Shown here one piece after another: positions 1 through 43,762 of a stretch of 43,762 nt of DNA (within the stretch, counting starts at the first letter, position 1; every line of letters starts with the position of its first letter). The notes under the pieces were generated by a model. The model made no database searches. It saw only the letters and a list, made by a program, of their open reading frames with translations, and was not told the origin of the DNA. Origin of the DNA: a virus (taxonomy: Duplodnaviria; Caudoviricetes); the IMG/VR virus record IMGVR_UViG_3300011339_000336, positions 1 to 43,762 of that record; one strand, given 5' to 3'. Position numbers and translations under genes: made by a program.

Positions 1-246
1 TGCTGCACCTCCAGCGCCTACAGTAATTGTATAAGTATTTCCAGCAGTAACGCTTAATCCTGTACCAGTACGATAACCACCAGCACCACCTCCACCACCC
101 GTTGAACCACCGCCGCCACCGCCAGCTACAACAAGGTAGTCAACAGCAGTAACACCAGCAGGGCATTTCCATGAGCCAGACGCAAGGAATTGCTCAATGA
201 CTAAGTAGCCTCCCGCGCTGCGAGTGATAAAAAAGTTTTTAGACGC
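1..246. repeat. Terminal overlap, left copy (matches 43517-43762)
   Basis: 1-126 identical to 43517-43642; 127-246 align without gaps to 43643-43762 with about 15 substitutions. Confidence 0.95.
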
Positions 247-252
247 AAACAT
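1..252 (-). CDS. N-terminal part of the Gly-rich virion/tail protein; continues across the circular junction into 42215-43516 (517 aa in total)
   Basis: ATG at 252 overlaps the stop of 252..629; reads MFASKNFFITRSAGGYLVIEQFLASGSWKCPAGVTAVDYLVVAGGGG, in frame with ORF 42215..43645. Confidence 0.85.
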   Translation of the reverse strand, partial: MFASKNFFITRSAGGYLVIEQFLASGSWKCPAGVTAVDYLVVAGGGGGGSTGGGGGAGGYRTGTGLSVTAGNTYTITVGAGGAA

Positions 253-629
253 TATGCAAACGCCTGTGCAGCAGAACCAAACCAAGAAGTGCCGTTAGCC
301 ACAAAACTGATGATGTCAATTCCTGTGGTTGCGGTGGTGGTCAAAGTTGGTGCAGTACCACCAGGCCATTTCACGCTTGTGAATGTTGCTGTGCGTGAGC
401 CTGTGCCGTCTTGAGTAAGAATCAGAATAAATGATTTGCCAGCAGTCGCGGTAGGCATGGTGAACGTGCAGTTTCCCGTCATAGTCACGGTTTGTACAGT
501 CCCATTAGTCAATGATAGCGTTTGAGATGTAGATGAGTTTCCAATAGCAACAACGCTTTCAGTGTAAGAACCTGTAAGAGTTATATTGCTAGTCGCTATG
601 CCAGTTGTTCCGTCTATTGTCGTTGCCAT
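252..629 (-). CDS. Tail fibre/spike-associated protein
   Basis: Thr/Gly-rich beta-type sequence (QDGTGSRT..VKWPGGTAPTLT) typical of fibre tip modules; lies in the tail gene block. Confidence 0.65.
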   Translation of the reverse strand: MATTIDGTTGIATSNITLTGSYTESVVAIGNSSTSQTLSLTNGTVQTVTMTGNCTFTMPTATAGKSFILILTQDGTGSRTATFTSVKWPGGTAPTLTTTATTGIDIISFVANGTSWFGSAAQAFA

Positions 630-641
630 AGTTTTGCCCTG

Positions 642-2756
642 TTAAATAATTGTCCAAACCGATCCGCTTGACACCGTAACCGTTACCCCGCCAGAAACAG
701 AAACAGGGCCAAAAGAACCCGCATTGTTCCCTGTTGCAATAGTATAGCTTGCGGATACAGTAGCCGAATTAACATGAATTCCATTGCTGGCATTCAAAAC
801 TGATGATTGAAATTCACCAGTGGACGGTTGGTAAAGCAACTTGGCGTTGCTGGTATACGCCGTTGAAGTAGTTCCCGATGTTGCAGCAAAAAATGCGGGA
901 TAAAGAGTAGACGCGGTTGTTGTGTCGTTAGAAATAGTTACTGCACCACCAGCGCTTCCACTATTAACCGCCCAAATTGCAGTTGTACCATTGGACGTTA
1001 AAATGTAATTATTAGTGCCAATGCCTAAACGGGTTGCACTGTTTGTACCATTACCAATAATAAGATCGCCAATACTAGTAACAGGAGACAGAGCATTAAA
1101 TGCAGCACCAGCAGAAGTTTGTCCAGTACCGCCATTAGCAATAGCTACAGTTCCGGTCACATTAGATGCTGTACCAGAAGTGTTTTGGTTAAAGGTAGGC
1201 CAGGTAAAAGTACCAGTGCTAAAGTTACCAGACTGGGGAGTACCTAGAATAGGTGTAGTAAAACTAGGAGAAGTAGCCAAAGCTACAACAGTACCACTAC
1301 CAGTAGTAGAGTAAGAAGTACCCCAAGCAGTTCCCGTTGAATTAGGTATACCAGATCCGGGGTACACCATTGGCAACGAATTGTTAATCGTAATAGCAGC
1401 AGACCCGTTGTAGGTAGTGCCAGAACTAAACGATATCCCTGTACCAGATGTCAGTGCGTTAGCTACAGACCCAGCAGAACCAGAAGTGTTTTGATTGAGC
1501 GTAGGAATATCAGCCGCAACAATAGCTCTAAATGTAGGCACACCAGCAGTACCATTAGGCGCAGCTAAAACATAGTTAGCAGTCTTAGAAGCATATGGAT
1601 TTTGAGTATCACCATAATTAGCAGAAAGACTTAATGCAGGAGTAGCTCCACCACTAGATGCAATTGGGGATGTACCTGTTACTGAAGTAACTGTACCCTG
1701 TGGGTTAGCAGCGGTTGTGATACTAGTAACACGACCATAGGTATCAATAGTTACAACAGGAACTAAACTAGCTGATCCCGTAGTGCCAGCAGTAGCAATA
1801 CCACTAGCTAAATCAATAACAGGTGTAGCACCTCCAGTGCTTGTAATGTTACCTATAGTTCCAGATACAGATGTAACTGTTCCAGATCCTTTGTTGTTAA
1901 ACGTATTCCAATCTGTGCTAGTTAAATAACCGCTAACACTTGTTGTAGCTGCTGCCATTGAAATAGCAGGAGTTGCACCCCCAGAAGATACAACTGGAGC
2001 AGTACCAGTAACGCTAGTAACAGTGCCTGAACCCTTACTATTAAACGTAGTCCAATCAGCAGAAGATAGATACCCGTTAACAGTAGAGCTGGCTGCTGGA
2101 ATGCTAATAGCTGGTGTAGTGCCACCAGAAGAAACAATAGGGGTTGTACCAGTAACAGATGTAACAGTACCACTAGTGCTAGAGTTAACTGTTTGATTAG
2201 GCCAACTACCAGTAATAGTTACGTTAGTCCCAGCTACTAAACTAGGACTAGCAGTACCAGTACCACCACTGGCTACAGCCAAAGTACCACCAAGAGTAAC
2301 AATACCTGTTGTAGCAGTAGCAGGAGTTAGTCCTGTAGAACCACCACTAAATGAATCAACACCTGTAGTAGCTAATACTGTGTACTTAATGTTTCCAGAA
2401 TTAGAAACAACTTGCCAAGCACTACCATGAGTGTAAGTTAGTTTTTCTCCAACTAACAAAGTTACTGTAGTAATCTTATAATTAGTTGCTGTACTAAGCA
2501 ATTGGATAGTTACAGTTTGAGTAGCAGTATCTGTATTTAATACAGACACCATATCTATATCGCGGATAGTAGAAGCAGAAGGAGCAGAACAAATAGTTAC
2601 AGTTGTTGTACCATTTGAATTGCTAAGCTGAGTACCACCTAAGTAAGTACTACTAGTTTGATCAGAATAGGATACAACAACCTGTAGAGGTGCAGTAGCG
2701 TGCGCTCCACCAAGAAACAGAGTTAATGATCTAACTGTTGTGTCTAGTCTAATCAT
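642..2756 (-). CDS. Long tail fibre protein
   Basis: 704 aa, Thr/Ser/Gly-rich; repeated GTVTSV and (L/V)AxxxGGTG fibre motifs. Confidence 0.8.
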   Translation of the reverse strand: MIRLDTTVRSLTLFLGGAHATAPLQVVVSYSDQTSSTYLGGTQLSNSNGTTTVTICSAPSASTIRDIDMVSVLNTDTATQTVTIQLLSTATNYKITTVTLLVGEKLTYTHGSAWQVVSNSGNIKYTVLATTGVDSFSGGSTGLTPATATTGIVTLGGTLAVASGGTGTASPSLVAGTNVTITGSWPNQTVNSSTSGTVTSVTGTTPIVSSGGTTPAISIPAASSTVNGYLSSADWTTFNSKGSGTVTSVTGTAPVVSSGGATPAISMAAATTSVSGYLTSTDWNTFNNKGSGTVTSVSGTIGNITSTGGATPVIDLASGIATAGTTGSASLVPVVTIDTYGRVTSITTAANPQGTVTSVTGTSPIASSGGATPALSLSANYGDTQNPYASKTANYVLAAPNGTAGVPTFRAIVAADIPTLNQNTSGSAGSVANALTSGTGISFSSGTTYNGSAAITINNSLPMVYPGSGIPNSTGTAWGTSYSTTGSGTVVALATSPSFTTPILGTPQSGNFSTGTFTWPTFNQNTSGTASNVTGTVAIANGGTGQTSAGAAFNALSPVTSIGDLIIGNGTNSATRLGIGTNNYILTSNGTTAIWAVNSGSAGGAVTISNDTTTASTLYPAFFAATSGTTSTAYTSNAKLLYQPSTGEFQSSVLNASNGIHVNSATVSASYTIATGNNAGSFGPVSVSGGVTVTVSSGSVWTII
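1884..2171 (-). repeat. Two tandem 48-aa (144 nt) fibre repeats, with partial copies downstream
   Basis: GTVTSVTGTTPIVSSGGTTPAIS..YLSSADWTTFNSKGS and GTVTSVTGTAPVVSSGGATPAIS..YLTSTDWNTFNNKGS. Confidence 0.85.
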
Positions 2757-2759
2757 AGT

Positions 2760-3128
2760 TTATCCATGTGCAGCAGCAAAAGCATAAATAACAGAACTAC
2801 TACCACCCCCACCTGTAGATGCAATAGTAATTGTGCCAGGACCATTTGTAATGGTCACGTTAGAACCAGCAGTCAATGTAGCAGGAGTAAAACTATGGTC
2901 AGAAGTTTTACCTATAAGAACTTGTCCATCAGTACCTGTAGGAACATACAAAGTGCCAGTAGTAACTGAGGTTACGGCTATAGTTCCTCCAGTAATAGTT
3001 ACATTACTAGAGTCTTGAGTACCCATTGTTCCAAAAACTCTATCACTTAGGCTTTGAAACCAATCTCTCCAAACAAAACTTTCCCCAATTTTATCTTGGG
3101 GAATAGGAATAGTTGTTCTAGTAGCCAT
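2760..3128 (-). CDS. Small tail fibre/adaptor protein
   Basis: Shares the LxAG(S/T)NVTIT motif with the fibre; tightly coupled to neighbouring genes. Confidence 0.6.
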   Translation of the reverse strand: MATRTTIPIPQDKIGESFVWRDWFQSLSDRVFGTMGTQDSSNVTITGGTIAVTSVTTGTLYVPTGTDGQVLIGKTSDHSFTPATLTAGSNVTITNGPGTITIASTGGGGSSSVIYAFAAAHG

Positions 3129-3131
3129 AAC

Positions 3132-6100
3132 TTATTTTTCCCAACCTTTTTCTTTAGCTTTTCTATGGTACTCAGCCGCATTAGCTTTTTCTTGTTCGTC
3201 TCGTTCTTTTTTCTTTTGTTTTCGTTGTTCTGGAGTAGACCCATAAACAGGAAAACCTGCTGTACCTAACAAAGCTCTTTCAAATTCTTCTCCTTCAGGA
3301 GCACCAACAGCAGCTTGTACTTGGAAAGGTAATGCTGACTTAGCAACAGCTTCAAGTCTACCAGTAATACTTCTATCAACTAATTTAGGAGCATTAGGAC
3401 TAGCATATTCAGTACCAGCACCTAAGATAATAGTAGCTTTAGGTATAAACCCTAACTTGTTAGCCAAAGTTTTATCTGGCGCAGCAATCCAGTGGTATGG
3501 TTCCATAGCGTGTTTCATGGCTTGCATGGATGTACCATCAGGCCACTCAAGACGAGTTGGATCTTTGTTATCCCAAATATTTCTATCAGCAGTCATGTTA
3601 TTAATAACATTTAGCAGAGTTAAGTAAAGTAGTCCTGTTTTCAATTGGTACAACCTAGCGTAGTCAGCTTTAGTTGTAGGATTTATCATACCCTTAATAC
3701 CTTCTACAGGCTGCAACTTAGTAGGGTTTAAAGACTTGGGCAAAGCAGCAGTAAAAGCACGGATAGTAGAAGTAGTCCAGTCAGGAGCAAACAAAACAAC
3801 TTGTAAAGCTCTACGACCTTCAGGACTATAAGCAGCCATAGCCATGCGTTTAGCAAACTCATTTTCAGTACTTCTGGCAGCTTCAAACCAATTCAAACCA
3901 CCAAAACTATCATTAACAAAAGCAGCTATTTCTTTACGAGAAGTAACTTCATCAAATGGTTTACCTTCTTTAGCAGCTTGTAACCTAGCTTTTTCTAAGT
4001 AAGCATCAGCTACCATCAACTTTCCACCAGTATGTAGATAATCCCAGGTGTACTTATCAAAGATACCCAGGGTATATTTTTCAACAGTAGACATAGAACT
4101 CTCAAGTACACGAGTCTTAGGTCCGTACTTACCAATCATTGTGTCTGCAAATTTACCAATAGAGCCTAGCATACCTTTAGAAACATCTTCAGGTGTTTCT
4201 AATTGCAAACCATCTCTTCGTATCCAAGTGTCTACGTTATCACCTAAGCCGCCTTTATTAAATTGCTCAACAGCTTTAGAAATAGCAGATAGTTGAAGAT
4301 CTTTACCTGTAACAGCTTTAGCACCCTTTTCAACTAAAGGAAGAACAATAGCGTCTTTAAGTGGAGTCCACAAAGGAATTTTGGCACTAGACAACACTTC
4401 CATTAAAGACTTAGCATGAAAGAAAGAACCAATGACGTTAATGCGTTTAACAGCTTGAGAAACAACTCCTAAAGCTTGCATAGTCATACCAGGGCCAGAA
4501 TCAAACACAAACTTTAATGGAGCTACCAAGTCAGGATGAATAGCAAAGCCAGCTAAGTCAGGATGATCTATTTGTTTCCAACCATACGGCAATGGTTGTT
4601 CAGGAGTGATTGGTTTAATTAAAGATTCACCCTCAACATTCCTAATCTGTTTGATACTAGTAACAAGGTTTTTGTTCTCAATAGCTTTTTCAACAGATAG
4701 AGCATAGTCTTTGTAGATATCTGCTAAGTTATCTGTCTTAAGTTTAAAGCGGTAGTCAAGTCCCTTTTCTGCTAACCAACCATTGATACCATCAATGTGG
4801 TTTACTAGGTCTTCACGAGTTTCAAGTCTACGTTCTTGTCCGTACTTAGTGGTAGTCTTAGTGCCACCACCAGATGCACCACTACCAGTGCCAAACATAT
4901 CTCTAAGAAATTCTTGTACAGCAGAAGGGGGCGCAGCACCTTCAGTAACAACATTACGAGCTACATAGTTCTCATGCCAACCTTTGATAACACCATTCTC
5001 TAAAGCACGTTTACCAAGATCATCCATTAAGGTTCTAAACTTATCTGCAATGTCTTTAGCTTTACCTTCTAAAGGAGCACCTTTATCTATCTCGTAAGTA
5101 AGTTTATTAAGATCAACATCTTTACCAGCCGATTCTTTTAAATCAGCAGTGTTGTTATGGACAATACGTTCGTTAGCTACTTTGCTATTAAGGTTAGTAC
5201 CAACAAAATTCTCAACCTCTTTAACAGGTTCAGCCCAAGTTTTTTGATACTCACGGAAACCTTCGTAGAACTTAACAGCATCAACTTCTCCATGCTTAGC
5301 ATAGATTTCAGAAGCAATCTCAAACATCTGCTGTTCATTAGCAACATCACGAGGACTGGTTTTAGTGCGATCTAAAGTAGGGTCTGTGCTAGGAGGAGTT
5401 TCAACAGCACGCTTAGCAGTTACAGGAGCATCAACAACACCAGCAGCTTTATCAGAAGCTTTCTTTTCAACAATAGCTTCTAGAGCAGCTTTGTTAGTTT
5501 GGTTCTCATAGGAAGCTTTGCTTTGACCTTCATATGCAGGAGTCTTAGTATGTTCAATTTCATGTTGAATAACAAAGTCAATCCACTCTTGAGGAGTTTT
5601 AAAAGCATCATCAGCAATAGGAAATACACCCTCTACTTTAGGTTTAGTCCAAGGTTTTTCAGCAAACTGATCATATAGAACACCAGTATCTATAACTACT
5701 TCTTTGGGACTACCATCTTCGTTTCTACGAGTAGTAGCACCAACAGGTCTACCATCAGCACGAGTCTTTTTAGTAGAACCCTCAATGATAGGTATTCCAT
5801 CTACTTCAGTAGGAATCTCAGCTACTTTAAAGTTTTCATCGCCTGCTTTACGCAAATCACTGCTACGCAATCCTTCAGTAAGACTATCTGGAGCTTGTCT
5901 TTCAGAAATTTGACCAGCAGTCTTAGCTCTATTCCAAGCCTCTTTACGGTCAAGAAACATACCATTAGCATCTACAAAACCTTGGTCATGTGTGTCACCA
6001 GTAGCTTTTTTAAGGTCTTCTGGATGTTTAGCACCAAGTTCTGTGACTACACCAGTTTCTTTGTTCTTAATAGCAGCTTTAACAATAGGCACTGTTGCAT

Positions 6101-6893
6101 CAACTTTGGCTTTTTCTTTTTTAAGTTTGTCTACAAATGCAACCTTGTCTTTACTAGCAAGAATTTCTGGGTCTTTAAACAAAGTAGGTTCAGAAGGTTC
6201 AACAAACTCTTTAGTTGATTTAGCAGCAGAAGAAGTAGGTGTAACTCCCAACACTCTCTCACCAAGTTTAGTAGGCTTAGTAAAAGCACCGGCAGCAGCA
6301 TCTATAGCTATTAATTTAGGATCAAAAGTATCTTCACCAGAACCTAAAACAGCACGTTGACCAGCACCCACACCAACCGTAATTCCACTACCAAATGCAG
6401 CTAGACCAATAGTAGTTGGTAATCCTGGACGCATAAAAGGATTGGCACTACCACCAGCCACACTACCAGCCAAAGAATAACCAGGGTATTGTTGCTGTTG
6501 TTTTTTTCTTGTTTCTACAATATTAGTGCCAAATACTTTGTCAACAGCACCCTCAAGACTAGTAATACCTAAAGAAGATAAATAGCCGCCAACAACACCA
6601 CCAACAACACCACTAATAGGTTTAGCCCACACAGGTTGTGGAATAGCCATAGCTCCTCTAGCAGCAGCTAAAGCACCAGGAGTAGCGCCCATAGCTTCAG
6701 CAGCAGAAGCAGTAAAAGCCCCAGCAGCACTAACATTTTGAGCTTGCTCTTGTTGAAAACCTTCTAGTCTTTTAGAAAGCGGAGTACCAATTGGAAGTAC
6801 TTTAGTAGTAGATGCTTCACTAGGGTCAACAAACCCCCCACCACTTTTTTGTGATGCAGCAGATTTAACTTCGTCTGGATCAACAAAAGGCAT
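3132..6893 (-). CDS. Large internal virion/DNA-ejection protein, polyvalent-type, with an HExxH motif
   Basis: 1253 aa, last of three ejection-type genes; hydrophobic Gly/Ala N-terminus; HEIEH at 5550-5564. Confidence 0.7.
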   Translation of the reverse strand: MPFVDPDEVKSAASQKSGGGFVDPSEASTTKVLPIGTPLSKRLEGFQQEQAQNVSAAGAFTASAAEAMGATPGALAAARGAMAIPQPVWAKPISGVVGGVVGGYLSSLGITSLEGAVDKVFGTNIVETRKKQQQQYPGYSLAGSVAGGSANPFMRPGLPTTIGLAAFGSGITVGVGAGQRAVLGSGEDTFDPKLIAIDAAAGAFTKPTKLGERVLGVTPTSSAAKSTKEFVEPSEPTLFKDPEILASKDKVAFVDKLKKEKAKVDATVPIVKAAIKNKETGVVTELGAKHPEDLKKATGDTHDQGFVDANGMFLDRKEAWNRAKTAGQISERQAPDSLTEGLRSSDLRKAGDENFKVAEIPTEVDGIPIIEGSTKKTRADGRPVGATTRRNEDGSPKEVVIDTGVLYDQFAEKPWTKPKVEGVFPIADDAFKTPQEWIDFVIQHEIEHTKTPAYEGQSKASYENQTNKAALEAIVEKKASDKAAGVVDAPVTAKRAVETPPSTDPTLDRTKTSPRDVANEQQMFEIASEIYAKHGEVDAVKFYEGFREYQKTWAEPVKEVENFVGTNLNSKVANERIVHNNTADLKESAGKDVDLNKLTYEIDKGAPLEGKAKDIADKFRTLMDDLGKRALENGVIKGWHENYVARNVVTEGAAPPSAVQEFLRDMFGTGSGASGGGTKTTTKYGQERRLETREDLVNHIDGINGWLAEKGLDYRFKLKTDNLADIYKDYALSVEKAIENKNLVTSIKQIRNVEGESLIKPITPEQPLPYGWKQIDHPDLAGFAIHPDLVAPLKFVFDSGPGMTMQALGVVSQAVKRINVIGSFFHAKSLMEVLSSAKIPLWTPLKDAIVLPLVEKGAKAVTGKDLQLSAISKAVEQFNKGGLGDNVDTWIRRDGLQLETPEDVSKGMLGSIGKFADTMIGKYGPKTRVLESSMSTVEKYTLGIFDKYTWDYLHTGGKLMVADAYLEKARLQAAKEGKPFDEVTSRKEIAAFVNDSFGGLNWFEAARSTENEFAKRMAMAAYSPEGRRALQVVLFAPDWTTSTIRAFTAALPKSLNPTKLQPVEGIKGMINPTTKADYARLYQLKTGLLYLTLLNVINNMTADRNIWDNKDPTRLEWPDGTSMQAMKHAMEPYHWIAAPDKTLANKLGFIPKATIILGAGTEYASPNAPKLVDRSITGRLEAVAKSALPFQVQAAVGAPEGEEFERALLGTAGFPVYGSTPEQRKQKKKERDEQEKANAAEYHRKAKEKGWEK

Positions 6894-8740
6894 TACAGTT
6901 TCTTCCTCTTCTTGCCTTCAGCAATAATGTCAGCATCAGACATAGTTGGGTTTGCTTTCTTAGCAGCATCAAACCAAGCCTGTTGTTCAGGATTAAATTT
7001 GTTACTAGTAGCACCACCAACTTTACCAGAAGCAGTAGCGCTAGCGGCAGGCGCAGCAACCACAGCAGGAGCTGCGGCAGCAGCGGGTGCTGGAGCAGCA
7101 GCAGGAGCTTTAGACTCTGGTTTATCAGAGCTAAACATTTGTATTTGATCTTGAAGCTTTTTAATTATTGAAGCTTTTTTATCAAACTCAGGCATAACTT
7201 CTACAGTAGCAAGTTCTTTTTCAGCTTGTTTCTTTCTAAAAGCATTTAGCTTAGTAACTGCTTCAGTATAAACATTAGTAGCTTTGTCTTGATTAGGAGC
7301 ACTTATGTTAAACCAAGAAGCTGTTTTAGCTTTTTGTAAAACAGCATCAGCTTTAGTAACTTGTTCTACTAAAGCATCTTCTTCTTTTTTACCTTCTCTA
7401 ATAATAGCGTCGTGCCGTTTAAGATAAAAACCAAGATCTTTTAATTCATCACCAGCTTTTGTAGTTGAAGGTTTATCAGCTTTAGTTTTTTCTGCTTCTG
7501 CTCTTATCCTAGCCGCTTCTGCCTTTACTGTTTCTGCTGCTGCCTTTACTTTATCTGCTTCTGCTTTTACTGATTCATACTTGGCTTTTATTTCAGCCAC
7601 CTCTTTATCACTAGCTGCTTTAGTGTCAGCCACTACTTTGTCGCTTGCGGCTTTAGCAGCAGCTACTTCTTTAGCACTAGCAGCTTTAACATCGGCTACT
7701 TCCTTAGCACTAGTAGCTTTTGTATCAGCCACTTCTTTAGAACTAGCTGCTTTAACATCGGCTACCTCTTTAGCACTAACAGCTTTAGTATTTGCCACTT
7801 CTTCTAAAGAAGCATTTTTCTTTTCTGCTATGTCTAGTTTATTTTTAAGTTCTTCTGTTAAACGTGTTGCCGCAGCAATGTCTTTAGCTGCCTGTTCTTC
7901 TAGTCTAGCGGCTTTAGCTACATCTGCTTTGTATGCATCAACTGTTCCTTTAAGTGTTTGAATTTGTACTAGTGCTGCACTTCTTTCAGCGCTAATTTGT
8001 TCTCGACTTTCAGTAAGTTTTTCCGTCTTTTTAAGTTCCACTGCTTTAAGTTGTTCAGCAAGTAATCCTTTTCCATTAAGAAACAAACGACCAAGAACAT
8101 CTTTTTTTTCTTGAGTGGTATATGCTTTCCAGTTTTCTGCTCCAACTTGATCAGTAATTGCTTTTGTAACTTCTACAGGGAATCTATCAACAAATGCATT
8201 AAATTTAGGCATATCGTTGGGATCTAAAGCATCTACAGCTACAAAAGCTTTTGCAATAGCTTCATTACCAGCAGCAATTTTTTTAGCTTGATTAGCAATA
8301 TCCCTAGTATCTTGTTTTTCAGCTTGATCTAAAAGTTCAGCACCCTCTTTAACTCTGTTCCCCTCCATTTTAAAAATAGCAGCTTTTCTAAGTTTTTCTG
8401 TATCAGTAGCTTTTACACCTTCGTCAGTTGTCAACCATGTTTTTAACCGCGCATCAGTATCAGTATCAGACTTGTATTGAGCTTCTTCCATTGTTCTTGC
8501 AAGACGCATTTTGTCAAGACGCATTTTCTCTGCTTCTGCTTCAACAGCAGCTTGTTGGGGAGCATACGCAGCTTTAAGACGATCTCCTCGCAGTTTAAGA
8601 CGATCTCCTTCTAGTTTAAGTTGAGTATCTTCCGCAGCCGCATCCGCATAGCCTTGGTCGTATTGAGCACCAATTACGTTTTGTTGCATCTGTCTGGCAG
8701 CTTGTGCGCCAGCAGCCATGTCAGTCATTAAAAGTGCCAT
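6893..8740 (-). CDS. Coiled-coil internal virion/ejection protein
   Basis: 615 aa, Ala/Lys/Glu-rich helical; sits between the pilot-like gene and the large ejection gene. Confidence 0.65.
   Translation of the reverse strand: MALLMTDMAAGAQAARQMQQNVIGAQYDQGYADAAAEDTQLKLEGDRLKLRGDRLKAAYAPQQAAVEAEAEKMRLDKMRLARTMEEAQYKSDTDTDARLKTWLTTDEGVKATDTEKLRKAAIFKMEGNRVKEGAELLDQAEKQDTRDIANQAKKIAAGNEAIAKAFVAVDALDPNDMPKFNAFVDRFPVEVTKAITDQVGAENWKAYTTQEKKDVLGRLFLNGKGLLAEQLKAVELKKTEKLTESREQISAERSAALVQIQTLKGTVDAYKADVAKAARLEEQAAKDIAAATRLTEELKNKLDIAEKKNASLEEVANTKAVSAKEVADVKAASSKEVADTKATSAKEVADVKAASAKEVAAAKAASDKVVADTKAASDKEVAEIKAKYESVKAEADKVKAAAETVKAEAARIRAEAEKTKADKPSTTKAGDELKDLGFYLKRHDAIIREGKKEEDALVEQVTKADAVLQKAKTASWFNISAPNQDKATNVYTEAVTKLNAFRKKQAEKELATVEVMPEFDKKASIIKKLQDQIQMFSSDKPESKAPAAAPAPAAAAAPAVVAAPAASATASGKVGGATSNKFNPEQQAWFDAAKKANPTMSDADIIAEGKKRKKL
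7580..7810 (-). repeat. Seven tandem 11-aa (33 nt) repeats, consensus SxKEVADxKAA
   Basis: SLEEVANTKAV SAKEVADVKAA SSKEVADTKAT SAKEVADVKAA SAKEVAAAKAA SDKVVADTKAA SDKEVAEIKAK. Confidence 0.9.
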
Positions 8741-8741
8741 A

Positions 8742-9335
8742 TTAACGCCCTTGATAAGATCCGTCGAAATAATTTACTTCATAACCAGGCATACTAATTG
8801 GGCCTGTTTGTGGAGTACTACCTCTACTCCCGTATAAACCAGCAAGACCTTGTAAAGTACCACCTAGTCCCTGCATCATTTGCTGATCGTAGTTTTGGCC
8901 TGCTGCATATCCTTGTCCAGCAGCAGTAGCTGGCCCTTGATTAGCCCCAGAACCTGTAGCAAGCCGATTTAAATAATCGGTCATAAAACCATAGTAGCCT
9001 TGTTGTCCTACTTTTTGTAAAGCTATAGCTTCATTACCAGATTGCATTTGACCAGAAGCAGCCATACTACGTTTAGTGGCTTCCAAAGCAGGGTCTAATA
9101 CACCACTTTGAAATGAAGTATATCCAGGCATTTCATTAAGATTAGTAGGAGTTTTGCCTGTTAAATAATCAGAGTACATATCCCCAAGTTTTCCCCTATG
9201 GGAAGAAAATGGATCAGCAAGTCTTTGTTGTTCTGCTGCGGCATTCTTACCACCAGTACCAAAGAGTTGCCCCCCAGTAAGGGAGTTAACACCTACTGCT
9301 ATACCTACAACTGAGGCTGTTGTTGCTGCTGACAT
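8742..9335 (-). CDS. DNA pilot/ejection protein (P22 gp7-like position)
   Basis: Gly/Ala/Gln-rich, with PGY..F..G..A..RSMAASG..SGN motif; start moved to ATG 9335 (AAGGA upstream). Confidence 0.65.
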   Translation of the reverse strand: MSAATTASVVGIAVGVNSLTGGQLFGTGGKNAAAEQQRLADPFSSHRGKLGDMYSDYLTGKTPTNLNEMPGYTSFQSGVLDPALEATKRSMAASGQMQSGNEAIALQKVGQQGYYGFMTDYLNRLATGSGANQGPATAAGQGYAAGQNYDQQMMQGLGGTLQGLAGLYGSRGSTPQTGPISMPGYEVNYFDGSYQGR

Positions 9336-10216
9336 ATAGCTGTCCTTTTCCAAATATTATTTATTTGCATAACTTGTCTATAGTCAAGAGTTAACTCTTC
9401 ACCAAGATCACCACCTACCATACCATGTATATCTCTATTTGCTACTAAGAACATATCTTTAAGTTCGTTCTTAATTGCTATGCAATTAGCATCTTTAGAA
9501 TGATTGACTAAGTATCCAGCAGGAGTTCTATAGCCCTTTAATCGCATAGGGGCTATAACTGTACCCTGTTTAATTTCAGCAGTACTGAATATACCTTTAC
9601 CTTGGATTGGGGAGTTGCTAGTTGTAATGCTATAACTCCCTTCAGGAAAAGGGATGCAATCACTTCTATCTTTGGATACTAACTCTACGTCTTCTAAAGT
9701 CCAACCAGACTCTTCTAGCATTAGTAAAAAATCTTTTCGATCTTCTTCATGCTTAGGATATTTTGCAAGCAATTTTTGTTCTTGATGTTCTTTAAAAACA
9801 TCTGGAGCTTTAAACAATGTAGATTCTAAATACTCTACATCTGTGCTACTAGTAACATATATGTTTTGCCAAACAATATCTTCCAAAGTATAACCTACTT
9901 TACTTCCAGCTTTAGCCACAAACATATGTGGGGCAACTAAAGTAATCATCTGTCCATCACCATCAACAACGCAAATGCTTCCTTTAAGAAGCACGTTCAT
10001 ATGTTCAGAAAGATGTTCTTGACCAACTATCAAAGTGTTCTTTGGGTAGTGGGCTTCTCTAATATAAAGTCCTCCACCAAATCTATGAACAACTGAGTTG
10101 GAAGCTTGTTCTTCAGATAACATAGCTTTAGCTAAAGCTAACTTGCTATCTGCATTACCAATGTTAAATCCTGTTGTGTTTACAACAGAATTAATAGATT
10201 GTTCAAGCTGGTTCAT
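9305..10216 (-). CDS. Cupin-like + SET-domain fusion (putative lysine methyltransferase)
   Basis: N-terminal HRFGGGLYIRE..GQEHLSEH cupin-like segment; C-terminal SET motifs SPIQGKGIF, VNHS..NC, GEELTLDY. Confidence 0.8.
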   Translation of the reverse strand: MNQLEQSINSVVNTTGFNIGNADSKLALAKAMLSEEQASNSVVHRFGGGLYIREAHYPKNTLIVGQEHLSEHMNVLLKGSICVVDGDGQMITLVAPHMFVAKAGSKVGYTLEDIVWQNIYVTSSTDVEYLESTLFKAPDVFKEHQEQKLLAKYPKHEEDRKDFLLMLEESGWTLEDVELVSKDRSDCIPFPEGSYSITTSNSPIQGKGIFSTAEIKQGTVIAPMRLKGYRTPAGYLVNHSKDANCIAIKNELKDMFLVANRDIHGMVGGDLGEELTLDYRQVMQINNIWKRTAICQQQQQPQL

Positions 10217-10221
10217 TGTAG

Positions 10222-11691
10222 TTACGTTCTATAACGACCACCACCCACCGCTTGCTCTTGATCCATCTCACCTATTCTAAAATCTATTTCAGCACCATCT
10301 AAACGAAGAGGCACGTTACTAGTACAAAGAAATTCCCAAGCTCTACGACGATCAGAACCACTAAGATAAATTTGTGCTCTAGGAGCATTTAAATCTACAG
10401 ACCTATAACTTGACCAATTATTATAGTCATCTCCTGTATGGCGTATTTGCAGTATTCCTGCTGTTTTATCTGCAATAATTTCTAATCTTCCAAAAAACTT
10501 ACGTTTAGTACTTCCATTATCAGAAATATCTGTAACAGTACGACAATAAATAGATTGTCCATTGTCTTGATATGTGCTTACATCAAAGTAGTACAATGTA
10601 GCTGTATCATCATCTAGGGTGTACGCAATATTATTAAGTGACGTAAAAAATGCAGGACGAAAATAAGACTCTTGGTAAGTACCTGGATTAGGTTGATTAC
10701 TAGACTGCATGGAGTATTGGGTCCATGTGTACCACATCTTTTCATTTAAATCATAAACTAAAGTCTTTTGAGTATCATACAAAGTTAAGATGTACAAAGT
10801 ATGTCCATCAATAGTATAACAATATGCAGTAACTTGGCTAAAATCATCTGCTTCTAAATGTCTATCTACACTTGACGTAGATACTTTTATAGCAGAAACA
10901 CCATCCATAAGGTATACACAACGACTATTAGTTTTACTAGAACCAACCCACAGTACAGTGTTACTAGTAGCAACAATACTATCTCCAGAAATACAACCTA
11001 CTTCAGCAGTATAACTTGCAGCCAAAGCTAATGGAGAACCAGTAGCATTAGCAGCATCATAAAAAAACTGAATACTAAAAGAACCAAAAGCTACAAGGTA
11101 GTTAAGATGTTTAGTAATGCCAACTAAAGTATCTGTAGTTTGTTCAAAACTAATATAATTTAAAGCATTCCAAGTTGTAGGATCACCAACATTAGAGTTA
11201 TAAATACGATTATTAGTTGTAGCTATAAACAAGTAGTTATCTAAAAATACAGTTCCTGAAACATAGGGAGTTGTAGGAAACGCGGTCATAGCTATAAATG
11301 TACCAGCTTGATTTAGCAAATATCCAGTAACTTTATTATGAAAGAATAAATATGTATCTAAAAATGTTTTAGTAAAATAACTTTGATTAGTAGAAGAAGA
11401 AGTAGTTCCTAACACTGTAGTTGTGTAAGAAGAATTAGGGTCAATTTGATATACAGTATTATTAATAACAACAACAAGTTTATTGTTAAACGACACAAGA
11501 CCTTGACTAGGTGTATATGCAGGAGGAGTTATAGGTGTAACTTGTACAGCAGACACAAGTCCTGGACGTTTAACAAACTCTCGTTTTTGATCTCTAGATT
11601 CAAAAAAACAATTAGAAGAATAAGAATCTTTAGCAAAACTACCAGTTCTGCTTTCTATTGGTTGGGTAATAGGTAGACGTTCAGTAACCAT
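10222..11691 (-). CDS. Packaged-DNA stabilization/tail hub protein (P22 gp10-like)
   Basis: 489 aa beta-rich; KRPGL near the N-terminus, FLDNY, HTLYIL..TLVYD..W, LSGSDRRRAWEF C-terminal pattern. Confidence 0.8.
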   Translation of the reverse strand: MVTERLPITQPIESRTGSFAKDSYSSNCFFESRDQKREFVKRPGLVSAVQVTPITPPAYTPSQGLVSFNNKLVVVINNTVYQIDPNSSYTTTVLGTTSSSTNQSYFTKTFLDTYLFFHNKVTGYLLNQAGTFIAMTAFPTTPYVSGTVFLDNYLFIATTNNRIYNSNVGDPTTWNALNYISFEQTTDTLVGITKHLNYLVAFGSFSIQFFYDAANATGSPLALAASYTAEVGCISGDSIVATSNTVLWVGSSKTNSRCVYLMDGVSAIKVSTSSVDRHLEADDFSQVTAYCYTIDGHTLYILTLYDTQKTLVYDLNEKMWYTWTQYSMQSSNQPNPGTYQESYFRPAFFTSLNNIAYTLDDDTATLYYFDVSTYQDNGQSIYCRTVTDISDNGSTKRKFFGRLEIIADKTAGILQIRHTGDDYNNWSSYRSVDLNAPRAQIYLSGSDRRRAWEFLCTSNVPLRLDGAEIDFRIGEMDQEQAVGGGRYRT

Positions 11692-11693
11692 AT

Positions 11694-12458
11694 TTACCTT
11701 GAATAAGAATTGTTACTATAAGAACGAAAGTCTGGTTGAAAAAATGTGCTAGACGCTTCAACATCCCAGTCAGTAAGAAGAGCTTTATATGTAGTTGCTC
11801 GTTGAGCAATCTCTTGTCTAGAATTCATAGGAACACCGTACTCAAGAGATAGTTGATCAGCTAAATTCCAAACCAAACAATTCATCCACTCATTAGGAAA
11901 GTCTGGAATGTCAGTAGACAAAGTAACATCATTTAAAGGCATTTGACAAACAAGATGCAACTCAAAATAAGTACTAGAATTAAGATCGGGAGTTAAGTAC
12001 ACATACAAAATACCGTTAAGATTTCTAACATCATAAAAAATAGTGTTAGTTGTACCAGTAGAAAACTTAGATCCTAAGACGTTGTATTCTTGTTTAGATA
12101 TTAACAATACAGGAATATCAACGTAGGGAGTTGTTTGAATATTACGATAGAACCCCTGAATAGCTTTAAGAGGTTTGTCTGTAATAACTACAGTAGGATC
12201 TAAACTATCATACATAGTAGTAGAACTAGCGCCACCTAAAATATACTTAGTCTGACTGGTTACTAATGGAATAATAAGCTCAGATATTTTCCACAACTTT
12301 AAACCCTCAGTACTAAACTGTTTAATCATAAGATTAAGAGCCATAGCAGCATTGCTAACAGTATCAACATCAGGCGTATCACCAATTTCAAGAACACCTA
12401 ATTTACGAAGTGCTGAAGTAATGATTTGATCTCGTGTAACAGTATATGTAGAACTCAT
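11694..12458 (-). CDS. Head-tail adaptor (P22 gp4-like)
   Basis: IITSALRKLGVL..G..P..ALNLM N-terminus and FPNEW..LVWNLA..L..EYG C-terminus; directly upstream of the gp10-like gene. Confidence 0.75.
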   Translation of the reverse strand: MSSTYTVTRDQIITSALRKLGVLEIGDTPDVDTVSNAAMALNLMIKQFSTEGLKLWKISELIIPLVTSQTKYILGGASSTTMYDSLDPTVVITDKPLKAIQGFYRNIQTTPYVDIPVLLISKQEYNVLGSKFSTGTTNTIFYDVRNLNGILYVYLTPDLNSSTYFELHLVCQMPLNDVTLSTDIPDFPNEWMNCLVWNLADQLSLEYGVPMNSRQEIAQRATTYKALLTDWDVEASSTFFQPDFRSYSNNSYSR

Positions 12459-12466
12459 TTGTTTTC

Positions 12467-12781
12467 CTACTCGGTTATTCTGTAACCGTTGTCAATACCT
12501 GCTTTAGCACATCCTGCTGTAGCATATCCTACTACGGCTTGACTGCTATATACAGTACAAAAAAATATAAATTTATCGGACTGTGATGCCCGAGTCCAAG
12601 GAGGAGCTATCTTGTCTGCTACGCCATGTACAAAGTCTTGTGGTTGTCTAGGTTCCCAATCACCTTTACATACCATAAGCCCATCCCAACGCAACTGTAG
12701 CTCTTTGTCTTTAAATTGCCTACCACATTGGTCACATATGACTGCCCAAGAACCATTGTCATATCTTGGTTTGTAAGACAT
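12467..12781 (-). CDS. Small Cys-motif phage protein
   Basis: ICDQCG..L..RWDGLMVC..DWEPRQPQ. Confidence 0.7.
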   Translation of the reverse strand: MSYKPRYDNGSWAVICDQCGRQFKDKELQLRWDGLMVCKGDWEPRQPQDFVHGVADKIAPPWTRASQSDKFIFFCTVYSSQAVVGYATAGCAKAGIDNGYRITE

Positions 12782-12783
12782 TG

Positions 12784-13017
12784 CTATCCTTTACTAAGCC
12801 AATGGGACAACCATCCAATAACAGAAGATATAGCAGAAATAACTGCCATGCCCATCCAGAACCCACCTTTAGATTGATTAGCAAGAGCTACAAGTTGCTC
12901 TATAGAATTTTCTAGCTTATCAATTTTAATACTCATCTCATCAAACCGGCGTTCATAGTCCTGCACTTTTTGCCAAAGTACACCATACTTTACAGGATCA
13001 ATTTCAACAGCGTTCAT
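12784..13017 (-). CDS. Coiled-coil protein with C-terminal TM helix (XhlA-like architecture)
   Basis: Coiled coil, then ANQSKGGFWMGMAVISAISSVIGW. Confidence 0.65.
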   Translation of the reverse strand: MNAVEIDPVKYGVLWQKVQDYERRFDEMSIKIDKLENSIEQLVALANQSKGGFWMGMAVISAISSVIGWLSHWLSKG

Positions 13018-13020
13018 AGG

Positions 13021-13299
13021 TTATGTCTTTGGGTATTTATCTTTAACTATTTGGATAGATGCTTTCCACGCATCAATGCCCCCGTGATAAAGCAAATCAA
13101 ATTGATCTGCAAAAGACGGATACTCAGCAGCACGTTTCTGTGCATAAGTTTTTGCAGCTTCAAGAGAAGCCTCGTACTCAGCGTGCATTGAGGCAAACTC
13201 TGCTTCTGTAATTTGTACAGAACCAGCAGGCAAATAAGACTCGTGTTCTGTAGAGTCTAACCAATGCAGTTTGTTTTGTAGATCTTTGTAATGTGGCAT
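13021..13299 (-). CDS. Tail fibre assembly chaperone
   Basis: YAQKRAAEYPSFADQFDLLYH..W...I..VKDKYPK; follows a fibre gene. Confidence 0.7.
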   Translation of the reverse strand: MPHYKDLQNKLHWLDSTEHESYLPAGSVQITEAEFASMHAEYEASLEAAKTYAQKRAAEYPSFADQFDLLYHGGIDAWKASIQIVKDKYPKT

Positions 13300-13308
13300 T
13301 TTTAGTCT

Positions 13309-14184
13309 TTAACGAAGTTCATACCAAGCTAATAAACCTGGATTAGAAGAAGAATAACTACCACCAACAGGTACTAAAGCATTACATCCACCATTAGAGG
13401 CACTAGTTACAGATGCTCCATAACCTACACCTAAACCGTTTACCGTAATTGAACCACCGCCTTGTGGCGAAAAAGCAATGCTAACCATAATAGGTTTGCC
13501 TGTAGTGTTGTAGTAGGTGGTGTTATTTGCTCTAGAAGCTGTTAAATCCTGCCATGTCTGGCCTACACTAATTGCTAAATTTGTACTGCTTGACCAAGTT
13601 GTTCCGTCGCTTGTCAAAACATTGGTAGAAGTTCCTGGAGCAACATTTTGCAATGCACTTGTACCATTACCAAGCAGAACATTGTTAGCGGTTATGGTTG
13701 TAAGACCAGTACCTCCGTTAGCTACAGGAAGAGCAGTGCCAGAGTAGCTTATAGCTAGTGTCCCAGTAGTAGTAATCGGGCTACCAGATATGGACAAGAA
13801 TGCAGGAACAGATGCTGCAACAGATGTAACTGTTCCGTTAAACGGATTCCAAGAAGTACCGTTGTACCCCTCAAATAAAGTAGTACTACTGTTAAAACGA
13901 ATATATCCTGTTGCACCTGTGGGGCGTTGTGCAGTTGTTCCAGAAGGAATTAGTGCAGCATCAGTACCACTGATTGCCAAAGATACAGCAGGACTAGCTG
14001 TACCTATGCCTACTTTACCAGTAGAAACAATTAAATTACCACTAGAAATAGTAGGAGAAGTAATTGTAGGAGCAGTAGCTCTTACAGCATTACCTGTTCC
14101 AGTAATAGTGTAAGTTGCTGTGTTTACATCATTTAACCAAGTTGGTTCAATGACTGTCCCATTTATAAAAGTAGTTGTAGTCAT
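13309..14184 (-). CDS. Short tail/head fibre protein
   Basis: Start moved to ATG 14184 (AGGAG SD); VGIGT.SP, P.GTTAQRP, IRFN...FEGYNG.W, QTWQD.T.SR...TTY.N.TGKPI motifs. Confidence 0.75.
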   Translation of the reverse strand: MTTTTFINGTVIEPTWLNDVNTATYTITGTGNAVRATAPTITSPTISSGNLIVSTGKVGIGTASPAVSLAISGTDAALIPSGTTAQRPTGATGYIRFNSSTTLFEGYNGTSWNPFNGTVTSVAASVPAFLSISGSPITTTGTLAISYSGTALPVANGGTGLTTITANNVLLGNGTSALQNVAPGTSTNVLTSDGTTWSSSTNLAISVGQTWQDLTASRANNTTYYNTTGKPIMVSIAFSPQGGGSITVNGLGVGYGASVTSASNGGCNALVPVGGSYSSSNPGLLAWYELR

Positions 14185-14195
14185 AGGTGCTCCTA

Positions 14196-14561
14196 TTAAA
14201 CACCCATAATCACTTCCACAGTAGCGCCTGTTCCAGTAATAGAGGCAACAACAGCACGTACATATCTCCAAGTACTTACTGAAGTAAAACCTTGTGTATC
14301 ACTAGTAGTACCAGTCATACTAAAAGCATTTATAGTAGCCCAATTACTTTTAGTACCATTAAAAGTTTCATCTTGATTTGAACCTTGTATAGTTACTGTA
14401 GCACTTACAGTACCTGTACCAGTAATAATAACTTGAAAAGTACTCCAAGGACTTTCTTTATACAAAGGTGTAGAGTTACCATTACTTGTTGTAGATAACA
14501 CACCACTAAAAGCAAAGTAGCGAGGTTGTTCGCCACTTTTAATTCTTACAACGTCACCCAT
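14196..14561 (-). CDS. Virion structural protein
   Basis: Beta-rich 121 aa; in the morphogenesis block; GGGAG SD. Confidence 0.6.
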   Translation of the reverse strand: MGDVVRIKSGEQPRYFAFSGVLSTTSNGNSTPLYKESPWSTFQVIITGTGTVSATVTIQGSNQDETFNGTKSNWATINAFSMTGTTSDTQGFTSVSTWRYVRAVVASITGTGATVEVIMGV

Positions 14562-14592
14562 ATTAAACTCCCATCTTGCAAAGGTTGTACCT

Positions 14593-14630
14593 ATTAAAGA
14601 TACTAGGAGAAGATTATTCTCCTCCTAGTA
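14593..14630 (-). terminator. Putative intrinsic terminator
   Basis: TACTAGGAG/CTCCTAGTA 9-bp stem followed by TCTTTAAT on the minus strand. Confidence 0.5.
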
Positions 14631-14644
14631 AACTACGTTACATA

Positions 14645-15634
14645 TTAGGCATCAGAACCAATAGCAGGAAGTACAAAACCTGAGTTCATAGTTCCATCTC
14701 CAATATAGAGGTTGTTAAACATTCCATATTGAACAGCATTAGCAGTAACCACAATAGCAGCAGCGGAATCAAGAGCACGGATTGTGTTGTTTATAACAAT
14801 ACCAGAGCCAGTAGTAGCAGTAGTACTAATGAGACAAGCACCAGTTGCAGTATCAGTATTGACGCAATAGACCTTATTGCCTGAAATTAGAGCAGCAGTC
14901 ATTACCAATGCAGCATGACTCAAAAATTGAGACACGTTGTTTTGAGCAACAGTTTGAACAACATAGTTGTCAGTCAATGTCAAACCAGTCATTGTGCCAA
15001 GCACAACAATAGGAGCAACAGATTTAGTTGTAGCATCAGACTTGATAAAACAATTAGATATTTGCAAGAAATCAGCATTGACAGTTACAGTAGTTTTAAC
15101 TACTGACAAGAAACCAAGAATGGCACTTGTATCAGTAAACGAGCAATTGTCAATGGTGAAATACGCAGCAGCACCAACTGTAAAAGCAGAAGTGATACTT
15201 AGGAAGTTGCCAATAAAACGACAATTAAGAACTGATATATTATCGGCAGACACAGCAATGGTAGTTGTTGCTGCTGTACCAAGGGTAAATGTTGGACGTT
15301 TAGTACCAGCACCCAAACCAACAATTGCTACACCAGCAACGTCAAAGGCCAAAGCAGTAGCACTAGAAATAGTTTCAGCGTGACCTGGTTTAATAAAAAT
15401 AATGTCTCCACGATTAGCAGTACAGCTAGTAATAGCGTACTCAAGAGTGCTAAAAGGAGCATTGAAAGTACCTGGGTTACCATCAGAACCACCAATTTGC
15501 CCAGGCAAAGTTGGGGTAGCATTAGACACCCAGTACACCTGACCAGGATGGGACTGAGTGATTGGAACACCACGGATAGTTACATTGTTAAAACCACCGG
15601 GATAATTAGACGCAGCAGATTGGGGCAAAGCCAT
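14645..15634 (-). CDS. Virion structural protein, beta-helix-like
   Basis: SDGNPGT..APFSTL..AI..C.ANRGD.I.IKPGHAE N-terminal motif, then Asn-ladder-type repeats. Confidence 0.65.
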   Translation of the reverse strand: MALPQSAASNYPGGFNNVTIRGVPITQSHPGQVYWVSNATPTLPGQIGGSDGNPGTFNAPFSTLEYAITSCTANRGDIIFIKPGHAETISSATALAFDVAGVAIVGLGAGTKRPTFTLGTAATTTIAVSADNISVLNCRFIGNFLSITSAFTVGAAAYFTIDNCSFTDTSAILGFLSVVKTTVTVNADFLQISNCFIKSDATTKSVAPIVVLGTMTGLTLTDNYVVQTVAQNNVSQFLSHAALVMTAALISGNKVYCVNTDTATGACLISTTATTGSGIVINNTIRALDSAAAIVVTANAVQYGMFNNLYIGDGTMNSGFVLPAIGSDA

Positions 15635-15641
15635 TTTAAAA

Positions 15642-15723
15642 CTCCTAGATTGACATAAGTGTTACACAAACAACACTATCTATTAGATAGCGTCATCATC
15701 AGGATTAGCACAAACATTGTGCT
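15642..15723 (-). promoter_or_regulatory. Structured 5' leader that can sequester the SD of gene 14645..15634
   Basis: UCCUGAUGAU can pair with GUCAAUCUAGGA (includes AGGA of the SD); encloses hairpin GACGCUAUCU/AGAUAGUGUU; upstream hairpin AGCACAA/UUGUGCU. Confidence 0.45.
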
Positions 15724-15737
15724 GAATACATTCTACG

Positions 15738-15878
15738 TTACATTTTCTTTTTGTACATAGTTTTTTTAGCAACCATAGTTTTTTTGGTATCCATCATTTT
15801 TTTAGCTGGAGCCATTTTAGACATAGGTGCTTTGGGTTCAGGTTTCTGACCCATTTCTTTTCTTTTTTCGTATCCCAT
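15738..15878 (-). CDS. Small Met/Lys-rich protein (46 aa, not in ORF track)
   Basis: AAGGAG SD; MGYEKRKEMGQKPEPKAPMSKMAPAKKMMDTKKTMVAKKTMYKKKM. Confidence 0.7.
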   Translation of the reverse strand: MGYEKRKEMGQKPEPKAPMSKMAPAKKMMDTKKTMVAKKTMYKKKM

Positions 15879-15892
15879 AATTTACTCCTTAA

Positions 15893-15923
15893 TAAAAAGA
15901 ACCCCCTCTTTTTAGGGAGGGGG
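15893..15923 (-). terminator. Intrinsic terminator after major capsid gene
   Basis: CCCCCTC/GAGGGGG stem followed by TTCTTTTTA. Confidence 0.7.
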
Positions 15924-15941
15924 AATTGTTACTAATAACAA

Positions 15942-16862
15942 TTAAGGACCGTTAGAACCATAGACAGCACGAGGATCAGACCAACCGAACGAATAACGCT
16001 CATAGCCTTTGGCTTTAGCATTCATCGTATCAAAGTCATTGTCTTGATCAAACATGATGGCATGACGCTCATAATACTTCATACCAGTACCACCAGGGAT
16101 GGTGTTACGGATAAACCAAGCATGAGGACTTGAGAAGTAATGGTTACATTTAAAACCACCTGGCAGATAGTTGCCAGACTTAATGACGTTGATGTCATTG
16201 TTGGCATTACCTGTTTGGTAAGTAGAACCGAGGATACGTTGAGCGTTGAACAGTTCTTGACGAGCAATGTGCAAAGTGTTTGGTTGAATAGCGACCAACA
16301 AACCACGGTCATTTTGCAGACCCATGATTGCAATCACTGCATCTTCCAAAGCAGCTTCAGACAAATCTACATCAACTGTTGGCTTGTTACTCCATGTACC
16401 ACCTGTTGTATTTGGGTGGTCGGTAGCGCAAAGAGCTTTACCATCACCACCTAAATATGTGCTTGAAAAAGCACGGTTGTAAACATTAGCAGCTATGTTT
16501 TCTTTCGTTTGACGGAAAGACATAGCCAAAGCTGCGGAGCGTTGTTTGGAGATTTGCTCATAGAGGTTATCGTCCATTTCTTCTTTAGTTACGATGTAAC
16601 CCATTGCATACGCAACGTGCGTATAGCGAGTTACGTAACCTTGAACTTCAGAATCATACTGAACGCCAGAGCCTTGTGACTTAACTGGTACAAGACCAAA
16701 TCCAGTCAGTTGGACATCTTCTTCATAGTTTTGAGTTGAAGTATCTTTGTCAAACAAATCCACATACTCTTCAGGATGCTCATTGTAAGTTTGTCCCCAC
16801 CAAGCTTTAATGCCAGGCCATAGTGCCTTGGGATGGGAACTGGTTGTGATAATTCCAGCCAT
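15942..16862 (-). CDS. Major capsid protein
   Basis: 306 aa; LWPGI, YEED..LTGFG..PVK..G..V.YD, RYTH..YA.G...T.E...DNLY, ERYSFGWSDPR; AGGAG SD; follows scaffold and decoration genes. Confidence 0.9.
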   Translation of the reverse strand: MAGIITTSSHPKALWPGIKAWWGQTYNEHPEEYVDLFDKDTSTQNYEEDVQLTGFGLVPVKSQGSGVQYDSEVQGYVTRYTHVAYAMGYIVTKEEMDDNLYEQISKQRSAALAMSFRQTKENIAANVYNRAFSSTYLGGDGKALCATDHPNTTGGTWSNKPTVDVDLSEAALEDAVIAIMGLQNDRGLLVAIQPNTLHIARQELFNAQRILGSTYQTGNANNDINVIKSGNYLPGGFKCNHYFSSPHAWFIRNTIPGGTGMKYYERHAIMFDQDNDFDTMNAKAKGYERYSFGWSDPRAVYGSNGP

Positions 16863-16877
16863 AATCTATTCTCCTAT

Positions 16878-17483
16878 TTAGATGACAGCAGTGCCAGTAC
16901 CGGCGCTGTAGACATGATTGTTAATACGAACCAACAGCTTTGCATAAGCACTAGCAGGAGTGTTATCTACACGTTGGACAAAACCTAAAAGTTTCAAGTT
17001 GGCGGTGGTGCTATCTGTAAGAGTAGCAGCAGTCGTTGTACCTGAATCACTATAGTCAGTAGCACCAGCAGCAATCAAGAAATTGGTATTGCGACCAATG
17101 TCAACAAGAGCAGTAGGAGTAGTTTGACCATCTTGAATTTCAAAAACAATGTTTGCATCATCAGCAACCAAAGCATATTGAACAGCAGTAGCACTTGCTT
17201 GAATACTACGAATAGTCAAATCAATGTTAGTAGCAACCAAGCTAACTCCAGGAGGAGCAACAAGGAAACCAACTACAACACCAATGATTGCAGAACCAGC
17301 AACACCAATAGAAATACCAGCAAGACCATTGACATCAGCACTACCACTCAAGGTAACAGGATCACCAATGTACAAGTCAGCACTATTAACGGGAACAGAG
17401 TACAACCGAGCTTGCCCTGTAAAAGGTGCTCCGTTGAGATAACTGACGGGTTTTAAACCACCAGGACGATTTGCATTTGCCAT
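16878..17483 (-). CDS. Capsid decoration/cement protein
   Basis: MAN.NRP.GLKPV, IGDPV, IIGVVVG, V.INNH motifs; immediately upstream of the capsid gene. Confidence 0.7.
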   Translation of the reverse strand: MANANRPGGLKPVSYLNGAPFTGQARLYSVPVNSADLYIGDPVTLSGSADVNGLAGISIGVAGSAIIGVVVGFLVAPPGVSLVATNIDLTIRSIQASATAVQYALVADDANIVFEIQDGQTTPTALVDIGRNTNFLIAAGATDYSDSGTTTAATLTDSTTANLKLLGFVQRVDNTPASAYAKLLVRINNHVYSAGTGTAVI

Positions 17484-17500
17484 AAAAACCTCCAGATAAA

Positions 17501-18007
17501 TTAAGTGAGTTTGATTCCGTCACGAGGAACATAAAAGCCTTGGTTATCACCAGTGACTTTACCGTTACGTATAGCGGCATCAATACGGTTATTTTTTACT
17601 TGAAATTCGGCTTGATCTTCCTCGTACCATTCTTGCCGTATTTTCATTAGATATCCAAATTGCTCAGTGCCTTCAGCACGAGGGTTTACAAGATACCTAA
17701 TTCTTTCTCCGAGGTCGCCATTACGACTAACCACGTTCTCACTTACTCCACCTACCTCTGTAGGAGTTACAAACTCATAGCCCCCATCTAGGGCTTCTTG
17801 AACACGACTTCCAGTATCGGTAAAGATATGAAGGTGGTATCCATCAATTTGCTGTCTTACACCAAGTTTAGCTTCTGTGCCATTAAATACATTACGGCGT
17901 TTTCGTACTGTACCATCATTTGCAAGTGCTGGTGCAGCTTTCTTTTCTAGTATAGCATCTTGTCGTGCAACTTTTTCGTCATAGGTTAGGGCGCGTGGCA
18001 TATTCAT
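17501..18007 (-). CDS. Head-module protein of unknown function
   Basis: DGYHLH..D..RV..A..GGYEFV, YLMKIRQEWYEEDQ; sits between scaffold and decoration genes. Confidence 0.65.
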   Translation of the reverse strand: MNMPRALTYDEKVARQDAILEKKAAPALANDGTVRKRRNVFNGTEAKLGVRQQIDGYHLHIFTDTGSRVQEALDGGYEFVTPTEVGGVSENVVSRNGDLGERIRYLVNPRAEGTEQFGYLMKIRQEWYEEDQAEFQVKNNRIDAAIRNGKVTGDNQGFYVPRDGIKLT

Positions 18008-18025
18008 TCCTTTAGGTTAGTAAAT

Positions 18026-18853
18026 TTAGTTCCAATCAAAGTCTGCAACATATTGTTCTTTGGTCATAAGCTTTTGCTTTACAAACCGATCACAAGCAGC
18101 TTTGGCATCAGCGGGTAGGTTATCGTAAGACTGGGCGTTACCGCCACCTCTACTTTGACGACCTGAACCTGACTCTACCCGGCTACCGGGAGTTGTTCTT
18201 TTTTTACCAAATTTATCGGGGAACTCTTCTGCCAATACCTCATCTAGCTTATCAAGAAAAGGTTGTCCTTTAAGACTAGGGAATTCTAGTCGAATATTTT
18301 CTCCCAAACCATTAGCAATACTTGTTAGACGACGATCTTGTCCAAACCAAACATTTTTATCTAACCACATTTGCAGATTAGGATCTACAGATTCCGGTGC
18401 TTGTGCTGGTTCTGGAGCAATAACAACATCTTTAGCTGCTTGTTTTGCTTCTTTTAGATCTTCTTTGGCTACATCCAAAGCCTCATCTAAAACATTAACT
18501 CGTTGCCCATCTCCATCACTAATGGCTTGAGCACGACTTTCTTTAATGTCTCGAATACGTTGTTCGTAGTCAGAGGCTTTACGTTCATAAGCTTCTTGTT
18601 GAAACTTTTTAAACTCTTCAGCAGCTTGTCGAAACTCTTTGAGTTGTTCTTTTGTTTGATTCAAATCTTTAATAAGATTCTCATTATTCTTTCGTAGAAT
18701 AGGAAGAATCTCTCGACCACGTTTAACAAACATATCAGCATCAACCCAATCAGATTCGTTACCACGAAATCTTTCTTTGGGAACCCACCCTTGAGATTCA
18801 GCTTCTTGCAAAACTTCTGGGGCTATAGAACTTGGTTCGTTTTCATCACTCAT
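18026..18853 (-). CDS. Capsid scaffolding protein
   Basis: GW.P...F.G....WVDA..F, coiled coil, W...N.WFG.D, LP..AK..C..F......TKEQY; position between portal and capsid. Confidence 0.75.
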   Translation of the reverse strand: MSDENEPSSIAPEVLQEAESQGWVPKERFRGNESDWVDADMFVKRGREILPILRKNNENLIKDLNQTKEQLKEFRQAAEEFKKFQQEAYERKASDYEQRIRDIKESRAQAISDGDGQRVNVLDEALDVAKEDLKEAKQAAKDVVIAPEPAQAPESVDPNLQMWLDKNVWFGQDRRLTSIANGLGENIRLEFPSLKGQPFLDKLDEVLAEEFPDKFGKKRTTPGSRVESGSGRQSRGGGNAQSYDNLPADAKAACDRFVKQKLMTKEQYVADFDWN

Positions 18854-18873
18854 ATCTTACTCCTGTACTAGGT

Positions 18874-19221
18874 TTAGCCTTTGGCTAGATAGGGGTCAAC
18901 AAGATCAACATCAGCGTCTAGTGTGCCAGTGATGTCTTTATCATTAACCATACGATACTGTTTACCATCTTTACCTAAATAAAGAAGTCCAGCATATTTA
19001 GCAAAAATTACTTTATTGCCAACAGAACACCACGGTGCTGGTTCGTCTGCAAAGCATTGGTCACCCATTGCAATAACAATTCCAGTAGTGTTGCCCATCT
19101 GCTCCCGTTGTTTGGAGTTTTCAGTGACAAGGTAAATGCCACCAGCAGATATTTCTTTAACTTCTTGAGGCTTAATAAGCACTCTCCAACCGCAAGGGTT
19201 GATTCCTGATTCATTACTCAT
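18874..19221 (-). CDS. groES: Phage co-chaperonin GroES (Cpn10)
   Basis: P.GWRVLIK, SAGGIYL mobile loop, G.VIAMG, VG.KV.FAKYAG, YR.VND.DI. Confidence 0.85.
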   Translation of the reverse strand: MSNESGINPCGWRVLIKPQEVKEISAGGIYLVTENSKQREQMGNTTGIVIAMGDQCFADEPAPWCSVGNKVIFAKYAGLLYLGKDGKQYRMVNDKDITGTLDADVDLVDPYLAKG

Positions 19222-19236
19222 GTTTAATCCTCTATC

Positions 19237-19452
19237 TTATTTGTTTTCAAACAAATCTTCGTACTCAAGGTTTAGGATAGTAGCGATTACTCGACACCGA
19301 CCTTTAACTTCTGCTTCTTCTTCAAAGGCATTGTTAATCAAACCTTCTTTCATTGTTTCACGATCTGCCATAAGCATTTTCATAAAACGCTTAGTAACAG
19401 GATGAAATTTCCATTCTTCAAAACTATCTGGGCTAACTAGCTCTAATGCCAT
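19237..19452 (-). CDS. Small portal-associated protein
   Basis: FEEWK.HPVTK motif; AAGGAG SD; directly after portal. Confidence 0.65.
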   Translation of the reverse strand: MALELVSPDSFEEWKFHPVTKRFMKMLMADRETMKEGLINNAFEEEAEVKGRCRVIATILNLEYEDLFENK

Positions 19453-19467
19453 TTTTACTCCTTAAGG

Positions 19468-21564
19468 TTACATCATTGGTGCTTGCATTGTTCCTGCTCC
19501 TCCTAACATATCCATAGAAGGTGCTTGGAATGATTGCCCTTTGTTTTCAGCCATCATGGTTGAATAAATTTTATGCATTGTGTCAATAGAACTCAAAATA
19601 CCTTCTCGACGTTCACGTTGCAGTGCAATGCTCATGTTAATTTCTTGTATACGCATCTTTTCTCCCTCAGTAGCAATACCAATCTTAAACACTTCTGCTT
19701 CTGCTTCAAGTTTTTTAATCTTAGCTTGATTAAGTTCTGCTTCACCCATGAGTTTAAGTAGTCCCATTTTCATAGCTAACTCAGATTCAGCTTGTTTAGA
19801 CTTCATACGCATTTCTTCAATCTGCAATTTAGGATTAGGCATAGGAGGAATAGCGTTTGGACCTTTAGGATCAGGAAGAATTTTCTCAATATCATTAATC
19901 TTCATTGCTTTAAGAATTAACTGTTCAACTTCATAGCTATTGTACAGTCCTGGCATAGCAGCTTCACGAGAAGCTAGTCCCATAGCTTGTTGCATACGCT
20001 GACTATCAGACGTAATGTTTGGATCAGCGGTAGGCATAACATCTGTTACTGGGCCATCATAGTCTGAGGCCAACACAATTCCTTTGCTTTGTGCATTAGA
20101 AACATATTGCGTGTTATCAGTAACAAATATTTGATTGAGTCTATACAGTTTACGAAACTCTTGTTTAAGACTGCGATGGGTACGTTTAAAGATTCCATTA
20201 AAGATCTTCATACCTTGTTCTGCCATAGTGCGAGTAGTCTCAGCAGGAGTATTCTGTCCAGGATTTTGTCCAGTAAGAATGTCTACAGCACCACCAATGC
20301 GCTCACCATAGTTAATCAACAAGTTTAACAACGTAAACAAAACTTGAGAAGGTTCACGAACGGGAAGAGGAACAATACCTTTTCTTAGGTCATCACCAGT
20401 GGTATCAACGTGTTTCCACTCCATAGGATTGAAGGTGTAGTTACCACCACGAAGCTTAATCCCACGGCTAAGGAATCCACCAGCAGTGTTAGCCATAGTG
20501 CCAGCATCAACGAGCTGGTTGAGAATTGTGTTGATTGATTCGTTAAGGGGGCCAAGAAGAACTCCAAAGCCTAAATCATAGAAGCCACCATCAGGAGATG
20601 GAATAAATGGGAACTTAGTAAAGTACTGATCAGCTTTAATGCTTAACACAACATCGTTGTCATTAAACTCAATGTCTTGTTTTGTGTATCGCGCAACAAT
20701 ACGAGCAACTTTTTTGTTGTCTCTACGGACATAAACAATGTACGGTTCAGCATAGCCATCATCATCAAGATCAATGTGGCAATGTTGTTCAAGAATTTCA
20801 ATGGGAGTACTTGAATCGCTAGATTCAGGTGGAGATACACCCTGAGCTTTGTCTTGTGCAATTTGTAATCCACTACTCATAAGAACAGAAGAACTTTGTT
20901 GTGGAAGACTTTCAGATATATTTATCCACAACCCACGAGCTACACGCTCATAGATTTCGTTCTTACTCATTTGAAGAACATGAGTAACTCGGTTTGCTGT
21001 CTCTAGACTTTTAGTCCAGTAGTTAACAACAAAGTCTTTAGCCAAAACATTTTCAGAAACATTATGTTTGCGAATAGGATCGTAATAACTTTTCTTAAAC
21101 GCACAACCAACAATAGGTTGAGTGATAAGAACTTTATCCATCTCAGATTCCCAATCTTCATCTTCTTCAAGAATCTGATAGCTCATGTGTTGTTCAACAC
21201 GAGTAGATCGCAATGCACGTACACCATCTTTATCATCACCAACAACTCGACATTTAATAGGTAAGTTGCTATCAATTAATACGGGATAACTACGAGCATG
21301 ATATTGCAGTGCAGCAATAGTGATAAGGGGAAACTTAACATTGCTGGCATTAGCCCAAGGAAAGTTTTTATTTTCTGCAACTTGTAAAGCAAGCTTTAAA
21401 GAAGCCTCTGTACGTTTTTCCCAAGATGACCGGGACATCAAGTCATTTTCAAAATCTCTAACAATGTGTTGCCCAATTGTCGTTAGATCTTCTTCTCCCA
21501 ACATAGTAGCAATGTTAGTCGCGTAAACGAGATCTTCAATGCTAAGCTTGTCTTTAAGGTTCAT
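19468..21564 (-). CDS. Portal protein
   Basis: 698 aa after TerL; FPWANASNV..PL, G.AFKK.YYD, F.PSPDGGFY..G.G, NQLVDAGT.AN..GGF; coiled-coil C-terminal barrel. Confidence 0.9.
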   Translation of the reverse strand: MNLKDKLSIEDLVYATNIATMLGEEDLTTIGQHIVRDFENDLMSRSSWEKRTEASLKLALQVAENKNFPWANASNVKFPLITIAALQYHARSYPVLIDSNLPIKCRVVGDDKDGVRALRSTRVEQHMSYQILEEDEDWESEMDKVLITQPIVGCAFKKSYYDPIRKHNVSENVLAKDFVVNYWTKSLETANRVTHVLQMSKNEIYERVARGLWINISESLPQQSSSVLMSSGLQIAQDKAQGVSPPESSDSSTPIEILEQHCHIDLDDDGYAEPYIVYVRRDNKKVARIVARYTKQDIEFNDNDVVLSIKADQYFTKFPFIPSPDGGFYDLGFGVLLGPLNESINTILNQLVDAGTMANTAGGFLSRGIKLRGGNYTFNPMEWKHVDTTGDDLRKGIVPLPVREPSQVLFTLLNLLINYGERIGGAVDILTGQNPGQNTPAETTRTMAEQGMKIFNGIFKRTHRSLKQEFRKLYRLNQIFVTDNTQYVSNAQSKGIVLASDYDGPVTDVMPTADPNITSDSQRMQQAMGLASREAAMPGLYNSYEVEQLILKAMKINDIEKILPDPKGPNAIPPMPNPKLQIEEMRMKSKQAESELAMKMGLLKLMGEAELNQAKIKKLEAEAEVFKIGIATEGEKMRIQEINMSIALQRERREGILSSIDTMHKIYSTMMAENKGQSFQAPSMDMLGGAGTMQAPMM

Positions 21565-21567
21565 AAT

Positions 21568-23082
21568 TTAATACCCACAAGTAACAGAGCGACCAGCATC
21601 GCTCAAATTGTTTTCTTTAATATAAGCCTCGTACTCTTCTTCTTGGAGTTCTTTGTCGGTAGGAGCTTCCCACATCTTATCAAGCATTAGACCTAGATAG
21701 GCCCAAGCATCAACTTGGTCATCATGCTTATCCCTAGGGAAACGCAGAAGCTCATCTTCAAAGCCTTGATACCACTCAGCATTCTTATCGAACTTGCAAG
21801 CCCCACTTCTCATACGAGCTTGAATGCTTCTAGCTCTTGTAAGTTTGTCACCACTGGGCTTGAGCAAAACAGTGTTGATGAACTCTCCACGCTTAAGCAT
21901 TGCTTCATTAAGATAGGGGCCAATTGCTTTCTGAATCGTACCTTGTTCCAATCCAAAGAGTACGGGCTTATAAATCTTTTGGATCATCAGGATTGTATCC
22001 ACAATCTCTAAAGCATCCATACGTTGTTTAATAACGTGTTTGCAGTACAACCTGCCTTCTTCATCCATACCACCAACAACAAAAGCAGAATAGTCTGCCT
22101 TTTGGGATTGGGATACAGCTAAGTCACAAGTTGCGTAATAGATTAGATTCTTCTTTTCATCCTCAGACTTTATTGGTATGAAATCTGATTTCTTAAAAAA
22201 GGTATCAGTTATATCCAAAGGGATATTAAGCATCTCTTGAGAATACACATCAGCCAAACCTTGTCTGACGTAATCATCTTTTTGCATCCTAAACTCTGAA
22301 GCAGTTTTCATTTCAGGCCATAGTAACTTTTCAAAGTCATCAGTATGAGCACGATACTTAACTGATTTCCAAGGTAATATATTTTCTGAGTATTCTTTTA
22401 GGTCTTCGTGAATAAGATTCTTATACCCCCTATGGCTAACTAGTAAGGAAGCAGGCATTAGATTCTCTAGAAGACTATCTAAGTGCAATATAGTTCCAAC
22501 AATCCTAATTTTTCCAGAAGAAGATACACAAGGAATCAAAGCACCATAGAACCAACGCTTAAACTTTTGACGACGATCTTTGTTCATAACAATCTCGTCG
22601 TTCTCCATGTCGTCCCCAATGATGAGGTCAGGACGAAGGTTAGCCCATTTCAATCCCCGTAGCTTTTGTTCAGAACCTTTAGCTTGAATACGGAAGGTAT
22701 GTCCATCTTCCATCTCTACAATTAGATCATCCTCTGTATCTTTGGGAAAAGAACTAACAGAGAACAAAGACCGCAGATCATCATTGTCTAACAACTCTTT
22801 TTTGATGTCACCTAGGAACTGTACTGCTTGAGTAACGGTATCTGAAACAATCAAAGCATACCTAGACTCTCGAAACAAGACTGAGGCTAGGGTGTAAGCG
22901 TGAGTTACGGCAGTACTCTTAGCGTGATACCGAGGAGCAGCTATAGCTACTTGTTTGCTGTTACTAGTAACAAGTTCCCAGATCTCTTTATGAAACTCAG
23001 GGGTAGCAGCAGGTTTATCAAAGTTCTTTCTCAACACAGAGTTGACAAAACCTTCCATGACTGAAGCATTAAGCTTGGACAA
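21568..23082 (-). CDS. terL: Terminase large subunit
   Basis: Walker A-like APRYHAKST, Walker B LIIGDDMEND, nuclease CDLA..ADYSA and FP..HDDQVDA. Confidence 0.95.
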   Translation of the reverse strand: MSKLNASVMEGFVNSVLRKNFDKPAATPEFHKEIWELVTSNSKQVAIAAPRYHAKSTAVTHAYTLASVLFRESRYALIVSDTVTQAVQFLGDIKKELLDNDDLRSLFSVSSFPKDTEDDLIVEMEDGHTFRIQAKGSEQKLRGLKWANLRPDLIIGDDMENDEIVMNKDRRQKFKRWFYGALIPCVSSSGKIRIVGTILHLDSLLENLMPASLLVSHRGYKNLIHEDLKEYSENILPWKSVKYRAHTDDFEKLLWPEMKTASEFRMQKDDYVRQGLADVYSQEMLNIPLDITDTFFKKSDFIPIKSEDEKKNLIYYATCDLAVSQSQKADYSAFVVGGMDEEGRLYCKHVIKQRMDALEIVDTILMIQKIYKPVLFGLEQGTIQKAIGPYLNEAMLKRGEFINTVLLKPSGDKLTRARSIQARMRSGACKFDKNAEWYQGFEDELLRFPRDKHDDQVDAWAYLGLMLDKMWEAPTDKELQEEEYEAYIKENNLSDAGRSVTCGY

Positions 23083-23599
23083 CCTTAGCCTCTACATCTA
23101 TAGGTACAACAGACCCCAGCTTTTTACTATCAAACTTAGCAAACTCTTCAGACAACTTGAGGAGCCTATCGTCAATTGTTTTTTCTACTTCTTCTTTGAT
23201 AGGATTCTCGGTAAGCTTCTGTTGTTTGGTCAATAACTCTGTAGATATCTTTAGGGCCACATGAGCTTTGATAGGTATACGAACAATGTCCCCAGTCCTT
23301 TGGTCATACTGAGCATCTCCAAAGTCAATGCGATCTTCAGTAGCTTTAAGAGCCTTGTTCACAATCCGTTGAAGGTTGGAATCTAGCTGTTGAATGTCTT
23401 CAGTTTTAAGTTGAAGAGCAAACTCTTTAAACCAATCTGCACACTTCCAAGACTTAAGTGTAGGTAAGGGTATACCCGTAACAATAGCAGTCTGAGGCAT
23501 AGACCCTAACATGAGATAGGTACTAACAGCCTCTAGCTTCTGGTTTTGAGTCCAGACAGACTTTTTGTACCTATGGTCATGTGAGGTTTTTCTACGCAT
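23069..23599 (-). CDS. terS: Terminase small subunit (putative)
   Basis: N-terminal HTH-like segment (TAIVTGIPLPTLKSWK..W); overlaps the terL start. Confidence 0.7.
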   Translation of the reverse strand: MRRKTSHDHRYKKSVWTQNQKLEAVSTYLMLGSMPQTAIVTGIPLPTLKSWKCADWFKEFALQLKTEDIQQLDSNLQRIVNKALKATEDRIDFGDAQYDQRTGDIVRIPIKAHVALKISTELLTKQQKLTENPIKEEVEKTIDDRLLKLSEEFAKFDSKKLGSVVPIDVEAKVVQA

Positions 23600-23778
23600 T
23601 ACTTACCCATTTTCTTAAGAGTTTGAGCAAGACGAGCACGTTGGCCCATCTTTCCAGGTTTTTTAGAAGCAGCTTCTAGTTTGGCAGCAGGAATAGTTTC
23701 ACCTTTTTTAACACCTAGGGATTTACGCAAAGCACCTGGCTTCTTAATAGCATTAGCTATCCAATTTTTAGTAGCCAT
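23599..23778 (-). CDS. Small Lys-rich protein
   Basis: Start likely MATKNWIANAIKKPGALRKSLGVKKGETIP..GQRARLAQTLKK. Confidence 0.75.
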   Translation of the reverse strand: MATKNWIANAIKKPGALRKSLGVKKGETIPAAKLEAASKKPGKMGQRARLAQTLKKMGK

Positions 23779-23794
23779 AAGTTTCTTAGTGTAG

Positions 23795-24028
23795 TTATCG
23801 GTATTTTGAAGTCTTATCTGCAATTTTTTTAGGTTGGGCTACAAACTGTTTGCCTTGTTTCTTACCTTCTCGCTTAGCTTTGGTTGTTGCAGCGTACTCA
23901 GCAGAGCTTAAAGACTTAATAGCAGCCTCTGGTAGGTAACGCTCACCTGTTTTAGATGATGGTTTACCTGATTTGGTACGCCACTTTTGTTCAGTCCAAT
24001 CTTTCAAGGACTTTTGTGAGGTTTTCAT
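23795..24028 (-). CDS. Small Lys-rich protein
   Basis: SLKDWT.QKWRTKSGKPS..TGERYLP..AI..LS..EYAATT.AKR. Confidence 0.8.
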   Translation of the reverse strand: MKTSQKSLKDWTEQKWRTKSGKPSSKTGERYLPEAAIKSLSSAEYAATTKAKREGKKQGKQFVAQPKKIADKTSKYR

Positions 24029-24171
24029 TTCTTCTTTTTAGGTACTGTGTGGGATAACACTTTGCTAGTAGGAGAATGCTTTGCTCCTGTCATTAAAACA
24101 GTACCTGTTTTGTGTGTTTCACCTTTGTAGACTTTGCCACTAGGTAAATAGTGTGTTTTATTTTTACTCAC
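24025..24171 (-). CDS. Small Lys/His-rich protein (48 aa, not in ORF track)
   Basis: GTG start; GTGA and ATGA overlaps with both neighbours; MSKNKTHYLPSGKVYKGETHKTGTVLMTGAKHSPTSKVLSHTVPKKKK. Confidence 0.75.
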   Translation of the reverse strand: MSKNKTHYLPSGKVYKGETHKTGTVLMTGAKHSPTSKVLSHTVPKKKK

Positions 24172-24356
24172 GACTTATATCCTCCACCAGATGCTTTATA
24201 TTTTTTAGCCACAAGCTGTGCTTTACGGGCAGACCACTGTCCAGCAGCAGTTCCTTGTGTAGCTGAAGCCTTTACTTGAGAAACTATCTTCTTACGAAGA
24301 GTTGGTTTAGTGTAGTTACCAGCAGCGTTTACTGTAGATTTAGCTTTAGTAGCCAT
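24168..24356 (-). CDS. Small Lys-rich protein
   Basis: VN.AGNYTKPT.RK...GQWSARKAQ..AK.YK..GGGYK. Confidence 0.8.
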   Translation of the reverse strand: MATKAKSTVNAAGNYTKPTLRKKIVSQVKASATQGTAAGQWSARKAQLVAKKYKASGGGYKS

Positions 24357-24357
24357 A

Positions 24358-24612
24358 TCAACACTTCCACTTTTTAAGAGCTTTATTGATCCTTGAATTA
24401 GGGTCTTTAGCTTTCTCTGTACCAGTTAACTTCTTTTTCATTCCACCCATACGAGCACAGAAGCTATCCTTACGAGAACCACCTTCAGGTTGAGGAGCTT
24501 TAAGTCCAGGCTTACCTGGATTTGCTGCATTGTAAGAAGCTCTTCCTTTAGCATTTAAGCCACCAGAAGAACTCTTACCTTCCTTACGTTGCCATGCAGG
24601 AGATTTAGCCAC
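24358..24612 (-). CDS. Small Lys/Arg-rich protein
   Basis: PAWQRKEGK...GGLNAKGRASY..LK.P...R..SFCARM.G.KK..DPNSRINK.L..W.C. Confidence 0.8.
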   Translation of the reverse strand: MAKSPAWQRKEGKSSSGGLNAKGRASYNAANPGKPGLKAPQPEGGSRKDSFCARMGGMKKKLTGTEKAKDPNSRINKALKKWKC

Positions 24613-24624
24613 GATAGTTAAAAT

Positions 24625-24774
24625 TTACTTGTAGCCAGCCACTGGCTTCTTGTTGACTTTAGACATTTTGTCTTTTATCATTTTTGCCATGTCTTTTTTA
24701 TCTTGGATTTTGTCAGCAGCCTTAGTCATCATCATGCCTTTTTTGGCTGGCATGGATTTCTTTTTGGTAACCAT
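24625..24774 (-). CDS. Small Met/Lys-rich protein, first gene of the late operon (49 aa, not in ORF track)
   Basis: AAAGGA SD; MVTKKKSMPAKKGMMMTKAADKIQDKKDMAKMIKDKMSKVNKKPVAGYK. Confidence 0.7.
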   Translation of the reverse strand: MVTKKKSMPAKKGMMMTKAADKIQDKKDMAKMIKDKMSKVNKKPVAGYK

Positions 24775-24805
24775 AGTTCTATCCTTTAGAAAAGTAAATT
24801 GAGGG

Positions 24806-24888
24806 TGTAAGTACTCGCTGCACTAGGTATCCAACGCTTTACTGTTGGTGTTCACGGGCGAAACCGCCCAGCATCCGCTTTCCTTACA
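24806..24888 (-). ncRNA. Structured cis-regulatory RNA motif, copy 1
   Basis: UGUAAG-GAAAGCGGAUG-CUGGG...CCUAG-UGCAGCGAGUA-CUUACA; same core as 36224-36288 with different but pairing stems. Confidence 0.7.
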
Positions 24889-24893
24889 GGTGT

Positions 24894-24922
24894 ACTGTAT
24901 CATCCTTTTAAGATTTTTACAA
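24894..24922 (-). promoter_or_regulatory. Sigma70-type promoter for the late arm
   Basis: TTGTAA-17 nt-TACAGT with extended -10 TG; predicted +1 falls at the 5' end of the RNA motif. Confidence 0.6.
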
Positions 24923-25069
24923 AGATTGTGTAAATCGCAACTATAGTAGTGAACTAGTGTCCTAGACCTGTGTGTATAATCTTTATATTCTTTTTTTCTT
25001 TTTTACTCTTTTTTGTTTTTTTCTGGTCAGATATATAAGTAGTAGTAGTGTTAGTGTCAGATCCACAGT

Positions 25070-25091
25070 AGAGCCTAGAGGCTCTTTTTTT
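25070..25091 (+). terminator. Terminator-like hairpin
   Basis: AGAGCC-TAGA-GGCTCT followed by a T-run. Confidence 0.45.
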
Positions 25092-25344
25092 ATGTCTGAT
25101 GTGCGTTAGCTTGCGAGTCCCGTAGGGACGAGCACCAATCCACCTCTACCCCCTCTTGTTCTAAAAAGTTGTGGCGTAGTTGTAAGGTGTGATAAATCAA
25201 TTTAAAACAAAACCAAATTTCCCCCCTCCCCACCACTACTACTAGGTACAGGGTAGGGCTGGTACTAGTAACATACCGCTACTAACTACACACAACTACT
25301 ACAAATATAACTACTACTCAACACATACACTTACAGCATATACA

Positions 25345-25364
25345 TACTGTACCTATATACAGTA
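25345..25364. promoter_or_regulatory. LexA (SOS) box
   Basis: TACTGTACCTATATACAGTA, 18/20 match to the consensus TACTGTATATATATACAGTA (CTGT-N8-ACAG). Confidence 0.75.
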
Positions 25365-25410
25365 GGGTTAATACTAACCTCTTGTTGTACACACAACTAC
25401 TATTGTAAGT

Positions 25411-25521
25411 TGCCTATTATTTAAGCAACAGTACAACTATAGTACTACTACTTCATCTAAACTGCCTATTATTTAAGCAATGTGCCTCTTTTTTAAGCAC
25501 TTATTGCCTGTTTATTGAGCA
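25411..25521. promoter_or_regulatory. Four 17-bp repeats matching Fis-type binding sites
   Basis: TGCCTATTATTTAAGCA at 25411 and 25463, TGCCTCTTTTTTAAGCA at 25483, TGCCTGTTTATTGAGCA at 25505; G-N13-C core with AT-rich centre. Confidence 0.6.
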
Positions 25522-25529
25522 CCTTTATA

Positions 25530-25542
25530 AATCAATAACTTA
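25530..25542 (+). promoter_or_regulatory. IHF binding site
   Basis: AATCAATAACTTA matches WATCAANNNNTTR exactly; AT-rich upstream. Confidence 0.6.
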
Positions 25543-25707
25543 CCCCCGATGTTACATACCTGATGTAGTACCTGATCTATACCACTGTTTGACCTCTGTT
25601 GCCATCTCTACACCCTTGTTTGAGATACGTCGATGTCTACCCATTCCACTCGTCCTTTCTTGTTCCCATAACTGCTGATACCCAGTTGTGTTGTGCTAAC
25701 CAATAGT

Positions 25708-25917
25708 AATTAGCCCCCCGCCTTTTGTTCGGGTTGCCACCGCTATGCTCGGCGTAGCCTCGCTTCGCTCTGCACTAACCACGCCAGTCGTCGCTCCGCT
25801 CCTTTGTGGCATGGCTGCGGGCTACGCCTTAGTGCCTTGGCAATCGCTCCGCTCCGCTCCGCGACTACGCCCCTGCGGGGCTTGCCCTCACGCCCGGCTT
25901 TAGTGAGGGGGCTAATT
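25708..25917. other. GC-rich fold-back element A (origin/promoter/ncRNA candidate)
   Basis: 11-bp terminal inverted repeat AATTAGCCCCC/GGGGGCTAATT enclosing multiple GC-GNA-GC mini-hairpins. Confidence 0.65.
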
Positions 25918-25953
25918 CCCCTCAGTTCTCTCAACTCAACTTAGGAGCTAGTT

Positions 25954-26178
25954 ATGGCAACGCAAAACGACTTCGATTTCAACGCTTTCAACGCAACAAC
26001 TGAACGCAAACCCGCTGGGCTTCAAATCTTCTTGGCTCAGCAGCTTCTCTCTAACGCACTGTGGAGCATGGAGAAGTACGACAACCCTCGTGCAACTGAG
26101 CTGCGCGGCGCACTCGCTGACATCAAAGCTCTCCGTCAACTGATGAAAGATGACGCAATTGCTCGTCAAGCAGCTTAA
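25954..26178 (+). CDS. First early gene, hypothetical
   Basis: TTAGGAG SD; followed by its own terminator. Confidence 0.8.
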   Translation: MATQNDFDFNAFNATTERKPAGLQIFLAQQLLSNALWSMEKYDNPRATELRGALADIKALRQLMKDDAIARQAA

Positions 26179-26186
26179 TCACACAC

Positions 26187-26215
26187 AGCGGTAGCTAATC
26201 ACTACCGCTTTTTTT
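26187..26215 (+). terminator. Intrinsic terminator
   Basis: AGCGGTAG/CTACCGCT stem followed by T-run. Confidence 0.8.
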
Positions 26216-26236
26216 ATGTTTACTTTGGAGATTGAA

Positions 26237-26377
26237 ATGAAATTCTGGCATTACTTACTCATCAAATCGTTCTTGTGTTTTGTAGCATTTGCCTTTGGAA
26301 CACAAGACATGGCATTCTTCTGGGTAGCAACACTGTCTTTAATTTTTACTCCAATCTTCTTTATTGCGAATGAATAA
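26237..26377 (+). CDS. Small two-TM membrane protein (46 aa)
   Basis: GGAG SD; MKFWHYLLIKSFLCFVAFAFGTQDMAFFWVATLSLIFTPIFFIANE. Confidence 0.65.
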   Translation: MKFWHYLLIKSFLCFVAFAFGTQDMAFFWVATLSLIFTPIFFIANE

Positions 26378-26378
26378 T

Positions 26379-26498
26379 ATGAAAGACATTACTAACTATA
26401 ACCAAGTGAAGATTGTGTACTGCTATACATGGCGTGACTATGTTGGGTGCTTTATCTTTGCAATGGCAATCTTCCTTCCCTTTTACTTCTGGAGATAA
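26379..26498 (+). CDS. Small membrane protein (39 aa)
   Basis: MKDITNYNQVKIVYCYTWRDYVGCFIFAMAIFLPFYFWR; fills the gap between neighbouring genes exactly. Confidence 0.5.
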   Translation: MKDITNYNQVKIVYCYTWRDYVGCFIFAMAIFLPFYFWR

Positions 26499-26500
26499 CT

Positions 26501-26785
26501 ATGTGGCACGCTATACATTTGAATAGAGAGTTTGCTACTCTGCGACAAGGTGACCACGGTGTTACTGACACAGAGTGGGAGCTTGGTTGCAGGGTTATTC
26601 GTATGAGCTACAAGAATGAGTCTGATGCCAAAGAATATATTGTTCGAGTTGGCATTGCTGTTCTGGATGCTGAAACCTGGAATGCAATGATCCGGGAGAT
26701 TAATGGAGACGATGTTCCTAGTAACAAATTTGTCTCTACATACAAACCCTATGACAAATGGGAACAACTTCCCATCATTTACTAA
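26501..26785 (+). CDS. Hypothetical early protein
   Basis: Start moved to ATG 26501 (GGAG SD). Confidence 0.7.
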   Translation: MWHAIHLNREFATLRQGDHGVTDTEWELGCRVIRMSYKNESDAKEYIVRVGIAVLDAETWNAMIREINGDDVPSNKFVSTYKPYDKWEQLPIIY

Positions 26786-26786
26786 T

Positions 26787-26911
26787 GGCGCTCAGCCCGG
26801 CAAGCCTGGGGTCACGCGCCAGCAGAGCTGGCACGGGCTTGCGGTGGGCTTCGCCTAATGTTCCAGTCGGGCTGGCTCCCGGCCCTTTGAGGGGGGCCGT
26901 GAGGCTGCGCC
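26787..26911. other. GC-rich multibranch fold-back element B
   Basis: Closing stem GGCG..CAGCC/GGCTG-CGCC; internal stems GCAAGCCTG/CGGGCTTGC, GCCAGC/GCTGGC, GGC-TTC-GCC, CGGCCC/GGGCCG. Confidence 0.6.
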
Positions 26912-26942
26912 CTCTTGTTTGTTTTTAACTTAGGAGTTAACT

Positions 26943-27119
26943 ATGAAATCACTTGACCTGGTAGATGAAATGAATTGGGAAGATTCCGATAAAGTGGATA
27001 TCCTTACGTTAGAAGAAGCTGGTTTAGAAGAGACTAACGAGACTGATAACGCATTTGCTTGTGGAATCTTTGCGTATCTCAATTGGTTCTATGACGGCGA
27101 CTACGGCATAGCTGAGTAG
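26943..27119 (+). CDS. Small highly acidic protein (58 aa)
   Basis: TTAGGAG SD; MKSLDLVDEMNWEDSDKVDILTLEEAGLEETNETDNAFACGIFAYLNWFYDGDYGIAE; 16 D/E versus 2 K. Confidence 0.7.
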   Translation: MKSLDLVDEMNWEDSDKVDILTLEEAGLEETNETDNAFACGIFAYLNWFYDGDYGIAE

Positions 27120-27139
27120 TTATTACTTAGTTAATAACT

Positions 27140-27283
27140 ATGAGCAAAGCGTTTTACATAGAACAAACTGATTATGACGACGTTATGGTCAGTATTGACA
27201 TTGATATGGATACTGGTGAAGTAAGTCCTATCAAGACTCAACTGGAGACACAAAACATTGAATCTGACGACATTCCCTTTTAA
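27140..27283 (+). CDS. Small acidic peptide ending in the SSB C-terminal motif DDIPF (47 aa)
   Basis: MSKAFYIEQTDYDDVMVSIDIDMDTGEVSPIKTQLETQNIESDDIPF-stop; weak SD. Confidence 0.65.
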   Translation: MSKAFYIEQTDYDDVMVSIDIDMDTGEVSPIKTQLETQNIESDDIPF

Positions 27284-27330
27284 CAAACTTTGATATGGCC
27301 TTAGCAATAGGGTCATATTGAGGCTATGTT
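27282..27330 (+). other. Long intergenic hairpin with GCAA tetraloop (possible RNase III site)
   Basis: ATATGGCCTTA-GCAA-TAGGGTCATAT with further outer pairing; no U-tail. Confidence 0.45.
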
Positions 27331-27351
27331 GCCTTTATTGATGGAGTCCTT

Positions 27352-27795
27352 ATGGAACCAACTACTACTTCACCGACGCTGTACGCAGCAGCTACGGAGG
27401 CTCTTGTCTCTGATAGCTCTGCTACTAGTACGTTTGAAAAGATGATTCAAGTAGCATTTACACATTCAACACTGGAGACGTTTGCTAAAGAAGTTAAAGA
27501 CACTGAGTCTTTGATTCGCAAAGAGTTTGAAGTGTCAGCTATGCCTGGCCCTTGGAGGTCTGCTAAGTCTGTTATCCAAAGTTCTATGAAACTGGGTCTT
27601 GGACTGGTTGATGACAATGGTGGTTTCTATGGCAAAACTCATCTTCAGAACAAGATTAAAGAAATGAAACTGGAGACAAAAGACCCCATGACCAATGATG
27701 AGTATGTAGACAAGATTATGAAACTTCTTATGGAAGTTCCAGCAGACATAGACAGCGCATATGTCTATAACAAAATCAAAGCTTATTTGGAGTAA
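27352..27795 (+). CDS. Hypothetical protein
   Basis: GGAG SD; 147 aa; MPGPWRSAKSVI motif. Confidence 0.75.
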   Translation: MEPTTTSPTLYAAATEALVSDSSATSTFEKMIQVAFTHSTLETFAKEVKDTESLIRKEFEVSAMPGPWRSAKSVIQSSMKLGLGLVDDNGGFYGKTHLQNKIKEMKLETKDPMTNDEYVDKIMKLLMEVPADIDSAYVYNKIKAYLE

Positions 27796-27800
27796 TTTAA

Positions 27801-29579
27801 ATGCTAACAAGTGGCATTGAGGTAATGAAATATGTGCGGGCAAGTGCTGGTAGGGCTGGACTTTCCGTAGTATTTGAGGATGTTAACCAACCTAAGCATA
27901 ATGGAAGCACTATCTATCTGCCTAGAATTACAGCATCCACAACAATACAAGAGTTAAAGCAACTCATGGCATCTACTGACCACGAGGTTGCCCATGACCG
28001 TTTTAGTTGCTTTGATCTAATCAAAGAAAAGAATCTTCCTTCTACCAATCCACTTATGTTTGTCTGGAATCTTCTTGAAGATTCTAGGATTAACATGATT
28101 GAATCTAAAGAGTATGAAGGTTTTAGAGAAAACTGGGATGAATGCGGTGCTGAAGTAATCTCAGAGATTCTTAAACGAGCTAAAAAAGATGTTACACCTA
28201 TCTCTAAGCTTATTACTTCTTTAATCCATTGGGAAAGTCAAATCTCAGCTAGTAGCTTTCCGTTAGTGCAACTAGCTACTAACAAATTTACTCCTGACAA
28301 AACAATAACAAATGTTCTTAATAACTATTCTGACCGCCTTATTCATTGCCACAGTATCTTAAACAAACGCAAAGGTTCTCAATCTACTTTTGATTTAGCT
28401 TACGACATACTCACTGAGTTAAAAAGTAGTATGAAAGAAGAGTTTCAATTACCTACAAAACCCAAATCTACTGGAGATGGTAAATCTGATGGAACTACTG
28501 ATGATGCAAAAGGCAAAACATCTAAACCAAGTGACACTAAAACTGATGGTGAAGGTAAACTTGTAGATTCTGAAGAGTATAAAATAATTGAAATAGAACT
28601 AACTCAAGAGGATATTGATAAATACTCTGTAACTATACCTGAAGACAAAACAGGTATGAGTAAAACTGGTATCAATATTAAACCTTTTGCAGAAACATAT
28701 GATGATTGGAGTTTAACTGATTACAACAAGTTTGTTGTAGTTAACTATCCTAAAACTATAGGTGATTCACAATATTTTCATAAAGAACCAAGTTTTACAA
28801 AAGTATATAAAGATAGGGTAGAAAAACATCTAATTTCTCAAGAAAACTTTGCTCAACAAGTTCGTAAACTCATTCAAGTTAGATCTAGAGTACAAACACA
28901 ATACGGCACTAAAAAAGGCAAACTAGATCAATCTAGGTTATCTCGTATTTGTTTTGATGCTCCTGGATTTAATGAGCGTGTGTTTAAAACTAAAATTGAA
29001 AATAAAACTCTTGATGCTGCAATCACAGTTCTTGTAGATATGTCTGGCTCAATGGGTGGAGATAAAGTATTTAATGCTTTAGCTTCAACAAAACTAGTCA
29101 ATGAGGTTTGTTCTACCCTTAACATTCCATTGGAAATACTTGGTTTTACTGATGTTAATGAGTCTGGTAAAGAATCTGATCCACTGATGTTTGTATACAA
29201 AAGCTTTTCTGACTTTAAAGTAAACAATGATTCTTTAGAAGAATACTTTTCAATGTCTAGCAGGTACATGGAAGGCAATCCTGACGGAGAAAATATCTTA
29301 TGGGCATATGATCGTCTTGTTAAACGTAAGGAAAAGAAAAGAATACTAATTGTTATGTCTGATGGCAGTCCTGCTGCTAGTAGAGGTATGCGAGGTATAT
29401 CTACTTTTACTCACAAAGTTATTGAGGAGATTGAAAAAGCTAAGTTAGTTGACATTTATGGTTTAGGACTATGCAGTGATTCTGTTAAAGATTACTACAA
29501 ATCACATAGCATAGTTAACGAACCACAAAACATTCCCAGCAAGTTGATTGAGTTAATAGAAAGGAAAATTTTAGTATGA
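27801..29579 (+). CDS. CobT-like VWA-domain protein with N-terminal HExxH
   Basis: DHEVAH and WNLLEDSRI in the N-terminus; low-complexity linker; GKLD..RL, MIDAS DMSGSMG, N.DGE, LIVMSDG.P. Confidence 0.85.
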   Translation: MLTSGIEVMKYVRASAGRAGLSVVFEDVNQPKHNGSTIYLPRITASTTIQELKQLMASTDHEVAHDRFSCFDLIKEKNLPSTNPLMFVWNLLEDSRINMIESKEYEGFRENWDECGAEVISEILKRAKKDVTPISKLITSLIHWESQISASSFPLVQLATNKFTPDKTITNVLNNYSDRLIHCHSILNKRKGSQSTFDLAYDILTELKSSMKEEFQLPTKPKSTGDGKSDGTTDDAKGKTSKPSDTKTDGEGKLVDSEEYKIIEIELTQEDIDKYSVTIPEDKTGMSKTGINIKPFAETYDDWSLTDYNKFVVVNYPKTIGDSQYFHKEPSFTKVYKDRVEKHLISQENFAQQVRKLIQVRSRVQTQYGTKKGKLDQSRLSRICFDAPGFNERVFKTKIENKTLDAAITVLVDMSGSMGGDKVFNALASTKLVNEVCSTLNIPLEILGFTDVNESGKESDPLMFVYKSFSDFKVNNDSLEEYFSMSSRYMEGNPDGENILWAYDRLVKRKEKKRILIVMSDGSPAASRGMRGISTFTHKVIEEIEKAKLVDIYGLGLCSDSVKDYYKSHSIVNEPQNIPSKLIELIERKILV

Positions 29580-30724
29580 CTACTATTGCTGTAGCAACAC
29601 CAACAACTTCTACTCCTAAAGTAGAAGACCTTGTTAAGAAAGCTATTAAAGAAGCTTTAGACAAACGTAAGATTGCTGAAGTGTATAAGGAAACATTTCC
29701 TGAAGACACAACAGCAAGCACAGCGTTTGAACCTGTAGCAAAACCATTACCTTTAAAATTCGTTGCATTGGCTTTTAACCAAGTTATGTTCTCAGAACTT
29801 ATTAGTAATCCTAGCACTCACGCACATGATGACTTTCCTGTCACTACTTTCCACGATTACAAGTGGGATGAACGTGTAGCTTCATTTGTTCCTAGTATCA
29901 ATCCTGATTACGTCATTGATGCGGAAATTGCATCTAACATTCTTAGGGCTTGGGAGCTTAATGAAAAAGTGCTTTGCTTTGGTCCTACAGGTGCTGGTAA
30001 ATCTAGTCTTATTGAGCAGCTATGTGCTTTGACCAATCGTCCATTCGTTCGTATCAATTGCACTGGAGACATGGATTCGTCTATGATCTTTGGTCAACTA
30101 ACAGCTAAAGATGGTTCAACAATCTGGGTTGATGGTGCTGTTACCGATGCTGTCAAGTATGGTGCAGTGTTTGCTTGGGATGAGTGGGACGTAACACCTC
30201 CTGAAATTTCTATGGGTCTACAGTGGCTACTAGAAGACGAAGGCAAGCTCTTTCTTAAAGAAATGCCCGGTAGCACTAAAGACAAGCAAATCACTCCACA
30301 CGAGCATTTCAGGCTTGTAGCTATTGGCAATACACAAGGCCAAGGTGATGACACAGGAGCACACGCAGGTACTAACGTACAAAACTCAGCTACTTTAGAT
30401 CGCTTTGGTACAGCAGTCTACATTGGCTATCTTGATCCTGCTATTGAGGAAAAGATGCTTACAAACAAGTGGGGTAGGGTAATCACTGGTAAAACAGCTA
30501 AGGAACTTGTTAAACTCGCCAACCTTGTCCGTCAAGGCTACCAAGCTGGACAGTTCAACTTAACCATCTCTCCTAGGTCACTGTTTAGCATCTGCAAGAA
30601 GCTATCACATGGTTCTACCTTAAAGAAAGCTTACAAAGTGGTTTACCTTAACAAGCTCAATGACACACAACGCAAAGTTGCTGACGAGCTATTTATCAAA
30701 ATTTATGGCAAAGACGTAACCTAA
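29576..30724 (+). CDS. CobS-like MoxR-family AAA+ ATPase
   Basis: Walker A GPTGAGKS, Walker B FAWDEWD, LQWLLE, GNT.G.GD, QN.ATLDRF, ISPR sensor 2. Confidence 0.9.
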   Translation: MTTIAVATPTTSTPKVEDLVKKAIKEALDKRKIAEVYKETFPEDTTASTAFEPVAKPLPLKFVALAFNQVMFSELISNPSTHAHDDFPVTTFHDYKWDERVASFVPSINPDYVIDAEIASNILRAWELNEKVLCFGPTGAGKSSLIEQLCALTNRPFVRINCTGDMDSSMIFGQLTAKDGSTIWVDGAVTDAVKYGAVFAWDEWDVTPPEISMGLQWLLEDEGKLFLKEMPGSTKDKQITPHEHFRLVAIGNTQGQGDDTGAHAGTNVQNSATLDRFGTAVYIGYLDPAIEEKMLTNKWGRVITGKTAKELVKLANLVRQGYQAGQFNLTISPRSLFSICKKLSHGSTLKKAYKVVYLNKLNDTQRKVADELFIKIYGKDVT

Positions 30725-30777
30725 AACTTAAAACCACAAAGCTCTCCTTCGGGAGAGTTTTCCATTTTAAATTTTAG
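30721..30777 (+). terminator. Long hairpin with cUUCGg loop (terminator or RNase III site)
   Basis: AAAGCTCTCC-TTCG-GGAGAGTTTT, extended by CTAAAACTTAAAA/TTTTAAATTTTAG. Confidence 0.6.
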
Positions 30778-30787
30778 AAAGGACTCC

Positions 30788-30964
30788 ATGAAACAAACTC
30801 CTAAATCATGCAGTTGTTCAGCGTGTAAAGCTGGAAAAACTACTAAAGGTGGTAAATACATGATGAATAGAAAAGAGCGTTCTATTCGTACAGCATGGAG
30901 AAACCAACGTACTAAAGAAGATCCAGTAGTAGCTCCAGCACCTAGCGGAAACTACTTTGATTGA
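30788..30964 (+). CDS. Small basic CxCxxC protein (58 aa)
   Basis: AAAGGA SD; MKQTPKSCSCSACKAGKTTKGGKYMMNRKERSIRTAWRNQRTKEDPVVAPAPSGNYFD. Confidence 0.65.
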   Translation: MKQTPKSCSCSACKAGKTTKGGKYMMNRKERSIRTAWRNQRTKEDPVVAPAPSGNYFD

Positions 30965-30987
30965 CTGTAAATTTATAAGGAATAAAC

Positions 30988-31185
30988 ATGGATGTATCTA
31001 CTTTATGTGTAAATTTGTTAAATCAACTTAACATTAGAGATTCAACTGCTAACTCAAAAATAACTGGTCTTGGTGAAATTGTATGGATGTTTAATAACTC
31101 TGAACTTAAAGAATATACAAACAATGTAATTACTGAACTTGTTCCAGAAATACTTGACACTATACAGTCTTTAAAACATGATTGA
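30988..31185 (+). CDS. Hypothetical protein
   Basis: TAAGGA SD; overlaps the primase start. Confidence 0.6.
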   Translation: MDVSTLCVNLLNQLNIRDSTANSKITGLGEIVWMFNNSELKEYTNNVITELVPEILDTIQSLKHD

Positions 31186-31996
31186 CCGCAAACTTATCCT
31201 AACAAATGCTCCTAGTAACATTGGAGATCAAGTGCATATCAATCATGCAGGATGTCCAGCAGGCAATGACACAAAAAAGCGGCTGTACATCAAACGCTCT
31301 GACCGGGGACTAGTAGCATACTGTCACCACTGTAACGAAACTGGGTTTGCTATAGATAACGATGACCAAAGACTTGGTACTTGGCTGTTTGACAAATCAA
31401 AAAGTGCTGGCACAAAAGATGCTCCTACTATAAGGTTCGGCCCCCTTAGCATTGAAGGTATGGTTTGGTTGCGTACTAACTACTGCAATCCTTCAGATAC
31501 AAACTTTACTGGTGTGCAAGGACAAAAGAACAAAGTGGGTTTGTATTTGTATGACCCTAATGGAACTGTTGTTGGTTGGCAAGTTAGAAACTTAATACCT
31601 GGTGCAAAACCTAAGTACTTAACTTCTTATTTCAACGCACATACTAGCCAAGGAGATGCAAGTTGGTTTTATAACGGTAGTAAGTACTTAGTTATTACTG
31701 AGGATTATCTTAGTGCTTACAGAATATCTAGAGATACTAATTTTTCTTCTGTAGCATTACTTAAAACTACTGTATCAGACAAGACTTTGCAGCAAATACA
31801 TGACCTTGAATTTGACAAGATATTTATTTGGTTAGACCCTGACAAAGCAGGAAGAGAAGGAGCATTTAAAACACTTAAAAAACTAAACCACTATTTACCT
31901 AAAGAAACAACTTTTAAAATATTAACTCTTGATAAAGAACCTAAAGAATGTGTACCTACTGTATTAAAAACATTTCTTGAAGGACATCAAACGTGA
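31178..31996 (+). CDS. DNA primase (Zn-binding + TOPRIM)
   Basis: H..C...YCHHC zinc motif; PKY; LVITEDYLSA; IWLDPDKAG. Confidence 0.85.
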   Translation: MIDRKLILTNAPSNIGDQVHINHAGCPAGNDTKKRLYIKRSDRGLVAYCHHCNETGFAIDNDDQRLGTWLFDKSKSAGTKDAPTIRFGPLSIEGMVWLRTNYCNPSDTNFTGVQGQKNKVGLYLYDPNGTVVGWQVRNLIPGAKPKYLTSYFNAHTSQGDASWFYNGSKYLVITEDYLSAYRISRDTNFSSVALLKTTVSDKTLQQIHDLEFDKIFIWLDPDKAGREGAFKTLKKLNHYLPKETTFKILTLDKEPKECVPTVLKTFLEGHQT

Positions 31997-32265
31997 CTAT
32001 CCTTAGACCTGAAAGTAAAGTAGATTGGTGGGATAAAAAGTCTAGTGTTGTAAGCAAGGTTAGGGCTTCAAAAGACTTTACTACTATAACTAGTACTCCT
32101 ACTATTTGGTATAAATTTACAGAGTTAACAGAAGAAGAAATATTAAATGCAGCTAAAGAAGTGTATGAAACTGTTAATCATCCTATCGCTTTATCTGATG
32201 AGGAATATTTAATGGTTATGGGAAAAGTTGTACAACAGTTATTGAAGGCTAAAAATGGATTATGA
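31993..32265 (+). CDS. Hypothetical protein
   Basis: GTGA overlap with primase; W...ELTEEEI....LKAKN motif. Confidence 0.6.
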   Translation: MTILRPESKVDWWDKKSSVVSKVRASKDFTTITSTPTIWYKFTELTEEEILNAAKEVYETVNHPIALSDEEYLMVMGKVVQQLLKAKNGL

Positions 32266-33520
32266 CATTTTGTATCTTTGCGCTCAAAGCAAAGAAAATC
32301 TACAAAAATATAGGAGATACATTAAACCCCATGTAGTTGTAAAAGAAACTAACATCATTCTTGATGGTATGGATAAGTACTACAAAACATTTCCCGGCAT
32401 TACAGATTTTGCATGGGATTCGTTTTCAGCGTATTTGATAGCTGACCAAAGCAAACGATTGACTGACGATAGCATTGTCAAACTTCGTATGACATTGACT
32501 AAAGCTAAAACGTATGAACCGCATCATGCACATGAAGAAGTAATCAAAACTCTTATTGAATTGGACTATTTAGCTCAAATCATGGAAGAATGTGAAAAAG
32601 TCAAAGAAGGTACTAGCGACCTTGAGCACGTTCACATCCTAGCAACCAATGCTCTTAAAAGCGTGGAGAGATATATTGAAAAAGATGAGTTGTTTGTTTC
32701 TGCTGATCTTTCTAGCATCGCGGATAGGATTAGTAGCTCTGGCTATGAATGGCGTTTGGATGCCCTCAATCGTTCTCTTGGGCCTCTTCGTACCGGTAAT
32801 TTTGTTATTGTTGCTGCCCGAGTAGAAGTAGGCAAAACTACGTTTCTAGCAAGCGAAGTTAGCTACATAGCTCAACAAATGCCAGCAGGTCGTCCTGTTA
32901 TTTGGGTTAACAACGAAGAAGAATCTTCTGTTGTGTTCTTTCGTATTGTTCAAGCAGCGTTAGGTGTTGAAAGCAAAGAGATGATTGCTGATTCTAAAGC
33001 TGCTATGACCGCATACACAGCTCTTATGTTAGGCGACAAAGACAAGATTCGTGTTACTAAAGACACCAACCACATTCGTGACTTAGAGACTTTGTTTAGA
33101 GAAGTCAATCCGGGCCTAATCATATTTGATCAACTAGACAAAGTAGATGGTTTTAACAAAGGAGATGAACGTGAAGACATCAAACTTGGAAAGATCTACA
33201 AGTGGGCGCGAGAGCTTGCTCGTACCTATGGCCCTGTCATTGCAGCTTCTCAACTTAGTGCTTCGGTGGTGGATATTAAAGATCCTCCGTTTATCGGGAT
33301 GGATGCTCTCCGTGGAAGCAAGACGGATAAGCCGGGTGAGGCAGATGCTGTTATCACAATTGGAAAGTACAAAGAACCCAAAACTCCAGAGGAAGAAATG
33401 ATTAGAACTATCAATGTTCCTAAGAACAAACTACCTGGTGGTGGTGGTAAACAAATGGAATCTGAACGTCATGGTCAATACCTTGTAACCATTGATCCTA
33501 TTCGTGCTCGTTTTGAATAA
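32255..33520 (+). CDS. DnaB-like (SF4) replicative helicase
   Basis: AARVEVGKTTF, NNEE, IIFDQLDK, ASQLS, GSKTDK.GEAD, KNK. Confidence 0.9.
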   Translation: MDYDILYLCAQSKENLQKYRRYIKPHVVVKETNIILDGMDKYYKTFPGITDFAWDSFSAYLIADQSKRLTDDSIVKLRMTLTKAKTYEPHHAHEEVIKTLIELDYLAQIMEECEKVKEGTSDLEHVHILATNALKSVERYIEKDELFVSADLSSIADRISSSGYEWRLDALNRSLGPLRTGNFVIVAARVEVGKTTFLASEVSYIAQQMPAGRPVIWVNNEEESSVVFFRIVQAALGVESKEMIADSKAAMTAYTALMLGDKDKIRVTKDTNHIRDLETLFREVNPGLIIFDQLDKVDGFNKGDEREDIKLGKIYKWARELARTYGPVIAASQLSASVVDIKDPPFIGMDALRGSKTDKPGEADAVITIGKYKEPKTPEEEMIRTINVPKNKLPGGGGKQMESERHGQYLVTIDPIRARFE

Positions 33521-33525
33521 ACACA

Positions 33526-35466
33526 ATGTCATCACTTACACCAAACTGCATAGCCATTGACGTAGAAACTACGATGCTTGGCAATGAAGACATAGGGTTA
33601 TCACATCCTATGTACGGCCCTAACTATGTTGTTCTTTTTGGGTCAACCAACGTACTTGGTGATTCAATAGTTACTGACGACCCAACTACTTTTCACAAAA
33701 CAATTGCAAGCCATACAAACACACTAGTTTGTGGTCATAACATATCGTTTGATCTTATGTATTTGTATAGGTATGGATCGTTAAAACATACTTTGCAAAA
33801 CTATAAACTGTGGGACACACAATTAGCAGAATACATCCTGTCTGGTCAACGTACTAAGTTTTCTAGCTTAGATGAGTTGTCTATTAAATATGGCTGTCCT
33901 GTCAAAGATGACAAGATTACTGCGTACTTTAAAGCAGGTATTGGGTCTGACAAAATTCCTCGTGAAGAACTTGAACCCTACTTACACAGAGACTTAAAGA
34001 ACACTTGGTCTATTGCTATTAAACAGTATGAAATTGCAGAACGTCAAGGACAACTAGCTTTGATTCAAAGTCAAATGCAAGCATTGCATGGCACAACAGA
34101 AATGATGTACAACGGCTTGCACATTGATAAGAAACGATTAGATGCTTACACAGTAGAAGTTGTTGACAGTTTTGTTGATGTCAAATTAAATCTTGAGAAA
34201 CTTGTAGCGGAATTAATTGAAGACATTAACAGTCCTAAACAATGGAGTCAGTTTTTCTTTGGTGGTACTAAACGTGTCAAAGTCAAAGAAGAGGTAGGTG
34301 TTTACAAGAACGGCAATACCAAATACAAACTTGTAGAAAAGTCTGTAACAATTAAACCTGCTATTGCTTATGTTCCTGATCCTGACAAAGTATCTGCAAA
34401 AACAAAGCAAGTGTCAGTTGACGAATCTGTGCTTAGCGATATGCTTAATCACACTTTTAAACCTGACATTGTTGCTATCATTAAAGCGTTAATGAAATAT
34501 CGTGAGTTATCTAAGCAGTTATCAACGTACGTACAAGGTCTAAGCAAGCACGTTATTCATGATTTTATTTATGGCAAGCTTAATCACACAGCTACAATCA
34601 CAGGTCGGTTGTCTTCAACTAACCCTAATTTACAAAATATTAGTAATAACCCTATAAAACAAATCTTCGATTCCCGTTATAGTGGAGGACTTATTGTTGA
34701 GGTTGACTTTAACCAGCTTGAAGTAGTTGCATTAGCCCATGTTACTAGAGACAAACAACTTATCGCAGACATCTCTGGTGGAGCAGACATCCACTCAGAA
34801 CTTTATAAAGATATGTTTGGAAAATATCCAACAAAAGAAGAACGCAAGCCCTTTAAATCACGAACCTTTCAACTCATATACGGTGCAGGTGCTAAAGCTA
34901 TCAGCAAACAAGCAGGGTGCAGCATTGAAGAAGCTAAAAAATTTATTGATGTGTTTTACACTCGCTACCCAGATGTGGCTAGGTGGCATGAAGAATTTGC
35001 ACACGACATTGAGTCGTCATCAAAGCATTTAACAGATTCAACAGGTTTAATGGAGAAATTTAAAACGTGTGTGTGGGTCACTGAAACAGGTCGTAGATTT
35101 ACGTTTGCTGAGTACTATAGCAAAAATACTTGGTCACCAAAAATGTACAACTTTAGTCCTACAGAAATGAAGAATTATCCAATTCAAGGTTTAGCTACTG
35201 GAGATATTGTACCTATGATGGTAGGTGTTATCTTTGAGAAGCTAAAGGGCAGAGAAGGCATCAAGATGGTTAACACTATCCATGACTCTCTAATGTTTGA
35301 CGTAAGAGCTGATTTAGCAGCAGATTTTATATTGGAGGTAACAGATATTCTAAAAGATACGGACAAGTATTTCTTAGAGACATTTAAAACGCCGTTGGCC
35401 CTAAAGCTCAATGCAGGGGCTTCACTCGGTACTAATTGGTACAACATGGAAGAAGTTAGCCTATGA
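33526..35466 (+). CDS. polA: Family A DNA polymerase with 3'-5' exonuclease
   Basis: ExoI IDVET, GHN..FD; TGRLSS.NPNLQN; motif A DFNQLE; motif B KSRTFQLIYG; motif C IHDS. Confidence 0.95.
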   Translation: MSSLTPNCIAIDVETTMLGNEDIGLSHPMYGPNYVVLFGSTNVLGDSIVTDDPTTFHKTIASHTNTLVCGHNISFDLMYLYRYGSLKHTLQNYKLWDTQLAEYILSGQRTKFSSLDELSIKYGCPVKDDKITAYFKAGIGSDKIPREELEPYLHRDLKNTWSIAIKQYEIAERQGQLALIQSQMQALHGTTEMMYNGLHIDKKRLDAYTVEVVDSFVDVKLNLEKLVAELIEDINSPKQWSQFFFGGTKRVKVKEEVGVYKNGNTKYKLVEKSVTIKPAIAYVPDPDKVSAKTKQVSVDESVLSDMLNHTFKPDIVAIIKALMKYRELSKQLSTYVQGLSKHVIHDFIYGKLNHTATITGRLSSTNPNLQNISNNPIKQIFDSRYSGGLIVEVDFNQLEVVALAHVTRDKQLIADISGGADIHSELYKDMFGKYPTKEERKPFKSRTFQLIYGAGAKAISKQAGCSIEEAKKFIDVFYTRYPDVARWHEEFAHDIESSSKHLTDSTGLMEKFKTCVWVTETGRRFTFAEYYSKNTWSPKMYNFSPTEMKNYPIQGLATGDIVPMMVGVIFEKLKGREGIKMVNTIHDSLMFDVRADLAADFILEVTDILKDTDKYFLETFKTPLALKLNAGASLGTNWYNMEEVSL

Positions 35467-36014
35467 CAATGATGACAGGTATTGTGGAAGCAATGTCCAC
35501 AAAAGACGTAACTACTAAGTTTGGCGTTAAACCAACTTACTCAATTAAGATCAACGGGGGTTGGGTTAAATGTGGGTTTAAAAACCCTGAAGTACAAGTT
35601 GGCTATGAAGTTGAATTTGATGGTACTACTGGTTCCTATGGCGTTGAGACTAAGAAAATAGAGATTCTTAAACGCTCAGCAGCAACCACAGCAGCGGTGT
35701 CAACCGCTGTTACTAGTACCGCTGCGGCTCCCAAAGCCGCAAGCGGCTACAGCAGCTACAAAGAAAAGGTATTCCCCATTCCAGCATTACATGGTGACCG
35801 GGCAATCGTTCGTCAGAACGCACTAGCTCGTGCTACCGACTTGTATATTGCTGCTCGTGGTGGTAAGCCCTTTGAGTTAGAAGCATCAACTCTTAACCTA
35901 GTCATTAGCTTTGCTCGTAAGTTTGAAGCTTACACAGCAGGTGATCTTGACTTGGCAGAAGTGATGGAAGAAGACGCAGCCGAATTAGATAAACAAACTG
36001 ATATTCAATTTTAA
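35463..36014 (+). CDS. Putative single-stranded DNA-binding protein
   Basis: OB-fold-like N-terminus; IVRQNAL motif; acidic tail ending in Phe (DKQTDIQF); sits between polymerase and exonuclease. Confidence 0.55.
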   Translation: MTMMTGIVEAMSTKDVTTKFGVKPTYSIKINGGWVKCGFKNPEVQVGYEVEFDGTTGSYGVETKKIEILKRSAATTAAVSTAVTSTAAAPKAASGYSSYKEKVFPIPALHGDRAIVRQNALARATDLYIAARGGKPFELEASTLNLVISFARKFEAYTAGDLDLAEVMEEDAAELDKQTDIQF

Positions 36015-36024
36015 GGAGTTAGTT

Positions 36025-36216
36025 ATGGAACAAGTTAAACGTGGTCGTGGTCGTCCCCCCAAAGCCAAATCTATGGCAACAAACCCTACTCCTGTTGAAA
36101 AGGATGTTTTACTAAGTTTGATCCAGCAAAAGTTTATGGATACCTACGGGTTTGCTACAACTGAAGCTCAATCAAAGATGTTTCTATTGACTCTTGTAGC
36201 TCAAGTAGAACTGTAA
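36025..36216 (+). CDS. Small AT-hook protein
   Basis: KRGRGRPPK at the N-terminus; AAGGAG SD. Confidence 0.7.
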   Translation: MEQVKRGRGRPPKAKSMATNPTPVEKDVLLSLIQQKFMDTYGFATTEAQSKMFLLTLVAQVEL

Positions 36217-36223
36217 GTTTTTA

Positions 36224-36288
36224 GGGGGGAAAGCAGATGCTGCGTAGTGCCGTCACGGACTCTAGAGCGCAGTGCAGCGAGTACCCCC
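36224..36288 (+). ncRNA. Structured cis-regulatory RNA motif, copy 2
   Basis: GGGGG-GAAAGCAGAUG-CUGCG...CGCAG-UGCAGCGAGUA-CCCCC, just upstream of the AGGA SD of 36307. Confidence 0.7.
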
Positions 36289-36306
36289 ACCTTTTTAGGA
36301 ACAATC

Positions 36307-36471
36307 ATGGTTATTAAAGACAAACAAGAAGCTGTTTACTTTATGTGTACCCTTATTAAGGACTTAGAAATGCTTAAAAGGGGTGAATGGATTCCTGATG
36401 AAGACTCTACCCAAGCATCTATAGATGCAGCAGATGCAATTCTTAAATACATCTGGGACAAACTTCCATGA
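36307..36471 (+). CDS. Hypothetical protein
   Basis: Start moved to ATG 36307 (TAGGA SD); DLEML..GEW.PD.DS..AS. Confidence 0.65.
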   Translation: MVIKDKQEAVYFMCTLIKDLEMLKRGEWIPDEDSTQASIDAADAILKYIWDKLP

Positions 36472-37148
36472 AAGCATTAGTCGATGGCGACATCGTAGTT
36501 TATAGGGCTGCTGCTTCAGCAGAACAAGACGACCAATGGGTAGCTTTAGCTAGAGCAGACCAGATGATGCAAGACATACTTGCAGACACTGGATCTACTT
36601 CTTACAAGGTGTACCTTACAGGTGGGGATAACTTCCGTAGGGAGTTAGACCCTAACTACAAAGCAAACCGTCCTGACAGCAGGCCAGCACACTGGGCTGC
36701 GGTTAGGGATTTCCTAGTAACACAACACAAAGCAGAGGTATGCAATGGATATGAAGCTGATGACCAACTGGGTATTGAGCAAGATAAAGAACATGGCTCA
36801 ACAGTCATATGCAGCATTGACAAAGATCTACTCCAAATCCCTGGAAAGCACTACAACTTTGTTAAGAAATCTTTTCAAGAAATAAACAAAGATGAAGGTC
36901 TTAAGCGATTGTATATACAAAGCCTTGTAGGAGATCGTAGCGATAACATTTTTGGTATAGCTGGCATAGGCCCAGTAAAGGCAGAACAGGCTCTAGCAGA
37001 GCTTCTACCTGAAGAGTGGTACAACAAGTGCCGTGAACTCTACAACAACGATGAGCGCTACCACCTCAATATGAAGCTGTTGTATATCTGGCAAAAACCT
37101 AACGATATGTGGACACCCCCAACCTTGGAGACACAACATGAGACTTAA
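36468..37148 (+). CDS. 5'-3' exonuclease (T7 gp6 / FEN family)
   Basis: DGDIVVY, NFR..L..NYKANR, EADD, SIDKDLLQ, GD.SDNI.GI.GIGP. Confidence 0.9.
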   Translation: MKALVDGDIVVYRAAASAEQDDQWVALARADQMMQDILADTGSTSYKVYLTGGDNFRRELDPNYKANRPDSRPAHWAAVRDFLVTQHKAEVCNGYEADDQLGIEQDKEHGSTVICSIDKDLLQIPGKHYNFVKKSFQEINKDEGLKRLYIQSLVGDRSDNIFGIAGIGPVKAEQALAELLPEEWYNKCRELYNNDERYHLNMKLLYIWQKPNDMWTPPTLETQHET

Positions 37149-37278
37149 CCCAGTAGCAGTATTATTTTGGATATTTTGTGCTCTTATAGGTTACATCATT
37201 GGAGGTGATACATATAGTGCAGCAATTGGTGCTGCTTGTGCTATAGGGTTCTCACTTTTTTTACAAGCTATTGTTTAA
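37138..37278 (+). CDS. Small two-TM membrane protein (46 aa)
   Basis: GGAG SD; MRLNPVAVLFWIFCALIGYIIGGDTYSAAIGAACAIGFSLFLQAIV; TAATG coupling to the endonuclease. Confidence 0.6.
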   Translation: MRLNPVAVLFWIFCALIGYIIGGDTYSAAIGAACAIGFSLFLQAIV

Positions 37279-37679
37279 TGCCAAGACCTAAACAACATAA
37301 CCCCAGTGGGTATCGTAGTGGTCTTGAAACTAAGTTCCAAGCTGCTTGTATAGCAAATGGGTGGAATCTAGGCTACGAACAAGACAAGATCAAGTACGTC
37401 ATACCTGCAAGTAACCACAGCTACACACCAGACTTTACTGTTACTAAGAACGTATACATAGAAACAAAAGGTCTATGGGTAGCATCAGACAGAAAAAAAG
37501 CACTACTTATAAAAGAGCAACATCCAAACATACGCATCTTGTACATTTTTCAACGTGACCAGAAACTATACAAAAAAAGTCCTACTACTTACCTAGATTG
37601 GGCAGCTAAACAAGGTTTAGATGCTTGTGTATTTTCTAATACTAAGCATTGGTCAGACTACATATTAAGGCACATATGA
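37278..37679 (+). CDS. Holliday-junction resolvase (T7 endonuclease I-like)
   Basis: YRSGLE, YE...Y, YTPDF, IETKG, DRKK..IKEQHP...IR..F; start moved to 37278. Confidence 0.9.
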   Translation: MPRPKQHNPSGYRSGLETKFQAACIANGWNLGYEQDKIKYVIPASNHSYTPDFTVTKNVYIETKGLWVASDRKKALLIKEQHPNIRILYIFQRDQKLYKKSPTTYLDWAAKQGLDACVFSNTKHWSDYILRHI

Positions 37680-37885
37680 TTACTTTTATTAAAAAACTAC
37701 TTCGTACACCTACCCCAATAGAAATGATTACAGAAGAGCTTATGGAAGCTACTACATCAAAGCTAGAAGCAGAGTCTGCTCTTGATTATGCCTTTGCTAT
37801 GGTGCAGTACCACAATGCTCGTATAGAGCGTTTAAATGAAAGCTTAGCCTCTTACCACAAAGCTGCAATGCAGGAGCAAGAATGA
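37676..37885 (+). CDS. Hypothetical protein
   Basis: ATGA overlap; TP.EM...EL.EA...KLEAESA.DYA...V.Y...RI.RL. Confidence 0.65.
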   Translation: MITFIKKLLRTPTPIEMITEELMEATTSKLEAESALDYAFAMVQYHNARIERLNESLASYHKAAMQEQE

Positions 37886-38076
37886 AAGAAGACACCACAC
37901 CCATCGATCCGACATGGATGCAAAAAACAGGCGGCTTTGCCCGCGACATGACCCTGCGTGATGAATTTGCGGGACGGGCTATGCAGGGACTGATGGATGC
38001 AGCCATGCCAATGCCAGAAATTGCAGACGCAGCATATGACATGGCAGACGCAATGTTGAAAGCGAGGGAGCAATGA
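37882..38076 (+). CDS. Small phage protein (MTLRDxFA family)
   Basis: MTLRDEFAGRAMQG..AY.MADAML.AR. Confidence 0.75.
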   Translation: MKEDTTPIDPTWMQKTGGFARDMTLRDEFAGRAMQGLMDAAMPMPEIADAAYDMADAMLKAREQ

Positions 38077-38294
38077 ACTTCAAAGAACTATGGAACAGCC
38101 AAGCAGACTATCAGAACCAATGGGACAGTTTGGGCGAAGATGAAAAGCTAGAGTTTGTAGCCGCACAAGTACGGGCGCGGTGTATTGAACTGGTGCTGGC
38201 AGGCTCTTCTATGCCGATACAGACACGAACGCTTGAAGCCTTGCAGCGTGACCGCAAGCGCATTGCCAAGTTGATTGAGGAGGATGGGAAATGA
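38073..38294 (+). CDS. Hypothetical protein
   Basis: ATGA overlaps on both sides; GGAG SD. Confidence 0.65.
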   Translation: MNFKELWNSQADYQNQWDSLGEDEKLEFVAAQVRARCIELVLAGSSMPIQTRTLEALQRDRKRIAKLIEEDGK

Positions 38295-38404
38295 ACGACG
38301 AAGATGATGACATGCTAGTCAGTATGTTGTTTACAGCGTTGACCGTCATGGTGGTGCTGTTTGTCGTAGGTGGTGTTGGCCTAATCGTATGGAGTTTTTT
38401 ATGA
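38291..38404 (+). CDS. Small single-TM protein (37 aa)
   Basis: MNDEDDDMLVSMLFTALTVMVVLFVVGGVGLIVWSFL; ATGA overlaps at both ends. Confidence 0.6.
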   Translation: MNDEDDDMLVSMLFTALTVMVVLFVVGGVGLIVWSFL

Positions 38405-38775
38405 AGACTGAAGAAGATGAAGCGTTTGATGAATTGGCAAAGCGGCAGGGTGACTGGGGCGGTGGGTTTAAAGCTAAGCAAGCAATGGCTGCGGACAAGC
38501 AACATTGGAACGAAGATGAATGGCGTAAAAATAACTGGCGGTGTCATCATGGCTGGTTGCGCGGAGAGCAATGCGAAATCTGCAATGCAGCACAGCCAGC
38601 GCAGGAGCCTGACGCACTGACCATCGCGTATCAGTCTGGCTTTTACGACGGCAAGAAAGCGGCACAGCGCCCGTGGGTAGGGCTGACGGAAAAAGAAGCA
38701 AAAAGTTTTATAAATTTTTACAAAATGGATATTGTCCGATTTGTTGAAGCCAAACTCAAGGAGAAAAACACATGA
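38401..38775 (+). CDS. Hypothetical modular protein
   Basis: EEDEAF.EL, C.HG..RGE.CE.C, RPWVGLT..E....EAKLKEKN modules. Confidence 0.7.
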   Translation: MKTEEDEAFDELAKRQGDWGGGFKAKQAMAADKQHWNEDEWRKNNWRCHHGWLRGEQCEICNAAQPAQEPDALTIAYQSGFYDGKKAAQRPWVGLTEKEAKSFINFYKMDIVRFVEAKLKEKNT

Positions 38776-38978
38776 CTCGCATTGAAGAGGATGATGACAC
38801 GCAGGGTTACATCTACGCAGATCCTAATTCTTTAACTATTGCATACCAATCAGGTTACTACGATGGCAAGAAAGCAGTACTGGCTGGACGGGAGTGGAAC
38901 TTTTGCGAACGCTGCGGTAAACGCACAGCCGACAAGACCGCTATTCATACTTGCACACCACCACAGGAGAACAAATGA
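38772..38978 (+). CDS. Small Zn-finger-like protein
   Basis: NFCERCGKR......IHTCTPP. Confidence 0.7.
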   Translation: MTRIEEDDDTQGYIYADPNSLTIAYQSGYYDGKKAVLAGREWNFCERCGKRTADKTAIHTCTPPQENK

Positions 38979-39184
38979 AAGAAAGAATGACTTATGGACT
39001 GTATGAACCATATAAAGTTACTAATAACCATGTAAGTAGCAAACGTCTATCTCTTAACCGAGGTAAAACCTGTTGGCAATGTCAACAAGACTCAGTGCCT
39101 CAACAAGGATCATTATTTAAACAAGTAGGAAACAAGTACATCTGTAAAGAATGTATAGAAGAAAGGAAACTTCGTGATAACTAA
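38975..39184 (+). CDS. Small Zn-finger protein
   Basis: CWQCQ...ICKEC; AGGAG SD before ATG 38975. Confidence 0.65.
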   Translation: MKERMTYGLYEPYKVTNNHVSSKRLSLNRGKTCWQCQQDSVPQQGSLFKQVGNKYICKECIEERKLRDN

Positions 39185-39371
39185 CAATAAACCGCAAGTT
39201 ATTATTGACTACGCATTGCCTTGCATGATGGCAGAGAAAGCCCTTAAAGACTCCCACAATGCTGTTTTAGAACAAGACTTAGACCTAGCTATGACTCAAG
39301 CAATGGAAGCTGTTTTACAAAGCAGAGTGTTGTACACATCACTACGTCACATGAAAGAACAACAGCAATGA
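39174..39371 (+). CDS. Hypothetical protein
   Basis: IIDYA.PCMMAEKALK..H..VL motif. Confidence 0.65.
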   Translation: MITNNKPQVIIDYALPCMMAEKALKDSHNAVLEQDLDLAMTQAMEAVLQSRVLYTSLRHMKEQQQ

Positions 39372-39649
39372 AATCCACTCACGCAACAATACGCAAAACT
39401 TTAAGAGGCCATGCAGATGGTTTAACTGTTAGTGAGATTGGAGATAAGACAGGTATCAATACAGACACAGTACGAATAGCATTAAAGCATATGCCTGACT
39501 GTTATATTGACCGTTGGACAGCTTCTAACCAAGGTAATTTAGGTGCTATATGGATAGCAGTAGATGTACCAGAAGACTGTCCTATGCCATCTAAATCTAA
39601 AGTAAAAGTTACTAAGAACTATTTATCAGCAATGGCTTACCTTGATTAG
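39368..39649 (+). CDS. Winged-HTH DNA-binding protein, last gene of the plus arm
   Basis: IR..L....DGLT..EI...TG....TVR..L..MPD.YIDRW...W.....PEDCP.P. Confidence 0.7.
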   Translation: MKSTHATIRKTLRGHADGLTVSEIGDKTGINTDTVRIALKHMPDCYIDRWTASNQGNLGAIWIAVDVPEDCPMPSKSKVKVTKNYLSAMAYLD

Positions 39650-39848
39650 ACTTAGGTTGTTCCATAACTTTAGCTGGAGCAATAATACAACTTGTATCAA
39701 CAGTTGCATCAGTGTTCTTTTTATACCAGTCTTTTTTTTCTGCAACAGATTGTTTACATTCAGCTTCATCTTGATACACTGTTAATTGCTGTAGAAATGC
39801 ACATTGTCCATTAAGACATATGTAAAGGACTGGAATAAATAAGTTCAT
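39612..39848 (-). CDS. Small exported/Cys-containing protein after the endolysin
   Basis: IPVLYICLNGQCAF..C...C; last gene of the minus arm; tail-to-tail overlap with 39368..39649. Confidence 0.6.
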   Translation of the reverse strand: MNLFIPVLYICLNGQCAFLQQLTVYQDEAECKQSVAEKKDWYKKNTDATVDTSCIIAPAKVMEQPKSNQGKPLLINSS

Positions 39849-40268
39849 TTAAGTAATCTTTGCGCCAGCTTGAAGTTGTGCAATGGTCAGGCCACCAGTG
39901 TATTGGAAATGCGGGAACTCTTTGAAGTCTTTCCAATCGCCAGCCCACTCTAGCCCGCATGATTTACCAATCTCACCAATTTTTTGCCAGATGGGGTCTT
40001 TAGTACTCCATACAGGTTTGCCATTGACCAATGCCACTACATCCAATGCACAACGCCAATTGTGCCAAGACTGACCCGGTTTGGCTTTGGTAACCACATC
40101 TCCAGGAGTTGTGCGACCTTGGGCATAAAGTGCAGCTTGGCTTTCGTTGTCTCGATAAGTGGAAGTCACCAACAAGTCAATCCCCTTGGCTTTAGCGGTT
40201 TCTACAAAGGCTTGCGCTCGTTGTTTAACGGGTAGGGCTAGGTCGTCAAGGTTGCGAGAGTTAATCAT
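39849..40268 (-). CDS. Endolysin, peptidase M15 (L-Ala-D-Glu type)
   Basis: TYR....Q..LYAQGRT..G..VT.AK.GQSWHN...A.D, GLEW.G.W..F.E.PHFQ. Confidence 0.9.
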   Translation of the reverse strand: MINSRNLDDLALPVKQRAQAFVETAKAKGIDLLVTSTYRDNESQAALYAQGRTTPGDVVTKAKPGQSWHNWRCALDVVALVNGKPVWSTKDPIWQKIGEIGKSCGLEWAGDWKDFKEFPHFQYTGGLTIAQLQAGAKIT

Positions 40269-40498
40269 TTTAATGTTTCCTCATTTGTTTCACCGTGAGA
40301 CAACTTTACGCCAGCTAATAGACCAATGAAACCGCCGACAATGGTCTGGAATGCGGGAGAGATGAGTTTAAAAATTTCGGCGTTGTCCACGACTGGATTA
40401 AACAGGCCCGCCATTAAAACCCCAACCATTCCAATCACTACAACGCAAAGGGTAAAGCTAACCATCAGGGTTACAAGAAACGTCAGCTTGGCTTTCAT
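40265..40498 (-). CDS. Two-TM membrane protein (holin/antiholin-like)
   Basis: Two hydrophobic helices; VDN.EIFK.I.PAFQTIVGGFIGLLAG. Confidence 0.65.
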   Translation of the reverse strand: MKAKLTFLVTLMVSFTLCVVVIGMVGVLMAGLFNPVVDNAEIFKLISPAFQTIVGGFIGLLAGVKLSHGETNEETLK

Positions 40499-40989
40499 TT
40501 AGGTGGCTCCGATTTAGCCAGCAATTCGGTCTTAGCTTGGCTGCTGGCGCTGGAGCCAAAGTAGAAAGCCATTACACCTGTCCACGCAGTTGCCAAACTG
40601 CCAAGCATCAGCATCAGTGCGTCCGATGTCTTAAAGTGCTCTGTCATTAAGCCCAGCAAAATCCCAAAAAACCCAATAGTCACAAACACTGCAAGCAAAG
40701 CAGGAATCCAGGATTTAGTGGCAATCTGCATATCCCGAGCAGACTTCTTATCTTCTGCTGTTAGTTTAGCAAAATCTAAATTCATAGATTGAGCTTGTTT
40801 TTTTAGTTCTAGTTCTGCTAGTTGAATGGATGCTATTTGTTCAGCAGTCAACTTGTTGCTACTAATAACATTTTGAACTTCATCAGGTTCACAACCAATA
40901 GCTTTAGCAATGGCAGAAACAGCCATTCCAGCCAAAGGACCACCTAGCGCCGTAGCGATAGTGGGAGCAACAGTTTTAAGCCATTCCAT
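40495..40989 (-). CDS. Holin (3-TM type)
   Basis: APTIATALGGPLAG, D..SAR.MQ, TM segments, LG.L...W..V..FYFGSS..SQ.K. Confidence 0.75.
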   Translation of the reverse strand: MEWLKTVAPTIATALGGPLAGMAVSAIAKAIGCEPDEVQNVISSNKLTAEQIASIQLAELELKKQAQSMNLDFAKLTAEDKKSARDMQIATKSWIPALLAVFVTIGFFGILLGLMTEHFKTSDALMLMLGSLATAWTGVMAFYFGSSASSQAKTELLAKSEPPK

Positions 40990-41479
40990 TAGAAACCCCT
41001 ATTAGTAATAACGTGAAACAAAGCACCAACCAAAGGAACAATAATAGCCGAAGCACCTGTTAACCACAAGGTGTTCATAATGATTGCTACCTTAACTTCT
41101 TTATCCTTCTGCTTACGCTCTGCCTCTTCTCTTTCAAGAGTATTGCGTTCTTTAATCATCCTAGTCCGTTCAGCCATCATCTCTTCCCACACTTGTGCAT
41201 TACCGCTATAGAAAAGAATGTCCTTTAACTCTTTCTCATGCTCACGCAATGCTTTAGAAGCCATTGCTATTTGAAGTGCTTGAGAACTTATCTGAGCATC
41301 TGTCTTTCCTATAGAAGCAATCCGGGCTTTGCTGCTTGCTAAATGAACTGTATCTGCCGCTTGATAAAAACTGCTGAATTCTTTGTATAAGCCGTGGATG
41401 TCTTTGCCAAGGGCTATGGCTTTTTTATACCAGCTACAGCACCTTGTGCCATAGCAAATGCGGTGAACGGGTCAATCAT
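40989..41479 (-). CDS. Coiled-coil + C-terminal TM protein interrupted by a -1 frameshift (163 aa if read through)
   Basis: ATG 41479 MIDPFTAFAMAQGAVAGIKK; zero frame stops at 41414; -1 frame is open from 41420 and joins ORF 40989..41264. Confidence 0.75.
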
Positions 41480-41640
41480 TTTTTATTCACAACTACCCAT
41501 CGGCAGATGCGTCCGTCTTTGTCTACAAACTCATTAACTCCAAGTTTATCATCAGCTTTAGGTTTTCTACAAACTAAGACTGTTTTAGTTTCTGTACCGG
41601 GCCAAGGATTCTCAGCAGAAGTTAACAAATGAGTGTCCAT
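41476..41640 (-). CDS. Small hypothetical protein
   Basis: Start likely ATG 41640 (AGGA SD); PWP.TE.K.VLVCR...NEF.DKDGR.CRWV. Confidence 0.6.
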   Translation of the reverse strand: MDTHLLTSAENPWPGTETKTVLVCRKPKADDKLGVNEFVDKDGRICRWVVVNKK

Positions 41641-41641
41641 T

Positions 41642-41995
41642 TTATTCCTGTAGTTTCCAAGACGTTGTAGTTTCATCCCATGTATATAACCCATCAGTGG
41701 GCATTACAACAGGCGCAGTCCATTGACACGTTGCCTCTATTAGTGTCCAGCTTGGAAATGGCTGTGAAGGAATAAAAGCGTTGCGACCTTCATCGTAGGT
41801 GTAGCCAATGCCAGCATAGTTTTTGCGGATTTTGCCGTTGTAGCTAGTCTGTTTCCAATCACCACCAAACAAGCGTTCACAGAAAGCAGCACCAATGTAC
41901 TCTTTTTCTGTGCCGTGCGCGTCAGAAGTGTCCTCATTGCCAATCACAATCACTTGTGTGACGATGCCGTTTTCAATCTTTGCAAAGTGTGCCAT
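41642..41995 (-). CDS. Tail accessory protein
   Basis: MAHFA..ENG.V.QVIV, WKQTSYN..IRKNYAGIGYTYD...AFIP.QPFPSW.L.E.TC.W..PV..P. Confidence 0.75.
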   Translation of the reverse strand: MAHFAKIENGIVTQVIVIGNEDTSDAHGTEKEYIGAAFCERLFGGDWKQTSYNGKIRKNYAGIGYTYDEGRNAFIPSQPFPSWTLIEATCQWTAPVVMPTDGLYTWDETTTSWKLQE

Positions 41996-42213
41996 TACAT
42001 CTCCAGTTTCTCTAAAATCTTAACTGTCCAAATGGTTGGAATTGAATCCTCAAACGCCTTAATCTTTTCCATTGTTGCGTCAATTTCTTCCCATGTTGGG
42101 CATGGTCGGTCATCTTCCCAGCGCGTGATGGTGCGGTTGCTAATTTCCCACTTGGCATTAGGGCGCAACAATTGCATTGCTGTGTCTATTCCATAAAGTT
42201 GGTACTTTTTCAT
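41995..42213 (-). CDS. Small tail-associated protein (XkdW-like)
   Basis: A..LLRPNAKW.......W.D.RP.PTWEEI. Confidence 0.65.
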   Translation of the reverse strand: MKKYQLYGIDTAMQLLRPNAKWEISNRTITRWEDDRPCPTWEEIDATMEKIKAFEDSIPTIWTVKILEKLEM

Positions 42214-42214
42214 G

Positions 42215-43762
42215 TTAGTTCAGTTTAAGAATAACAATGCCGGAGCCGCCTGCTCCTGAATTTGATGGGCCAACAGTTCCACCGCCACCACCCCCAGTAT
42301 TTACAGTTCCTGAAGTCCCTGTTCCAGCAGAAGGAGCAACACCCGCTCCACCGCCACCAGCACCTCCAGCACCTCCAGTACCAGTATTTCCTCCACCACC
42401 ACCACCGCCGCCGTAGGTGACTGAAGAGCCAGAAATAGAAGAAGCACTGCCCGCACCGCCCGCACCATTTACACCGGGGGAACCTGTAGATTGGCCCGCA
42501 GCACCAGCGCCTCCACCGCCTGCGCCAACGCCATTTGTTCCTTGTTGTGCGCCACCAGCATTACCTTGACCTGATGTTCCAGAACCAGCGCCGCCTAAAT
42601 AATAAGACCCTCCACCACCAGAGCCTCCAGTACCGCCAGTAGTTGTAGCATTTTGGCTTCCACCACCACCCCCACCTACAGCACCAGTTGAGCCATTGAC
42701 AAGCGAACCAAAAGTAGAATTTGAACCTTGATTGCCAGAACCTGTAGATGTTGCTCCGCCAGCGCCCACAGTAATGGTGTAAGTAGTACCAGCGGTTACT
42801 GATAAAGCAATTCCGGTCAATAGGCCACCTGCGCCGCCACCACCGCCAAATTGACCGCCGCCACTACCACCACCCGCTACCACCAAATAATCAACGGTAG
42901 TAATGCCTGCTGGTGCTGTCCATGTCGCAGTAGACAGGAATTGAATGACTGTGCCTTTTGGAACGGTGTAGGACAAAATGACGATGCCAGAACCGCCAGC
43001 CACAGAGGTTGATGGGGTAAATCCACTACCCCCACCACCACCGCCCGTGTTAGCTGTTCCAGCAGTTATTCCAATAACTCCAGAAGTTGTGCCACCACCA
43101 CCATTACCACCTCCACCAGCGCCGCCCGTGCCGCCAGTTGTATGACCACCACCGCCGCCACCGCCAGCGTAAGTTACGCTAGAGCCACTTATAGTGTTTG
43201 CAGTTCCTGCCCCGCCATTGCCGCCAATTCCACCGCTTGATGCAGAACCATTTGTTCCAGAGGCACTAGAACCACCACCGCCACCGCCGCCTGTTGAACC
43301 AAGGAATCCATTTCCTCCGCTATTACCCTGAGATGGGCTGGTAGATGGAGTATTTCCAGAGCCTCCAGTACCATTTACGCCACCATAAGCACCACCGCCG
43401 CCGGAACCACCATTAGGTGATGTGCTATTAGGACTGCCAGCGCCGCCACCACCACCAGTTGATGTGATGGTGCTAAATATGGAATCACCACCAGCGCCGC
43501 CATTGCCGCCTGTACTTGCTGCACCTCCAGCGCCTACAGTAATTGTATAAGTATTTCCAGCAGTAACGCTTAATCCTGTACCAGTACGATAACCACCAGC
43601 ACCACCTCCACCACCCGTTGAACCACCGCCGCCACCGCCAGCCACAACAAGGTAATCAACAGCGGTAACACCCGTAGGGCATTTCCATGAGCCGGCCGCA
43701 AGAAACTGCTCAATGACTACGTAGCCCCCCGCGCTGCGGGTGATGAAGCAGTTTTTAGACGC
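42215..43762 (-). CDS. Gly-rich virion/tail protein with two tandem Gly-rich domains (start lies at 252 across the junction)
   Basis: Two modules, each F...W..P.G.T.VDYLVVAGGG...GGSGIVIL; frame open to the window end. Confidence 0.85.
   Translation of the reverse strand, partial: ASKNCFITRSAGGYVVIEQFLAAGSWKCPTGVTAVDYLVVAGGGGGGSTGGGGGAGGYRTGTGLSVTAGNTYTITVGAGGAASTGGNGGAGGDSIFSTITSTGGGGGAGSPNSTSPNGGSGGGGAYGGVNGTGGSGNTPSTSPSQGNSGGNGFLGSTGGGGGGGSSASGTNGSASSGGIGGNGGAGTANTISGSSVTYAGGGGGGGHTTGGTGGAGGGGNGGGGTTSGVIGITAGTANTGGGGGGSGFTPSTSVAGGSGIVILSYTVPKGTVIQFLSTATWTAPAGITTVDYLVVAGGGSGGGQFGGGGGAGGLLTGIALSVTAGTTYTITVGAGGATSTGSGNQGSNSTFGSLVNGSTGAVGGGGGGSQNATTTGGTGGSGGGGSYYLGGAGSGTSGQGNAGGAQQGTNGVGAGGGGAGAAGQSTGSPGVNGAGGAGSASSISGSSVTYGGGGGGGGNTGTGGAGGAGGGGAGVAPSAGTGTSGTVNTGGGGGGTVGPSNSGAGGSGIVILKLN
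43517..43762. repeat. Terminal overlap, right copy (matches 1-246)
   Basis: Direct alignment with the window start. Confidence 0.95.

Follow-up and report, generated by a model that had tools for sequence, protein, structure and literature searches.

The window and the two copies of the motif

The window, that is, the whole stretch of 43,762 nucleotides analysed here and the entire virus record (CheckV completeness of 96%), carries portal, terminase and capsid genes on its minus strand, and primase, helicase, polymerase and nuclease genes on its plus strand. No RNA polymerase family is matched among the 58 window ORFs scanned and no antiterminator family among the ORFs scanned, in agreement with the original prediction, which described a phage without an RNA polymerase or a recognizable antiterminator. 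The two copies of a structured RNA motif that it placed on opposite strands are both present as described: the core of copy 1 (minus strand) consists of GAAAGCGGATG at 24882-24872 and TGCAGCGAGTA at 24822-24812, while that of copy 2 (plus strand) occupies 36229-36239 and 36273-36283. The two-part core pattern, whose gap limit took in copy 2 only, occurs in none of 100 shuffles. A covariance model of 100 family members, with both window copies in its seed, finds only these two copies (68 and 55 bits) in the window; the next-best match scores 11 bits (E 0.35), and no third copy is found.

Copy 1 precedes the first minus-strand ORF and follows a -35-like hexamer TTGTAA (24917..24922, minus; 4/6 match, below the promoter scan threshold) and an extended -10 element TG-n-TACAGT (24894..24902, minus; score 9 with the TG bonus). 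The promoter originally written as TTGTAA-17-TACAGT is there (24922-24917 and 24899-24894, with the extended TG), although at 8/12 it lies below the listing threshold of the scan (9/12), and canonical spacing is predicted to put +1 on G24887. This G, the predicted 5' end of the RNA, opens the 5' strand of helix P1 (GUAAG, 24883..24887), which is followed on the minus strand by the 5' strand of the stalk (24872..24882), comprising GAAA of loop E, GC of a 2-bp helix and RRAUK of an inner loop, by P2 with a variable head of two hairpins (24823..24871; the same head occurs in L661, L663, L664 and L665), by the 3' strand of the stalk (YGNA of the inner loop, GC and RAGUA of loop E; 24812..24822), by the 3' strand of P1 (CUUAC, 24807..24811) and by an RCC tail (ACCC, 24803..24806), a putative 3' signal of RNase P type. 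The outer helix had been drawn as UGUAAG/CUUACA; five of its pairs (GUAAG/CUUAC) stand, followed by the ACCC tail, whereas the sixth, a U-A pair, sets the -1 base against the A of the tail. Likewise, only three pairs of the proposed inner helix are reliable (CUG/UAG), since a GGGCG/CGCCC hairpin competes for the GG that follows. A Shine-Dalgarno (SD) sequence AAGGA (24786-24782) and the first late ORF (24774-24625, 49 aa, no family match) come next (24625..24786, minus), and the ATG at 24774 lies 32 nt past the helix, close to the 30 nt given originally.

Copy 2 (36224..36292, plus) has the same stalk closed by P1 GGGGG/CCCCC, a tail ACCU and a head whose 3' bulge lies within the palindrome CUCUAGAG. 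It is located in the replication module, starting 7 nt past the stop codon of ORF 36025-36216, with the next ATG at 36307. The upstream region (35463..36216, plus) encodes a probable SSB (183 aa), which has an acidic tail ending in Phe and matches no named family, and a 63-aa AT-hook ORF.

Structure and covariation of the stalk

The motif is a real folded RNA, namely a hairpin of 65-95 nt in which a fixed stalk (P1, loop E, the 2-bp helix, the inner loop and P2) carries a variable head. As single-sequence folding of copies 1 and 2 is not significant (z of -0.19 and -1.80), its proof is comparative. The outer helix P1 lay outside the search pattern used to collect the copies, and its first four positions pair in 116, 114, 115 and 108 of 116 unique copies. 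In an alignment of 100 copies, chosen so that each head cluster is represented once if this can be done, 93.2% of the helix cells are paired and covariation reaches 0.384, compared with 0.118 ± 0.009 in shuffled alignments (a test inflated by relatedness among the copies) and at most 0.124 in slid ones. The model search and covariation check that had been proposed thus return strong outer-helix covariation among homologues, and the strand named originally is fixed, because G-U combinations at helix positions far exceed A-C combinations (43 versus 2).

In relaxed scans, 103 of 106 rows show GAAA opposed to RAGUA, the remaining three resembling chance matches in coding sequence, and GC faces GC in 158 of 160. 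A scan for the outer part of the stalk alone yields 109 copies, 32 of which are without the inner loop; the 2-bp helix closing loop E pairs in 107 of these 109 stalks by seven pair types, which fixes the register of loop E. In the inner loop RRAUK/YGNA, invariance is confined to A,U and G,A, and many other changes are tolerated. By the consensus of these motifs, we take the stalk modules to be bulged-G and 5S-loop-E-like. GAA opposite AGUA between two helices, the hallmark of the bulged-G module of sarcin-ricin and loop E type, is present, and the family alignment (GAAA/RAGUA closed by the 2-bp helix) supports the original reading of this element; the likeness is confined to the structural module, whose geometry is predicted, and the motif has no GAGA tetraloop. 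Neither a conserved pseudoknot nor a second docking domain is found across the motif copies.

Distribution and genomic context

An exact match to the 22-base core is carried by about 620 stretches of IMG/VR (an estimate from 13 of 64 parts) and by about 580 metagenome stretches, whereas the GTDB collection has only 17 such stretches. Nine of the latter score at least 44 bits with the covariance model and seven at most 38 bits, while L130, which has no score of its own, is nearly identical to L129; eight of the ten good GTDB copies are recorded as Burkholderiales. Among 151 host-family genomes the motif is found in the seed genome only. Given its abundance in IMG/VR and metagenomes and its rarity in GTDB and host-family genomes, the motif is a phage element, probably of phages of Burkholderiales. 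BLAST against cultured phages gives only short chance matches. A record usually holds one copy (28/30) and occasionally two (2/30).

The following counts refer to 335 non-redundant copies, a set without the seven weak genome matches, copies with fewer than three P1 pairs and copies near locus ends. In as many as 275, no more than 13 nt separate the start of the motif from a stop codon (3-9 nt in 247 of them), often within replication modules. The upstream protein matches an SSB or ssDNA-annealing family in 19 of 66 cases and no family in 28, whereas the downstream proteins are mixed, with a head or packaging family in one of 61. The commonest gene behind the motif is phrog_1123 (about 100 aa, function unknown), which accounts for 10 of the 61 downstream ORFs. 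In 128 of 202 copies, an SD with a start codon comes no more than 48 nt later (median 20 nt). A reading as stop-codon read-through is rejected, with the motif in frame in only 15 of 243 cases and a spacer that is not fixed modulo 3.

Copy 1 belongs to a promoter-first minority. Of 60 copies that do not follow a stop codon, 12 show a promoter-like site no more than 40 nt away; ten of these sites end 6-8 nt before the G of P1, and six copies show a perfect TTGACA with a -10 element ending 7-8 nt before that G. AU-rich composition contributes to this signal, since 21 of the 275 post-stop copies reach the same promoter score through -10-like hexamers. The head of copy 1 recurs in four other phage contigs, three times behind a stop codon and never before late genes, and the motif is found in none of 80 loci carrying a homologue of the second late gene, where gene order may differ. 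A position at the 5' end of the late transcript, as originally claimed, is likely for copy 1 but is not a general trait of the family, and the accompanying proposal of an element that acts in cis on the late operon in particular (a put/nut-like antiterminator, an operator or a riboswitch) is not supported, most copies lying behind stop codons inside operons.

A tRNA adjoins the motif in three of 300 copies, joined to one of them by an ACCA tail, and in 38 of 300 another hairpin cassette is located no more than 300 nt away. tRNA-Gly(TCC) or tRNA-Thr(TGT) stands directly behind the motif or its array in L090, L220, L337 and L210. An A-run with a GC hairpin is located right behind the motif in L002, L003, L004, L081, L082, L109, L111 and L324; this is an opposite-strand terminator, which would shield the motif from antisense transcription.

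Variable heads

The head at the apex of the stalk is itself a module that is conserved and covaries. Among the 335 copies there are 138 head clusters, and of 137 head pairs that are at least 85% identical, 121 have unrelated 150-nt flanks on both sides. A head family of 12 members is 99.5% paired, with both-side changes in both of its hairpins, and heads also cross into the stalk type with loop E only. The variable loops, originally called unrelated, are thus conserved families and not filler. Part of this sharing could result from gene conversion between the 11-nt cores. A pattern for the head of copy 1 gives nine matches, four in a motif stalk and five judged to be chance matches in coding sequence (one of which was checked); the L660 group, considered as a second home of this head, is coding sequence and was rejected. 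For the head of copy 2, 19 of 22 matches lie inside a motif stalk.

The commonest defined head shape is a stem with a bulge of at least 5 nt on its 3' side (92/294). In the family of copy 2, CUCUAGAG is found in 9 of 20 members, CUCCGGAG in 7 and the intermediate CUCUGGAG in 1, a central UA/CG/UG exchange which is hard to explain by intramolecular pairing. A 4-nt palindrome is present in 29 of 86 3' bulges, compared with about 16 in shuffled sequences (per cluster 20.8/55 versus 9.5 ± 2.4), a signal that was noticed post hoc and is not replicated in the loop-E-only set (2 of 7 bulges versus 1.4 expected); hairpin loops and 5' bulges show no palindrome enrichment over shuffles, and the head of copy 1 has no such palindrome. 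Several non-palindromic 3' bulges begin with GGA (e.g., CAAGGAUAG), as in the heads of L010, L204, L057, L118 and their kin, and are similar in this to CsrA/RsmA sites.

Ends of the motif

In 281 of the 335 non-redundant copies, P1 is followed immediately by the sequence RCC, which has a background of 0.035 per position and shifts with the length of P1; this helix extends only 4-6 bp before loop E. Among these 281 copies, the first base is G in 266 and position -2 is A or U in 265, the leader upstream of P1 being AU-rich, while position -1 is C in 180, compared with U in 18 of 30 host tRNAs. The tail mostly reads ACCU or ACCC with its fourth base, and ACCA in only 31 copies. It is retained in 59 of 78 copies without a downstream start, and it is kept with a strong SD following (114/132) as well as without one (162/195), so that a role as anti-SD is rejected. 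Promoter-first copies carry the tail in 5 of 10 cases versus 243 of 275 post-stop copies, a loss that is not robust, as two of the five 'losses' still show ACC.

For RNase P, pairing of RCCA with the RNase P RNA, the G at +1 and leader contacts are described in the accessible text of PMC11143913, and a C at -1 can shift cleavage according to that of PMC12710915. C4 RNA, a phage antisense RNA, is an RNase P product (accessible text of PMC5320573). Six Rfam C4 copies from Cupriavidus have an AU-rich leader and a G-rich P1, most of them ending in ACCC, and the host 4.5S RNA ends in its stem followed by ACC in one of three genomes and by UACC in another. By these features of sequence, the ends of the motif resemble an RNase P substrate, and RNase P probably cuts just before the first G of P1. 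The predominance of C at -1, the rarity of ACCA tails and the shortness of P1 count against this reading.

Proposed function and alternative explanations

The preferred reading, to which a probability of roughly 0.38 is given for the whole chain, is a small RNA matured by the RNase P of the host, whose swappable head acts in trans as a decoy for a host protein. Host RNase P would free the hairpin from a polycistronic mRNA by cutting before the first G of P1, while in promoter-first copies such as copy 1 transcription would begin at this G instead. The U/A-rich stretch past the tail would be cut and trimmed back to RCC, as the 3' ends of tRNA and 4.5S RNA are; release on this side is an assumption, against which it counts that an SD and a start codon follow many copies and that no terminator lies 3' of copy 1. 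The non-canonical stalk modules would provide rigidity without a long regular duplex. The head would be the effector, exchanged between phages as in an arms race, which is the weakest step, and about a third of the 3' bulges could dimerise via 4-nt self-complementary words. In the free RNA, the folded head would be the putative decoy in trans. No non-structural phage protein is common to all 17 motif genomes, which points to host machinery. If true, phages would exploit a housekeeping enzyme of the host to deploy a repertoire of RNA effectors built from a constant stalk and exchangeable heads. The family would provide a direct test set for RNA-based counter-defence, and the motif would lend itself, as a compact scaffold of natural origin, to the production of RNAs with defined ends in bacteria.

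A wider version, which we offer tentatively and regard as doubtful, would have phages of Burkholderiales share a plug-and-play small-RNA system of several stalk types, all freed by host RNase P, and well over 100 exchangeable heads. Many of the heads would be self-dimerising, and their role would be to neutralise the defences of the host or mobile elements that compete with the phage. Such a system would be the RNA counterpart of the hotspots for anti-defence proteins, located behind stop codons or in arrays with tRNAs.

The same end signature would also be expected if RNase P, cutting behind the stop codon, served as punctuation in cis and left the downstream mRNA with a stable 5' hairpin cap. 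The RNA would then not be released, the head would tune the stability or translation of the next gene, and copy 1 would cap the late transcript uncut. This explanation, by which, if true, phage operons would be routinely punctuated by RNase P, fits the 247 copies at 3-9 nt past a stop codon and the 128 of 202 with a following SD and start. It appears unlikely, as identical heads precede unrelated genes, a tRNA, another cassette or a hairpin takes the place of a start behind some copies, most start-less copies keep the tail (59/78), and a cap needs no covarying heads.

It seems rather unlikely, too, that the motif is an antisense RNA which, like C4, is matured by RNase P but acts in trans, and whose apical loop and 3' bulge would be two short seeds for mRNAs of the host, of prophages or of rival phages. 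The loop-plus-3'-bulge shape is indeed the commonest defined head and resembles the C4 copies, and head diversity is high, but complement to the heads is not in excess wherever it was sought. There is no cis antisense target within 1.5 kb, and complement within 80 or 250 nt shows no excess (5.23 versus 5.25; 206 copies) in a search in which the C4 controls give cis matches of 7-10 nt. Apart from this controlled search, the target tests are low-powered for seeds of 6-7 nt, with an uncertain host: start regions of the own genome (18 heads, 17 genomes, the 45 longest ORFs of each) yield evenly spread ranks, with one outlier, G181, probably an ORF called across the motif itself; one rRNA operon and 22 tRNAs show no excess complement to heads; two-seed targets in motif loci number 494 against 471 in the control; and the two-seed pattern occurs in 3 of 201 host-family genomes against 7 control matches. 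A 14-nt sense match of L064 to 16S rRNA was treated as chance.

A protein-free processive antiterminator binding RNA polymerase, put- or EAR-like, is quite improbable for the family. Such a role would suit copy 1, which is promoter-first, in a phage where neither an RNA polymerase nor an antiterminator family was matched among the ORFs scanned, and the stalk sequence is nearly invariant; EAR, moreover, lies inside its operon. Antitermination remains conceivable for the window phage itself, because its late operon has an intrinsic-terminator-like hairpin 3' of the major capsid gene (15902..15923, minus). Only about 12 of the 335 copies are promoter-first, however, and copy 1, which is one of them, heads late genes and not early ones; none of 80 late-gene loci carries the motif, and loop-E geometry alone accounts for the invariance of the stalk; the G at +1, the RCC tail, the tRNA neighbours and the conserved heads would be left unexplained. 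The put element, as described in the accessible text of PMC9378689, consists of two adjacent stem-loops after early promoters, whereas the motif is a single stalk.

A riboswitch or a new self-cleaving ribozyme, which the strongly conserved internal loops might suggest, is very improbable, as the downstream genes have no common metabolic theme, no expression platform is seen, the inner loop is absent from 32 of 109 stalks and elsewhere accepts many changes, and a conserved pseudoknot or second docking domain is not found. Readings of the motif as a K-turn, T-box, hairpin ribozyme, CsrA-sponge or CRISPR-repeat were dropped, since the conserved features of these elements appear to be missing.

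Relationship to known RNAs

The motif has no named Rfam family, as originally stated: neither the window nor any of 50 locus scans gives a relevant match to Rfam 15, RF01695 and the ribozyme models included. The C4 antisense RNA of P1/P7 (RF01695), to which the CI RNA of P4 is similar, shares with it the nature of a phage small RNA, an AU-rich leader, a G-rich P1, an ACC tail and an irregular stalk that bears a variable loop and bulge at its top. A few immunity systems with targets in cis, C4 being one and P4 CI another, are known to use phage RNAs matured by RNase P. Maturation by RNase P is shown for C4 (accessible text of PMC5320573) and predicted for the motif. Unlike C4, the motif does not match RF01695, has a stalk with loop E and a RRAUK/YGNA loop, lacks a cis target just downstream, and lies mostly in replication modules with its heads in unrelated loci. 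At its ends the motif would behave as C4 does, though it is no C4 member.

The phage RNA decoys phiTE pseudo-ToxI and the RNA anti-CRISPRs copy host RNA; the motif would likewise be a small phage RNA directed against a host protein, but the single head compared with 151 genomes gave one weak match and no host source. Pre-4.5S (SRP) RNA and the dimeric phage pre-tRNAs, which are RNase P substrates, also have a long G-started hairpin and an RCC-type tail (accessible text of PMC11143913), and the motif abuts tRNAs in the three copies mentioned above; its -1 base is mostly C, its head is variable, and no SRP or tRNA fold is matched in it by Rfam or ARAGORN. HK022 putL/putR are similar in length (about 70 nt) and in the position of copy 1 directly after a promoter; they differ in having two stem-loops after early promoters (accessible text of PMC9378689), the motif being single-stalked and mostly post-stop.

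A literature search found no description of the motif. Its core words are absent from the supplements of PMC2864571, whose gapped alignments could hide them, from the tables of PMC10690425 (Fremin 2023), a comparison that covers the tables and not the alignments, and from the supplement files of PMC8040213 that were searched. The motif may well be among the unnamed candidates of PMC10690425, since IMG/VR intergenic regions were mined for candidate RNAs according to its accessible text. Our verdict is that the motif represents a real, uncharacterised phage RNA family, probably a variant among the phage small RNAs of RNase P type.

Neighbouring cassettes and other features of the window

Several neighbouring cassettes also close with a G-started stem followed by RCC. 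A second cassette type, ACGCAUGRGGAY...AGUCCYCAGYCGU, forms tandem arrays in 16 of 300 neighbourhoods (L016, L030, L037, L053, L068, L104, L107, L147 and L175), its closing stem overlapping P1 of the next cassette; it has no Rfam match. A two-part cassette, in which a GCCMAGCSG...GUGGCG hairpin is followed by a stem ending GUGACCC plus ACC, occurs in 13 of 300 neighbourhoods, downstream of the motif in L045, L147, L223, L226, L282, L287 and L318, with no Rfam match where scanned. The flanks of L030 and L107 contain a GAAUGCGCAGGCUGAUGC...GCCGGAGAUCAGCAC cassette, the two loops of which could pair, and part of this cassette forms the head in L067. Other G-started stems with RCC tails stand directly behind the motif in L066, L283 and L298, in L126 and L284, and in L338, which suggests more stalk types. 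The label 'C4-like' for a neighbouring cassette is wrong on the basis of the Rfam scan and the comparison with C4.

Within the window, the region at about 15738-15878 (minus), past the terminator-like hairpin at 15902-15923, contains an SD and a small ORF rich in Lys and Met, which is similar to the first late ORF. The segments 25725-25925 and 26787-26915 are GC-rich and ORF-poor, with repeated TCGCTCCGCTCC-like words and inverted repeats before the early genes, and are possibly an origin or further RNAs. A gene pair encoding a CobT-like VWA protein and an AAA ATPase is located at 27801-30724 (plus).
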